A DNA stretch of 64,000 nucleotides from Tortispora ganteri (lineage: Eukaryota), in assembly GCA_003707115.1 (NCBI GenBank), contig PPNB01000009.1, positions 124,001 to 188,000 of the forward strand, read 5' to 3'. The notes under the pieces are model-generated. The model made no database searches. It had not been told where the DNA came from and worked only from the letters and a program-made list of their open reading frames with translations. This document shows, piece after piece, positions 1 to 64,000 of the stretch. Each line of letters opens with the position of its first letter. The stretch's first letter is position 1. The position numbers and the translations under genes are program-made.

Positions 1-268
1 TTGAAGGAGATCGAGAGTAGGACGTGAAAGTCGTACGTGGAGGAGGAGTTTGCACTGCTGCTGGAAGCGAGGATTTCGAGAGGCGCGAAGGGACATGATA
101 AGGCGCTGGACGAAGACGAACGTGTCTAGCGGATCTGACACTTGCTGATTTATGAGGGGAAGAGGTTCTGTTGGGTCCGAGTTTTTCAGGAGTGCGGAGA
201 GTGTTGTCAATAGTTGATAGTTTTAGAGTAGACACCTGTGGGTTCGAAACGACATCGTTGTGCGACAT
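1..268 (-). CDS. 5' part of an unidentified protein-coding gene running off the left edge (S/P/T/R-rich N-terminus)
   Basis: Hand translation: ATG at 268 opens a frame with no stop for 89 codons to position 1 (MSHNDVVSNPQVSTLKLSTIDNTLRTPEKLGPNRTSSPHKSASVRSARHVRLRPAPYHVPSRLSKSSLPAAVQTPPPRTTFTSYSRSPS...). Absent from the ORF track because it is truncated. Confidence 0.6.
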   Translation of the reverse strand, partial: MSHNDVVSNPQVSTLKLSTIDNTLRTPEKLGPNRTSSPHKSASVRSARHVRLRPAPYHVPSRLSKSSLPAAVQTPPPRTTFTSYSRSPS

Positions 269-684
269 TTACGCAGTATATTTATGACTGTCTGTGTGTA
301 TATAAGGTGACAGTAAAAAAAAGGAGTAGAAATCTGTATGACGAGAGAGATAAAGATTAACGTCGAACTTGTAATGTGCAATACCTAAAAAACGTAGAAA
401 AGTAAAGTGTTGGTTTGGTGGTAGTTGATGTTATGGTTGCTATGCGGGAGAGAAAGCAGTTGATTTAACGAGACGGAAGACGAAACGCCCAACAAGGAGG
501 GTGAGGGTTGAGTCACTCAAAAAGACGATCGTTGCTATGATAAGACTGATTATATCTTTAAGTGGTTAAGATTGAGTCAAAGCGGTGGGCTATTGAAGTC
601 GCGGAGAGTGGGCAGTAGACTATTGGGTGGGGTTGATGAAAAGTAATTAGGCTGACGATCGAAGCAGTGACGGTATACGGGCGA

Positions 685-727
685 GCTAGTATGCAAGCTA
701 GTATGCAAGCTAGTATGCGAGCCAGTA
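685..727. repeat. Tandem minisatellite, 12-bp unit GCTAGTATGCAA, about 3.5 copies
   Basis: gctagtatgcaa gctagtatgcaa gctagtatgcga gccagta, read directly. Confidence 0.9.
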
Positions 728-2878
728 CTGGACAAAGGTTATGGTGATGAACCTGCGCAATAGATCGACAATAGTAGAGCGATATCGATTTAATTGCGGG
801 ATGATTTTTTTAGGTGATGATTTCGATTAAAGTGCGTTTTTGAAACGACCTTGACCCGACGGGCCTAAGGCAAGTAGAAAGTTAAACTGGAAAATTGAAA
901 TTAAAAGCTAAATCTGACCTAAACTAAAATTGTCAGTTGAAAAGCAATTGAATCATTGAAATGTTGATTTCAGAATCAAAAAAGTGCAAAACCATCTGTT
1001 AATTGGATAAATAAATCCATATTATAAGCTTAGACTTTTCTTTTTTGTGCTTTTCAGTTCCATTTCAGATCAGACAGCTGCAGAGAGAGAGAGAGGCAAA
1101 TGCAAAGAAAAAAGCGTTTGTATCGGTACTGTAATTTTGCCATTCTATACTTTCACTTTACTTAGCTAATCGTTTAAAAAGGGTTCATAGACATATTCTA
1201 TTTTCATTGCTTATACTTTCTATAAGAACCTCGCACAAATGTACAAGTTCCAACGCATTTGCTGCTTATTTTGTTACTGGTTTGCGTACTTTTCACATCC
1301 GTTATCTCGATTCGTTCTGACATTACCGGACCTAGCCGTATGAGAACTCTAATTGTATTATCTAACCAATCGCGCTTTGTGTAGTGCATCTCTTGTCTGG
1401 TCGGCCATCGACAAACACTACCTGAGCACCTGCACTGTCTTCTGCTATCCCCCCGTTTCAGTTGTACTTGACAATATATGCTGTCCAATCACTATTAGGT
1501 CATTTATTTAGGTGCAAGCGCAGCGGCCGCGAACATATACTCAAATTGAACGATCTTATCTTTTGAAATTATCGGATTATCTCTATCCATTCCCGAGGCT
1601 GCAATATTTCCATAACCTTATTCCCTATTATGAATCAATCATGTGCAGGGTAACCTCGCTAGTTTCCTCTGTTACTGTTAGAATCACCTGCATCTACCGT
1701 CGAAAGCGATTAGCGCCACTCATTTATATTGCTAAATATCTGAATATTTCAATCATCTATTACACTCAAATATCCGATATATCTATGTCTCGACTAGTTG
1801 CATTTATCTTACCCGATACAATTATGCATCAATATTTCGAGAACTCTATTCTTCTATAATGTCTCGCATTTGAGAGTCGCAAGCTAATTCCCACCCTTAT
1901 TCTTTAGATATTATTGGTCACACAGAGACTCTCGCGAAACCTTCACTTAAATAAAACGTTCTCAATAAGCTTTAATTCCTGTTAAGTTGCCGTATTCGCA
2001 ATTACTTCTCCGTTATATTCTACCCTTCGGAACCCCATATTTCGACATTTTATGCGCTCTAAACTACAAAATTCAACTCAAAATTCAATATAGAGCACCT
2101 CTATTAAAATCGAAATATGTGCAAATTGCAAGCAACGCCATTTAAATATACTAAAATTGCTCTATCTATTGGTAAGAGATCCCACGCATCCCCTACCCCT
2201 GTTTCTCTCGCAATGGGTCAGAAACTTTAATTGGTTTAAGCTTTGCGACTCTTACATGGTACTCTTATCTGTACTCTAAATATATTTAAGGTTTCTTGCC
2301 TTCCCATAATTACTCCCGTAGGTCTTTCACTACGCTATCCATTCTTAACTCACCACTTTATTGCGCCTTGTTACATTGCTTTTCCGGCGGGCTTTCTTTG
2401 CCAAATAATCATCTATTGAAGTACGCAAACGCATATACCTTTGAGATATCTGGTAAACCAAAATTCTTCAAGTTTGCTCGCTAACACTTCTCTAAGCTCG
2501 CTTATTGACTCTCTTTCTTGGCCTATACTTCTTTACCTGTGCTTGAGTTTAAGAGATCGCCTGCGACTTAACCTGAGACTTCACTGCCACATCCTGCCTC
2601 TTTTAAATCTTTAAACGGTTGTTTTTGTTGCTGCCCCCTTGCTGTAGCTTTTTATTTCTCATCTCTTTCAACTCCGCTTGCACCTTACAAACCATAAACC
2701 TCTAGTCTTTCTTCGATCATAGGACTTATTTACTGCTTTCTACCCGCCTGTCCACCTTATTCTTCGCCACCTGCAATTCGCATCGCCCTATTCAGTTTTC
2801 TGCTAAATTCAGTATTTTCACACACACACCATCTCTAGATTATGCAATTGCTGATATCTACCACATTGCCAATCAATA

Positions 2879-5458
2879 ATGTCTAATAGCAAAGCTACAT
2901 CTGAAGAGAAAAATTCAGCCGATCCTGGCTCTAGCTCTTCTCCAACCGATATCCCACCCTCAGACGACAAGGGTCTAGATCCTCTTTCTACAACTGCCGA
3001 CGGATCGAATAATTCTTCTACACCTTCCGGTGTCACTCAAGCAATTAGATCCCGCTTGAATTTCACCGACGATGCCACATGGCGTAAATTCTCAGCTAGA
3101 CGTCTTGAACTCATCGACTCCATGTCTTTATCTACCCGCAAGGCTTCAGAACAAGAAAAGGAGATACGTAAGGTTGCAGAAACGCTTTGTGTCGAATTTG
3201 GATTCTCCACTAACGCCGTGCCCGACTTCGATAAACTTGTCAGAGCCGCTATTCAATCAGCCAGACGAAACCGCAAACGCGTACCAAAATCAAAATTAAA
3301 GCAACATTTACAAGTACAGCAGTATATCCCGCAAGGTAACGCTATTCCTCCATCTTCCGTCTATGGAAATCAAATGTACTACAATGCTCTTACTCCTCCT
3401 CAATACGGCGTACCCTTCTCAAGCTCTGAAACAACAACAGCTACAGCTTCACCGAATAACTCAGTGAGCTCTCCAAAAGTGCCTTTACATTCTCAATCTT
3501 TCTCTTTTTCGCGCAGCTCATCTTCTCAGTTTTTGCATTATAATGATTCTGGAGTGTCCAATCAGTTGCAGATGGCTGCTTCTGTCCCGTCCGCTCCAAC
3601 TTCTTCTTCCAACACTGCCGCTACTTCTCCAACTGCGACCTATCCTGGCAAATCTCATTCCTCACCACCTTCAAAAAGGCGTCGTTCAGTTATCATGAAC
3701 TATGACCGTCAAAATTCGTCTTACAGTGAAAATAACACTTATGACATGTCACCATCCGCTTCTGCTCCGTCTTCCTATTCCACTCCCTATTCTATCTCAA
3801 GGCGACCCTCTGGAATAGCACCTCTCATGCGCATATCCTCTCAAAATCCTGGAGACCCACATTCTTCACTACCTTATACTCCTCCTACTCAAGGTTTTGC
3901 TTCTCATGATGATAGACCGGACTATTTTCAATCTGAACTCAGCGGCTCCTCGAATTCTTCCGCAGCGCACAACGGCATAATAGAGCTCTACAATAAAGGT
4001 AGACTGATAAAATCACTTGTTAAGCCTACGAGGTTTACCCTTGTTGAACTAAAAAGAGAAGCATCAACAGCGTTAAATCATTTGCCAGAGTCGCAACTCC
4101 CTTCAGGCTCAATCTCGTACGCGTTTACTGTCCCTGTGCCGGGTTCTGTCAATGTTCCGATACTAACGGACCTTGATCTTTTCAACGCACTGAGGAATTA
4201 TTTCACGCGAATTGAGGTGTCCATAACCAGTCAGCAATCAGGTTCTATGCACAGTTCTTCGGCTATAAAATCGAATAACAGTTCTACTATTGGAACAAAT
4301 CCTTCCAAAGTTTCTATTGACTTTCTGGTTTCTGATAATCAATCTGAATATAAACCGGATTCCACCAGTCTACCACAGTCTTTGACTTCAGATGCCACTA
4401 ATGGTCCTTCCCTAGGTACATCGCCTGTTACAGCTACCACCAATACTGATGATAACAATAATCTACCCCCTATATCGAAGCTTAATCTTTATTCAGTGTC
4501 TGGACCTAACTCTGATAGCCCGGAATTGGCTAATGAATATCTTGATAATCTAGATAAGATCATTCCTTACCTTCGGAAACACATCCCCAGTCAAAGTTCT
4601 GACTGCCTGGAATCGTACCTAAAGTCACTGAATTCAACTGAACTGACTCCTTCCTCCTCGACGACCTCATTATCTACTGCTAAGAATTTGTCAAACGACC
4701 AATGGGCAGTTGATGGAATGGGCCGCAGTGTGATATTGTCTGCCTTTTCATTTACTATAGACCGGTTTTATTCTGACGTTCCTTCTGCTTTACTTTCGGG
4801 AATAAATCAAGTTACATTAAGTGATGCGATTTTAGCCATAGTCGCCGAACTCTGTGAAGACCGAGGCACTGATGGTCAGGCTGCCAGTGACAATGGCAGT
4901 AATATAGAATCTTTTAGATTTTCTCTAGGGAAATGTGCTAAGCAGTTTGGCTTTGATCCAATAGTTCACGCTTTATCAGACATCTACAAGGAAATTATAC
5001 GTTGTTTACTAGATATGGAGAAAGCAGGAAATCAGCCAAGCACAGATGAGATTAAGATCCACATCCATTACAAGGATGGCAAGTGGGAAAGGCATGCCAC
5101 TACTACTTTCAGTTCTGCAAAACACATTACTATAGATCAGCTAAACTCAGATGCGCGAACTATGTTTCAGATCCCGAGCAATGCTAAGATCAGACTTGAA
5201 TTGTCCTCTACAGGAGAGCCGCTTCTGGTGAACACAGATCTGTTACAGGCATGTGCACATTCTCATGGAGAGCTTTCAGTAATAGTTACTACTGAAACTT
5301 CTACGCTCTTCCCTGATCCGAGGTCATTTAAACCCAGCTCATCAATATGGGGCCACAATGCTGGCTTGAACCCGCCTAGCGGTAAGTCTGGTGCAACTAC
5401 GTCAGTCGCTCTTTCTTCAGCATCATTTGCTCCGTCTTTGAGGAGTTCTGATAATTGA
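2879..5458 (+). CDS. VHR1: Vhr1-family transcription factor
   Basis: The N-terminal block GVTQAIRSRLNFTDDATWRKFSARRLELIDSMSLSTRKASEQ...FDKLVRAAIQSARRNRKR matches the Vhr1 DNA-binding domain; a later LGKCAKQFGFD block also resembles Vhr1. Confidence 0.85.
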   Translation: MSNSKATSEEKNSADPGSSSSPTDIPPSDDKGLDPLSTTADGSNNSSTPSGVTQAIRSRLNFTDDATWRKFSARRLELIDSMSLSTRKASEQEKEIRKVAETLCVEFGFSTNAVPDFDKLVRAAIQSARRNRKRVPKSKLKQHLQVQQYIPQGNAIPPSSVYGNQMYYNALTPPQYGVPFSSSETTTATASPNNSVSSPKVPLHSQSFSFSRSSSSQFLHYNDSGVSNQLQMAASVPSAPTSSSNTAATSPTATYPGKSHSSPPSKRRRSVIMNYDRQNSSYSENNTYDMSPSASAPSSYSTPYSISRRPSGIAPLMRISSQNPGDPHSSLPYTPPTQGFASHDDRPDYFQSELSGSSNSSAAHNGIIELYNKGRLIKSLVKPTRFTLVELKREASTALNHLPESQLPSGSISYAFTVPVPGSVNVPILTDLDLFNALRNYFTRIEVSITSQQSGSMHSSSAIKSNNSSTIGTNPSKVSIDFLVSDNQSEYKPDSTSLPQSLTSDATNGPSLGTSPVTATTNTDDNNNLPPISKLNLYSVSGPNSDSPELANEYLDNLDKIIPYLRKHIPSQSSDCLESYLKSLNSTELTPSSSTTSLSTAKNLSNDQWAVDGMGRSVILSAFSFTIDRFYSDVPSALLSGINQVTLSDAILAIVAELCEDRGTDGQAASDNGSNIESFRFSLGKCAKQFGFDPIVHALSDIYKEIIRCLLDMEKAGNQPSTDEIKIHIHYKDGKWERHATTTFSSAKHITIDQLNSDARTMFQIPSNAKIRLELSSTGEPLLVNTDLLQACAHSHGELSVIVTTETSTLFPDPRSFKPSSSIWGHNAGLNPPSGKSGATTSVALSSASFAPSLRSSDN

Positions 5459-5657
5459 TGGTTATGTTATTTTATAGATTTTCTACTTCTACTTTGAGTA
5501 TTGATACGTAATTCTTTGTCAGTTGCCATTCTCTGTCGAAGGATGGATTTTCACACGCATTATAGGTTCAAAGATTACATTAGTGTGCTTTAATGTTAGA
5601 TTCGTAATAGTCATTGGTGTATGATACTATACAATGCATTTTTTTTCTCGGTTTGCG

Positions 5658-7104
5658 CTAAGATGAGAATGAATGTGAGAAGGATGCTTTCCTGTTCTCA
5701 TATAATGTAGGTTCTTTGCCGTTATTAGATTTGGTAATTTTCTTAGGCCACATTGGAGCCGGGTCAATCTCAGACCGGGGATATAGCCATTCAAGAATAT
5801 AATACAAAAGGCAATCAACAATGATGACAAGAATAAACAGTTTTCCGGCCCATATTCCGCAGCCGTAATATCGCGTCAAGCGATTAACTAATGGCTCGTG
5901 TAGCGTTTCATTATCAATAGAATTGTAAACTCTGAGAGTTCGTTGTGCGACGTCACTCCATTGATACATTTTCTCAATTTGACGATGAAACTCGTATGGG
6001 TCAATTTTGCGCCGTGGGTTAATATGAAACCTGTTTTCTTGAACAATTTCAATTGCTTCCGAAACAGCGTCTACTAGGTCGTTCTCTGAGGGTTGTGAAT
6101 AGACCGTCATATGCGGAGGAAGTACTTCAGGAATACCGCCCACTTTAGTGGTGACGACAAGAAGTCCACATGACGCCGCTTCGACTAAGACTGTGCCAAA
6201 TGCCTCTGTTAAAGTAGGATGTAAGTATATTTGGCCCTTGACCATGAGGTTTCTGACATCTTCGTGCCGGACACTACCCAAAAGCTGGACACGTTCTTGG
6301 AGCTGGTAGCGTTCGCGCATCTGTTCTAAGTCGATTTCTTTCGGACCGCTTCCTGCTACTATGAAACGCACCATGGGATGTCTCTGGCAGATTTTTGGTA
6401 TTACAACCGCTAGGAGATCGGCGCCTTTGTTGGCATAGAGTCTTGATATGACGACAATGGTTATGAACTCTTTAGAGGCCTTTGAGGGGTCGGGCATGAA
6501 ATTCGGGGACAATACTGCGTTTGGTATAACTGATACATTTGAAGGATCAAGACTGGCTCGAAGGACTGTATTCTCCTTGCACGTGTGTGAGACACATATA
6601 ACGTGGCCGACATCTGACAGGCAAAACTTAAGAACCTTGTTGCCGAGGATAGATCCTGCATCAGCGAATCCGAATAGAGAATGATCAGTAAAGACTGTCC
6701 GCAATCCCATTGTTCGTGCGTGGAATATACATTCAAGACATAAAGAAGATAAAGATGCATGGCCGTGAACTATGTGTATGTTTTCGCGTATGAGGATTTG
6801 ACGAAGGATAGGGAACTGTGTCCAGAAAGCAGGGAATGTTGTGTTTCTATATAAAACAAATGCAGGTATATAGTATGCTTTTAGTCCATTGGTCAGGTAC
6901 CGTATTCCGGTCCGGTCACCGTAAGCGTGTGTTATTATTATGACATGATGGCCTAAGTTGATCAATTGTTGTGAGAGTTGGTACATATGACTTTCAATAC
7001 CACCTGGTTGCGGATAAAAATAATCAGATACCATACTATTAATTGTTAGATTATATGTTCATATATAGAGAAGTATTAAATACTTACGCAATATTGTAGA
7101 TCAT
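5658..7104 (-). CDS. SPT14: GPI-GlcNAc transferase catalytic subunit (PIG-A/Gpi3); two exons 7104-7088 and 7035-5658, intron 7087-7036
   Basis: Motifs DYFYPQPGGIESH and TEAFG..VEAASCGL (GT4 glycosyltransferase). The intron GTAAGT...CTAAC...TAG (52 nt) joins MIYNI-A to MVSD, giving the family-typical N-terminus. Confidence 0.93.
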
Positions 7105-7294
7105 GATGAGTATCAGGTGGTGGTGGGGTGGTGGGTGTGGTGTGTAAAGGATAGGTCAAGTATGGTGCGTCACTTGCTGGAGTAGGTAAGTATAGGTGTA
7201 TGTGATAATGCAAAAACTAAGCGCACAATATGAGAATAAAACTCAAGAGGAAAAAGTAAAGTCATTTTTTGTTATAGCGCTTTTTGCTAGTAAA

Positions 7295-9076
7295 TCAGAT
7301 ATCTGTCGGTTCAGTCATGGTCTCGCGCAGAATTTGGACTTGCTCCCACACCTCGGGAGCAAGGTCCATATCATTAAGGTAAGGATCCAGTTCGATGAGA
7401 ATGTCTCTGAAACATGATGCTACCGATTTGAGCGATGATTCAAATGTCTTCAGTTTCCCTGTGTTTACTGGACCTGATTTAGTATCAGGGTCGGCCCAAT
7501 GAAGAGGCGGGTCAGCAAGGTACTGGTCCATAGCATTCATTACCTCACAGTAGGACTGTAAGATACGCGGTATTTCTGCTTGCACTATACCCACAGAATC
7601 TTCTTCGAGTGAATGAATTATAAAAGATGCAAGAGCGTAGACCGACATCTTAAACAAATAAGGATTGGCTACTATGTCAGCAGATCTGAATCTTAGGAGA
7701 TGTCTGAATGGCAATCCAATAGGCTGGTCTATGATCTTAGTCAGCAAATGCATGCCCGAATCATGTATTTTAGATATCAACACCTTAACTCTTGATATTT
7801 TTTCTTCAACCAGTTTTGAGATAGCAGGATCCGTAGTTTGCGTTGCACTGAGAAGCTTGCTGGTCTTACCGTTATCTTTATATTTGAGAACATCTTGAGA
7901 GCTTCGTAGTTTTAATCTTGGGACATTCAACGGCGGTTTTTGTAAATTAGCAGTTTCGAGCTGGTTTTGTATTTCCTTTACAGGAGGCCTTAAAGTGTTA
8001 AGCGGTTGGGTCATTATTTTCAAGCATTTGTTGCAGATTTCAACCCATAAAGGGACTTTATGATCAAGATCATTGAAAATAGATTTTCGACGCGTTGGTT
8101 TCTCTTCGTAGCCGATAAGTACGAGTTCCTGGAATGCGACTATTTGTGAAAGAGGGCGTTTATCATCGTAAAGCCCAGATATTAATGTAAGATTCGGCTG
8201 AGAAGAATACTCACTGATATAGTGGCCTCGATGCTGTGGGCCAAGTGTCATGTATACAGTAAAGGAGAAGTTGCATACCTCCCAAGTCAAAAAGGTGAAC
8301 AATGACGTGTATAGGCACAGAGCAAAAAGAAACACACCAAAAGGAAACTGGTAGTAGCCCTCAGAGTAGTGAAGTGTGTAGAAGATCTTCGCGATGTGCA
8401 CTGACCATAGCCAGAGAGGTCTTCTAAATATCAAGTACACCACGGGAGAAGTCAGAGTAGTAACTACGGCCATAACAGCCGAAGATCCTAGTAAAAAGTA
8501 TTTGCTGCTGAGTATTCGCGGACCTGGCGGTTTGAATGTGGATGGAAACTTTAGCACGTCGTAAGATCGCACTAGATGCACAATCGTATATACAAAGGCC
8601 ATGTATAACGAGAAGAACCGCATATAGACATATGTCTCATTTAATCGAGCAGTTTCAAATGATCTTGGCTTTATTGTTACTTCGTTTGAACTTGATCGCC
8701 ACAACAGAAATAAATTTCCAGTAAACGCGCATAGGCTGTAAACCGCGAGCGCTTGGTAGGTAGAAGAGGAAAAGGCTGCTTTGACGACATATCTGAAATA
8801 AGAGTGTTCAACTTTGGGCACAACCGCCAGTTTTGCTTTTCGAAATATTAACAGCGGAAATAGCATTATTACAAACATGAGGGCATTAAACGGCAATATG
8901 CGGGACCATAATCCGCTGTGTAAACTGAACAGTGCATTAAGGACATAGCAAAACAGGAACATGAACATACACAGTTTGGCAAATCTAGACTGCAATATCG
9001 AAGAGTGCAGCATGTGATACTTTAAAACTGCATCATCCTCACGGTTTGCAGTACTATTTTGAAGTCTCGGAGGCAT
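7295..9076 (-). CDS. NDC1: Nucleoporin / spindle pole body membrane protein Ndc1
   Basis: Several N-terminal TM segments, RLNETY, LISGL...AFQEL...RRKSIF and SLEEDSVGIVQ motifs. The first ATG is at 9076 (the track begins at an upstream GTG, 9190). Confidence 0.8.
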   Translation of the reverse strand: MPPRLQNSTANREDDAVLKYHMLHSSILQSRFAKLCMFMFLFCYVLNALFSLHSGLWSRILPFNALMFVIMLFPLLIFRKAKLAVVPKVEHSYFRYVVKAAFSSSTYQALAVYSLCAFTGNLFLLWRSSSNEVTIKPRSFETARLNETYVYMRFFSLYMAFVYTIVHLVRSYDVLKFPSTFKPPGPRILSSKYFLLGSSAVMAVVTTLTSPVVYLIFRRPLWLWSVHIAKIFYTLHYSEGYYQFPFGVFLFALCLYTSLFTFLTWEVCNFSFTVYMTLGPQHRGHYISEYSSQPNLTLISGLYDDKRPLSQIVAFQELVLIGYEEKPTRRKSIFNDLDHKVPLWVEICNKCLKIMTQPLNTLRPPVKEIQNQLETANLQKPPLNVPRLKLRSSQDVLKYKDNGKTSKLLSATQTTDPAISKLVEEKISRVKVLISKIHDSGMHLLTKIIDQPIGLPFRHLLRFRSADIVANPYLFKMSVYALASFIIHSLEEDSVGIVQAEIPRILQSYCEVMNAMDQYLADPPLHWADPDTKSGPVNTGKLKTFESSLKSVASCFRDILIELDPYLNDMDLAPEVWEQVQILRETMTEPTDI

Positions 9077-9339
9077 CTCTCGGCTTCTAAATGGTGAAAT
9101 AAACTGCTGCAGGGTTTCCGCACGTTTATAATGAAAGTGGTGGTTGCATCGATCATGTTCAGAGAAGTAACCGTTGCTATACCAACACACGCCTGTATAG
9201 CTCTGCGCGCAAAATTTCGCGTATTATTTAAAGTTTGGTAATGTCAATAAACACCTAAGAGTCACACCAACTCCATTTTCCACCGCAATTGGCGTTTGAC
9301 TTATCAGATCACCATACACCTCCATTTAAGCTCTACTCA

Positions 9340-10467
9340 ATGTCTGAGAAGCCTACACTGAGCAAGTATGTCTCCAATGGAGAATACCCTGCGATTCGCA
9401 ACGACTGGACAAGTACGCAGCGAGCTGGCATAAACAGAGAATTGAAGCGACCGCTAGGAAGCGATCTATTTTCAAAACGCCCTGGTGCCGGTGGCGCAAT
9501 GTATCGGTACCTAGAAGTGGGAAACTCGTTTCGCCTAGCAAATGATATTTTCGGATTTGATGGATGGAGTTCACAGATCTTGCAGCTTACTACTGAACAT
9601 GTTGAACAACTTAAGTCCGGCTACATAATTGTGTCTACTGCCGTTGTACGGATAATTCTTCGTGACGGTACTACCCGTGAGGACACCGGCGTCGGAATTT
9701 GCGAAAACATGAGGAATTTTGGCACAGCTTTTGATAAGTCCCGTAAATCTGCCATATCCGACGGCTACAAACGCTGTTTTAAGCAGTTCGGTGATAGCCT
9801 TGGTAATTTTGCGCACGCTTCTACCGTTTCTTTCCCTGATTTCGCTCCGCGGGCTCTCGCAGGTGACCCTGCTAATATAGGACCTTACGAAGTCAAGCTT
9901 GAAGATATTCCGCCTAGTCAGACCACAACAGTTACGAACTCTGCTAATGTTCCTGCTGCTGCAGTCAACAATCGTCCGGTCAGTGCACAAAAAGCCGAGA
10001 TTGGTGCTGTAATTGCGCCTATTAACGATGGATTTGATGATTTCGACTACGATTCTGATTTGGAATTTGATGATTTGCCTCCTCCGATTCCAGTACTCAC
10101 GACGATTAACACACCTGCAGAACTCGAAAGCCCTAAAATCACTATCGAAGACCCAAATATTACGACATCTCCTCAGGCTATTTCGAATCAAGTCACTTTT
10201 GTTTCCGCAAAGAACGCAGATAAACTGGACTCAGCCACTGCTTTTGATCCTCATTTTCAATCCCCAAATATTCCGCGCTCCAAAAATATTGATCATTCGG
10301 TTTCCAAGCCGATAACACGCGCATCTATATCACAGGAAGTAACTACACCATTACGCTCCGCTAATTCTACTCGTTATAGGTCGCCTTTGGTCCCTAGAAC
10401 AGAAAACAGGTCGCCAAATGACTCTGATTCTGGTATGGAGTCGGCTAAAAAGGCAAGACTCAGATAA
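9340..10467 (+). CDS. RAD52: Rad52/Rad22 family DNA annealing/recombination protein
   Basis: SKRPGAGG..YRYLE...LANDIFGFDGWSS...LRDGT.REDTGVG...AFDKSRKSAISDGYKR...FGDSLGN, plus C-terminal FVSA and FDPHFQSP motifs; first ATG at 9340. Confidence 0.9.
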   Translation: MSEKPTLSKYVSNGEYPAIRNDWTSTQRAGINRELKRPLGSDLFSKRPGAGGAMYRYLEVGNSFRLANDIFGFDGWSSQILQLTTEHVEQLKSGYIIVSTAVVRIILRDGTTREDTGVGICENMRNFGTAFDKSRKSAISDGYKRCFKQFGDSLGNFAHASTVSFPDFAPRALAGDPANIGPYEVKLEDIPPSQTTTVTNSANVPAAAVNNRPVSAQKAEIGAVIAPINDGFDDFDYDSDLEFDDLPPPIPVLTTINTPAELESPKITIEDPNITTSPQAISNQVTFVSAKNADKLDSATAFDPHFQSPNIPRSKNIDHSVSKPITRASISQEVTTPLRSANSTRYRSPLVPRTENRSPNDSDSGMESAKKARLR

Positions 10468-10588
10468 ATGTGCTACTGCGTTGGTATTTCTGCTAACATC
10501 AATGTCGAATCTTTCTGCCATGGGGTATGTGTGGTAACTGTTAGCTCAGGTAAGTAATATATATACATATGTGCTTGTTATTGTCTCG

Positions 10589-13231
10589 TTAAACAATGTT
10601 ACTATTGGATTCCTCGAGCGCGTTAGATAGAATTTGGAGTAATTCTGATTTTGGGGTTTTGTAGTGTTTGAGGTCTTTAAAGACGACAGGCCAGAGAATT
10701 CCATGTCTAGGATCTGCTTTAATAAATCGTTCTATGAGCATTGCTATTTCCTTTTCTGTAACCTCAGGATTATGTTTCATCGTCAAATTCAACCAGCCCC
10801 ATATATCGCCATTATCTGGCTCTGCTGTAATTGCGCGTTCAATCCATAATCGTGCTTTACCCCAGTTCTTTTCCCTGAAGAAAATTTTCCCGACTGCACA
10901 AAGCAAATTAGGATCATTGTTAAATCTGCGCAATGCGTCGACTAGTCGAGATTTTTGCTGAGTACGAGGCTCCAATGCAATACTTTCACTCCAAAGAAGA
11001 CCAGACTTCGGATTCGCTTGCACAGCACGCGATGCAACGTTTCGGGCATTCTCTTTATTGCCTGCAACGATTTCCACTTGAATCCTGGCATACCAAAGCT
11101 GCTCACTGTCGCGATTTTGAACGAGTCCGTTGTCCAGTATAGCGCGCATTCTTCCAACAGTGCCAATTGTTTTTTCAAAGTTGGCATAATTAATCCACAA
11201 AGCGGCAACTTTCGGACATCGTCTTGTACCCTCTAGGTACGTCTTCGTTGCAGATATAACATCACCTGTACTTTCCTCGATTTGCGCTTTCTGCAACCAT
11301 AGTTTAAAAGAATCAGGGTATTGAGCAAGTCCGTCCTGAACTAATGCTAACGCTGCTCTTGTGTCGTTATCTAACCGTGCAACATAAACTGAACGTACCC
11401 ATATCCGTTCCGTGGGTAAGCTTGAACATGCTGTACTAAGTGTTTTAGCAGCAGCCTTGAGTGCGCCGGTATCGGTCTGAACTTTGGCGTAGGCTAGCCA
11501 AAGGTCTTCGTCATCTGATAGTGAGTTAAGCGCTTGCTTTAAGACTTCAAGTGCTTTTTCGGGGTATCCATTCGCCCAGTGCGTTTTCGCCAGCATCAAA
11601 GGAAACATTGACTCATCAGGACAATGTGCAATGGCTGATTCTAATGTGCTGATCACATCTCCAGAGTTTTCCTGATCAAAATTATACAGTTCATGCCAAA
11701 GGTCAATGTCGTTGTCTTCTCTCGTTAATCCTGCTACAAGTACAAGACGTGCAAGATCTTTGTGGCCTTTATTTATCAGGGTATTGTAATCATTGAGCCA
11801 CATGTCAGTAAGTGGCGATTGTTTCGTAGTACTATCGTACTTTTGCAGAGCATCAATAAGCGAAAATGCGGTACCTTTGTGGCCATTCTCCAAACATTTA
11901 TTAGCTTCCGTAAACAACAGGTTTCTGGACGGCATTTTACCCTTTTGGCTAAGATGTTGAAGAGCTGAGAAAGATATATCGTTCAGAGTGTTTTGCGATT
12001 GTTGCTGCTTTTCTTCAAGGACTATTTCCGCAATCCACAGATCCAAAGATCCAGCTGTATGATCTCTTGCCTCTTTAAGTACAGATTTAGCAGCGTCATA
12101 GGTCTCTAATGAAGCCAGTCGCAGCCACAGATGAGTACTTTCGGGCACCAGTTGCACAGCTTTGCGTAGAACCAGCTTTGTGTTCTCTTCCGAGTCCTGG
12201 AGACCAGCATAAGCTTCCCAGAGCTCTGCAGATGTAGGAAGTTGTTGAAGTGCGGATTGAAGAGACTGAAGCTTACTGGTAATATCTGTCTCTGCGTCTT
12301 CTAGAGCTTTCCAAAGCGCAAAACTTTTCGGCAAATTTACGACTGCTTCTCTAGCAAGTGGTAATGCTTCTTGCTTAGATGCAATCTTGAGGCTTTCAAG
12401 CCAAATGTCTTCACTAAGGGGGCACTTTTCGCGGGCTTCTGCAAGAATCTTCTTGGCTTTTGAAGTATTTGCAATTGAGCATTCCAGCTGAGCTAAGGCA
12501 ATCCAAGCAGGGACATGGACAGGATTAGCTTTCAACACTGATTCGATCAATTTTCGAGTCTTATCGATATCGCCAACATTTGAAGCCGAATATTGTAAAA
12601 GTGATTTACTGAGGTCATTTTCTTCAGAATCACCAATATTGTCAAGCCTTAGGTCACTACTGATTTCAGCCGTTGCACTGTCCAGTGAGTCCTTGAGAAT
12701 ATTCCCTCGGGTTTCGGTCAAATGGAGCATATCGACACTGCCTGCAGCGCTGGAAGTATCAGCAATCGCCCCAGTCATTACCGAGTCTGGAACTGCGTAG
12801 AATCTCTGTGTTTGAGCTAAGAGTTGTCTGTTGCGCTTGTTCTTTCCAGTGTTGTCTGAAGCTTCAGGAAGAGCAGACCAATCATAATCAGAGATAGATG
12901 CGAGGTTGCGCTTAAGATCTGCAAATTGATCGGCAAGAGTATTCGATTTAGTAACTCCTTGTTTCCTGTGTTTGTATTTCCTACGAGTCTCCATGCGCTT
13001 ATCAATTTGCTTATATATATCGTCTGCTTCTTCGTCTTCTTTCGTATACTGGTTCGTTCCCAGTAAACCGGCATCTGTGCTATCACGGTCGTCTGTAGCG
13101 CCCCCCAGGCCTGATCTTTGTTCTGCACCAGATTGTGCAGTTCCAATATCTGACCTGGTAGAGAATCCAGTAGCGCCCCTGCCTATACCTGGAATGTATC
13201 CAGGCGGAGGAGACTGGTTCAAGAAATCCAT
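10589..13231 (-). CDS. PRP6: U5 snRNP splicing factor Prp6 (HAT/TPR repeats)
   Basis: FLNQSPPPGYIPGIGRGATGFSTRSDIG N-terminus, HAT repeats and a C-terminal DPRHG..W. Likely start is the Met at 13231 (the ORF extends to an ATG at 13312). Confidence 0.92.
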   Translation of the reverse strand: MDFLNQSPPPGYIPGIGRGATGFSTRSDIGTAQSGAEQRSGLGGATDDRDSTDAGLLGTNQYTKEDEEADDIYKQIDKRMETRRKYKHRKQGVTKSNTLADQFADLKRNLASISDYDWSALPEASDNTGKNKRNRQLLAQTQRFYAVPDSVMTGAIADTSSAAGSVDMLHLTETRGNILKDSLDSATAEISSDLRLDNIGDSEENDLSKSLLQYSASNVGDIDKTRKLIESVLKANPVHVPAWIALAQLECSIANTSKAKKILAEAREKCPLSEDIWLESLKIASKQEALPLAREAVVNLPKSFALWKALEDAETDITSKLQSLQSALQQLPTSAELWEAYAGLQDSEENTKLVLRKAVQLVPESTHLWLRLASLETYDAAKSVLKEARDHTAGSLDLWIAEIVLEEKQQQSQNTLNDISFSALQHLSQKGKMPSRNLLFTEANKCLENGHKGTAFSLIDALQKYDSTTKQSPLTDMWLNDYNTLINKGHKDLARLVLVAGLTREDNDIDLWHELYNFDQENSGDVISTLESAIAHCPDESMFPLMLAKTHWANGYPEKALEVLKQALNSLSDDEDLWLAYAKVQTDTGALKAAAKTLSTACSSLPTERIWVRSVYVARLDNDTRAALALVQDGLAQYPDSFKLWLQKAQIEESTGDVISATKTYLEGTRRCPKVAALWINYANFEKTIGTVGRMRAILDNGLVQNRDSEQLWYARIQVEIVAGNKENARNVASRAVQANPKSGLLWSESIALEPRTQQKSRLVDALRRFNNDPNLLCAVGKIFFREKNWGKARLWIERAITAEPDNGDIWGWLNLTMKHNPEVTEKEIAMLIERFIKADPRHGILWPVVFKDLKHYKTPKSELLQILSNALEESNSNIV

Positions 13232-13391
13232 CTGGTGCAGTCGGAAGATGAGTTTACGCGGTGGATTGGGAGATGTACGCGCACTGTGATTGGCCAGAAT
13301 ATTGCTCCCCATCTGATGATCAATTATTTTTTTTTTCCTTCATTCTCTTCTATTAATTATTTTTCATCAAACGGACCATTAAATAAACAAG

Positions 13392-14342
13392 ATGGGAAAG
13401 ATCAGTAGCAGTAAGCGACATGATAGAAGGAGGCAAGAAGTGTCTCAGGAAAGTGGCAGCGGAGGACGGGGGCACAATGTCTTTAAGATGAACACTGATC
13501 TGGGTCAGCACATACTGAAGAACCCTCTTGTTGCCCAAGGTATTGTTGATAAAGCGGAGCTACGGCCATCTGACACAGTGCTAGAGGTTGGTCCAGGTAC
13601 AGGAAATCTCACTGTAAGGATTCTAGAGAAGGCACGAAAGGTGTTGGCGGTTGAAATGGATCCGCGGATGGCAGCGGAACTGTCAAAGCGCGTTCAAGGC
13701 AAACCAGAGCAGAAGCGGATTGAGATCATGCTGGGTGATGTTATTAAGACCGATCTACCGTATGTAGATGTATGTATCAGTAATACGCCGTATCAGATTT
13801 CTTCGCCTTTGGTGTTCAAGTTGCTGAATATGCCACAACCGCCGCGGACATGCATACTTATGTTTCAAAGAGAATTTGCTATGCGTCTTGTAGCGAGACC
13901 GGGCGATCCTTTATATTGTCGTCTAAGTGCAAGTGTACAGATGTGGGCTAAGGTATCGCATATAATGAAAGTGGGAAAAGGTAATTTCAAGCCGCCACCT
14001 CAAGTCGAGTCTTCGGTTGTGCGAATCGAGCCGAAACGGCCACGGCCGAATATTGACTACAACGAGTGGGACGGTTTGTTACGGGTCGTTTTTGTGCGTC
14101 GAAACCGTACAATAGCAGCAGGGTTTAACAGTACAGCGGTTTTGTCAATTTTGGAAAAAAATTATAGAGCTTACTGCTCACAGAACGACATGATGATCGA
14201 TGATGATCTAGACGTTAAAGCTAAAGTTGATGAGGTATTACAATCTACAGGACTAGGTGAGAAACGTGCAGGTAAGTGCGACGAAACAGATTTTCTTACA
14301 TTATTGTATGCATTTCACCAAGTCGGACTGCATTTCGCATAG
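13392..14342 (+). CDS. DIM1: 18S rRNA dimethyladenosine transferase
   Basis: [50 protein letters not shown]. Confidence 0.97.
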
Positions 14343-14563
14343 CAAGAGTAACTTGGTCCTTATATACAGCAGGTGTTGTTGTGCTTGTTTTGCTCCAATA
14401 TACAACCCCCAACAAGTGTAGGAAGTTTATCTAACGCAACTAAACTATACACGTAAACAACCCTGTGACTATATATAAGTTACTCCTTTTCTTTTTGTAT
14501 TAATCCTGTCGATAAAAAGACATTTCAACTTAAATTATTCAGTATTTATTCTAATAAATTATA

Positions 14564-15625
14564 ATGGAAAAGTACTCAAAAAGACCAAGATCGCAGCCGA
14601 TTTATGATGATGACATTGAAACAACTATACGTACCGTCGAACAGCTCAATAACGATCTTATCAAGAGATCTAATAGTATTAAGCGACTAGAATCTATCCT
14701 TTCCGTTGCAAGGGAACGTGAAAAGAAAGGATTTGAACTTCAATCGCAATTGGAAGAAGACCTAATGAATGCCCTGACAGAAAGCAAGAAACTCAAAGAT
14801 AAGATAGCCTCGTTGACAAAAATGCTTCATGAACAAAAGTCGCTTCTACAAGAAGAGCGATCAGCACATAAAAACACGAAAGAATCATTGGCGGCTATAA
14901 AGGTAGCATTGAGTCAAGCAGTTACTCAGCAGAAAAAACAGCAAACAAGTCAGCAGAATATGGAATCGGAGTTGCCCGATGATAAGGAAAATATCACATC
15001 TGGATATTTGAATTTTGCTCCAAGAGCAACAAAGGCAAATGACTCCGCGACAATACCCAGATCTACTTCGCGAAAAACACTGCAAGCGCTTGAACGATGT
15101 TCGCAAGACCTTATGCTGCTAGAGCAAAAAGAAACCGTGTATAAGGAACAAATTGTTTGTTTACAGAAAGAGATAGAGGAACTGCATGACAGACTATCTA
15201 TGCAACGGCATGAACGTAATATGGGGGCCAAATCTAGCAAACGCTACAGTGTCGATGGTGAATCAAATTTGATGGCCTGTTTAGCCGATGAACTGTCTGG
15301 CCTGAATTCAATACCTTCAGCATCAACACTAAACGATCAAATGGCCTACCACAATCCTACAACTTCTCTGAAACCGTTTCTGGAGCTATTGCATCGACTT
15401 CTTTGGAACTCTAATACACCAATGATCAAGACTGCCAGCTCTTGCAAAACTTACTCCTCAATCGAACGCATATCAATGAATAAGTTCATCCAGGTACCAT
15501 GCACTCACAATGTTGACCACTCTGTCACCCCTTTATCGCTCATCTCGAACAATTTATACAAACCTGTTTGCGCCCGCCAAATTAAGCAAACCTCTTCCAA
15601 TCTCACAACTTTGGAAATAGACTAG
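14564..15625 (+). CDS. Hypothetical coiled-coil protein (353 aa)
   Basis: Long ATG ORF with heptad-rich E/K/L/Q segments; TATA-like tatatataag upstream; no family recognised. Confidence 0.65.
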   Translation: MEKYSKRPRSQPIYDDDIETTIRTVEQLNNDLIKRSNSIKRLESILSVAREREKKGFELQSQLEEDLMNALTESKKLKDKIASLTKMLHEQKSLLQEERSAHKNTKESLAAIKVALSQAVTQQKKQQTSQQNMESELPDDKENITSGYLNFAPRATKANDSATIPRSTSRKTLQALERCSQDLMLLEQKETVYKEQIVCLQKEIEELHDRLSMQRHERNMGAKSSKRYSVDGESNLMACLADELSGLNSIPSASTLNDQMAYHNPTTSLKPFLELLHRLLWNSNTPMIKTASSCKTYSSIERISMNKFIQVPCTHNVDHSVTPLSLISNNLYKPVCARQIKQTSSNLTTLEID

Positions 15626-15903
15626 CCTTTCTTCTGCCTCCTATCGAAAGATATATATCATCTGATAAATCATCCGATTTGACGTGTTCACCTTATAAAC
15701 TTTATACGGAATAAAGTTTGTGAGTCTTCCTGTCTTCTGTGGGGGAAACAGACCTGGTAAGGTCTTGGATTCAAGTCTCTCACCGTCCTTTTTTCACATT
15801 GTACATATATTTTCCGCATTACTACTTATTTTGCGACTTATTCAAGGAAATCTAATAGGAATATTCATCTTACTTATTTTTTATAATATTTTATTCTCCT
15901 AGT

Positions 15904-16248
15904 ATGAACGGCAAGCAGTCACCTTCTAAAGAATTGAAACACCAGCTTAACGGCACTTTGTCGATAGACATGGCCTTCAATCTCTCAAGACATCCTTCTT
16001 CCCCAAAATCGACTGCTACTGAGCAGTTAAGCTCTTCATTAAACTCTTTAAACGATAGCAATCTTTCAAGAACGCGGAGCTTGTCGCCGGCTAGCAGCAG
16101 GAACCAGTTGCCCGACGATCCTATTATTGAGCCGGTGGAGTTGCCACTAAGAAGGGTGTCTTCAACCAACCGAAGGCGGCGATCTTCCAGTCTGGCTAGA
16201 ACTTTGGCGAATTCTGGTATTCTTGCTGCATTTGGTGGCAATATATGA
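15904..16248 (+). CDS. Small hypothetical Ser/Arg-rich protein (114 aa)
   Basis: ATG ORF filling an otherwise empty gap; disordered composition with RRxS motifs; no family recognised. Confidence 0.45.
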   Translation: MNGKQSPSKELKHQLNGTLSIDMAFNLSRHPSSPKSTATEQLSSSLNSLNDSNLSRTRSLSPASSRNQLPDDPIIEPVELPLRRVSSTNRRRRSSSLARTLANSGILAAFGGNI

Positions 16249-16427
16249 TTTTCTAGCAGCATATTCCTTTTCCTGACACCCGATTTCCCTTATTAATCAG
16301 CTACACCACAACAAGGCATCCTCTTCACCGGAAACTCTATTTTCCTAACTTTTTACTCCCATTTTTTCCTGACTTGGTTTACAACTCTGTCTCACATCTG
16401 CTTTCATTTGATCTCCGCACGCACACA

Positions 16428-17987
16428 ATGTCAAGCAGCGAAGTGAAGGAGCTGAAGAAAAAAAGAAAAAGAGGCGATCATCTAACTAAGCAGGAAAAGG
16501 CCATCCTCAAACAGGCAAAACAGCTAAAGAAAGAATCGAAAGAGTCTAAGGATACCACGGAACCTAAAGAAGCCTCGGAATCAAAAAAATCAAAGAAATC
16601 TAAAAAGTCAATAGTCACTGGGCCTGAATCGAATAGTAACGAGACATTTCAGGAGACCAATGCTAGCGACGGATATTTCACTCTTCCTGATGCCAAATCT
16701 GCCAGCGACTTCTTGGAAAAGAATGAAATCAAAGTTGAGAATATTGGGCAGGATGCGCCCCTAGTGATCACGCAATTTTCTCAGATTAACGTTGATCCAA
16801 GAATTATGAAAAGTTTCGCTAAATTTTCTGAACCAACGCCCATTCAAGCTGTCTCATGGCCGTATCTTTTGTCTGGTAAAGACGTCGTGGGCGTAGCTGA
16901 AACCGGATCCGGGAAAACACTTGCTTTTGGGTTTCCTTCTATAGTCCATCTACTTGAGTCAGATAAGTCGAAAGTGCTGATAGTTTCTCCTACCCGTGAA
17001 CTAGCGCGCCAGATCCATGAATCCTTGGAACCTATTGCTGAATCATGTGGGATCCAGTCCGTCTGCATTTATGGAGGAGTGCCTAAAGATGCTCAGCGCG
17101 AGCAACTCAAGACTTCAAGAATTGTTGTAGCTACTCCTGGCAGATTAAACGATTTCCTTGAAGAAGGTTCAGCCAACCTTCAGAATGCCGACTACGTCGT
17201 CCTGGACGAGGCTGACCGGATGCTTGAGAAGGGATTCGAAAAAGATATCAAGCAGATAATATCTGCTTGCACTAAAAGTTCAAAGCAAATGCTAATGTTC
17301 ACGGCAACTTGGCCTGCCGAAGTCCGTGATATCGCTTCTAACTTTATGCGATCTCCTGTTAAGATCAATATTGGAGATCGTGACGAATTAAAAGCTAATA
17401 CACGCATAGAACAAGTGGTCGAAGTAGTGGATCCACGCAGCAAAGAATCGCGGCTATTAGAAATTTTGCAAAAAGAAACTAAAAACAAGAAGGAAAAGAT
17501 TATTATTTTTGCTCTTTACAAAAAGGAAGCAGCCCGTGTCGAAGAAATGCTGACCAGAAGAGGCTACAAGATAGCAGCTATTCATGGTGATTTATCTCAA
17601 GATCGTCGCACGCAGGCTTTAGAACAATTTAAAGCTAACAATAGTCATATTTTGCTAGCTACTGACGTGGCTGCACGTGGCTTGGATATCCCGTCAGTGG
17701 GTCTAGTGATTAACTTGACTTTTCCATTGACAGTTGAAGATTATGTGCATCGTATTGGACGAACAGGTCGGGCAGGTAGTTTTGGAAGAGCTTTTACGTT
17801 TTTCACTGTGAATGAAAAGCATTTGTCTGGTGCATTGATCAACGTGTTGAAGGCGGCTGGGCAGCCTGTTCCGGAAGAACTTATGAAGTTTGGAACACAT
17901 ACGAAGAAGAAAGAACACTCTGCCTATGGTGCATTTTACAAAGAAATTGATCCTAGTGCGAAATCGAAAAAGATCAAGTTCGATTAG
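16428..17987 (+). CDS. DBP3: DEAD-box RNA helicase Dbp3 (pre-rRNA processing)
   Basis: Lys-rich N-terminus, [12 protein letters not shown], motif [16 protein letters not shown], and C-terminal [19 protein letters not shown] typical of Dbp3; first ATG at 16428. Confidence 0.95.
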
Positions 17988-18071
17988 TTTCGACCGGCTG
18001 GACTGCTTATATGTTAATATTTTACGTTTATTTCTGTTACGACTATGGTTTTCCTTGAACAATCCTGTAAA

Positions 18072-18079
18072 TCACGTGA
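18072..18079. promoter_or_regulatory. Cbf1/CDEI-type E-box TCACGTGA upstream of IMP3
   Basis: Exact RTCACGTG match about 100 bp upstream of the ATG. Confidence 0.5.
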
Positions 18080-18179
18080 CACATTGGGAGTAATTTCTAC
18101 ACTGTATGATTTTTTTCCTTTCTTCTTGCGATCTGTGAATTCAATTTAACAAGGATATAATAATTGAAGAAGCAGTAAA

Positions 18180-18734
18180 ATGGTGAGAAAACTTAAGCAT
18201 CATGAGCAGAAATTGCTTAAGAAATTAGATTTTTTGAATTGGAAAGAAGATCAGGGCCACAGAGAAGGACAAGTGATGAGAACTTACCATATACAGAATC
18301 GAGATGATTATGTCAAATACAATAAAATTTGTGGAAATATTCGTCAAATGGCACATAAATTATCGTTATTACCTCCGAATGATCCATTTAGAACTAAACA
18401 TGAAAAGTTATTGTTAGAAAAGCTGTACGATATGGGAATCATTGCCTCAACTACAAAAGTGTCAGATTTAGAGAATAAAGCGACTGTCTCTGCTTTTTGT
18501 CGCCGACGGATAGGTGTTGTTATGCATCGTCTTAAAATGGCCAGCACAATTTCAGAAGGCGTAAAATTTGTCGAACAAGGACAAGTACGTGTTGGACCGG
18601 AAGTCGTAACGGATCCGGCTTTCCTGGTCACTAGAACGCTGGAAGACCATCTTACATGGACAGAGTCTAGCAAGATCAAAAGGAACATTCTCAAATATAG
18701 AGAGGAGCTTGACGATTTTGATCTACTAAGTTAA
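18180..18734 (+). CDS. IMP3: U3 snoRNP protein Imp3 (S4-like)
   Basis: [50 protein letters not shown]. Confidence 0.97.
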
Positions 18735-18762
18735 ATGGCATAAAACTATTCATGTTATCTCT

Positions 18763-21351
18763 TCATCTTATTTTAGGCATCTTTCTTGAACTACCCTCAA
18801 TCTCTTGGATATTTTCTTTCTCATAGTAATGCGGTGCAAGCTCATAAAGCCACTCAGGCTCTATTTTAATGCACATTCTCATGAACTCTTTCGTTGTCAA
18901 TACAAGTTCGTGGTATATAACCCATTTAGGCTTATCCTGCGCCAGGATACTGGACGGATGAATATACACGATCTGTCCCTTCTTAACTGTTTTATACTCT
19001 TCTCCGGTCTTCAGAAGCCGTGATGCATGCGGGAAGTATCCGCTAGTGAAAGCTTTCAATATTTCAGTACTTGTTGGCTGTATATTTTCTGCATCTGGGG
19101 ATCGAATGCTTATCTGATCGCAAAGCGCTGCAAACTGGTCACGTACATTCCTTACTCGAGCCAAAGTTTTCGGTTGTAAGAAGTTTTGCCTTGCCCAATG
19201 ATATGAATAGCCTGATTGCACCCACTGGTTCCATATTTCAAGTAACATTATATGGTCTCCGCCCGGTCTCATGAAAGTTTTGTGCGCGATATCGGCGTTT
19301 GCTCGTTGAGTGCGAGGTCTGTAAAACAGCGAGTGTGATTCAGACAACATTGAGACTATGGATAAAACTTCTGGCAAGCAATGATATTCCGTTGCAGATA
19401 TTAAAGATTTCGCCATCATTGGTTCGGCAGGGAACTCAGCCATCTGTCTGCCAGCTTTAGTCAGTTCGCCTTGATGGTTTAATGCACCGAGCGCGTACAA
19501 GAGTTCAAGAGCCTGTTCCATTGATTTTGCCGCAGGCTTGTCCAGGAAATCAAACTCAATTAAATTTGTGATTCCTAGTGCCATTAAGTTGAGTATGACA
19601 CTGCTTAGGTTTGCGCGAAGAATCTCTGGCGTCGTGTTTTCGGGCATTTCGTTGTAGAAAGCCCATTTGGTATACAATCTAAAGCATTTACCTGCCGTGA
19701 CGCGTCCAGCTCGACCAGCTCGCTGATTAGCTGCTGCGCGGGAAATAGGATTGATGATCAGGCTTTCCATGCCGGAATATGGGTTATAGACATTTTCTTT
19801 GGCGAACCCGGAGTCTATAACGTAGACGATTCCATCAACTGTAATTGAGGTTTCGGCAATATTGGTCGCCAATACGACTTTGCGGGCATTAGGAGGAGTA
19901 GGCTCAAATATTTTCGCCTGCTGGTCCGACGGCAGGCCGGAGTATATCGGACAGACTATGAGCTCCATGATTGTCGAGCCGAGTTTCTGTGCAGTATCGC
20001 GGATATTCTCGCCGACATTCTCGATTTCTTCTTCGCCTGTTAAGAACACCAAAATATCACCTGGGCCCTGTGATACATGGATTTGGAAAACAGTAGTGAC
20101 GCAGGCATGCAAGTAGTTAGCTTCGGGCTGAGACGCGTAGAATATATCGACGTGGTGCGGCTTACCTGGTATCTTAAAAATAGGAGCGTCATCAAAATAC
20201 GCAGAGAATTTAGCGGCATCTAATGTCGCTGAAGCAATTAATAACTTTAAGTCTGGTCTGTATCGAGTAACATCTTTGACTAAAGCAAACAGTATATCTG
20301 TATTTAACGTTCTTTCATGGGCCTCATCGATCATCAGAGCACTGTATGAGCTCAGTTCAGGGTCGTTCAGAAACTCTCTAAGCAGTACACCGTCTGTCAT
20401 ATACTTGATCAGCGTCTGATCACTAGTTCTGTCTTCAAAACGAATAGAGTAGCCGACTTTTTGGCCTAGTCGAGTGCCAGTCTCTTCGGCCACGCGAGCA
20501 GCCACAGACATGGCAGCCACTCTACGTGGTTGTGTACAGCCCACAATCTTGCCATTGGCGGTATACCCGGCCTCGTGCAAGTACTGCGGAAGCTGTGTAG
20601 TCTTTCCGGAACCTGTCTCACCGAGCACAATCAGCACCTGGTTCTCTTCTAGTGCTGCGAGAAACTTGTCCCTGTAGCTGTATACAGGTAAAGACTTTCG
20701 TGTCTGCTCGATATTGCGTACTCGTTCTTTGACCTTTTCGACGCGGTTGAGCAATTCTTCATCAATCTCATTGTGTTCGTGATCGCCATCGAGCTCAAAC
20801 TGCACATTCTGCGCAGGATCAAGAACAAACTCGTACTCGTCATCCTGCGCTTCTGTAGGCTGATCCGTCACCCATAGCTTCTCCTTAGTTTCATTCTCGC
20901 GTTCCCATTCGTTCCGGGCAGAATCATCATCTTTGTTTTTGTTTATCAGATCGTTGTCATATCGCTTATACAGCAGTTCGTATTTCTTGTCCACTTCCTG
21001 AGCCCGCTTTTCGTCGAGGTAGCTAGCAGGCATATGATAGGTCTCGACATCGGTTTCAAGAGCCTGTCTTTCCTCTATCAATGCCAGCAGTTGCTTTTTT
21101 TCATTGAGTTCTACAATCTCGGCTTTTGTTGGTTTTGCGTGCCGCAGCTGGCTCTCGAAAATCGCTATCTCGTGTCGTAGTTTTGACACTTCTTGCACCT
21201 CACGTTTAGTTAAGTAGACTTCTCTGGCATGTTGGCGTAATTTCGGAACAATCATCGACCGCAACGCCGGATCCTCTGCAAGATCTGTAGCATCGATATC
21301 TGGCGACGATCGTCGACGTTTCATAGATCCTTCTGAGCGGCCATCGGACAT
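18763..21351 (-). CDS. PRP2: DEAH-box splicing helicase (Prp2/DHX16/Cdc28 type)
   Basis: GETGSGKTTQLPQYLHEAGYT, DEAH, SAT, QRAGRAGR; the PEANYL..CVTTVFQIH and C-terminal SRKMPK features are DHX16/Prp2-like. Confidence 0.85.
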   Translation of the reverse strand: MSDGRSEGSMKRRRSSPDIDATDLAEDPALRSMIVPKLRQHAREVYLTKREVQEVSKLRHEIAIFESQLRHAKPTKAEIVELNEKKQLLALIEERQALETDVETYHMPASYLDEKRAQEVDKKYELLYKRYDNDLINKNKDDDSARNEWERENETKEKLWVTDQPTEAQDDEYEFVLDPAQNVQFELDGDHEHNEIDEELLNRVEKVKERVRNIEQTRKSLPVYSYRDKFLAALEENQVLIVLGETGSGKTTQLPQYLHEAGYTANGKIVGCTQPRRVAAMSVAARVAEETGTRLGQKVGYSIRFEDRTSDQTLIKYMTDGVLLREFLNDPELSSYSALMIDEAHERTLNTDILFALVKDVTRYRPDLKLLIASATLDAAKFSAYFDDAPIFKIPGKPHHVDIFYASQPEANYLHACVTTVFQIHVSQGPGDILVFLTGEEEIENVGENIRDTAQKLGSTIMELIVCPIYSGLPSDQQAKIFEPTPPNARKVVLATNIAETSITVDGIVYVIDSGFAKENVYNPYSGMESLIINPISRAAANQRAGRAGRVTAGKCFRLYTKWAFYNEMPENTTPEILRANLSSVILNLMALGITNLIEFDFLDKPAAKSMEQALELLYALGALNHQGELTKAGRQMAEFPAEPMMAKSLISATEYHCLPEVLSIVSMLSESHSLFYRPRTQRANADIAHKTFMRPGGDHIMLLEIWNQWVQSGYSYHWARQNFLQPKTLARVRNVRDQFAALCDQISIRSPDAENIQPTSTEILKAFTSGYFPHASRLLKTGEEYKTVKKGQIVYIHPSSILAQDKPKWVIYHELVLTTKEFMRMCIKIEPEWLYELAPHYYEKENIQEIEGSSRKMPKIR

Positions 21352-21567
21352 CTCATCAGTAGTAATAGAGCCGGTTGTAGTATGTTTCTATGTGGGTAAT
21401 TATCGTCCCAACATACACTCATATCTACAGCACTGCCAGTGTAACTTTTGTACCTGACCCCAAACCTACCTTGGCATTGTGTAAAGTAAGACGAGACCGC
21501 CTAGACCATTCACTGTAAACGATCAAAATCCGGCCTCTCCTCTACCCGCGGTGAGATTTTCCAGAAA

Positions 21568-23064
21568 ATGAAATCGTCAGGGGATGGACGACATACAGCG
21601 CCAGAAATGATTCAAGTCGACCGATCGGAGTACATGTTTGGCGAGGACGGCGGCAAAGGAACTCCTGCCTCAAGTTTCCTCAGGTCGAAATTCTTCAAGG
21701 ATTCTCATTCGCCAAAAGGCACACTATATGATGAAATGAAAATAGTAGGTGCAGCTTATTCGTATGCAGATATGCTGAAAATGAAGTCCAGAACCTCGGC
21801 GCACAAGTCGCGGTCGTCAAAATCGGCAGCCTCTGAAAGCTCAGCTTCGAAATTTGCTATCACTGATTGGGAAAATGACGATTGGAGTGCTGATATCGAC
21901 GAAGAAGAGCCGGATACACGCAGAGTCAAAAGTATTGAGAACATTCCGCAACCTGCAGCTTTATCGCGCGTACATAGCGCTACAAGCAGCATTGCTCCTG
22001 CAGGGTCACCGCACTCGCGCGAATGCTCAGTTGATTCATGCGCACAAAACGACGCACAGCTGAACGCCGAAATTGAAGAAATAAACGCTCGATTAGGTCG
22101 TATAACGAAATTTAAGTCTATTTTTCGTCAGCCCGTAATCGACCTTGCTGCACTACGCAAACTCGCTTGGGCTGGCATCCCGGACGAGCTCAGACCACAG
22201 GCATGGAAACTACTGCTCGGTTACCTCCCTAAAAACTCGAACAGAAGAGAAGAAACATTGCTTAGAAAACGACAGGATTACCTAGACGGCATTGAAGCCG
22301 TCTTCTCGAGACCATTGGATCAAGTAATGTGGCACCAGATTAGCATCGACGTCCCACGTACAAACCCGCATATTCCTTTGTATACTCACCATACAACACA
22401 GAAGGCCCTTGAACGAATTTTGTACCTTTGGGCTGTGAGACACCCTGCATCTGGTTATGTTCAAGGCATAAATGACCTTGTAACGCCTTTCTTCCAAGTG
22501 TTTCTCTCCGAGTACATAGATGCCGATAACATCACAGACTACGACCCCAAATCCCTTTCCAAAGATGATTTGAATGCAATAGAGGCAGATTGCTATTGGT
22601 GCTTAACAAAGCTGCTGGACGGTATACAAGACAATTACATTCAAGCGCAGCCGGGAATACAAAGACAAGTAGCGGAGCTTCGCGATCTAACGAAACGAAT
22701 TGATGCCACTTTAGCCGCACACCTCGAACACGAGAACGTGGAGTTCATCCAATTCAGCTTCCGCTGGATGAACTGCCTACTGATGAGAGAACTCTCTATT
22801 GACAATATAATACGCATGTGGGATACTTATATGGCGGAAGAACCGTTAGGATTTTCACGCTTTCATGTGTTCGTTTGTGCAGCGCTGCTTGTCAAGTTTT
22901 CTTCGGAACTACAACGCATGGATTTCCAGGATATAATGATATTTCTTCAATCGATTCCGACAGGTGACTGGGACGAGAAAAATGTTGAGCTGCTTCTGAG
23001 TGAAGCCTACATGTGGCAGACGCTGTTCAAGGACTCCTCCGCGCACCTAAAGGATAACGAATGA
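21568..23064 (+). CDS. GYP1: Rab GTPase-activating protein Gyp1 (TBC1D22-like)
   Basis: TBC motifs IDVPRT and YVQG, HPASGYVQGINDL, QFSFRWMNCLLMRE. Confidence 0.93.
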   Translation: MKSSGDGRHTAPEMIQVDRSEYMFGEDGGKGTPASSFLRSKFFKDSHSPKGTLYDEMKIVGAAYSYADMLKMKSRTSAHKSRSSKSAASESSASKFAITDWENDDWSADIDEEEPDTRRVKSIENIPQPAALSRVHSATSSIAPAGSPHSRECSVDSCAQNDAQLNAEIEEINARLGRITKFKSIFRQPVIDLAALRKLAWAGIPDELRPQAWKLLLGYLPKNSNRREETLLRKRQDYLDGIEAVFSRPLDQVMWHQISIDVPRTNPHIPLYTHHTTQKALERILYLWAVRHPASGYVQGINDLVTPFFQVFLSEYIDADNITDYDPKSLSKDDLNAIEADCYWCLTKLLDGIQDNYIQAQPGIQRQVAELRDLTKRIDATLAAHLEHENVEFIQFSFRWMNCLLMRELSIDNIIRMWDTYMAEEPLGFSRFHVFVCAALLVKFSSELQRMDFQDIMIFLQSIPTGDWDEKNVELLLSEAYMWQTLFKDSSAHLKDNE

Positions 23065-23159
23065 GGCCACGTCTCTACATATTAGTATATAAAATAAGAT
23101 AACATAACATCGGTCATATCTAGAAGGTCTGTAGAAGTAACAGTTACTAGCATTCCTTC

Positions 23160-23813
23160 TTATTCGCCTTCTTTCTTCTGCGAGGGAAGACGTGTCTCGA
23201 GCACATGTGGCAGTGTTACTTTAGTATTGATCAATGATGTAGCTATATGCGTGTGCGAGAGCAGTCCAGCGGCTCGTGCCCGTTTAATGGCTTTAGCGAG
23301 TCTTCTTTGCGTTCGCGGCTCCAGCCCGTTTTCACGGCCGCCCTTGATCGAGCCATCGACTCTAAGAAATTGTGACAAAAAGACAGGGTCTTTGGTAAAC
23401 TTCAGCGGATCAACACCCGCGTACTGGAAATTGTCCATCGATGGGTCAATTCGTTCCGCCGTCGAAGTCGCAGTGAGCGCTTTGTGAAGTGTGAGATCGT
23501 AAGGCTTATATGTGCCGTACCTCGAAAAGCTCGTGTTAAGCGCCGGTGAAATCCGTGTAGCCTTATTCACAATAGCCTCGGAAGAAGCCATGTCATGATC
23601 CTCCTGTTCGTACTTGGAGGCCTGTTGCATTCTTTGCACAATATTGGACATCTTAGCCCAGGCATCGTCCTCAGCGTCTAGTTCTCTGACTTCTTTCACG
23701 TCAGGCTCCCTGCTACTGCGCACATAAGCGCGTCTGGTTAAAGGCAATACAGAAACCTTCAAATTAAAAAATGAAGCCCTACACGGCGTCATTATTTGCG
23801 TGCTTCTCAGCAT
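23160..23813 (-). CDS. RSM18: Mitochondrial small-subunit ribosomal protein bS18m
   Basis: Basic presequence-like N-terminus; S18 core LSQFL..DGSI...NGL..RTQRRLAKAIKRARAAGLL. Confidence 0.85.
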   Translation of the reverse strand: MLRSTQIMTPCRASFFNLKVSVLPLTRRAYVRSSREPDVKEVRELDAEDDAWAKMSNIVQRMQQASKYEQEDHDMASSEAIVNKATRISPALNTSFSRYGTYKPYDLTLHKALTATSTAERIDPSMDNFQYAGVDPLKFTKDPVFLSQFLRVDGSIKGGRENGLEPRTQRRLAKAIKRARAAGLLSHTHIATSLINTKVTLPHVLETRLPSQKKEGE

Positions 23814-24401
23814 TTTCGAGTGTGCCGGTACGATCGTGTGGTAGACTTATTACAATGTGAGATTTTTTGTGAAACCCATTCCCTCATATTTCCCCTAGCA
23901 ACCTAAAACTGCTAGTGTTAAATAGAGTTTAAGTTTATTATACTACTGTAATATATGTTCATACCATCTTGAAATGGAACGCAAAGCCTTAAATGACTCT
24001 CATAGTAGAGAAATCAGGTATCATGCTGTAGCATTAGCTTCATTGGGTTGCATAGTGTGCAGGATATAGTTGTCCCACATTTGTGCATCGTTTTCCATAT
24101 CAACCTGCTCGTATATGTGAGCCCGCTGGGGATAGAAAGCTGGTGGATCTCCTATTTGGTATGTTTGTTGATTCCGCCCTCGAACGTCCGATTAAATAAC
24201 CAGTATCAGGAGCGCAATTGCATGATAATCTTCTGTCGGCAGACAAGAAGCGTATCTCATGTTTGTGGTTAGGTTCTGATAACGCTTGATTTAATATAAG
24301 CGAGTGCTGCACGCAAGTTCGAGCAGAACTAACAGCTTTCGCTGATGCCGCTGCAGAAGATCCAAAATCCTTGGCTTTGTATGCGCATAAAACTACCAGC
24401 C

Positions 24402-27400
24402 TTATACTTTTTGCATGGCGTTAAACAGCGTAAGAAAATCATTGTTCAGCGAAGTAATATGCGCCGAATGTGATACGTCCAAGCCAGAAAGAGAGCGTAC
24501 TGTAGTTGGAACGGGGAGAGGCTCATCTTTTGATTGCACTATGTGGGTTTCTATCACCATATTTGCTTCGGTCAAACGCGTATGTGATACTCCTGAAATA
24601 TCAACAGTTAGTTGTTGGTGTATTTTTCTGTGGCGTATCAAGGGGGGTTCGGTAGCACGTCCTATGTTCAAGTGAAAGTTCCACATCTCTTTTTCAGGGA
24701 TGTTGTTCTCGTTAAACCATTTTTTGGCCAGACACACAATGTGCTTGCAGATATGGTAAGGATTGCGAAGATAGGACTTGCAGTTGCAACGCCATGACTG
24801 TAATGAAGTGCGATATTCACTGGTCTTCTGAAGCGTCTCTTCCCAATATGCTGTTTTCCGAAATTCTTCAAAAATGGGGCGCCACATCTTCATAAATCTG
24901 ATACGCCAACTTGCCATATTCTCGGTGCATTGATTGATTCTATATCCCTCCAACCGCTCGTGCAGTTTGGGTACTTCTTCGCTCTCAATATGTTCTAATA
25001 TCCCATAATTTGCAGCGTCAAGTCGGCAGCTTCTGCGTTTTCTGACAACTACATAACCTTTGAGCACGCTCCAATGACCTTCTATGCCCATCGTAGTCTT
25101 CAATATAGGGACAGAAGATCGTGAAGCCTGCGCCCAGTGCATCCATTCTTCTGGGCAGTACCACTCTTTCCACATATATGCCCAGACTTGCGGGATCTTT
25201 TCTTTAAGACAAAATTCGTACATCTCGCGCACAGAGTCTTTGTAAATTTGCGCATTCGTGGTACCTTCAATAAGGTATTCATGTCGCGCAATGTGTCCAG
25301 CGAACATTGCAACCAATGCATTCTGTAAGTTTACTCTTTCCTCTTCTAAGTAAACTCTTCGGGTTTGAGAATTCTTCCAGGAACAGTCGCATTTACTTGA
25401 TCGATGAAGATCTGGAAGATGTTCTGCAGTGCTTGCAAAGCATGGCTGAATGTCTGGCAGCACTGCTCTAACGTTAGCAAATCTGTAATCGCTTATTGAA
25501 CTAGTATTCTCTATGTCACGGCTGCGTATTGCGTGTAATGCATGCCATGCACATATTCGAATCTTCTCTGAGCCCCAAATTTGGCTAACAGCACGTATAG
25601 TGGCCTTATCTTTGTCAATATGCACAAATGATGGATTCACGCCCTTGCGGCTCAGTAAATGCAACGCCCGTCCAATCGCATGGGCCATAAAAGGTTCGGA
25701 TGTTTCCTTTTTCGAGAGATAAAAGTAGCAAAGTGGATATACTGCACCATCCAGGGCCGCTAAAACTCCGTAGAGATTGTAAGGGTCTTTTGAAATGCTG
25801 AAAGTAGAATCTATAACAACTTCAGAGATAATTGGAGCAAGCGCGTTAACGAAGAAAGTAAATATCATGGAGAATCCAGTCAAGCGACCTTGCGTGGCCG
25901 CACAGATATCGTAGGCTTCCACCCCTCTTGCAGTTTGACAGTACATGAACGCAGATTGAAGTGGGTCTTCATGAAGTTTCCACGCTTTTTGACAGACTTT
26001 TCGGTAGTAATAGACCAATGAGCTCTTCTTACATGTTCGCATCACATGCTTCAAAGTTTCGTCCTTTCGTAGTGCTTTATTTATACTGCAAAACGAAGGG
26101 CTGGTAGGTGAAGAAGCGTTTTCCCATATAAATTGTTTGATTGAAATTGGAAGATTTGGCGGAGGTGGTGGCGGTGGATGCGGTTTGTGTCGCAGAAAGA
26201 TTTGAATGCATTTAGCATTTGGATGATAGGTTACAACCAAGCGAGAGTTACAGCGCTCTGTCATGTGTCTTCGCTTGTAATGTACCTTTGCCTGCGAGCC
26301 TTGTTCGTCTTGACAACAATAGAAGCTGACAGTGAATGGGCCGATACCTTTCCAAGTTGTGGCACTTCCCCACACAAATCTGTAGCCAGTGGCCTTTTCA
26401 ATAAGGCCACGCACGATATAATCGCGTACAAAAACTCCCATCTTCATTCTGTTTCTTTTGACATCTACCAATTGAGATTCGTCGGGAAGACCGTTTCGCT
26501 CCATTGCCTCGCGGTTTAGGTGCAGAATGGCATTCGCGCTCCCGTTTCCATTTCCTGAGGCCAGGGCACGAAAAAATAATTCTGCATCGGTATACACTTC
26601 AGAGGCATTGCTTTCCTTGATCATAAGGCGTCGTTTCTTCTTATCGGTCCTGACACCTTTAAGAACGCGGCTTCGACGTTTTACTTCAGCATTGGCTTCC
26701 CGGCACCTTATACACTTGGCCTTGATGAAACGTTCAGGTTCGGATTCTCCCATTACTTTGCGACAATGTGTGCAAACAGTAGTTTTATTCGCCGGAGGGC
26801 TCGTAAACAATGAAGTGTATACGTCGGGTGGAAGTTCTTTGCGTTCACGGTAGACGTTGGGGCACTCAGGTTGATCTGGTAGATCCGCAGTTCCATCTTG
26901 CTGCAGTAGCGAGCACATAAGATCAGCTTCTTCTTTTTCAAATTCCTCTTCGCTGTCGCTATCGCTGTGTTGGTCACCGTCGCTCAACTCTGTGTTACTT
27001 TCAATTTCCTTGTAGCTCATATCATATGCATCCTCCCATTCAACATTCTTAAGCTCTATTTCTTCGTTTTCCATTTCTTCGTTTTCCATTTCTTCGTTTT
27101 CCATTTCTTCGTTTTCTAACTCCTCGTTTGATGGCGAGGTCGTTTCAATGTATGAATAGTCCTCCGGCTGAGCACTGAAAGTTTCATCGACCTCTTGCGG
27201 AGTCAGTGTTAGGTGTTGAGGTGCAATTCCGCTGTCCCATTCACCTTCTCGCAGTTCTTCAGCTTCCTGTGAGGAGTTTCCGTCAAATTCTTCCGCGTAG
27301 CTGTGTACTGGAATCTTCATTTCGGGTGCGTCGCGTGTCAGTTTCTCCAGATCGTGGCATCGCTTTTGCGTACCAGCTAGTTTACAGCTCGGGTTGGTGC

Positions 27401-27873
27401 TTACGCGACAAGTTTGCCCAGTTCTTTGAAGCCACTCAGTAAGTACAGATGAGACCCTGTAATCATCAGCCTTAATAGCTTCTGGGAAGTCCGTGGCAAT
27501 GAATTTCTTGGTGGCTTCGTGAAAATAGTTCAGTGAATAAACACGCTCTGCAACTTGTCGAAGAGTCATGTCTAGCGACTCTTGGTAATCTTTTGCAAGA
27601 CTTTCCGTACTTTCGACGCCATTCCTTGTACTCCTTAGTTTCAGGAAATTAGCATCAATAACCTTTTTAATGTCTGCAACAGTGTTATTCACTACGTTTG
27701 TGTGATCGGGTTCAGAAAAGGGGGATTGGAATGTGGACTGTAATGAAGCGATACAGTCCCGGAGCTTTTTTCTGATCGTTAGATATGTTTCGGGACCTTT
27801 TTTAGACTAATCATGTACGTTACCTAGAGGAAATAGCGTTGTAAAGCGACTCTTCGAGTAGTTTTTCGTCCAT
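24402..27873 (-). CDS. Mutator-like (MULE) DDE transposase-family protein with SWIM zinc finger; proposed exons 27873-27824 and 27771-24402 (about 1139 aa)
   Basis: D1 VVIDSTF, D2 VHIDKD, CxWH (ICAWHA), E in TTMGIEGHW, SWIM CNC-x10-CKH, upstream WRKY/GCM1-like C..C..HxxH and a C2C2 motif. The intron GTAACG...CTAAC-GATCAG (52 nt) joins MDEKLLEESLYNAISS in frame. TATAAATA lies about 60 bp upstream. Confidence 0.85.
27058..27129. repeat. 15-bp coding tandem repeat (EEMEN/EELEN) inside the MULE gene
   Basis: atttcttcgttttcc repeated about 4 times; encodes NEELENEEMENEEMENEEMENEEI. Confidence 0.9.
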
Positions 27874-28444
27874 TGTTTACTCGTACACGGTGTGATGGGA
27901 ATGTAAACATGCCTCCCACCGCGTTTTCCTCTATTTATACCCCTTTTTTAAACCTCTATAACTTCACCAAAAATATGCCAATTTCATTTTTAAATATATT
28001 AAAGCGTGCAGAACGCTCTGGCGCATAAAATATGGCAATTTCAAGGCGATCCGGCAACTTTTTTGGAAATATGTAGCTTCGGTAGGAAATCCTTAGTCCC
28101 AATTTCCAGTTAAAGCTTCATATTACACTGAGTCAGTTTTCCCCAAATAGTTGAATTTCGCCTCCAAAGCACTACCATTTGAAAGATCTAGCAATTATAA
28201 TTAAAACACTCATTATTACTGAATTTAATCTATTTTTGAAATAGTTACGACTAAAACAAATTCACGTTGTCAAGAGAGGATCCCTGTACAGTAATCCCTT
28301 GTATAGTACCGGTGACTCAAGCGTTCACCCACTCATCCTCAGACCCAATGAATAGTTATATTACCATGGCAACATCATCTTCTTGAATTCAACGCTTTGC
28401 AGGGCCAGCCGCTCAACACCAGCGCATCACAATCAAGGTAGATA

Positions 28445-29842
28445 ATGGTACAGATTGATGATGAATTCGATGATATATAGTAAGTTTTTGATGCTGTTTG
28501 CACCGAATATTTATACTAATGAAGTAGTGAGGAGCAGACACCAGATAGAGAAGAAGTTGTGAAAGATCATGTAGCTCCCGATACCTCAGGAAAGGAGACT
28601 TCTATAAGCGACAAAGACGAGCCAGAGAACGTTTCTAGACATGTAGAACCGGCAGAGAATCCCACACCCATGGTTTCAACTGAGACTAAAGAAGAACAAC
28701 CAGATGGGATCAGTATGACCGAACGAATGAAGGCAGAAGGTAAGCTCTTTATTGGCGGTCTACATTGGCAGACAGATGAAGACAGTCTAGTGAATTATTT
28801 TTCTCAATTTGGTGAAGTCATGGATCGCGTTATTATGCGCGATGGTCCTAACGGAAGGTCACGCGGGTTTGCATTCCTGACTTTTAAAGACCCGTCGTCT
28901 GTAGACAAAGTGCTGGAGACAACGCACGTACTAGATGGCAAAACAATCGATCCTAAACGTGCGATTCCTAAAGACCAACAGGAAAATGCAGGCAAGATCT
29001 TTGTGGGTGGACTGCCTTCAGAAATAACAGAAGAAGAGTTTCATGATTTCTTTGCGAAGTACGGCAACGTAATCGATGCTAACTTGATGGTGTATAAAGA
29101 GACAGGACGGTCTCGCGGATTTGGCTTTATTACGTACGATTCGCTAAAACCTATTGATGATTTATTCGCAGCTGGGCCGTTGGTTATTGGAAATCGCACT
29201 ATTGAAATCCGAAGAGCGCAGTCGCGTAATAAGGCAGCTGAAGAAGCAGCTGCAGCCGCAGCAGCCACTTCGCAACTGGATTCAAACTCTTCTGGCTCTA
29301 ATGGACCGCCAAATGACGACGTTGACTATTCTCAGCCCTACTACGGTGGTTTCACGCCGCATATGATGGCGGAGTACTGGCGTCAGATGCAGGCTTACTA
29401 CGCGGCAATGCAACAGCATCTGATGGGGTTGTCTAATAATAGAGGACTGCATATGGGAGGAGTACTGGACTCCACGGTACAAAATAACTCAGCTACAGCT
29501 AACACTGGCACTGGATCTGCGTCGGGACTACCCTTTTTTCCTATGCCTGGAGTTGACCCGCAAGCAATGATGCAAATGATGCAGTCTATGGCTATGGCTA
29601 GTGGCAGTTCTGCAGCTAACAGCACCACCCAATACGCAGGAGGGCCACAAGGTGGCAATCCGTCTGAAACGAAGGCAGACAGTCACTCCAAGAATGATCA
29701 ATCGAGCAGTAATCAAAAAGGCCAAAATGATGAACAGGAAAACTATCGAAATTCGCGTGATTATGACAATCCTAATCGACCAGGAGGGCCTATGGGTCGT
29801 TCTCACAACCGTTATAACTCACACCCATACTCCAGGCGTTAA
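28445..29842 (+). CDS. HRP1: Two-RRM hnRNP / polyadenylation factor Hrp1 (Nab4); exons 28445-28479 and 28528-29842
   Basis: KLFIGGL, RSRGFAFLTF, LDGKTIDPKRAIP, KIFVGGL, RSRGFGFITY, MAEYW..MQ.YY and PY-NLS (HPYSRR). The intron GTAAGT...TACTAAT...TAG (48 nt) gives MVQIDDEFDDIYEE. Confidence 0.9.
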
Positions 29843-29845
29843 GAT

Positions 29846-31705
29846 TTATACCATAAGTGAATTTCGTGAGACCTCTTTTACAGAAGGTCTATATTCACAC
29901 CATTGGACTTTGTACCGGCCCAGAAAGCTGCCAACGTTTGAAACCTGGCACTCTTCGTAAGAGACATTATATGACGGTGAAGTTGCATCGGACATCACCA
30001 ATACAGTGGGTAAAGGCTGCAGCCATAAGGTGCTATAATAATCCCACAGATTCGGTGTTATTTCTTGCGGAAACGGAGATAAGGTGGCTTGGTCCAGTAG
30101 TGTTCGTGCTATACGGCGACCTTCTATGACCTCAGCGGTGGGCTTGAATTGGTCATTATGTAGGCTGTGATCTGGATCTGTTGCACTAAGCATTTCGTGA
30201 TCTTCTTTTTCTGAATTTGTCGGTCTATTTTCCTTCTCCGCTTGTTCAGCTTCTTGGTAGCCAAGTGGACCAGCACCAATTCGAAGCTGGTTGCGGCGCA
30301 TGCGAGCGCCTATATCATCTCTGCATATGACAATCTCCTGTGAGAAGAAGCTGATTCTGCAGGGGTTAGAAGTGAATATAATTCTTGGGCTGACTCTGCG
30401 CAGTCTGTTTGTGAAAATTTCAGGTATTGGTCTTTGTGGCAGCATTCTTATTGCGCCCGAGCTGTGGCTTGTAGCCCATGGGTCTTTCTCGCCAGGAACG
30501 AATATGAAAGTAGCATTTTGTGTAAGATCCGGATACTTTTTGAGGATTTTTTCGAGATTGTCGAAGCTTGCCTTATATTGTGCGGAATCTCCTGATCCTT
30601 GGAACGCGCTGCTAGTGAAGCTGCCTATTAAGACTATTGCTAACGGTATTTCTTCCTTATCTGAATCGAGTTTAGCGAATGTTTTATCCAAAGCCATGAG
30701 CACTTTCGGGTTATCTAAGTGAATTTCATGGCCCAATATGACAATTTTTATGTCTGTTTGTTCGATCTCTTCCGTGAACATTTTCTGTTGTAGCGAGCGG
30801 TCGAATCTGCCGATAGTGTTTCTGGACCCGTTGTTTGTTACGCCGAGGAAGTCTATGTAGTCGTACGCGTCCAAACTGGCGTATCGCTGTTCGGCCGGCG
30901 GGTGTGCCATTACAGCGACGATAAAGGTTTCAGAACTAGAGTAGAGGCCTTCTACCAAAACAAAGCAGCCATAATGATAGTAGCCCAACGAGCTCTGTAC
31001 TTGCGAGAGGTCGAGTTGTATGCGACCGCTGGGGTCGTGCAAGTAGACATTCCCGTCAGCGCCCTTCGAGAGCAGACCAAACAGCAAAAAAGTCTTTCCA
31101 AACCGTCCAAGAAGGTGGCTTATAGAATATATGGTACCCTTTGAGTTGGTTAGTACAGCGTCAGAGGAGGGAGCCTGGAAGAAGTCGCTGCGATGAAGTC
31201 GGTGATAGATCATATAGTAACGTGATATGAACATTTCGACAAGCGACTGACGATTACCCAGCGCGCTTGGTGTTCTCGCAAATAAATCGAAATGCTTTTT
31301 TGGGGTATTATAAGTCCATAGAGGTTGGCTGAATGCGTCATGGACTTTGAAGAAATCATCTAGACTAAGTGACTCCTGCTGATGTGTACCGACGACTCCG
31401 TATATGGAATCATGGCGCAGTTCAACTTCCTGAATAACTGATTTTAAATTATCACCGTCAATAAAAAGTCCTCTGTCCTGATCCTTCCATTGCCTTGCCA
31501 AAAAGTCCAGAAACTTTTCGGCTTTAGTGTTCCAGTCGGAACCAAATGCCCGACCGATATAAGTGGCGAGCATTTGTAGCCCTGTCGACTTCAAATTCAG
31601 TCCATGCTTTTTTGAAAGAACCCTATACGCTAACGGACGTAACTGTGATGGTTTTAATTCTAAAGGAAGATGTGGAGTCTCAGATAAACGCGCTGTTTGG
31701 TCCAT
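29846..31705 (-). CDS. DPB2: DNA polymerase epsilon subunit B
   Basis: LRPLAYRVLSKKHGLNLKS, HPPAEQR, FVPG..DPW, SNPCRI.FFSQEIV.CRDD, TLLDQ..LSPF. Confidence 0.95.
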   Translation of the reverse strand: MDQTARLSETPHLPLELKPSQLRPLAYRVLSKKHGLNLKSTGLQMLATYIGRAFGSDWNTKAEKFLDFLARQWKDQDRGLFIDGDNLKSVIQEVELRHDSIYGVVGTHQQESLSLDDFFKVHDAFSQPLWTYNTPKKHFDLFARTPSALGNRQSLVEMFISRYYMIYHRLHRSDFFQAPSSDAVLTNSKGTIYSISHLLGRFGKTFLLFGLLSKGADGNVYLHDPSGRIQLDLSQVQSSLGYYHYGCFVLVEGLYSSSETFIVAVMAHPPAEQRYASLDAYDYIDFLGVTNNGSRNTIGRFDRSLQQKMFTEEIEQTDIKIVILGHEIHLDNPKVLMALDKTFAKLDSDKEEIPLAIVLIGSFTSSAFQGSGDSAQYKASFDNLEKILKKYPDLTQNATFIFVPGEKDPWATSHSSGAIRMLPQRPIPEIFTNRLRRVSPRIIFTSNPCRISFFSQEIVICRDDIGARMRRNQLRIGAGPLGYQEAEQAEKENRPTNSEKEDHEMLSATDPDHSLHNDQFKPTAEVIEGRRIARTLLDQATLSPFPQEITPNLWDYYSTLWLQPLPTVLVMSDATSPSYNVSYEECQVSNVGSFLGRYKVQWCEYRPSVKEVSRNSLMV

Positions 31706-31725
31706 TTCGCGCTAATCTGTATAAA

Positions 31726-31731
31726 ACGCGT
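31726..31731. promoter_or_regulatory. MCB (MluI cell-cycle box) upstream of DPB2
   Basis: ACGCGT plus neighbouring CGCG cores within about 40 bp upstream of the DPB2 ATG; expected for a G1/S replication gene. Confidence 0.55.
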
Positions 31732-32064
31732 CTGATCGCGCGGTCGGTGTAAAGGTATGGTTCTGCATAGCAACAATGTTGACCAGAGCGCGATACTAGG
31801 CATTATAATGTATGATTATATATGTAAACATGTATTGAAATTACATGAGTTTATATAAATATATTTTATGATATATATTTTTTGGACTCTTGATGTTTAC
31901 TATAGTGTTCATATTATATGTTATTAATATGTTGTTAGTAACATACTGATATCATCTATTACTACTACCTTTGTACTACTTAACATCAACTAAAATTATC
32001 ATATTGAAAACAGAGGTAACAAAACTAAAAATCACATATGTCTCGCTTAATTATCAAATAAAAC

Positions 32065-33612
32065 TTAAAGTGTATAGCGGAATAATGGAGAACGATCGCC
32101 CATTGCCGCTAGCTCCTTGGCGGTATATTGCGCATAGATTTCCTCTTCGCTCATTTGGTCTCTCTTCTTGTTGATCGATTTTAAAACGAATAATAAGATG
32201 AAGCACGAAATAATACAACTGCCGCAAATACCAAGACATACACCATATCCTACAGGATAGTGTGGTGCTTGACTTTCGATGAAAATATTTGATCCAATGA
32301 CTCCTCCAAGGTTACCGAAGGTCAATTGCGCTGCAGATCCAAGTGTATGGCGCCAGCCTCCAATCAGATTGTTCGAGTTCCAAGCAATAACACCAGGGAA
32401 CGAAGCATTAATTCCAACCAGGATTAAAAATGTCGCAAAGTATACCGGAGCAACACTCGCAGTACAAATCGGGATAATCAATCCGGCAATGGATATCATA
32501 ATCGGTACAGCAATAAACGGCATACGGCGCTTCATACGGTCAGAATAATATGCTGTTGCCAAACAGCCAACGCATGCGCAGAAATATGGAGGAATAGTGA
32601 GCAGCTGAGAAACAGCGGTCGAAAATCCAAGACCTCTAATTACCACTGGCAACATGTATGTCAGTGCATAACCAGTTACCGAAACAGCCCAGAACTGAAT
32701 CACAGTGAGATAAATATAATAATTAGTGAGTGCCTCCCAAAGATATCTCCATTTCCATGGACCACGAGCTGATACATCTTGGAACTGTTCTGAGTTGAAT
32801 GTGCTTCGCAAAATCATAAATCTTTTCTCGTCTTCTGTTAACCATTTGGCATGCATAGGATCGTCAGGTAACATAGCAGCAGATGCTGTTCCGATGGTCA
32901 CAGTAGCCAAACCTTCAATAATGAAAATCCAGCGCCATCCTTCAAGACCAGCAATACCGTCCATGAAAGCAATTCCATATGCCAATAATCCTGAGAAAGC
33001 TCCGGACAAACTCGCGGTGGAGAAGAAAAACGCTACTCGTTTTTGAATCTCGTGACGTTGGTACCATATATTCAAGCAGTATATAGCACCAGGGAAGAAA
33101 CCAGCTTCCGCAACACCAAGGAAAAGTCGAGCAGCCCACAACCCCTTATAGTTCTGAACGACGCCAAAAAGAGTCATAATGGTACCCCAAACAAAAATCA
33201 AAATTGGAAGCCAAATTGAGGGACGAAGGTACCTCAAAACAATGTTTGATGGGATCTCAAAAACGGAATAGGTAATGAAGAAAAGGGTCAAAGCAATGTT
33301 GTATTGTTGGCCAGTCATCTCGAGATCAGTTTGCATACCAGCAATTCTGGCATTTCCGATGTTACCACGATCTAGGTATGCTAAAAGATAAAGAATGGCG
33401 AGAATTGGAGGCATGCGGTAATCGATCTTGCGCAGAAGTCGATTGCTTCCTCGAGGGCCCATACGCTCCAAGAGCTCCTCATATTCAACCCTCAATGCCT
33501 CAGTGTGTTCCTTGGTATGCACAGCGAAATGATCGGCACTGAGCCCAACTCCGCTCATTTTGACATTGTCAATGTGTTCAGCTGATGACGCACTTTTGTT
33601 GTCTAAAGACAT
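32065..33612 (-). CDS. MFS transporter, anion:cation symporter (Dal5/Tna1) family; most like nicotinic acid permeases
   Basis: LDRGNIGNARIAGM, FEIPSN, RLFLGVAEAGFFPG, LEGWRWIFIIEG, C-terminal GDRSPLFRYTL; first ATG at 33612; TATAAATA at 33714-33721. Confidence 0.9.
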   Translation of the reverse strand: MSLDNKSASSAEHIDNVKMSGVGLSADHFAVHTKEHTEALRVEYEELLERMGPRGSNRLLRKIDYRMPPILAILYLLAYLDRGNIGNARIAGMQTDLEMTGQQYNIALTLFFITYSVFEIPSNIVLRYLRPSIWLPILIFVWGTIMTLFGVVQNYKGLWAARLFLGVAEAGFFPGAIYCLNIWYQRHEIQKRVAFFFSTASLSGAFSGLLAYGIAFMDGIAGLEGWRWIFIIEGLATVTIGTASAAMLPDDPMHAKWLTEDEKRFMILRSTFNSEQFQDVSARGPWKWRYLWEALTNYYIYLTVIQFWAVSVTGYALTYMLPVVIRGLGFSTAVSQLLTIPPYFCACVGCLATAYYSDRMKRRMPFIAVPIMISIAGLIIPICTASVAPVYFATFLILVGINASFPGVIAWNSNNLIGGWRHTLGSAAQLTFGNLGGVIGSNIFIESQAPHYPVGYGVCLGICGSCIISCFILLFVLKSINKKRDQMSEEEIYAQYTAKELAAMGDRSPLFRYTL

Positions 33613-33757
33613 CCTGAAATCCTTATAATGCTTATGATTGAAATGAAAGCTAGCTATCTGAATACTTCCGTTAGTGGAATAGGAATTGTGATATCTTTCA
33701 AGCACGTCACGGATATTTATAGTCTGAGAGAATCACTCCTGCACTCATGTCTTCTCT

Positions 33758-33976
33758 GCGGGGGTTCATCTTCAAATCAACAGCCCCTCACATGATACTG
33801 CGGGGCACTTCTTGCCATTAATAGCAGATTGTTTTTCTTTAACGTAACTCTAAGAAAGTTGCCTGCTAGTCCTAATAATTACTGGTATGTGTCTTACTAT
33901 CTGCCTGTAAGAATAATGCGGGGCCATGGCTTCTGATTGGTCAATTTGTGAATTTCAAATACTTGGCACAGCGGGG
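33758..33976. promoter_or_regulatory. Cluster of four GCGGGG (Mig1/CreA SYGGRG-type) sites in the transporter promoter
   Basis: GCGGGG at 33758, 33800, 33918 and 33971, all in the same orientation. Confidence 0.6.
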
Positions 33977-34603
33977 CTGCAAGTTTTGTAACTTTTCGGT
34001 GAAAGCCTTACGAGGGGGCTGAAATGCGATTTCGTCTTATATTTTTTAAACTGATATTGTCATAATGGAGAGATTATAGCGGTGCTTACGGCTTAAATTG
34101 TCTTCGTGTCAATCAAAAGCGTTATTGACATTTACGCGAATTACCCATTGAATGCACTATTCAATGGGGTTGCAATGCAATTGAGAACTTTACCAATCCA
34201 GGAAACAGAGAGGTGATTCTCAAAAGAAGTAATTTTTAAGTATTCAGTGATATCCTATGATTTGATGAAATATGCCTGTGCTCATGAGGCCTAATCCCGA
34301 TCGGTTCATCACTGGTGCTGATTTTCCTCTTCGGATAGTTTCAGATGTTGACTCTAACTCTGAAAAACTCTTCCGAATAAAGGCTTGGCAGCGCGCTCTG
34401 TGCTCGTCGGCTGTACAGAACAATCGCCGATCTGACCGAAACAAGTTTTGCGTGCTTTGCTTCCTCAATCAATGCCTACTTAAGTAAATCTACCAATTGT
34501 TCTCTACCTTAATCACATCAATTTTGGCGTGATTATGTTACTCAATGCGTGCTATTGCGCTGCTTTATCTGCAATCACATCTGTATGTGATCAAACGAGA
34601 CGA

Positions 34604-34638
34604 GGTTAGTCTCGATCGGAGACCGATCGAGACTAACC
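34604..34638. repeat. Perfect inverted repeat, 16-bp arms with a 3-nt loop
   Basis: GGTTAGTCTCGATCGG-AGA-CCGATCGAGACTAACC. Confidence 0.95.
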
Positions 34639-36188
34639 CAGTAAATCTCGGATTAGAAGCTTCATATGACTCTGAAGGTGCAATTGTTGGTTCGTTAGGT
34701 TTTTATTCTTTGAATAGAAGCAACTTATTGGGCATTTAAGCTGACAATATTGCCCTTACAATCAAATCTCTTTGAGTCATGAGCATTGTCCTGTTCAAGT
34801 GCAACATAGGCAAACCTCGCAGCTCGAAACTCGCAAAAGTATATTGCTATTGATCAACTGGGCAAAACCACGCATGAAAGAATGGTATATATTAATTTGA
34901 TTAGCTGTGCGCGGAAATTAACACGGTTTTTTATTGTGCAGGCCGATCGCGAAGACTTTTCTGCGATTAGACGAGCACCCACAACGGCTCGATCTACTCA
35001 CTCAGTGGTCTGATGACAGTTACCTCGAACTTCTACGGCTAACAAGAAACATATCGGTTTTCAAACTATATCAGTGTGATCTGCGGGGCAGGATAATGAG
35101 ATCATACTAGTCGATACTGCTTGTCTCCGCGTTCCTTTACATACTTCTGAACTCGGAGTTAAACCAGACTAGAAATAGTTAATTCAAACGTCAAAAATAC
35201 TCCGAAAATGGACAATTTACCCTTGGGGTAGAATCATGCATGTGAAGAGAAATCCTCGGTATTCACATAATAAAGTTTCGAAGCGAAAGATCCTCCAAAT
35301 ACTCTTCAGGAACAATATATCCAGGCATGTTCAATGAGAACTCTCTCTCCATTCTCTATTACCGGTACGTTATACACACGTTAGTGGAACTTTCATGGTT
35401 TGAAGGATGTACTGGGAAGACTATATATGGATTTGAATTTGTTAAAAGGCTGGCGATGTCATGAATGTCATTTGAGGCTGAACGTATGACCTGAACCGGG
35501 ACAATTAGTCGATCTTGATGATCTACACCCAAACCCCGCATCATTCTCATATCGGGAAAGTCTATTTTGGGAAATATGACCTTCCCATCAACTAAAATGG
35601 TATAATACGCTGTGCATCGTGTACAGACAGCGAAACAGTTACTAGAAGTACGCTGTTGAATATATTGGATTAGAATTTGTTCTAACATGCAAACACAGAC
35701 TGATACATTGAATATAAATACAAACAATGAGGTTCAACAGGGCCAATGGCTGGAAATAAAGCCTCGGATTTCTCTACCTAAAGTTCCAATCTCTGCCGAT
35801 TCAGTCTCGTGAGCACCTAATATGCAAGAAGATCATACTATAATAATTCCGTTATTTTCCGATACTGCACCTAATAGGGTTTTGCCGGATAGCGATATAC
35901 TTTTTTTTTCTTGTCTTAATTGCTGTTTAATTTGAGAAATGCGCCGGCATATGACTTTATTATTTTGGCCAAAGAATTAAACGATAGTTGGTTTGATTGG
36001 GGGAAAGCACACACTAACTTTGATCCAATGACCATACATAGTAAGTGGGGTCAGGCTGGGCATTATTCCTTTTCGTTGCAAGCAACTATGTATGCATCAA
36101 ACAACGTTTTATATCGTATACCCCTCACATACATCGTGAACGGCCAACAATAAGTCCGCCGGCTTTGCTGCTCCACTGGAAACATTCT

Positions 36189-37463
36189 CTACCAACGCTT
36201 AGTTTCATCTCCTTCAGCCCAACTTTCCTCAGTGTACCCTAAGATCTGTTTCACTTTGCATACAGTAGCAAAATCTCCGCTATGCTTGTCAGGATGATCG
36301 CTAAGTTTAATTGCAGGTTTCCCATTAATTGCGCTGATCTTTATTACTATATTGAGAGGTTTTGAGTCTGCAAAATCGTTAGTGAAATACGTGCCTATAC
36401 CAAAACTTGGTACGAGACCATGGCTTAGCGCTGCTTCTCTGTACTTGATACATTTTTCTTCATTTAAAGAGTCGCTGTACACTATTGCCTTTGATCCAGG
36501 GCTGTATCCGAGGTTCCTGTAGTGCTCACTTATCAGTTCAGTGTATTTCATGGGGTCTCCAGAGTCGTGTCTAACTCCTGCATACATATCCGACAGAGGC
36601 GGCAGAAAACACTTCAAAAAGGTCTTAGTGCCGATAGTGTCTGTCAACGCGACGCCGGCGTACTTGGATCCGTATATCTGCAGCCACTGTTCCAGAGCGA
36701 GCTTATTGGCATTCACATAATCTCCAGTAATAGCTGCGATTCCCATTGTCCATTCATGTGCCACTGTTCCAATGGGTTTCAAGCCATACTTTCTGGCGAA
36801 ATATACGTTAGAAGTGCCAGTAAGTATACCTTTTTCAGTTGGTAGCGTATCAAATTTGAGCTCGAGCTCGGCGACGTAGTCCCGCTGTGCCTCAAGAAGC
36901 CCCTGTATCACAGTATCTTGAATCTCAAAGGATCTGCGACGTCTAGTGCCGAAATCTGCGAAGTGACAGTTGCCATGCAGGAGTTTAAGACCTTTTGATT
37001 TAGCGAGATCGAATTGGCCATCTGATGTCCAGTTGGTATCGACAAACTTGAAATATGCTGCAGAGATAAGCGCCAGAACGGGGATCTCGTAAAGTATAGT
37101 TACTTTCCAGAGTCCTTGAATAGATATATTCAAGTTACCTGAAGACTCTTCAAATTCAATAGTTACCTCTTTATCTGGGTCTAGTTTGAATTCGCTTAAT
37201 AGCGTATAGTAGTCGTCTGGTAGCTGGGGTACAGCTTCTCGCAAGTATGCAATTTCGTCTTCTGAGAAACGCAAATCTGCTAGTGATTTCACTTGCGCTT
37301 TTATCCAATTAACTGCGGGATATGTGAATGTTTTCTGAATGGTTCTATTAGTGAATTCATAGCTGGCAATGGCATCTGGATAGAATCGATTCACCGCCGC
37401 TTGCATAGTGAACTTGTACAGATCTGTGTCGAGAAATCCATGAATTTCAAACTGATTGTCCAT
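36189..37463 (-). CDS. NPT1: Nicotinate phosphoribosyltransferase
   Basis: LDTDLYKFTM, DFGTRRRRS, GTSNV, GTVAHEW (phospho-His), GVRHDSGDP, YSDSLN, FGIGT, KLSD. Confidence 0.97.
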   Translation of the reverse strand: MDNQFEIHGFLDTDLYKFTMQAAVNRFYPDAIASYEFTNRTIQKTFTYPAVNWIKAQVKSLADLRFSEDEIAYLREAVPQLPDDYYTLLSEFKLDPDKEVTIEFEESSGNLNISIQGLWKVTILYEIPVLALISAAYFKFVDTNWTSDGQFDLAKSKGLKLLHGNCHFADFGTRRRRSFEIQDTVIQGLLEAQRDYVAELELKFDTLPTEKGILTGTSNVYFARKYGLKPIGTVAHEWTMGIAAITGDYVNANKLALEQWLQIYGSKYAGVALTDTIGTKTFLKCFLPPLSDMYAGVRHDSGDPMKYTELISEHYRNLGYSPGSKAIVYSDSLNEEKCIKYREAALSHGLVPSFGIGTYFTNDFADSKPLNIVIKISAINGKPAIKLSDHPDKHSGDFATVCKVKQILGYTEESWAEGDETKRW

Positions 37464-37738
37464 ATTTTATCTTGATTATTTTAACTGTCTTGATTTTTCT
37501 AATTCGTCTTATTTATTTATAATGGCTATTCTTCGATAAGTCGAAAATTAAATTAGCAAACTGATCATCTTTGTGCGATGCTGAAAATCGTTATGGACAA
37601 AATTAAGGTTTTATTAAAATAACATTTCTCTTCCCCCCCGTGTTCAACTCTGTTAGTAGCCTGCTCCAATACTTCATCACTCACTAAACTGCCTTCTTTG
37701 CCTAGTTTCACCATATAAAGCATTGGTTGTATTCTAGC

Positions 37739-40700
37739 ATGGCGCAATACCCTGCATCATTGGCTGCTGACTATGAAATTGGTGATACAAATCATGTACA
37801 GTCATCCGTATGCCCGCCTGAATCAGCAACCTCTGTACAGCGATCAGACTCAAACGTCAATAACGGCGGCCTACCTCCACTTGAACCCCGAATGATCCCT
37901 GTTGCAGGCACAGACAGTTGGCGTCGTAGAAAGAAGCCACTGTCTCTTTCACAGTTTGAGTCGCTTCCACAGATCCTTAAATTTCGCGGATCCTCTTTGC
38001 CCAAAGAAACCGCCATCATGACTCTAGACACAAAAGGCAAACAACTTGCCGCAATATCCTGGGAAAAGATCAAATCTCGCTCCGAAAAAGTTGCAAATAT
38101 TTTACACAACCACTCCGGTCTCTACCGCGAAGATCGAGTCGCTCTCGTGTTCAAAGAAGACGAAGTAGTAGATTTCGTCGTAGCCCTCATGGGTTGCATC
38201 ATCGCCGGCGTTACTGCCGTCCCTGTAGTTGACGGTCTCGACAATCTCGTTGATATGAACTACATCCTCTCATACTGTCGCGCCCATATTGTCCTTACTA
38301 CCGAAGCTGACTTAAAGTTCCTGCAGAAAACGCTTGCTGCCAAAAAACTGCCTTGGCCCCGCGGTGTCGAGTGGTGGAAAATCGACACTTTCGGCTCCTA
38401 CCATGCACGAAAAAACTCACCTGATGTCTACCAGACACCTGCAGAGCTCTCTTACATAGAATTTTCAAAGGGCCCCACCGGCGAGTATCGCGGTGTCGCT
38501 ATTTCTCACAAAACCATTATGCACCAAATGTACTGCATCTCCTCCATTCTTTCGTCCAAACCCAATCATACAACATCTACTCAGCTCGACTACCACAGCG
38601 AAATATGCCATCTCAATTCTGCTTCTGGTGCTGATATATTCATGAGCTACCTTGACACTAGAAACTCTATCGGACTCGTCCTGGGTGTCCTTTACAGCAT
38701 ATACAATGGCAACGTCCTTCTCTGGATGCCTCACGAAGCTCTCAAAAACCCCGGCTTATATGCCCACATTATCACAAAATACAGCGCAACACATCTGCTT
38801 TCGGACTATCCGGGACTGAAACAGGTTGCCTTCAACTATCAGTCTTTCCCTCTGGTAACTAGAAACTTCTCCAAGAAACTCAAGGTAAACCTCTCAAATG
38901 TTAAATGGTGTCTTATAGACTGTTTGACTGTTGACTCTGAGTTTAATGAAATGCTGTCTGACCGTTGGTTCAAGCCGCTTGGCCACTTGCAGCCGCGCAA
39001 CGTTCCCGCACCCATGCTCTCTCTCTCCGAGAATGGTGGCATGTTCATAGCTGTGCGCGACTGGATTGGCAAACAAGATATCCTAGGTTGTCCTATTGAC
39101 CCGCCTACCGCTGAAGACGATTCTGCTCCAGCCTCGGACTTGTCAGAACTGCTCTTACAACGATCTGCGCTGCTTACTAACACCATCAAGATCCTCTCAG
39201 ATTGTCCGCGGACAATGTACGAAGACTCTGTTCCTGACTCTATTCGCGTCGGTGCCTTTGGATTCCCTATTCCAGACGCAACAATAGCAGTTGTTGACCC
39301 TGAAACTAGGAACCTAGTGCCCAGTATGGCTGTCGGAGAAATTTGGGTTGATAGCCCTTCTTTGAGCGGCGGCTTTTGGGGGATGGACACCGCTACAATG
39401 GCAATTTTCAGAGCACGAATCAAAAATTGTCCAGAATATGAAGATGTCGGCTTTCTGCGTACTGGACTGTTGGGATTCATATATAATGGCAAGATTTACA
39501 TCCTCGGCCTTTATGAAGATAGACTGCGTCAACGCCTGATCGAATCAAAGTATGGAGAAGTCATTCTGCGGAACGAATACCAATACTTTTATTCTACTCA
39601 TTTGGCGCAAACTATTATTCGTAGTGTGCCTAGTATTTACGACTGTGCTAGCTTTGACATATACCTTAACGAGGAGTACTACCCGGTACTCATAATTGAG
39701 TCGCCACTGGCTATTACCACACCGCTTGACAACACCGAAAAACCATTAGAGCTTGACGATAATGCTCTCAGGGCAGTAACATTGCGCGTGATGTACTGCT
39801 TAAAGGATGTCCACAAAATTCAGGTATACTGTATTATGGTAGTAGAGCCTGATTCTCTTTCACGCACTATTCGCAATGGCCGAAGACAGATAGGAAACAT
39901 GTTGTGCAAGCGTAAGTACGAAATGGGAAATATACCTGCCGTGTATATTCGGTTTTTTACTGATCAAGCTATGCTCAATGTTGCAGTTGGTCCAGATATT
40001 AACAGCAGCATATTCTCGCGTGAAGTCTCGCAACTCAGATTGATGTACTGCGACCCTGACCAGCGTCAGATATCGAGTCTCGACAATAGGCCACATGTTC
40101 AAGATGAGCAGTCCAAGACAGATTTAACCTCTTTCAGCACGTTTTTCGAGCTAATTCAGTTCAGAGTCAAAACTTCTCCTGAAAGCGTTGTATACAGTAA
40201 TATAGATTCAAGATGCAAAGAATCAAGAATATGGACTTGGAAAAGATACGATAACAAAATTGCACAAATTGCTATGTATATGCGCAACAAAGCTCGGGTT
40301 AAAGCTGGAGATCGTGTTATACTGATATACACCCACTCTGATGATTTTGTGTTTGCTGTCCACGCATGTATGGCGCTAGGTGCCATTGCTATACCGCTTA
40401 GTCCCTTTGACATTAGCCGTTTATCGGAAGATGTTCCTGCATTTTTGAGCATTATTTCAGACTATAAAGTCAGTGCAATTTTTGTCAATTCTGAGATAGA
40501 TTCTCATCTAAAAGACAAGCGAGTATCGTCTCAAATTAAACAGGCCGCAAAGATTCTGAAACTAGCCGTCCCTAAGACCTATAATACTTCTAAGCCGCCA
40601 AAATACAGTGGTAACTGCATGGATGCTAACCTTAATGGAGGGAAGCGCGGTTTGACTGACGAAGTTCTAGTATGGGTGTACTGGAATGCAGACCACAGGC

Positions 40701-41935
40701 GAACTGCTGTTACAATGACAAACCAGAGCCTTCTAGGCGTGTGCAAGGTGCAGAAAACCACATTTCAAATGAAAAGCAATCACCCACTACTTGCTTGTGT
40801 TAGAAGTACTGTCGGATTAGGCTTTATCTATACATGTTTGTTGGGGACCTATTTAGGTGTGACCACCTATCTTTTGTCTCCATTGGATTTTGCTAACACG
40901 CCAATGCTTCTGTATCTTGCAGCCAGTCGTTACAAAATATGCGATTTGTACGCTACACCTCAAATGATTGAGCATTCACTACGTTCTGAACTAGCTAAGT
41001 CTATCAATCTCAAAAACCTGAAGAACTTGATGATCTCATATGATTTGCGGCCTAATCTTGATGTCTATAAAAAGGCTAGAGCCGCCTTTGGGGCATTGGG
41101 ACTTGAAAACACAGCATTGGTTAATCTGTACAGCCATGTTCTAAATCCTATGATTTCTACGCGGTCATATATGGCCATGGATCCTATCGAACTCTGGCTG
41201 GATACGGTTGCGCTAAGGCAGGGACTCGTGCGCTATCTTCAGGCCGGCAGCACTGTCTCTGCCCTGAGAGTTCAAGACTCGGGTATGGTCCCTGTGCAAA
41301 CGCAGATAGCTATTGTGAATCCGGAGACAAGGAAAGTATGCTGTGCAGGCGAACTTGGCGAGATATGGGTTTCTTCCGAAGGAAATGTTGCAGGATTCTA
41401 CAAGTCGTCGGACATATTCGACAGTGCGCGTATGAATGGAAAGATTATTGATGAGGAAGGCATTGAAGACGAGTCGCAATTGTACATGCGGACCGCGGAT
41501 TTAGGATTTTTGCACAAAGTTATTCGACCAATTGGACCGAATGGTTCTGAGATTGTGATGCAGGCGCTATTTGTTGTGGGAAGCATAGCTGAAAGTTTCG
41601 AGTTGTTTGGATTGAACCACTTCCCGCGCGACATAGAAACAACTATAGAGCAGTCGCACAAATGCATATGTCGTGAAGGTTCTGCTATATATTTGTGTGC
41701 AGGAAAGACTGTTGTCATAGTTGAGATCAATCGTAAGAACTACCTTCCGTCTGTGGTGCCGTCTATCGTGAACAATATTCTGGACAAGCATCAGTTGATG
41801 ACAGATATTGTTGTGCTAGTTCCTGCGGGCAAATTTCCGAAATCTAGGTTGGGCGAAAAGCAACGCGGAAAGACGTTGCATTATTGGATGAAAGGCAAGC
41901 TTCCTATTTTGCAGCAATTTGATATCACGTCTTAA
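37739..41935 (+). CDS. CMR2: DIP2/Cps1-family protein with tandem acyl-AMP ligase-like domains
   Basis: Two adenylate-forming-like halves (YIEFSKGPTGE.RGV, GEIWVDSPSLSGGFW, FLRTGLLGF; second half GEIWVSSEGN, MRTADLGF, SRLGEKQRGK); first ATG at 37739. Confidence 0.88.
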   Translation: MAQYPASLAADYEIGDTNHVQSSVCPPESATSVQRSDSNVNNGGLPPLEPRMIPVAGTDSWRRRKKPLSLSQFESLPQILKFRGSSLPKETAIMTLDTKGKQLAAISWEKIKSRSEKVANILHNHSGLYREDRVALVFKEDEVVDFVVALMGCIIAGVTAVPVVDGLDNLVDMNYILSYCRAHIVLTTEADLKFLQKTLAAKKLPWPRGVEWWKIDTFGSYHARKNSPDVYQTPAELSYIEFSKGPTGEYRGVAISHKTIMHQMYCISSILSSKPNHTTSTQLDYHSEICHLNSASGADIFMSYLDTRNSIGLVLGVLYSIYNGNVLLWMPHEALKNPGLYAHIITKYSATHLLSDYPGLKQVAFNYQSFPLVTRNFSKKLKVNLSNVKWCLIDCLTVDSEFNEMLSDRWFKPLGHLQPRNVPAPMLSLSENGGMFIAVRDWIGKQDILGCPIDPPTAEDDSAPASDLSELLLQRSALLTNTIKILSDCPRTMYEDSVPDSIRVGAFGFPIPDATIAVVDPETRNLVPSMAVGEIWVDSPSLSGGFWGMDTATMAIFRARIKNCPEYEDVGFLRTGLLGFIYNGKIYILGLYEDRLRQRLIESKYGEVILRNEYQYFYSTHLAQTIIRSVPSIYDCASFDIYLNEEYYPVLIIESPLAITTPLDNTEKPLELDDNALRAVTLRVMYCLKDVHKIQVYCIMVVEPDSLSRTIRNGRRQIGNMLCKRKYEMGNIPAVYIRFFTDQAMLNVAVGPDINSSIFSREVSQLRLMYCDPDQRQISSLDNRPHVQDEQSKTDLTSFSTFFELIQFRVKTSPESVVYSNIDSRCKESRIWTWKRYDNKIAQIAMYMRNKARVKAGDRVILIYTHSDDFVFAVHACMALGAIAIPLSPFDISRLSEDVPAFLSIISDYKVSAIFVNSEIDSHLKDKRVSSQIKQAAKILKLAVPKTYNTSKPPKYSGNCMDANLNGGKRGLTDEVLVWVYWNADHRRTAVTMTNQSLLGVCKVQKTTFQMKSNHPLLACVRSTVGLGFIYTCLLGTYLGVTTYLLSPLDFANTPMLLYLAASRYKICDLYATPQMIEHSLRSELAKSINLKNLKNLMISYDLRPNLDVYKKARAAFGALGLENTALVNLYSHVLNPMISTRSYMAMDPIELWLDTVALRQGLVRYLQAGSTVSALRVQDSGMVPVQTQIAIVNPETRKVCCAGELGEIWVSSEGNVAGFYKSSDIFDSARMNGKIIDEEGIEDESQLYMRTADLGFLHKVIRPIGPNGSEIVMQALFVVGSIAESFELFGLNHFPRDIETTIEQSHKCICREGSAIYLCAGKTVVIVEINRKNYLPSVVPSIVNNILDKHQLMTDIVVLVPAGKFPKSRLGEKQRGKTLHYWMKGKLPILQQFDITS

Positions 41936-41973
41936 TTGAGATCGTACTGACGATGACCATTTATTTTTTGTTG

Positions 41974-42594
41974 TTATGTTATAGTAATATTTTGTGTTTG
42001 AGCAATTTCAGCACTTGCGTCGTCGAGCGCGAATAAGCGTTGTTTGACTGTTTGTGTGAGCCAGTCTAGCGCTAAGTCGAGGTTCTCACCGGTACAGGCG
42101 CTGACGGGAAAGATCCTGTAGTCGGAGACTGCTAGCGCTTGTATGTTCTGCGGGCTAAATAAGGACTCTGCCTGTTTAATAAGTTGTTGGTGGCGTTCTA
42201 TGGGAATTGTGTCAACTTTGTTGAGCAGTATGAGAAGTATTGATCCGAGCAACCGGTCCTCCTGGAGGACGTCGATGAGGGTAGTGTAGCACTCTGTGAA
42301 CCGCTCTGGCATTTGCATGTCGACAACCCATATAAGGCATTCTGATTTTTCAAAATAATTACGCCAGAACGGGCGCAAGGACCGCTGACCACCAATATCC
42401 CATACATTAAAGTTGAGCCCCGCGTGGTGGAGGTGTTTTATAGTAAAACCGAATGTGGGACTGACGTGGGTGATATCCTCGTGCATATAATATGCAAGTA
42501 TTGTGGATTTCCCAGCATTGTCAAGACCAAGGATAAGTACACGTACCTCTTTCTGTTTACGTTTTGTTTTCCTGATAACCGAAAGCAGCCCCAT
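41974..42594 (-). CDS. CIN4: Arf-like GTPase Arl2 (tubulin folding)
   Basis: MGLLSVIRKTK.K.KEVRVLILGLDNAGKST, WDIGGQRSLRPFWRNYFEK, NKVD, SACTG. Confidence 0.88.
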   Translation of the reverse strand: MGLLSVIRKTKRKQKEVRVLILGLDNAGKSTILAYYMHEDITHVSPTFGFTIKHLHHAGLNFNVWDIGGQRSLRPFWRNYFEKSECLIWVVDMQMPERFTECYTTLIDVLQEDRLLGSILLILLNKVDTIPIERHQQLIKQAESLFSPQNIQALAVSDYRIFPVSACTGENLDLALDWLTQTVKQRLFALDDASAEIAQTQNITIT

Positions 42595-42764
42595 ATTGTT
42601 CAGCGATCACCTATATTTTGAGGTGGTGGCACGGGTGGGCTGTTAAAGTGGGCTCACCAGTTGGGAGTTAGCTGATATTAGAAATTGCGAACTTTGATCG
42701 CCATTGCACCTTCTCCTATTGGAAAGAGACATCGCGAGTCGCCGGCAGAAGAAATTACATCGGT

Positions 42765-42785
42765 ACGCGTTCTAGATTGACGCGT
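42765..42785. promoter_or_regulatory. Two MCB boxes (ACGCGT) in the divergent CIN4/ALO1 promoter
   Basis: ACGCGT at 42765-42770 and 42780-42785, followed by TATATAAA before ALO1. Confidence 0.5.
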
Positions 42786-42823
42786 GTCTTCACGAGCATA
42801 TATAAACTTACTGGTCTATTGAT

Positions 42824-44407
42824 ATGGAATCTCTTTCACATGAGGACGAACAGTTCCTAAAGGCAATGGCCGGCAAACAAAAGAAACACATGACGTGGGC
42901 CCACACATTCTGCTGCTATCCGGAACGATACCTGCAACCGCGGTCTGACGGCGAGCTCTCTAGACTCGTCAGAGTTGCGCATAGATATGGTAAAAAGCTG
43001 ATGGTAGTCGGTTCCGGTCATTCACCCTCAGATCTCACAATGACAAACGACTGGATCCTCAACCTAGATCGCTATGCTGACGTCCTCAATATAGACCAAC
43101 ACGCAAAGTACGCTGACGTCCACGTTCAAGCCGGTATTCGTATCTACCAGCTTACTAAAGAGCTAAAGGCACATGGACTAATGATTCAAAGTCTCGGCTC
43201 TATAGCCGACCAATCTATTGCCGGCGCTATTTCTACCGGCACACACGGCTCCAGTGCCTTCCACGGCCTCCTAAGTCAACAGATCGTCAACCTCACTGTC
43301 CTCCTTGCAAACGGCGAGTTCGTTACCTGCTCCCAGACCGATAGACCTGACCTATTTGCCGCCGCCCTGCTTTCGCTTGGAAAAATCGGAATTATATCTC
43401 ACGTCACAATCAGGGTTGTCCCTGAGTTCAAACTTGAATCTATCCAAGAAGTCATCTCCTTTGACACTTTGCTTCTCATATGGCCCACTATATGGACAGA
43501 ACATGAATTCGTCCGTATCTGGTGGTTCCCATATTCCCGAAAGTGCGTCATATGGCGGGCCGATAAGACAGACAAACCGATTACTCCCTCTCGATACTCC
43601 TGGTACGGCTCCTATTTTGGTAGACTATTCTATGAGTGTCTGCTTTGGCTCTGTGTCAAGGTCAAGGGAAGCTGGACTCCAGGCGTAGAGCGCTTTGTGT
43701 TTAGCAGACAATATGGCGTCCACGAAACCTTTGGAAGATCTACAGAACGCGTTACAGAGTACGGCACAGATGCTTTCCGTCTCGACTGTCTGTTCAAACA
43801 AGTCGTGAACGAATGGGCGCTGCCTATGGATAACGGTACAGAGACACTGCTAGCTCTAGACGCTGCAATCGACGAAGCAAGCTCGCGGGGTCAGTACTAT
43901 GTACATGCTCCTATTGAAGTTCGTGTCGGCAACACAACAGTCCCGTCTCCCGAGCAGTACATTGAACCCGGTGCGCCGCTCTACCCTTCTTTTGTGCACC
44001 CAAATAGGGGTGTAATACCGGGAAACACTATCAAACCGTTGCTGGACTTAACGCCAGAACTGGAATTCTCACCATCACCAATCAACCGCAACCTTTGCCT
44101 GTACCTGAACGCCACCATGTACAGGCCGTTTGGAGCCGTCTGCACATTCGGAGCCTGGTTCAGAGAGTTTGAAGCCATAACGGGTAAACTTGGTGGACGG
44201 CCTCACTGGGCGAAGAACTTTATAGGAGAGTTCGATGAGACAGTCAGATCGAAACAGGATGGACACATGTATGGGTTTTCATCGACGGTGAGTCGATGGC
44301 TGGGAAACAACTTAACTAAATGGAAACAGATCCGACGTGAAGTTGACCCCGATAACTTATTCCTTTCAGGAGAGCAATGGGCTGATAGAAACGGGTTAGT
44401 TGATTAA
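42824..44407 (+). CDS. ALO1: D-arabinono-1,4-lactone oxidase
   Basis: GSGHSPSDL (covalent-FAD His), GAISTGTHGSS, VHAPIEVR, LNATMYRPF, GGRPHWAK. Confidence 0.95.
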   Translation: MESLSHEDEQFLKAMAGKQKKHMTWAHTFCCYPERYLQPRSDGELSRLVRVAHRYGKKLMVVGSGHSPSDLTMTNDWILNLDRYADVLNIDQHAKYADVHVQAGIRIYQLTKELKAHGLMIQSLGSIADQSIAGAISTGTHGSSAFHGLLSQQIVNLTVLLANGEFVTCSQTDRPDLFAAALLSLGKIGIISHVTIRVVPEFKLESIQEVISFDTLLLIWPTIWTEHEFVRIWWFPYSRKCVIWRADKTDKPITPSRYSWYGSYFGRLFYECLLWLCVKVKGSWTPGVERFVFSRQYGVHETFGRSTERVTEYGTDAFRLDCLFKQVVNEWALPMDNGTETLLALDAAIDEASSRGQYYVHAPIEVRVGNTTVPSPEQYIEPGAPLYPSFVHPNRGVIPGNTIKPLLDLTPELEFSPSPINRNLCLYLNATMYRPFGAVCTFGAWFREFEAITGKLGGRPHWAKNFIGEFDETVRSKQDGHMYGFSSTVSRWLGNNLTKWKQIRREVDPDNLFLSGEQWADRNGLVD

Positions 44408-44610
44408 ATCTGTCGACTAAATCATTTTACATGCAATGGATTTTTGAGAATTGTGCTTGCGATTTCGCGTAGAATTAATATGCGGCTATTAAGGTTATGA
44501 AAACTCCCAATCGAGACGAAAAACTATTCATCCACCCCATAAAGAAGGAAAAAAAAAAATATAGATGACCTAGAAATTCATTGCAACTTCAAAAGACCAA
44601 AAGTAAAAAC

Positions 44611-46677
44611 ATGGTGAAACGAAAAAGAGCTGCATTGCTGCCATCTAATCTTGCATTATTGCAGAATTTGATTAAACGCGATAAAGATTCATATGTGGAA
44701 GATTTCCTGCAACAGTATAAACACTTCGAGTCACAAAGAGAGATCTTTTTAGTTAATCCTTCAGATGAATACAACGAAGATTTCAATGATCTCGTTAATT
44801 TCCTTGCTCATGTCAGTAATTTATATCCTAAACATGCATCTGAATTTCCGGATGGGCTTATAAAATTGGTTAGCGAGAACCATACTAGACTTAACAACGA
44901 GACAAATGACGGTTTGATTCGATCGCTAGTACTTTTGAAAAACAAAGGTGACATATCACCTGAAAAACTTGTTAATATTCTTTTTCAAGTATTAATATCT
45001 ACATCTTCTAAAGCAATTCGTCACATTTGCTACTCGAATCTGGTTCTTACGATCACCAACGCCAATGCCGTTAACAAGAATCCTAAACTGAATCGCTCAG
45101 TACAGACGCTGCTCTTCAATTTGCTGCAATCACCCAAAGACGGCCTGTGGGCTGTCAAAATTACGCGACAGCTTTGGAGAAAGAATATCTGGGACGATGC
45201 AAAGTCAGTGGAGATTATGCGACAGGCTTGTCTTCACAGAGACACGCGCACCTCGGTCTCGGGCGCCAAATTCTTTATCGGTATTGACAAGGAAAAAGAG
45301 GAATTCCTCATGGACGATAGTAGTGACGAAGAGACGCAGAAAGAACTTGAACAGCTACGCCATAAGATGAAATACAACAAGAAGACCAGCAAGCGCGACA
45401 AAACTATCCAGAAAGTAGCAAAAGAGCTCAAGAACGAGGACGCCAAAGACAAAGCGGTGCAGCTCAATTTTTCGGCACTGCATCTTCTGAACGATCCACA
45501 AGGGTTTGTTGAGCAGCTTTATAGCAAGCAACTCGGTCAAGGAAGCCCACGACATACTTTAGAGCACAAAATTGTGTTTCTGAACTTGATATCGCGCTTG
45601 AGCGGCATGCACAAAGTCGTTCTTCTGAATCTCTATTCTTACATACTGCGCTACCTGACGCCTAAACAGCTAGAGGTGACTAAATTCTTGGCCTGTGCAG
45701 TGCAGAGCTCTCATGAGCTCGTCCCACCTGAAACACTGCAGATAGTCGTCGAGAAGATCGCCAATGAGTTTGTGAGTGACGGTGTTTCGTCAGAAGCGGC
45801 TGCTGCTGGTCTCAATACAATCAGGGAGATATTGGCCCGCAACCCGTTGGCTATCACGCCAGAGCTGCTGCAAGATCTAACCGCATACAAGGGATCAAAA
45901 AGCAAGTCTGTGGTCGCGAGCGCAAGAGGGCTCATTGGACTGTATAGAGAGGTTGCGCCAGAGATGCTGAACAAGAAAGACAGAGGCAAGGAAGCAACCG
46001 AGAAGATGATCGCTGGAAAAACTGTGTCGCTTCCTAAATACGGAGAAGAGATGGTTTATGACCGAATCGAAGGACTTGAACTTCTGGAAGACCAAGAAGA
46101 TAACGACGAAGGTGATGACGATAAATGGGAGGTAGCTAGCGATCTTTCTGAAGACTCGGATGATAGTGAAGAAGGTTGGATTAATATGGAGAGCGACAAA
46201 GAGTACGAAGTCTCAGATAGCGAGGACGAGAAAGAGAAAGAGAGAGGAGAGTCTGCGCCGAAGGCTGCTGTGTCGATTGCCGATTCAGTCATGGCTAAGA
46301 GAATTTTAACTCCTGCAGATTTTGCGAAGCTTGACGAGCTTCGAAAACGAAACATCATAAATGAGAAATTGGGACTGAATCTGAAAGGAGACGAAAGCAT
46401 TGATCCGGACTCCTTACTTGGCGCTCGCGAAGACAAACTCACTAAAGAAGAGAAGATCGAGAGAATGAAAGAAGGTCGTGAAGGACGCGATTTTGGTTCT
46501 AAGAAGGGCAATATCGATCACCATCACAGTACTACGAATCGCGAAAAAGCTCGTAAAAAGAACATCATTATGATGGCACACAATAAAGCCGTTAAGGGCA
46601 AAGCGAAGCGCAGTCTACGTCTTCAGCAGAAGCTATTGAAACATCACATGAACCGTCAACGTGGACTCAAGAGGTAA
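44611..46677 (+). CDS. SDA1: Sda1 60S ribosome biogenesis protein
   Basis: MVKRKRAALLPSNL.LLQNLIKRD..SY, LNFSALHLLNDPQGF, STTNREKARKKN; ATG at 44611. Confidence 0.95.
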   Translation: MVKRKRAALLPSNLALLQNLIKRDKDSYVEDFLQQYKHFESQREIFLVNPSDEYNEDFNDLVNFLAHVSNLYPKHASEFPDGLIKLVSENHTRLNNETNDGLIRSLVLLKNKGDISPEKLVNILFQVLISTSSKAIRHICYSNLVLTITNANAVNKNPKLNRSVQTLLFNLLQSPKDGLWAVKITRQLWRKNIWDDAKSVEIMRQACLHRDTRTSVSGAKFFIGIDKEKEEFLMDDSSDEETQKELEQLRHKMKYNKKTSKRDKTIQKVAKELKNEDAKDKAVQLNFSALHLLNDPQGFVEQLYSKQLGQGSPRHTLEHKIVFLNLISRLSGMHKVVLLNLYSYILRYLTPKQLEVTKFLACAVQSSHELVPPETLQIVVEKIANEFVSDGVSSEAAAAGLNTIREILARNPLAITPELLQDLTAYKGSKSKSVVASARGLIGLYREVAPEMLNKKDRGKEATEKMIAGKTVSLPKYGEEMVYDRIEGLELLEDQEDNDEGDDDKWEVASDLSEDSDDSEEGWINMESDKEYEVSDSEDEKEKERGESAPKAAVSIADSVMAKRILTPADFAKLDELRKRNIINEKLGLNLKGDESIDPDSLLGAREDKLTKEEKIERMKEGREGRDFGSKKGNIDHHHSTTNREKARKKNIIMMAHNKAVKGKAKRSLRLQQKLLKHHMNRQRGLKR

Positions 46678-47088
46678 GTCGAAATACGAGCAAAGAGCGG
46701 CTACTGTGTGATATTGACTAATTAGGAAAGATATAGGATGCGCTTTATTTATATATATTACCAAATCACCTGGATTTAAGTTTATGAGTAGCTAAGAGTG
46801 CTGCGTAGCAACGCACGTATTTTGATCAGGGTAAAGGGTTTGTGAAAAAATCTAAATACATTTCTGAACCACCACCTTGTTCACACAAATTCCATCAGAA
46901 GTCCATAGATTTTTTATTTTCTTTTTTCATTTCTTTTAGCTTTAACCGGGCATTTTTTGCACGTATTTTTCTGTTATAAGAGGTTTTCATTGACAGATTT
47001 TATAATTTTTTGTGAGTTCTAAAGGATTGCTGGTCACTTGTAAGTTGTACCTAGCGATATCTTGAAGTTAGTATAATCTAATTTAAAG

Positions 47089-47757
47089 ATGGCGACTGTT
47101 TCGGAAGGTGTCGCACAGATTAATTTGAACGATAATAAGGCTGCTGATGAGTCAAAAGATGTTAAAGGTGGCGAAGAAGAAGTGAGCCCAACTGTTTTTA
47201 AAGATGTTCACGATTTCTCTGAAGTTCATCCGCTCATGAGATCCTGGACCTTGTGGTATACTAAGCCAGACAAGGATTCAGTCGCTAATTATTCGGACAA
47301 CATTTCAGAAGTTGTGACTTTTGACACTGTTGAGGCTTTTTGGGGAATGTACAACAATATTATCCCCGTATCTGAAATCCCTTTGCGCGCAGATTATGGT
47401 CTGTTCGAGAAAGGTGTGCGACCTGAGTGGGAACATCCTGCCAATGCCAAGGGAGCTAAATGGACTGTCCAGTTTAAAGGACGCACTGAATACCTGAATG
47501 AGAAATGGCTTAATGTTTTGCTGGCGCTTATTGGTGAAACGCTTGATTCTGAGGAGTCTAGTGAGATCACTGGAGTTGTGTTCAATTGTAGAAAGGCTGG
47601 TAACAGATTTGCCGTTTGGACAAGATCTAGAGACAACGATCGTGCTTTAATGGAAATTGGTTACAAGATTCGTGAAATTGTCGGACCTGGTGAAACTATC
47701 GAGTTTTCTAAGCATGATGCTCCTCGCGGTGCCAAGCCCATCTTTTATGTGAAATAA
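47089..47757 (+). CDS. CDC33: Translation initiation factor eIF4E (cap-binding)
   Basis: HPL..WTLWY, FDTVEAFW, GVRPEWE, LALIGETLD, RFAVWT. Assignment as the main CDC33 orthologue is tentative because of W56Y. Confidence 0.85.
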   Translation: MATVSEGVAQINLNDNKAADESKDVKGGEEEVSPTVFKDVHDFSEVHPLMRSWTLWYTKPDKDSVANYSDNISEVVTFDTVEAFWGMYNNIIPVSEIPLRADYGLFEKGVRPEWEHPANAKGAKWTVQFKGRTEYLNEKWLNVLLALIGETLDSEESSEITGVVFNCRKAGNRFAVWTRSRDNDRALMEIGYKIREIVGPGETIEFSKHDAPRGAKPIFYVK

Positions 47758-48356
47758 GTTAATTTGTTATATTTGACTCGCTTTTGAATATTCTCTTCTT
47801 TTCACGATTTCGATATTCTTCTTTCCAGTCTCCTCTATCTTTCCTTCCATCCATTGAATTATGGTTCTTTTTTCTTGTTTTTTTGATTGACTGGACCAGC
47901 TGCAGCAAAAGCAAAAATATGGAGCGAACGAAGAAAGTTCAGTTCAGTTAGCGCGAAAAGAACCATTCACGAAACTATTCTAGCTATATCTAGATACCAT
48001 TTGATCTTTAAACTACGTACTAAGTATATTTAGAGCTTACAAGTCCCTTCAATCTAGTGAATACAGTAATATATACTATTATTTTATTCTCTAGTTTATC
48101 AGCATCAATGTATGGCTGTACGTTGCTTTTACGATTATCTAAGTCACGCCACAAAATTACAATGTCTAGTTCATACTAGACAATTAATATGGCCTCTAAT
48201 TGATAGGTGTTTATTTACAAAAAAAATAAAAATAAACAATGTCGTTCATTACAACTGAATTGTCGCGACTCGCCCAATTAAGTTAAGTCCCTTTTTCGTT
48301 CTTAATCAATCTAAACTCTCCTCCGGTTCCATCTCTTCACTTGACTTTCGGAACGA

Positions 48357-49352
48357 ATGAAATTGTTTACTTGGGGAGGACTCTATGGCCTGCCTTCATT
48401 TTCCGCCGATGATCTTATTGTAATAACCTACTTGAATGCTTTAGACATATCATTTGAACTGGTATCTTCAAGCAACATCTATCTAACTCCGTACAAGGAG
48501 CTCCCAGTATTGGAACATAGGAATAAGAGGGTCTCCGGATGTGAGGGGATCATCGCATACCTGAAAAGCGGTGGATTTAATCTCGATGCAGACCTCTCTG
48601 CAACTGGCTCCGCGCTGAACGTTCTTCTAGTAAACTACATGTCACATTATCTCAGAATAGTCACTGATTTCAATCAATGTTTTCACAGACAGAACTTCGA
48701 CGACCAGTTCCGACCAGGTTTCGTCTCTTTCGCTCCTTTTCCGCACCAGTACTATCTGCCGTTCATATATCGATCCGATTCGAAGAACAGAGCCGTTGCA
48801 AAAGGCATAGACTTTCATATGGAGTCTGATTCCACTTTCAATACCAATAGAGCAAGGCCTGTGTTCCCCTCGGGCCAAGCAAAGATTGAAGAAGCTAAAG
48901 CTTTCTACTCAAAGTACAAGCCGGCACAAGACGAGTCTGCTCGTTACACTTTTAACAATACCAAACTAAGAAAGAAGGTCAACCTCGAAGCCGAACCTAC
49001 AAGCACTTTCCGCGCATTGCTCCTTGCTGAAGAAGTCTACAGCGTCCTGAACCATTATATTGAATCTACTCCTCGTTCCACAGACTCCGTCCACCTAATA
49101 GAGAATAGACTCACTACAGCGGACATCTACCTTGCAGTTCACTTGATTCTTCAGTACCAAGTGTCTTACCCTAACAACATCCTCAAGCATTTCATAGATT
49201 TCCAGTTCCCACAGCTGAAGCATTTCTCAGAGATATACACACCAAAAGAGCTATGGGGCGAAATACCAGGTAAGAATATTCGACTTTCTGATCCGAAACC
49301 ATCTGAGTCTATCTCGATCCTGTCGGCGATCCGCAGCTTCTTCTCACGTTGA
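48357..49352 (+). CDS. SAM37: Metaxin/Sam37-like mitochondrial outer-membrane protein
   Basis: N-terminal W...GLPSF...YL, SSN..LTP..ELPVL and GST-like C-terminal TTADIYL. Confidence 0.65.
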   Translation: MKLFTWGGLYGLPSFSADDLIVITYLNALDISFELVSSSNIYLTPYKELPVLEHRNKRVSGCEGIIAYLKSGGFNLDADLSATGSALNVLLVNYMSHYLRIVTDFNQCFHRQNFDDQFRPGFVSFAPFPHQYYLPFIYRSDSKNRAVAKGIDFHMESDSTFNTNRARPVFPSGQAKIEEAKAFYSKYKPAQDESARYTFNNTKLRKKVNLEAEPTSTFRALLLAEEVYSVLNHYIESTPRSTDSVHLIENRLTTADIYLAVHLILQYQVSYPNNILKHFIDFQFPQLKHFSEIYTPKELWGEIPGKNIRLSDPKPSESISILSAIRSFFSR

Positions 49353-49608
49353 GTTGCTGCGACAGCAATTGTAAATACAGCACATGTGCTCAAAGAATTA
49401 TATAGATAAAAAATAGTATTTTATTATTAAATATTTTTATTTCTTTTAGCATGTTCGCTAAATTGGCACGAACATGTATATCTAGATGGTAGTCTTCACC
49501 ACTCAAAACCAATAAAACTCTAATAGCCGTGATACACTATAATACTTGTTTGTTTACACTACACCAGTTTCGTTCACAAATTAACGTCAAACGCCAGCCC
49601 ACACTAAT

Positions 49609-52521
49609 ATGAATCTAGCACCACCATTAAACGACATAAGCAATGACAAGATTATAACTCGCTCTAAAAGGCCTAAGAGCATGGGTAATATGGCTGAATT
49701 TACCAACGAACCTAAGCCAAAGAAACGAGCAAGGAAGTCCATCGCGTTCAAGGAAGAGGCAGAAGTGACGTTAATCATGCGTGAAGAAACAGTGGCAGTA
49801 GAAAAAAGCCTTTCTAATTTGGGTGCTCATTTTTCACCACTTAAAGGCAAGCCTTCAGGGAGCTCTGTTAGACGTGAATCGCTCAGTGCCGGCTCAGATG
49901 AGGAAATGGAATTTACGGAGGTCAATTTCCTTTCGAACAGAGACGACCAGGAAGAGGACATGAATATTACAGAAGTTGTGCGTGATCCATTACATATACA
50001 GCCAGCTGAAGATGATATGGATGTCACTGAATTATTTCGAGCGCCAATCCAGCAGTCAAACGACGAAGAAGAAGAAGACATGAACATCACTGAGATAATT
50101 AAAGCGCCCATCGAACAATCAATCGACAACGAGCAAGAGGACGGTAGTAACATCAATGAACTATCCAGTATACCTGTTGAAACGCAGTCCGAAGAAGAAG
50201 ATATGAATTTCACTGAACTAGTTCAAACTCCAGATGATCAAAACGACGAAGAAGAGGATATGAATTTCACTGAAATAGTTCAAACTCCAGATGATCAACA
50301 CGACGAAGAGGAAGACATGAACGTCACTGAACAGGCTCAAACTCCAATTCAGGGCAACGAAGAGGAAGATATGAACGTCACCGAACTAGTTCGAGCTGGA
50401 GATGAGCAAAACGGCGAAGAGGAAGATATGAATGTCACCGAAAAAGTCCAAACTCCAATTCAGAGCGTTGGAGAGAATAATATGAACGTTAATAATTTGA
50501 TCCAAACCCAACTTCCAGTCAAAATTGCCGAAGAAAATAAAAATATGACACAAAGCATCTCTAACACCACTCTTCATACTGCTTCCCTACAGAATCTTTC
50601 TACTCCATCTGTCACCAAAACAATAAGTCGATCAAGCATACCAGATTTGCCTTCATCTTCCGAAAATATTGAAGAGGAACGTATGAATGTCGTCGTTAGC
50701 GAACAGTCACAAGCAAGCTCGCCAGTTGCTCTAAGACGTTCACCAAGAAAGCATGTCAAGTCTTTACTATACACGCCTATCAGCCTGAAAAATACATCCC
50801 CTAAAAAATTGGAATCAATCAGCTCTCCAAAGAGAAGTCCTAAAAAGGTTTCGAAGTCTGTACATAGCGCAAATCCTTTTTCTGGAATGGCAGTGTCAGA
50901 AAGATTGGCATCTCACAAGCACCCAGCATCCTCCTCTCAAGCTTTAGAATCAGCTGTGAAAGTACAGACTAATCAATTGCCGCTAGAAGATCAAGAGGAT
51001 ACTGTGATATCTGCCTCAGATGTGTTACAAAATATAAATGTGGCTCAGTTAACTACACCTACACGACGTTTGATGTTGGATAATCCTCAAGCAACAATGT
51101 CTGCTCCTCGACCCTCATCAAAATCTTTAGAATTTGAGCAGCCTAGCACGCCATTAACAGTCAGCAAACAGAAAGCTAAAGAAGATATCAGCGCTGAGAC
51201 TACTAAAGGTAGTTTGCTGGCTTTCTATCAAGCCGAAGCCAAAAAGCAAATAGCGAAATTCGAAAAGGTGTTAGAAGGCTGTGCTAAACTGAAAATCACT
51301 GTGTCTGATCCGTCTATTGTTACAAAGGATTTACAGAAAGTTATTACAGAAACGGAGAATGCTATTCAAACCTCGCGATCCGAGATTCAAACCTCTCAGG
51401 CACTGATAAAGAAGTATCATGTGCCTTTAATACGAGAACTTTTGGTCTATTCTCCTAATAATCTTGAATACAAGCAGTTAGCGGACACCAGTGCATCAAG
51501 GTCTTCACATCTGGAACAGCTCATATCATCTATGGATAAGCGGCTGCAAGACCTCAAGTACGATAACTTAAAAGATGAGGTAAGAAAATTAAGTCATGAG
51601 ATGACTGAAGTATACAATGAATGTGGTGATATTGAGATGCACTGTGATGAATCTGTGGCTCGCATTAATGGACTCATTGGCACTCTGATGGTGTACTTGT
51701 CCGGAGAAGATTCCGCCATGAAAGCATCTCAGGTTGGAGACTGTGTATCAGGCATCAATACTGATCTTTCGGCTCTGGATGGTCTTGATTACACATTGAG
51801 AGGAAAAGTTCAGCTGTATAAAGGAACACTAGAGAAAGCACGACAGCTATTACAAGAAGCACAGCAATTATCAACTCTAATGAAGCAAGAGTACAAATAT
51901 TCCGCCCTCAACGATCATGATTTGCACTATAAGCTGTCAAAAGAGCTGCGTGTTCAGCGTAATCGTTTCAGGGAGACTACTGGGTGGACAGTGATGAAGA
52001 TTGATAGTGGAATCATGCATGTTAAACAGGTGATTGGCGATCTCGAAGCAGAAATAGACTCGAACTCGGAGCGATACGATATGAGATTTAAGTCGGGCAT
52101 TAAATTTCACGAGTTATTTAAAGTTTTTGAGCTAGAGGTGCTAAAGTGCAAGGCAGACTCAGTGGTAGATAAGTTAACGTGGGTTAATTTGCGCTATAGT
52201 GCTTTAGAAGTCACCGAATCGATACTACGTCGGCATGTTCTTTGTTTAGGTGACTGGGAAATGCAACTAGATAACGAGACCTTTACATTGGTTTCACGCA
52301 ATCATAGCACTGGACGTATAAAGTTTGAAGTGAAGATGACAGTAGCACTGATGAAATGCAAGCTGGAAATGCAATCATGGGATGCAATTGAGCTGGAAGT
52401 GTACTCGGGAAGCTTAAGCAGAAATCAGGTTATTGAAGATATTAAGGATTCTATTAACCGAAGAGGGCTAACGGGCTATATTGGGTACATGAACAGAATT
52501 ATAGGGAACATTTTCGGTTGA
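49609..52521 (+). CDS. SPC105: Kinetochore scaffold Spc105/Spc7/KNL1
   Basis: N-terminal RVxF-like KSIAF, nine acidic M[END][FIV]T (MELT-like) repeats, a coiled coil and a C-terminal region with GW typical of the Spc7 domain. Confidence 0.75.
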   Translation: MNLAPPLNDISNDKIITRSKRPKSMGNMAEFTNEPKPKKRARKSIAFKEEAEVTLIMREETVAVEKSLSNLGAHFSPLKGKPSGSSVRRESLSAGSDEEMEFTEVNFLSNRDDQEEDMNITEVVRDPLHIQPAEDDMDVTELFRAPIQQSNDEEEEDMNITEIIKAPIEQSIDNEQEDGSNINELSSIPVETQSEEEDMNFTELVQTPDDQNDEEEDMNFTEIVQTPDDQHDEEEDMNVTEQAQTPIQGNEEEDMNVTELVRAGDEQNGEEEDMNVTEKVQTPIQSVGENNMNVNNLIQTQLPVKIAEENKNMTQSISNTTLHTASLQNLSTPSVTKTISRSSIPDLPSSSENIEEERMNVVVSEQSQASSPVALRRSPRKHVKSLLYTPISLKNTSPKKLESISSPKRSPKKVSKSVHSANPFSGMAVSERLASHKHPASSSQALESAVKVQTNQLPLEDQEDTVISASDVLQNINVAQLTTPTRRLMLDNPQATMSAPRPSSKSLEFEQPSTPLTVSKQKAKEDISAETTKGSLLAFYQAEAKKQIAKFEKVLEGCAKLKITVSDPSIVTKDLQKVITETENAIQTSRSEIQTSQALIKKYHVPLIRELLVYSPNNLEYKQLADTSASRSSHLEQLISSMDKRLQDLKYDNLKDEVRKLSHEMTEVYNECGDIEMHCDESVARINGLIGTLMVYLSGEDSAMKASQVGDCVSGINTDLSALDGLDYTLRGKVQLYKGTLEKARQLLQEAQQLSTLMKQEYKYSALNDHDLHYKLSKELRVQRNRFRETTGWTVMKIDSGIMHVKQVIGDLEAEIDSNSERYDMRFKSGIKFHELFKVFELEVLKCKADSVVDKLTWVNLRYSALEVTESILRRHVLCLGDWEMQLDNETFTLVSRNHSTGRIKFEVKMTVALMKCKLEMQSWDAIELEVYSGSLSRNQVIEDIKDSINRRGLTGYIGYMNRIIGNIFG
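50191..50475. repeat. Coding tandem repeat, 54-57-bp units x5 (MELT array)
   Basis: Units starting gaaga(a/g)ga(a/g)ga(t/c)atgaa at 50191, 50248, 50305, 50359 and 50416; the first two are nearly identical. Confidence 0.9.
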
Positions 52522-52597
52522 TGCTTGAGGTAGGATAAGGCGTCAGTTGGCGATGATAAATCTGTATATTAGTTTGGTTATAACATTTTAGTACATT

Positions 52598-52693
52598 ATC
52601 ACGTGATTACATAATATAAAGATGGGAGTTTTTTATTAAACCCTAATGGTGCTAGTGGGAAATTAAAAAAAAGTAGGGTATTGAGCAGTCACA
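52598..52693. promoter_or_regulatory. Ribosomal-protein promoter elements: Cbf1 box, Tbf1/Homol-E-like pair and Homol-D
   Basis: ATCACGTGAT at 52598-52607, AACCCTAA at 52639-52646, TAGGGT at 52674-52679, CAGTCACA at 52686-52693. Confidence 0.65.
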
Positions 52694-52786
52694 TCTAGGT
52701 TTTGAAATTCCCAAACACGCAGAAAGGCTTACTAGTTGCAAGCGAACATACTTCGACACTTTACTTGTGATTGATTATATTGAATA

Positions 52787-53257
52787 ATGGCCACAGAACT
52801 TACCGTGCAATCAGAGCGTGCTTACCAGAAGCAACCTCACATTTTTGAGAACCCCAAGGTTCAGGCCAAGCGTGCCAGCAAGCGTTGGTACAAGGAAGTC
52901 GGTCTTGGATTCAAGACTCCTAAGGCTGCTATCCAAGGATCGTACATTGACAAGAAGTGTCCATTTGTTGGTACTGTTTCTATCCGTGGACGTATTCTTA
53001 CTGGTACTGTTGTCTCTACCAAGATGCACCGTACTGTTATCATTCGTCGTGACTACCTGCACTACATTCCTAAGTACAACCGTTACGAGAAGCGTCACAA
53101 GAACCTTGCTGCCCACATTTCTCCTGCTTTCCGTGTGAGCGAGGGTGATGTTGTCACTGTTGGACAATGCCGACCTTTGTCCAAGACAGTTCGTTTTAAT
53201 GTTTTACGTGTCGCTCCTGCCCAAGGAAAGAGCAAGAAGCAATTCAGTAAATTCTAA
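52787..53257 (+). CDS. RPS11: 40S ribosomal protein S11 (uS17), intronless CDS
   Basis: [17 protein letters not shown]...YIDKKCPF...[11 protein letters not shown]...[14 protein letters not shown]; strong codon bias. Confidence 0.98.
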
Positions 53258-53562
53258 GGAAGTTCTCTATTGCAACGGATCTAAACGTGAAATAAATATA
53301 CAACTACTATCCACTACAGCCTAGTTTGCATGAGACTGTTGTCTTTTTGTCTCCTGGTGAAGGGATGCTTTAACGAATGAGGCTTTAACGAGCCTTGGAA
53401 CCATGTTCATTTTGTAATGTCTTACGAGACAGTTATAGCCATGTCTAAAATTGACCCTTTTTTTTGTAGAATGTAGATATAAACACAATTTCGCTTATAC
53501 ATATTAAATAAATATTCGTATATTTTGTCTTTTCCGTTGCTTTGTTATGAACTTAGACTTAG

Positions 53563-56385
53563 ATGCTAACACCGAGCCAATTCTATGGGCCAGCTACTGC
53601 TATTGTATTCTACCGCGACGATATCCTAGTAGCCGGACATGGTCCTCTTTTGCGTATTTTTAATTGGAAGACGGCCGAGCAGATTGCTGAATACCGCGTT
53701 TTTAAGAGAAACTGCGTCCATGGACTTGTCATTGCAGAAGACGAGGTCCTGGTATGGGGAGCGACTTCTTTCGCAGTTGTATCGCTCAAAGATACACTAA
53801 AACAACGTGAAGCTGCCAAAGAATGTTACGTTTCTGATTGGATTTTTTCTGCTATTGTGCATAAAGAGATAATCTACCTACTTACGGCGCACAACGTCGT
53901 CCTGGCAGTAAACAAGATGTCATACACAGTGATCCAAACGTATCCGTGTGTAGAGGACCCTATGCTCTATTCTGGCGACTTAGCTATCAAAGACGATCGT
54001 ATTTATGTGGCTTCAGGCACAATATTTGGCCCCATTCTCGTTTGGTCGCTCGATAGCCTTACTCCGCGACATAGACTAACAGGTCATATCGGATCAATAT
54101 TCGCCGTTAAGTGGTCTGCAGACTTGACCAGACTCGCAACAGGTTCCGATGACAGATCAATCAAGCTTTGGGATGTGTCTAGTGGTCACTGCCTGTCGAC
54201 CGGCTGGGGTCACGATGCACGTGTCTGGGCTCTACTGTTTATTGACAATAACACACTTCTATCAGCTTCAGAGGACTGCACGTGTCGCATTTGGCAACAT
54301 GACCACACATTACAGTGTACCGACAACCGGCTTCTTCACGTTGGCAAACACGCATGGAACATTGCATTTAATTACCGTTCGCGTGTATACGCTTCCTGCG
54401 GTGGAGACGGGGCTATCGTCCTCAATGATATCGATCTGAAGCAGCATATCGTGCTACCGGATGCAACTATAGACAAATCGCTTATCAGCAGCTATGGTAC
54501 CTCCTGGAAGGGATTCACCGACTATGCACCTGGATACCTACTCGCTGCTACCGATACAGGTGCCATAATGCGTTTGTCACTACAGCATGAACCAGCCGCT
54601 GTACTGTTAGTCGAGCCCGCCGCTATAAACAGCAATACCTCGATCTATACGTGGCCGCAATCTGATCTTTCATGCTTCTCGGATGGTGAAGGCTCGTTAG
54701 TGATATTTTGCCACAACTCTGGGCGCGTCTATGCGCGCTGGATACACGGCAATGCCAAACGCGCTGTCCACCTCTGTCGCGGGTCTGCAGACAGGCACTA
54801 CCTATTTTCACAAAGTTCTGCGCCAGGTGATTCTCTCTTTATGGACGTCTTTGACTTCTCGGAAATAGGACTGTCCAATTATAGTTCTGTGCAGCTCACC
54901 ACACCCGCTGCATTCCTAACATCTAGCGCATGCGTGCTCGAGACTCAAGGTCTTATAGTCGCCGGCTCTCGGTTAGGCTCTATAGCCGTCTACTCACTGC
55001 ACAGCGCAAAACTGCTGTACACACAACCAAGTGTGATTTCACAAGACTTTGCAGTGACTTCTTTATCTGAGACAGATACCGGGTCAATGCTCTGTACTAC
55101 TAGAGATGGGTTTCATGCGCTTTTAGATGTTGCCGAAGATAAACTGGTTATAGCACACTGCTCAAAAGTGGCTAAAGGTAGCATAGAGGGCGGAAGACTG
55201 TTCCGTGGCGCGCTATACCTATGGGGGTTTCGTACTAACACGTTTGTCTTCTGGAACGCCACTGAACATTACACATACTTATCTGTGGTCTGTGGAGGCA
55301 TTCATAGAGCATGGTCATTTGTTGCAGACCTTGAATCTAACAGAATACGGTTTACGTTTGCGAAAGCGGGCGCGTTACATCGCGTTGAGCGACCGATTTG
55401 TAGCGAAAAGTTTACGCAAAGCAGCCTGACCCATGCCTGTCATGGGCGCGAAGTGCGGAGTATCAAGTTCAGTCCGGATGGCGATATCCTTGCCACAGGC
55501 GCAGAAGACACCCTTATTCGTTTGAGTACAGTGACATCTGATGGACGAATAGAGACCAAAACTGTGCTGAATCATCACGTTTCCGGTATTCAAGATATGG
55601 CGTGGGCAGCTGCGGGTCGGTACTTATTTTCGTCGGGCGGCCGCGAAGAGCTGCTGGCATGGAAAGTAGAATGGCACAAATCTGTTTTAGCGGCATCTAT
55701 GGTTTCTGCAGCGCCGAAGTTCAGCGAACATGCTGATTTGCGAATCACAGGACTGTGTACTTTCACGGATGATACAGTGCAGTATATTGCAGGATGCTTC
55801 TCTGATTCGTCTATCTGTGTGTGGCGGTTTGAGAACGAGACTTTTACTCCAACTGTGAAGGGTGTGTACCGTTCATGCTGCCTTCTGAACGTCGACGTGG
55901 TAGAAGCTGACGATAAGCGTTGGTTAATTCTTACGGCCACAGACGGCTATGTGATCGTTTACGCGCTGGACCTAGCAGCAAATGAGCTTTGTAGTCCTGC
56001 GCTCACAGTCAAAGTGCACCAGTCAGGTATTAAAGGATACTTGCGGTTCACTAAAGGCCCTGATTCGTGTTACATTGTGTGTGGGGGCGATGATTGCGCT
56101 CTTGCAACAGTGGAGTTCACATTTGCACCGACCATTACAGCGAAAGTAGTCTTTGTTATGCGATCAGCGCACTCGTCGTGTGTAACAGGACTTATTAGAA
56201 CATCGTCTAATGAGTTTGTTTCAATAAGTGAGGACCAGAATGTGCGGAAATGGCGAATATTAGAGAGCAAACTCGAGTTGCTTGAAAGTCACTACACGTG
56301 CGTCGCCGATACGGGGTCTGGAGATAATCATGAAAAGTGCCTTGTGATTGGTGGATCTGGTATTTCGACATGGATGGAAATATAA
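53563..56385 (+). CDS. RTT10: WD40 protein Trm734/Rtt10 (WDR6), partner of the Trm7 tRNA 2'-O-methyltransferase
   Basis: GHIGSIF, SDDRSIKLWD, GWGHDARVW, CGGIHRAW, HGREVR, TGAEDT, SSGGREEL, HQSGIK, GGDD. Confidence 0.88.
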   Translation: MLTPSQFYGPATAIVFYRDDILVAGHGPLLRIFNWKTAEQIAEYRVFKRNCVHGLVIAEDEVLVWGATSFAVVSLKDTLKQREAAKECYVSDWIFSAIVHKEIIYLLTAHNVVLAVNKMSYTVIQTYPCVEDPMLYSGDLAIKDDRIYVASGTIFGPILVWSLDSLTPRHRLTGHIGSIFAVKWSADLTRLATGSDDRSIKLWDVSSGHCLSTGWGHDARVWALLFIDNNTLLSASEDCTCRIWQHDHTLQCTDNRLLHVGKHAWNIAFNYRSRVYASCGGDGAIVLNDIDLKQHIVLPDATIDKSLISSYGTSWKGFTDYAPGYLLAATDTGAIMRLSLQHEPAAVLLVEPAAINSNTSIYTWPQSDLSCFSDGEGSLVIFCHNSGRVYARWIHGNAKRAVHLCRGSADRHYLFSQSSAPGDSLFMDVFDFSEIGLSNYSSVQLTTPAAFLTSSACVLETQGLIVAGSRLGSIAVYSLHSAKLLYTQPSVISQDFAVTSLSETDTGSMLCTTRDGFHALLDVAEDKLVIAHCSKVAKGSIEGGRLFRGALYLWGFRTNTFVFWNATEHYTYLSVVCGGIHRAWSFVADLESNRIRFTFAKAGALHRVERPICSEKFTQSSLTHACHGREVRSIKFSPDGDILATGAEDTLIRLSTVTSDGRIETKTVLNHHVSGIQDMAWAAAGRYLFSSGGREELLAWKVEWHKSVLAASMVSAAPKFSEHADLRITGLCTFTDDTVQYIAGCFSDSSICVWRFENETFTPTVKGVYRSCCLLNVDVVEADDKRWLILTATDGYVIVYALDLAANELCSPALTVKVHQSGIKGYLRFTKGPDSCYIVCGGDDCALATVEFTFAPTITAKVVFVMRSAHSSCVTGLIRTSSNEFVSISEDQNVRKWRILESKLELLESHYTCVADTGSGDNHEKCLVIGGSGISTWMEI

Positions 56386-56492
56386 TGACTTTCTTGATGT
56401 ATTTTTAAGGCCACTATAATAAAATGCTATAGTTGCGGCAGCATCCCATACAGGTCCCAACGATGATGATCTTACCGTCTACCAACTGTACA

Positions 56493-56829
56493 ATGGCTAA
56501 TGCACTAGAAGAACTACAAACTTACATGCAGCTGATAGTCCAAGTCACTATTAGTGACAAACGACGGTTTATTGGTAGACTGTTATGTACCGACAAGGTA
56601 AGTTGACCGATCTGGATACTGAGATATGCTAACGATACAGCAATGCAACCTCATACTTGAGGATGGTACAGAGATATGGCCCGAACAGGAAAATACAGAC
56701 ACATTTTGTACAAAATTCGAACGCCGTGTCGGCATGCTTGTTATTCCTGGTGGTATAATAGAAAAGATAGAGTGCAATACCGAACCTCTAAAGAGTCCTT
56801 TGAAGTCTAATGGTGGACAGTACGTTTAA
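56493..56829 (+). CDS. MAK31: Sm-like NatC auxiliary subunit Mak31/Naa38; exons 56493-56597 and 56641-56829 (97 aa)
   Basis: The spliced product has Sm1 VQVTISDKRRFIGRLLCTDK|QCNLIL and Sm2 RRVGMLVIPG; intron GTAAGT...GCTAAC-GATACAG (43 nt), phase 0. Confidence 0.85.
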
Positions 56830-57045
56830 TGGTGAAAGCACGGAGTTTTAAGGCTTACTATGAGTTTTTAATGTTATAATGATTTATATATATTTTAGTA
56901 TTTAAATGGGTAATTTTATGTAGCCATTTTTTAGCCATTTTTTTGGCATCAGTTGGTGTTCGTTATCGAGGTTTATGTCATTGGTAATTGGTACATTAAC
57001 CCGATTGGTCGTTAGTACATTAGTTTTTTTACTAGCGTCCATATT

Positions 57046-57285
57046 TTACCCTTGTCTTTGCTTGTGTTTAGGATTCGATTTACATCGAATATATAACGTG
57101 CCTTTACGGCGAACTATATAGCAATCCGGACATAGTCGTTTTACTGAGGCTCGCACTTTCATTCCTCGTGATGGCTCGATAGTCCGCAGCGTCACACTCC
57201 TTGGCACAGTCGGCAAGCGCAATATGTTTCTTAGGCCAAAAATAGACCGCGAAATATTAAATAATCCTTGTATTCTGCCAAACAT
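57046..57285 (-). CDS. RTC6: Mitochondrial ribosomal protein bL36m
   Basis: Presequence followed by [37 protein letters not shown]; first ATG at 57285. Confidence 0.92.
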
Positions 57286-57554
57286 TGTTATATAAACTAG
57301 GAAACAGTACAAAATTGTAACTGCGAATCATATATCTATGGCCCGAAGTGGAACCAAAATTTACCTAAGGTGTAATTTGGTTGTCATGGTAATATTCTAA
57401 CTCCATTAACTTCAATGAGTCAAGTGCAACGTTCGAACGGATCAATATGGTTTTCACGCCTGATTATTTAACAAAACGGTGCTAGAATTGTTTGTCGCCC
57501 TTTGACATTCAGCTTACTTTGCATTTTTTTTAATTATCTGCAACGGTTGCATAG

Positions 57555-60302
57555 ATGGGTGTGAGAGGGTTATGGGACATTCTTGAAGCAACGGCACACC
57601 CTGTTAAACTTGAAGCACTAGCTAAAAAGCAATTAGCTGTGGATGCCTCGATCTGGATATACCATTTCCTCAAAGCTGTTAGAGACAAAGAAGGAAACGC
57701 TTTAAAGAGTTCACATGTTGTAGGATTCTTTAGAAGAATATGCAAGCTGTTGTATTTTGGCATCCAGCCGGTTTTTGTGTTTGACGGTGGCGCACCTGTA
57801 CTGAAGAGGCAAACAATCGCACGTAGGAAACAAAACAGAGCTGAACGAAAAGTTGACGCCGCTAAAACTGCAGAACAATTGTTGTCTTTACAACTTCAAA
57901 GGAATGCAGAACTTCAAAACCAACATAAAAATAACCACAATGCTTCAAAGGCCGAGGATGAGGAAGAGAAAGAAAAGAGACTTAAAAGGCTTGAGAAGTA
58001 TCATAGTTCTGACCCGTATCATCTTCCAAAACTTGAAGCTGGTATTGAAGTAGCCGAAAATGACGTTCGTCTAATAACAGATGAGCTTCTGAAACAGTAT
58101 AGGCAGGATTTCGAGTCTATAGACATCTCTTTACTCGACCAACAGGATCTATCTCAAATAGATTTCTCCTCCCCGGAATTTAAAGCACTACCTTTACCAG
58201 CTCAGTACCATATATTGAATGCTCTACGTCTTAAATCGAGACTCAGAATGGGATACTCTACAGAACAACTCAGATCAATGTTCCCATCTCAGCTTGAATT
58301 CTCAAAATTTCAAGTGAATAGAGTCGCGTACAGGAATGAACTGACCCAGAAATTAATGACTCTCAATGGGATAGAATCCAACCAGGAGCGAAGAGTAACT
58401 GGTGAACGAGGTAGGGCGTATATACTGAGAAAGAACCCCACTACTAACTGGACTCTCTCGCTCGATGACCAAACAGCAGACAGTATCGATGCCGGAAACC
58501 CTGACGAAGTCAGCGATGAAGACGGCTGGGACGACGTTAACATAACTCCTTCATCGCTTGTTCACGACCAGTTAAATGATACTCTGGATATACAGAACTC
58601 TAGTGCAAATGACGGACTATTTATCAGAGATGAAAATGACGTTGATCTTACGGATGAGGCACTACTTGCTGCTGTGATTCAGAAATCAATAGAAGAAATT
58701 GAAAAAGACAGAGGACCTACTAATCATGATAAGCAGGTGTCTAATGCTCAACTACAACAAGCTATTCAAATAACATCAGCTTTAGATGTTCCCTTCATTT
58801 TGGAGACTGATAATCCTGAAGCAGAAGAGCCGGAAACGAACCATGTAGTAACTGCACCTGAAAGCACTCTGAATTCTCCTCAACAACCGTATGAAATATC
58901 ATTAAGGGACTTTCACACATCCAAGAAGGAGATAAGTCCGCACATTAATTCCTCTTATAGTGAAGAATCTGCTGCAAGATTGCATGAGAATCCTGAAGTT
59001 CCGAACCGAGAACAGAATGAAAAGCAAACACAAATATCAGATAACAACTATGAAGAATTATTTTTTGAAAGTCCTGATTTAACCCTCTCGAATAACTCAG
59101 AGGATATATCCCGCCACTCTAGCGCTGACTCATCTCCGACTACTCATAATGTTGCTGCTGACTCCTCTCGCGAGCAAATTTTCGAACCAGATAATCTAAA
59201 AACTGAATCTGATCTTGTTAAAAAGGAAGTTGTGTATGATTTATCATCAGATGAAGAAGATGAAATGCTATTTGAGCAACTATCTCGTGAAAATCACGAG
59301 CATGCGCGATTTGCGAACGAGCTAAACAAGAATAACAACAAGCCGCTCGCCACTGCTGAAGAATACGAAAAAGAACTGCGCGAGCTACGTGAGCAGCATA
59401 AGAAGGATGTTCGAGACGCAGACGAAGTTAATACAATTATGATCCTTGAATGCCAAGAACTATTACGAGCATTTGGCATTCCATATGTTGTGGCACCAAT
59501 GGAAGCTGAAGCTCAATGTGCGGAACTTCAACGCCTAGGTCTAGTTGAAGGTATTGTCACAGACGATAGCGATGCATTTCTTTTTGGTGCCACTAAGGTA
59601 TACAAGAACATGTTCAGTCAGTCTAAATTTGTGGAATGTTACTATGCTGCTGATATTGAAAGAAATTTAGGTTTAGATCAGAAGAAGTTGATTGCTTTAG
59701 CTCATGTATTGGGGAGTGATTATGCCGATGGACTGCCTGGTGTCGGTCCAGTTACTGCGACCGAGCTTCTAGCGGATTTCTATTCTGAGGACGAAGGGCT
59801 GCTACCTTTTAAGGCTTGGTGGAAGCAAGTACAGTCTGCGGACCCACTAGTTGACAAGACTTCTACGTCTTTCAGGAAAAAATTTGTTAAGAACAATTCA
59901 AAGACTCTCTTCTTGCAGAACAATTTTTTAGATCCGAAAGTCGATGAGGCATATCTTCATCCGGAAGTTGATCATTCTAATGCGGCGTTTGAATGGGGAA
60001 CGCCTGATTTAGATCAGTTGCGCAGTTTCTTAATGACGACAATCGGATGGAGCAAAGAGCGTACTGATGAGATTCTGGTCCCTGTGATTAAAGACATGAA
60101 CACACGTGCAGCTAGATCATACCAGCGATCCGTTTCAGAGATGATGCAAGCGAATGTGAACCTATCTGTGTACACTAAGGAGCCCAAACACAAAAGTAAG
60201 CGCATTCGTGACGCCTTGGGAAAACTGCGATCCAAAAAACGAAAAGTATCCAAAAGCATGGCCGTAAACACTTCTGAACATGTAAGTGATGATGATTTAT
60301 AA
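57555..60302 (+). CDS. RAD2: XPG-family nucleotide excision repair endonuclease
   Basis: MGVRGLW, AVDASIWIY, VFVFDG, APMEAEAQCA, TDDSD.FLFG, GSDY, GVGPVTA. Confidence 0.96.
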   Translation: MGVRGLWDILEATAHPVKLEALAKKQLAVDASIWIYHFLKAVRDKEGNALKSSHVVGFFRRICKLLYFGIQPVFVFDGGAPVLKRQTIARRKQNRAERKVDAAKTAEQLLSLQLQRNAELQNQHKNNHNASKAEDEEEKEKRLKRLEKYHSSDPYHLPKLEAGIEVAENDVRLITDELLKQYRQDFESIDISLLDQQDLSQIDFSSPEFKALPLPAQYHILNALRLKSRLRMGYSTEQLRSMFPSQLEFSKFQVNRVAYRNELTQKLMTLNGIESNQERRVTGERGRAYILRKNPTTNWTLSLDDQTADSIDAGNPDEVSDEDGWDDVNITPSSLVHDQLNDTLDIQNSSANDGLFIRDENDVDLTDEALLAAVIQKSIEEIEKDRGPTNHDKQVSNAQLQQAIQITSALDVPFILETDNPEAEEPETNHVVTAPESTLNSPQQPYEISLRDFHTSKKEISPHINSSYSEESAARLHENPEVPNREQNEKQTQISDNNYEELFFESPDLTLSNNSEDISRHSSADSSPTTHNVAADSSREQIFEPDNLKTESDLVKKEVVYDLSSDEEDEMLFEQLSRENHEHARFANELNKNNNKPLATAEEYEKELRELREQHKKDVRDADEVNTIMILECQELLRAFGIPYVVAPMEAEAQCAELQRLGLVEGIVTDDSDAFLFGATKVYKNMFSQSKFVECYYAADIERNLGLDQKKLIALAHVLGSDYADGLPGVGPVTATELLADFYSEDEGLLPFKAWWKQVQSADPLVDKTSTSFRKKFVKNNSKTLFLQNNFLDPKVDEAYLHPEVDHSNAAFEWGTPDLDQLRSFLMTTIGWSKERTDEILVPVIKDMNTRAARSYQRSVSEMMQANVNLSVYTKEPKHKSKRIRDALGKLRSKKRKVSKSMAVNTSEHVSDDDL

Positions 60303-60804
60303 TCTAACGGTACCTGATAGGCATATGTATGGCGTTCTAAAGTGATCTTTTGCACGAACAGCAGATGCCAATATGATGATTGAATGGTTAATTTTGCTCA
60401 GTGAATTTTGAGATGCATTTTTCCAAGCATATCGTAAAGGAAAACTACGTTGCATGGAAAACTATGGTACATGCGAAAGGCACGCGCTTTGTGTTAAGCT
60501 TTTATGACAACTTCAGTCCGATCAGTATTGGCAAGTTCAACAACCAGGACTTAAAAATGTATTTGAGACTGCTTAATTTACTGTATCATTATAAATCCTG
60601 GCGATATAATCGAGCACTACAATATGTATAAATGTATATTGGTGCATGTGAATAAGTTTCTGCAGGGTAATTGAATGACCAATAGAAGACCGTTTTTAAT
60701 CCCAACCAGTTTGCAGATACTATTAATTTTTTTAAATACCCCTATTAAAAACTTCGACAAATCTTTTCTCTTTTTGCTGAAAGAAGCTGATCTGCTAGGG
60801 CAAT

Positions 60805-62736
60805 ATGAAAATTCAAAAGAAATATTCAAGCGGTGCCAGTCGAAATTACATTACTCGAACTCAGGCTATCAGGAAGCTGCAGGTCTCATTGGCTGACTTT
60901 CGTAGGCTCTGTATCTTCAAAGGTATATACCCTCGCGAGCCCAGAAGCAAACGAAAAGCCAACAAGGGATCAACAGCACCTACTACGTTCTATTACTTTA
61001 AGGATATTCAGTACCTGCTACACGAGCCTGTTCTGCAGAAGTTTCGTGAGCACAAAGCCTTTGCGAAGAAACTTACACGAGCACTCGGACGAGGTGATGT
61101 AGGCGATGCTAAGCGACTTGACGACAATAGACCAAAATACAGACTAGATCATATTGTCAAAGAGCGCTACCCAACATTTATTGATGCTCTCAGAGATATT
61201 GATGATGCTTTAAGTTTACTGTTCCTGTTCTCTACCATGCCCGCTACCGACGTCATTTCGCAGCGTGTCACCGAAACAGCAGAACAACTCTGCAACCAAT
61301 GGATGGCATTTGTGTCTAATCAGAGACTTCTTCGCAAAGTTTTTGTTTCTATAAAAGGTATCTACTACCAGTGCGAAATCAAAGGACAGGAAATCACCTG
61401 GGTCGTTCCTTTCAAATTCACTCCCAATGTTCCTACTGATGTCGATTTCAGAATCATGCTCACATTCCTTGAATTCTACACTACGCTCATTAGATTTGTT
61501 TTGTTCAAGCTCTACACGGAGGCTGGATACGTTTATCCTCCTAGAGCTGATGTAGAAAAGATAAAGGGAATTGGCGGCTTGTCAACATTTTTGCTGGAAA
61601 GTGTCAATGCCAAGAGCTTTGATTCTCGGCCGTTGGCTGTCAAACAGGGCACAATATCAGCCACAGACGTTAGCGAAGCTATCAAGGATGCATCAAATGC
61701 CGAAGAAGGAGCAGATGGTGAAGCAGACAATGACAGCGATGAAATCGCTAAAGAACAACAGCTGGATGCTTTTGTCCCTATTGAGAGCGGCGCCGAAACG
61801 GGTGACCTTCTTGCTCAGCCTGTAGACACAGATTCCACTCAGTTCAAGAACCTGTTCTCCGGATTCACCTTCTTCGTAGGCCGTGAGGTCCCTGTTGAAC
61901 TTGCTGAATTTGTAATTGTGTCCTTTGGCGGAAGAGTCATCTCTGAGTCTGCCTACGATGATGCGTTGGCTAAGGTTCTTGAATCTGACGCTACTGAGAG
62001 CTATGTGAACGGCTCAACTATAGGAAATGAGGCTGAAGTTGATTCCTCAGCCTTGGAAGCTGCCCGCGAGAAAGAAGCGCAGGCTCTGAACTCGCTTCTT
62101 CCTGAAGGCGTTACTATCACGCATCATATCGTAGACCGGCCTACAATCCGCTCCAAGGTTGCTGGAAGAGTGTATATTCAGCCGCAATGGATATTTGATT
62201 CTGTGAATAAAGGAGAGCTACTTCCTGTGATTGATTACGCACCTGGCGCAGAGCTGCCACCGCACTTGAGTCCCTGGGGCGATTCAGGCACCTACAATCC
62301 TGAAGAATATGCCTTTGGCGGCCGTGCTGAGAACGCAGAAGAAGAGGAAGAAAACAGTGAAGATGAAGAAGACGCAGAGGAAGAAGACGCAGAAGAAGAG
62401 GAAGAAGTTGAACTGGCTGCGGACGCTATTGAAACTTCTGATGACGAATACCAGAGACAGCTTGAGGCTGAACTGAAAGGTGACTCTGTGACTGTTCAAC
62501 CTGAAGGAAAGAAGCTAAAGAAAGCTGAAAAACGATCTGAAAATAAGAAGAAACGCGCTCTTGAAGATGAAGACAAAGAATTGCGTAAAATGATGATGTC
62601 TAATAAGCAACGAAAGCTGTACGAGAAAATGCAATACGGTATCAAGCAGCAGGATGACCGCTCAAAGGCCCTCAGCAAAAAACGCCGTACTATAGAAAAG
62701 GAGAAAAAGGGAAAAGCAGCAAAACTGCAAAAGTAA
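60805..62736 (+). CDS. NOP7: Pescadillo homologue Nop7 (BRCT; 60S biogenesis)
   Basis: NYITRTQAIRKLQVSLADFRRLCIFKGIYPREP, QPQWIFDSVN, LPPHLSPW. Confidence 0.97.
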   Translation: MKIQKKYSSGASRNYITRTQAIRKLQVSLADFRRLCIFKGIYPREPRSKRKANKGSTAPTTFYYFKDIQYLLHEPVLQKFREHKAFAKKLTRALGRGDVGDAKRLDDNRPKYRLDHIVKERYPTFIDALRDIDDALSLLFLFSTMPATDVISQRVTETAEQLCNQWMAFVSNQRLLRKVFVSIKGIYYQCEIKGQEITWVVPFKFTPNVPTDVDFRIMLTFLEFYTTLIRFVLFKLYTEAGYVYPPRADVEKIKGIGGLSTFLLESVNAKSFDSRPLAVKQGTISATDVSEAIKDASNAEEGADGEADNDSDEIAKEQQLDAFVPIESGAETGDLLAQPVDTDSTQFKNLFSGFTFFVGREVPVELAEFVIVSFGGRVISESAYDDALAKVLESDATESYVNGSTIGNEAEVDSSALEAAREKEAQALNSLLPEGVTITHHIVDRPTIRSKVAGRVYIQPQWIFDSVNKGELLPVIDYAPGAELPPHLSPWGDSGTYNPEEYAFGGRAENAEEEEENSEDEEDAEEEDAEEEEEVELAADAIETSDDEYQRQLEAELKGDSVTVQPEGKKLKKAEKRSENKKKRALEDEDKELRKMMMSNKQRKLYEKMQYGIKQQDDRSKALSKKRRTIEKEKKGKAAKLQK

Positions 62737-62915
62737 TGAATATACTATTTATTTTTACAGCATGACTTATAGCGGTAGATTATTATGGAGAAAATGACTT
62801 TTAGCGTTTAGCAAATTTATATAACTTGTCATTAAAATGAGCGTAAATATTAAAGACAGGTAAGAAAAGAAATAATGATCAATGTATTTTCTCTATTCGG
62901 GATCAGCTAAGTTGT

Positions 62916-64000
62916 CTAATCCCATTTATCTTCTTCTTGCTGTCTAGCGGTAGAAGATTTATCTATCGGTCGCGTTATAACTTGAACAAAATCAGGAGGA
63001 CTCAGTTTGGGCCAGTTGACGTAGGAAGTTCGGTTAAGCAGAATCAGTGATAGTCCATATAAAAGAACCCCCATCCACAACAAAACGAATAAAGACATGG
63101 GCATCCTGCTCTCAACGTTCTGTCGCGGGAGAATCCACGCTGCTATTAGCATGAGAATGCCCGAGTAAACCAAATAGGGAGCGGCTTGAAGTAGCAAAGG
63201 TCTTTTGTCGTAGGTTAAGGCTTCTGCTAACGTGGAATCTGTCGCGGGATCATATACCCCAAGGAAAAGGTCATAAGCATCTTGCCTGTATCCATCGTAA
63301 AAATTGTTCAATAAGTACCTGTGAATAGAATTGTATAAGTCAGATAGCGCACCTCTACGAGTACGACGACCGGTTCTCGTGAAGTCTGTTTTCAAAGCTC
63401 CTGTGCCTGAGTATGCTTCAGAAGTGACATTGCCATTGTCAGCCCAAGTGTTTCTAAACAAACTCTCAAATTCAATATCGACATTGTCAAAGGATGTAGA
63501 TAATGTGTTAATAATCCCATAAGACATTAGCTGCTGGTGGAGTACCCATCTAGCTATAAAAGATTGAACGACATTCGTTCTGTCCAAGCAGTCCATACAA
63601 TTAGTTCTCACTACAGCAGTCTGCAGTCTATCGGTAACTAGTGTGCTTGAAGAAGCCAAATCGGTAGAGGATAGCATATGAGCTTCAAACCATAGAGAAT
63701 TATTAGCATTGAAGTCATCAATTGCGAGGCCCTGAGCACGCAGCAGGTCGACAAGCAGGGAGACACGGTCCCATCGCATTCCGGAGCATTCGTGGTGGAA
63801 GTCGAAATAGACATACTTGACTCTATCTGCGTATTTTTCAAGGTTTGACATAGCGACCTCTAATGCAGATTTTATTCTCCTTTCGCGGCCCTTATTGTTT
63901 ACGAGGTTAACAAAGTAGACTTGATTGTAGATAGCTAGCAGCTGTTGAACATGTTTTTCAGTCGCAGGAAGTCCGAGACTTTGCACGGACGTGAAAGTGG
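62916..64000 (-). CDS. SAC1: Sac1 phosphoinositide phosphatase (3' part; 5' end outside the window)
   Basis: Catalytic CX5R RTNCMDCLDRTNVVQ, YSGTGALKTDFTRTG, two C-terminal TM helices, YVNWPKL. Confidence 0.95.
   Translation of the reverse strand, partial: TFTSVQSLGLPATEKHVQQLLAIYNQVYFVNLVNNKGRERRIKSALEVAMSNLEKYADRVKYVYFDFHHECSGMRWDRVSLLVDLLRAQGLAIDDFNANNSLWFEAHMLSSTDLASSSTLVTDRLQTAVVRTNCMDCLDRTNVVQSFIARWVLHQQLMSYGIINTLSTSFDNVDIEFESLFRNTWADNGNVTSEAYSGTGALKTDFTRTGRRTRRGALSDLYNSIHRYLLNNFYDGYRQDAYDLFLGVYDPATDSTLAEALTYDKRPLLLQAAPYLVYSGILMLIAAWILPRQNVESRMPMSLFVLLWMGVLLYGLSLILLNRTSYVNWPKLSPPDFVQVITRPIDKSSTARQQEEDKWD

What the first reader, a model, noticed from the sequence alone, without database searches (positions are those of the whole stretch)
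24402..27940. Intact, probably spliced, TIR-less Mutator-like transposase among housekeeping genes: candidate domesticated transposase
Seen: an uninterrupted frame of about 1139 aa with the full MULE catalytic set (D in VIDSTF, D in HIDKD, CxWH, E in IEGHW), a SWIM finger, a WRKY/GCM1-type region and a C2C2 motif. It also has its own TATA box and a host-style 52-nt intron. By eye I found no terminal inverted repeats or 9-bp target duplication in either flank (23814-24400; 27900-28400). Known: MULE transposases have given rise to host transcription factors (plant FAR1/FHY3; the yeast Aft1/Rcs1/Rbf1 DNA-binding domains). Inference: either an immobilised, possibly exapted gene that keeps its DDE triad, or an active element with short or unusual ends.
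Basis: partly seen in the sequence, partly recalled or inferred. Interest (0 to 1): 0.72.

Follow-up and report, generated by a model that had tools for sequence, protein, structure and literature searches.

The report
Low-copy Mutator transposon in a yeast
This is an intact gene for a Mutator-type "jumping gene" enzyme in a small yeast genome, but it occurs in about three diverged copies and lies elsewhere in a sister species, so it looks like an ordinary low-copy transposon family rather than a gene the host has adopted.

Summary
A minus-strand frame of 1055 aa (ATG 27569) reaches 1139 aa if a predicted 52-nt intron is spliced out. It carries the MULE D-D-E/CxxH set, a SWIM-type CxC...CxH motif, an N-terminal WRKY/GCM1-like zinc module, a CxxC...CxxC motif and a TATA box. 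No terminal inverted repeats or target duplication rise above chance.

The "single, immobilised, domesticated gene" reading is not supported.
- **Copy number:** Logan contigs of two public DNA runs of the same organism have depth 86-95 on the flanks and about 240-380 over roughly 24038-28055. Window-identical contigs (~82-95x) lie beside alternative contigs (~165-190x) that differ by 11-15%. That indicates about three copies of a ~4 kb unit.
- **Selection:** of 36 listed coding differences, 17 are synonymous (omega about 0.4), and the only coding indel is in frame.
- **Sister species:** the closest homologue, in Tortispora caseinolytica (82-83% identity), is split into two gene models. It lies 146 accession numbers from the RSM18 orthologue on the same scaffold.

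Best reading: one copy of a low-copy Mutator-like element family resident in this yeast lineage, with its ends still unmapped. A TIR-less host-adopted paralogue family, like K. lactis alpha3, is not excluded. It is a new member of a known kind, of modest interest.

The parts
23908..28095 (.). Approximate extent of the repeated unit, about 3 copies per genome. The core with shared words is 24038-28055. The outer limits are uncertain by tens of bases.
   Evidence: depth is 86-95 on the flanks and 240-380 inside. The flank contigs end at 24066 and start at 28026. A 164.7x contig still covers 23962-23985.
27824..27873 (-). Predicted exon 1: ATG plus 16 codons and 2 nt.
   Evidence: Read. It is in frame with exon 2 after the 52 nt are removed. 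No RNA evidence.
27772..27823 (-). Predicted 52-nt intron, GTAACG...TCTAAC..CAG.
   Evidence: Length and branch site are like host introns; the 5' site lacks G at +5.
24402..27771 (-). Exon 2, the transposase coding region including the stop. An alternative unspliced start is ATG 27569.
27932..27939 (-). TATAAATA, about 60 nt upstream of the ATG.
   Evidence: Sequence only; function not tested.
26700..26774 (-). CxxC-x17-CxxC motif (P0001 333-357).
   Evidence: kept in T. caseinolytica. Similar N-terminal CxxC pairs occur in 4 of 18 homologues aligned. pLDDT is low.
26178..26378 (-). WRKY/GCM1-like zinc module (P0001 465-531).
   Evidence: Aft2 Z 6.1, rmsd 3.2, 76 aligned.
24936..25838 (-). 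DDE RNase H-like catalytic core with insertion domain (P0001 645-945). Codons: D654 at 25811-25809, D719 at 25616-25614, E897 at 25082-25080.
   Evidence: conserved columns; MULE in 19 of 19; ISCth4 Z 12.9, rmsd 6.7, 281 aligned.
24741..24788 (-). SWIM-type CxC-x10-CxH (P0001 995-1010).
   Evidence: all four ligands invariant. No Pfam SWIM hit.
27055..27129 (-). Four 15-nt tandem repeats coding the acidic ENEEM run.
   Evidence: D1. The run is 10 aa shorter in T. caseinolytica.
27970..28043 (+). Two 17-nt direct repeats (27970-27986 and 28027-28043, 16 of 17 identical) upstream of the TATA box, inside the repeated unit.
   Evidence: (D9). No copy at the other end of the unit.
23160..23813 (-). 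Flanking single-copy host gene, mitochondrial ribosomal protein bS18m (RSM18-like).
   Evidence: (depth 86).
28446..29842 (+). Flanking single-copy host gene, HRP1-like two-RRM protein, with a short exon 1 and a 48-nt intron at 28480-28527.
   Evidence: (depth 95).

Best explanation
The locus is one copy of a low-copy Mutator-like element (MULE) family that lives in this Tortispora-like yeast lineage. It sits in the divergent RSM18/HRP1 intergenic region.

The unit is about 4.0-4.2 kb and carries a single gene with its own TATA box and probably one short 5' intron. The protein has the usual MULE layout behind a long, acidic, mostly disordered N-terminal region with a CxxC pair. The layout is a WRKY/GCM1-like zinc module that should recognise the element's ends, an RNase H-like DDE core with an insertion domain that should cut and rejoin DNA, and a SWIM finger.

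Shown here: the domain set, the conserved catalytic residues, the transposase fold, about three genomic copies, excess synonymous change between copies, and a different location in the sister species.

Inferred: cut-and-paste mobility, now or in the recent past, with ends that are short, degenerate or simply not yet mapped.
For: - **Family:** 826 homologues at E<=1e-3. MULE Pfam matches 19 of 19 aligned members. The D, D, E, CxxH and SWIM ligands are all invariant columns in the 19-sequence alignment; in the 68-sequence alignment D719, K720, D721, C740, H743, E897 and W900 are at least 90% conserved.
- **Fold:** the best structural matches are the IS256-family ISCth4 transposase (Z 12.9, rmsd 6.7, 281 aligned) and Hermes (Z 11.2, rmsd 5.3, 237 aligned).
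- **Copy number:** flank contigs are at 86.4-94.9x. Inside the unit, window-identical contigs are at 81.6x and 95.4x, alternative contigs at 179.9x and 190x (68 differences in 445 nt; 39 in 359 nt), and shared contigs at about 262x. This is 1 + 2 copies, and the two others share contigs over 359-448 nt.
- **Selection:** 17 of the 36 listed coding differences are synonymous, against 27% expected (p 0.006; omega about 0.4). The only coding indel is +1 and +8 nt, net +9, in frame. It lies where T. caseinolytica has 3 extra residues.
- **Location in the relative:** the T. caseinolytica homologues are ODV90746.1 and ODV90747.1. The RSM18 orthologue is ODV90600.1 on the same 3.1-Mb scaffold.
- **State in the relative:** that copy is split in two models, and its tail matches the window's 3' end in another frame, as expected of a decaying transposon copy.
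Against: - No TIR was found. The best left-flank versus reverse-complement right-flank alignment scores 22, reached by 82 of 200 shuffles. The best joint TIR+TSD score is 17, reached by 9 of 30 shuffles.
- The exact ends of the repeated unit could not be mapped. Segmental duplication of a gene is therefore not excluded.
- The copies are 2-15% apart, not near-identical, so no burst is shown. The near-identity of the two other copies rests on contigs in which rare variants are dropped.
- X1 and X2 give almost the same depths and may be one data set, so the depth evidence counts once.
- The window protein lacks a C-terminal tail (...P.TW...) that 14 of 18 aligned homologues have.
- The selection estimate uses 36 of about 270 differences, namely those the tool listed.
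- Reading gene order from accession numbers is an assumption. It is supported only by the two MULE pieces having consecutive numbers.
Confidence: 0.6

Rival explanations
1. A host-adopted (domesticated) transposase, kept as a small paralogue family without transposon ends. It would act either as a DNA-binding regulator or, since it keeps D-D-E, as a programmed nuclease in the manner of K. lactis alpha3.
For: - No TIR or TSD above chance.
- The frame stays intact, and synonymous change is in excess between copies that differ by about 15% in non-coding DNA.
- Codon usage and GC3 sit in the middle of the host genes.
- The gene has its own TATA box and a host-like 5' intron layout.
- TIR-less MULE transposase genes are on record in yeasts: alpha3 and TBLA0D02000 (PMC4629796, passages read).
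Against: - About three copies rather than one.
- The closest homologue in T. caseinolytica is 146 accession numbers away from the RSM18 orthologue, and is split with a frame change. A gene under host selection should be intact and syntenic.
- Beyond the two T. caseinolytica pieces (81-84% identical), no hit in the representative search exceeds about 43% identity, so there is no conserved orthologue across yeasts.
Confidence: 0.25
2. An immobile relic: old copies of a dead element, or a plain segmental duplication, whose frame in this copy has simply not broken yet.
For: No ends were found. The copies are diverged by 2-15%. The conserved C-terminal tail of the family is missing. The predicted intron has a non-consensus 5' splice site. 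The T. caseinolytica copy appears broken.
Against: About 4% of random substitutions in this frame would create a stop. With some 230 coding differences between copies, an intact 1122-codon frame is unlikely under neutrality; this is an inference. Synonymous excess has p 0.006. All catalytic and zinc ligands are kept.
Confidence: 0.12

Closest known systems
Fungal MULE transposases with WRKY/GCM1-type N-terminal finger, DDE core and SWIM (Hop/Mutyl-related group; architecture described by Babu et al. 2006, PMC1702500, passages read)
   Same: Same order of domains. The same invariant D, D, E, CxxH and SWIM ligands. MULE Pfam matches all 19 aligned members. 24-33% identity over 400-600 residues to the best non-Tortispora hits, among them named proteins from Tilletia, Steccherinum and Penicillium.
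   Different: About 450 extra N-terminal residues (acidic repeats, CxxC pair). No C-terminal P.TW tail. No TIRs found. Its own Pfam score is just under the cut-off (27.0 versus 27.6 bits).
Mutyl of Yarrowia lipolytica, said to be the only complete, active MULE described in Saccharomycotina (PMC4629796, passage; features from the table in PMC6446971, passage)
   Same: A low-copy MULE in an early-branching budding yeast, with a zinc-finger DNA-binding part and an intron-bearing transposase gene (the intron in Mutyl is recalled, not checked).
   Different: Mutyl has 22-bp TIRs, 9-10 bp TSDs and a second ORF (PMC6446971). Here no TIR, no TSD and no second ORF of 30 aa or more with sense in the 3' part. 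Sequence relatedness to Mutyl was not tested.
K. lactis alpha3 and T. blattae TBLA0D02000, TIR-less MULE-type transposase genes in Saccharomycetaceae (PMC4629796 and PMC5499181, passages)
   Same: Large MULE transposase genes (TBLA0D02000 is 1032 aa) in yeast genomes without flanking TIRs. Alpha3 is a domesticated but still DNA-cutting enzyme.
   Different: Alpha3 lies at the mating-type locus and has a shown host role. Here the neighbours are housekeeping genes, no host role is known, and there are about three copies. Sequence similarity to alpha3 was not tested.
ISCth4 (IS256 family) transposase, PDB 6xg8/6xgx/6xgw
   Same: Best structural match of the catalytic region (Z 12.1-12.9, 277-281 residues aligned, model 542-1058).
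   Different: A bacterial insertion-sequence enzyme with 13-14% identity, no WRKY-like or SWIM module.

Membership tests
MULE / Mutator-superfamily transposase (the protein) | Homology to the MULE catalytic domain (Pfam PF10551) | tested here: met
   Own hit E 6e-6, 27.0 bits, just under the 27.6 cut-off. 826 phmmer relatives. 19 of 19 aligned members match PF10551, best E 9e-15.
MULE / Mutator-superfamily transposase (the protein) | D, D, E triad with the C(x2)H signature after the second D | tested here: met
   D654, D719, E897 and C740/H743 are invariant in 19 sequences. D719, E897, C740 and H743 are at least 90% conserved in 68 sequences; D654 is not on that list.
MULE / Mutator-superfamily transposase (the protein) | RNase H-like transposase fold with an insertion domain | tested here: met
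   AF2 core pLDDT about 80-97. ISCth4 Z 12.9 (rmsd 6.7, 281 aligned), Hermes Z 11.2. Foldseek E 1.5e-3 to P element and 2.1e-3 to ISCth4.
MULE / Mutator-superfamily transposase (the protein) | N-terminal WRKY/GCM1-type zinc finger | tested here: inconclusive
   The C..C..HxxH pattern is conserved and the model has four strands. Aft2 Z 6.1, WRKY33 4.6, WRKY1 4.4, GCM 4.1; the top hit is an unrelated fold at Z 7.1. No Pfam FAR1 or WRKY hit.
MULE / Mutator-superfamily transposase (the protein) | C-terminal SWIM finger (CxCxnCxH) | tested here: met
   C995, C997, C1008 and H1010 are invariant in 19 sequences. The Pfam SWIM model itself gives no hit.
MULE transposon (the element) | Terminal inverted repeats | tested here: inconclusive
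   None above chance. However, the unit's ends are known only to within tens of bases, short TIRs such as 22 bp would not stand out, and non-TIR MULEs are on record (PMC6446971, passage).
MULE transposon (the element) | 8-11 bp target-site duplication | tested here: inconclusive
   The 10-bp repeat GCGCATAAAA (24383 and 28021) lies inside the shared unit and has no TIR beside it (9 of 30). The best TSD+TIR candidate (23848/28121, 9 of 10) is matched by 9 of 30 shuffles.
MULE transposon (the element) | Several copies at different places in the genome | tested here: inconclusive
   Depth shows about 3 copies. No second copy lies in the 64-kb window. Where the others lie could not be seen because no whole genome is held.
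MULE transposon (the element) | Different insertion sites in related genomes | tested here: inconclusive
   The T. caseinolytica homologues are ODV90746/7 and RSM18 is ODV90600, on the same scaffold. No DNA of that species was available to check for an empty site.
Domesticated transposase gene (FAR1/FHY3, MUSTANG, alpha3 type) | Single orthologue at a conserved position across species | tested here: not met
   About 3 copies. The sister-species homologue is not beside RSM18 and is split.
Domesticated transposase gene (FAR1/FHY3, MUSTANG, alpha3 type) | Loss of transposon ends | tested here: inconclusive
   None detected, but the ends are not mapped.
Domesticated transposase gene (FAR1/FHY3, MUSTANG, alpha3 type) | Purifying selection on the protein | tested here: met
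   17 synonymous of 36 against 27% expected, p 0.006. This does not distinguish the family from an active transposon lineage.
Domesticated transposase gene (FAR1/FHY3, MUSTANG, alpha3 type) | Expression and a host phenotype | not testable with these tools
   No RNA run was listed.

The most novel reading that the evidence does not exclude
The Tortispora-lineage copies are TIR-less MULE transposase paralogues that selection keeps catalytically intact for a host task. An example would be programmed DNA cutting or rearrangement, as with K. lactis alpha3. That would be an independent adoption of a still-active Mutator nuclease in an early-branching budding-yeast lineage.
Probability: 0.2. Interest if true: 0.6.

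Novelty: new member of a known kind. Interest (0 to 1): 0.3.

Why it matters
DNA transposons are scarce in budding yeasts. One review passage calls Mutyl of Yarrowia the only complete, active MULE described in the subphylum (PMC4629796). An intact, selected, roughly three-copy MULE family in a 10-Mb early-branching yeast genome would add a second lineage in which Mutator elements persist. It would also give a compact system for asking how a low-copy DNA transposon survives in a gene-dense genome, or how it slides towards host adoption. My searches for 'Tortispora' with 'transposon' (3 papers, none about such an element by title or abstract, and one checked by passages) found no description of it. 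It remains an ordinary kind of object.

Tried and rejected
- **Whole-genome search:** not possible; none is held.
- **Word-based protein search** with residues 380-1080: no hit. The close relatives are short gene models outside its length range.
- **RNA:** no RNA holder was listed for the locus, so expression and splicing are untested.
- **Runs X3 and X5** (other organisms of the same studies): nothing useful. X3 laid one 36-nt piece in the RRM gene; X5 laid none. No contig was laid beyond 29055, and I draw nothing from that.
- **HRP1 search:** 885 proteins but no T. caseinolytica orthologue among the 120 listed. The RSM18-HRP1 interval in that species could not be judged.
- **PDB by sequence:** nothing meaningful. 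The single protein gave a best E of 0.16; the profile gave 0.91.
- **Rejected as target duplications or ends:**
  - GCGCATAAAA at 24383 and 28021 (no TIR beside it, and inside the shared unit).
  - TATTACAATG/TATTACACTG at 23848 and 28121 (chance level, and no extra depth there).
  - The inverted pair 24299-24314 / 28004-28019 (16 nt, 81%).
  - An inverted match I thought I saw by eye near 23946 and 28100 (not above chance).
- **C-terminal tail:** searched for downstream of the stop in all three frames and not found.
- **Second ORF in the 3' part:** only three ORFs of 31-42 aa.
- **Earlier notes of this scan:** none on this genome or sequence. The word search returned only analogous cases in other genomes.
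- **Not tested:** similarity to Mutyl, alpha3 or TBLA0D02000, because their sequences were not at hand.
Full report
**What is in the sequence**

On the minus strand an ORF runs from ATG 27569 to the stop at 24402 (1055 aa). The same frame stays open for another 67 codons upstream without an ATG (P0001, 1122 aa). It is closed further up by a TAG inside the stretch 27823-27772 (read). That stretch is 52 nt long, begins GTAACG and ends TCTAAC-5 nt-CAG.

A TATAAATA lies at 27939-27932. Three clear host introns in the window have the same build: a short first exon, 48-59 nt, and a CTAAC/CTAAT branch close to the 3' AG. They are 7087-7036, 28480-28527 in the HRP1-like gene, and 34583-34641. All three start GTAAGT or GTATGT, so the predicted intron's GTAACG (no G at +5) is off consensus. 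No RNA run holds the locus, so the splice stays a prediction. The neighbours are housekeeping genes: RabGAP, bS18m, an HRP1-like RRM protein and DNA polymerase epsilon subunit B. The rest of the window is also housekeeping.

**The protein**

- **Pfam:** only the MULE domain matches (E 6e-6, 27.0 bits against a cut-off of 27.6).
- **Homologues:** a full HMMER scan of 1.84 billion representatives finds 826 relatives at E<=1e-3 and 34 at E<=1e-30.
- **19-sequence alignment:** these columns are invariant (P0001 numbering): D654, D719-K720-D721, C740, W742, H743, E897, W900, and the SWIM ligands C995, C997, C1008, H1010.
- **68-sequence alignment:** D719, K720, D721, C740, H743, E897 and W900 stay at 90% or more; D654 and W742 are not on that list.
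- **Family-level Pfam:** all 19 aligned members match Pfam MULE, 11 match ZSWIM1-3_RNaseH-like, and none matches the SWIM or FAR1 models.
- **Structure:** the AlphaFold model is confident over residues about 390-1050 and disordered over most of 100-390. Its catalytic part is closest to the IS256-family ISCth4 transposase (Z 12.9, rmsd 6.7, 281 aligned) and to Hermes (Z 11.2). Foldseek alone is borderline (E 1.5e-3).
- **N-terminal module:** residues 390-540 folded alone (pLDDT 82) give Aft2-DNA at Z 6.1, WRKY33 at 4.6, WRKY1 at 4.4 and GCM at 4.1. An unrelated top hit scores Z 7.1. The WRKY/GCM1 reading is therefore plausible but weakly supported.
- **Architecture:** this is the standard MULE transposase layout described by Babu et al. 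(PMC1702500, passages).
- **Two departures:** the protein has a long acidic N-terminal region with a CxxC-x17-CxxC pair. It also lacks a C-terminal P.TW tail that 14 of the 18 aligned homologues have; the tail is not encoded downstream in any frame.

**Copy number**

No whole genome is held, and the window has no second copy. Two public DNA runs of the same organism hold the stretch. I laid their Logan contigs on 21500-31800 at 80% likeness.

- **Flanks:** covered by contigs at depth 86.4/89.9 (21500-24066, 4 differences in 2567 nt) and 94.9 (28026-29055, 0 differences).
- **Between the flanks:** the bins read about 240-380, and the stretch is broken into many short contigs of three kinds.
  - Window-identical contigs at 81.6x and 95.4x (0-1 differences).
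  - Alternative contigs over the same places at 179.9x and 190x (68 differences and 3 gaps in 445 nt; 39 in 359 nt).
  - Contigs at about 262x with about 2% differences.
- **Reading the 262x contigs:** contigs drop rarer variants, so they are most simply the parts shared by all copies, with the majority letter kept.
- **Inference:** this is the pattern of one window-type copy plus two others that share contigs with each other.
- **Extent of the unit:** a 164.7x contig still covers 23962-23985, and the first bin with extra depth starts at 23908. The last shared word ends at 28055. The unit is therefore about 4.0-4.2 kb and fills most of the gap between the RSM18-like ATG (23813) and the HRP1-like ATG (28446).
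- **Caveat:** X1 and X2 give nearly identical figures and may be one data set, so I count them once.

**Selection**

The tool reports 272 substituted places (175 transitions) and lists 40. Four lie in the left flank gene and 36 in the coding region.

- Of those 36, 17 are synonymous and 19 are not.
- With the observed transition share, 27% would be synonymous by chance, so p is 0.006 and omega is about 0.4.
- The six indels listed lie outside the coding region, except +1 at 25702 and +8 at 25706. Together those add three codons.
- T. caseinolytica has three extra residues at exactly that place. The window copy therefore carries a derived 3-codon deletion.
- About 4% of random substitutions in this frame would make a stop, so an intact frame after this much divergence argues for selection. 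This is an inference.
- Codon usage and GC3 are typical of the host.
- The sample is only the 36 listed differences. They come mostly from the less diverged segments.

**The sister species**

- **Identity:** the two best hits are Tortispora caseinolytica proteins ODV90746.1 (445 aa; 372 of 455 identical, P0001 94-548) and ODV90747.1 (342 aa; 249 of 301 identical, P0001 635-932). They carry consecutive accession numbers on one 3.1-Mb scaffold.
- **Broken state:** the pieces leave out residues 549-634. The last 41 residues of the second model do not align in frame. They match the window's 3' end read in a different frame. The model therefore jumps over the SWIM region with a frame change, so this copy looks broken. 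I had no DNA to confirm it.
- **Location:** the RSM18 orthologue of that species (181 of 206 identical) is ODV90600.1 on the same scaffold, 146 numbers away. If accession order follows gene order, as the two consecutive MULE pieces suggest, the homologue is not at the RSM18-HRP1 site. A search with the HRP1-like protein did not return the T. caseinolytica orthologue, so I cannot say whether that site is empty.
- **Wider distribution:** all other hits are far more distant, about 24-33% identical over long alignments and at most about 43% over short ones. Where named, they come from Tilletia, Steccherinum and Penicillium. No orthologue conserved across yeasts is seen.

**Ends**

Repeat finding over 23600-28700 gives no flanking inverted pair of note. 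The best local alignment of the left flank against the reverse complement of the right flank scores 22, reached by 82 of 200 shuffles. A joint scan for 20-nt inverted termini next to 8-11 bp duplications, within the limits set by depth, peaks at 17, reached by 9 of 30 shuffles. A 10-bp direct repeat (24383 and 28021) lies inside the shared unit and has no inverted sequence beside it. Two 17-nt direct repeats sit in the 5' part only.

So TIRs and TSDs are not detected. The ends are known only to tens of bases, however, and a Mutyl-like 22-bp TIR (PMC6446971, passage) would not stand out.

**Reading**

The protein is a member of the MULE transposase superfamily with nothing missing from its catalytic apparatus. 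The locus is one of about three diverged copies. The copies evolve under constraint on the protein. The nearest relative in another species lies elsewhere and appears decayed.

I put this at 0.6. A TIR-less paralogue family kept for a host function is not excluded (0.25). There is precedent in yeasts: K. lactis alpha3 and T. blattae TBLA0D02000 are not flanked by TIRs (PMC4629796, passage), and alpha3's role is described in PMC5499181 (passage). A dead relic is least likely (0.12).

**Novelty**

MULEs, non-TIR MULEs and domesticated MULE transposases are all known kinds. One review passage names Mutyl as the only complete, active MULE described in Saccharomycotina. My search for Tortispora with 'transposon' found three papers, none about such an element by title or abstract. 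This is therefore a new member of a known kind, of modest interest to yeast transposon biology.

**Limits**

The other copies were never seen as sequence. Copy number rests on one effective data set. The selection estimate uses a listed subset of the differences. Synteny rests on accession order. Expression is untested. I could not open supplements of the MULE survey (PMC6446971), and these may list yeast elements.

Noticed in passing
window 28446-28527: The HRP1-like gene probably starts at ATG 28446, not 28670. A 34-nt first exon and a 48-nt intron (GTAAGT...TACTAAT...TAG, 28480-28527) join in frame to the long ORF.
   Followed up: partly
window 27970-27986 and 28027-28043: Two 17-nt direct repeats (AAAATATGSCAATTTCA, 16 of 17 identical, 57 nt apart) lie upstream of the transposase TATA box and inside the repeated unit. 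There is no copy at the other end. They could be promoter or transposase-binding sites.
   Followed up: partly
P0001 C-terminus (window 24402-24560) versus alignment A1: 14 of 18 aligned homologues end in a conserved tail (R-x-x-P-x-T-W ... Y) of unknown role. The window protein lacks it, and no frame downstream encodes it.
   Followed up: partly
window 27055-27129: Four 15-nt tandem repeats code an ENEEM run in the acidic N-terminal region. The T. caseinolytica homologue is 10 residues shorter here.
   Followed up: no
window 21575, 21762, 21918, 22044: These are the only four differences between the window and the X1/X2 contigs in 2567 nt of left flank. All lie within 470 nt of the RabGAP gene. 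They may be strain differences or assembly errors.
   Followed up: no
P0001 residues 388-532 (window 26175-26609): The module that includes the WRKY-like finger has yeast YER067W (PDB 3bcy) as its best structural match: Z 9.3 in the whole-model look and 7.1 in the domain-only search. This is above Aft2 (6.1). The meaning is unknown.
   Followed up: no
protein P0013 (Penicillium sp., KAJ5582182.1): A 755-aa relative that aligns along the whole MULE core is named 'ATP-dependent DNA helicase PIF1' in its source record. This is probably a mis-annotation.
   Followed up: no
window 33612-36189: A 2.5-kb stretch without any ORF of 150 aa or more, with several intron-like signals (for example 34583-34641). 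It probably holds one or more intron-split genes.
   Followed up: no
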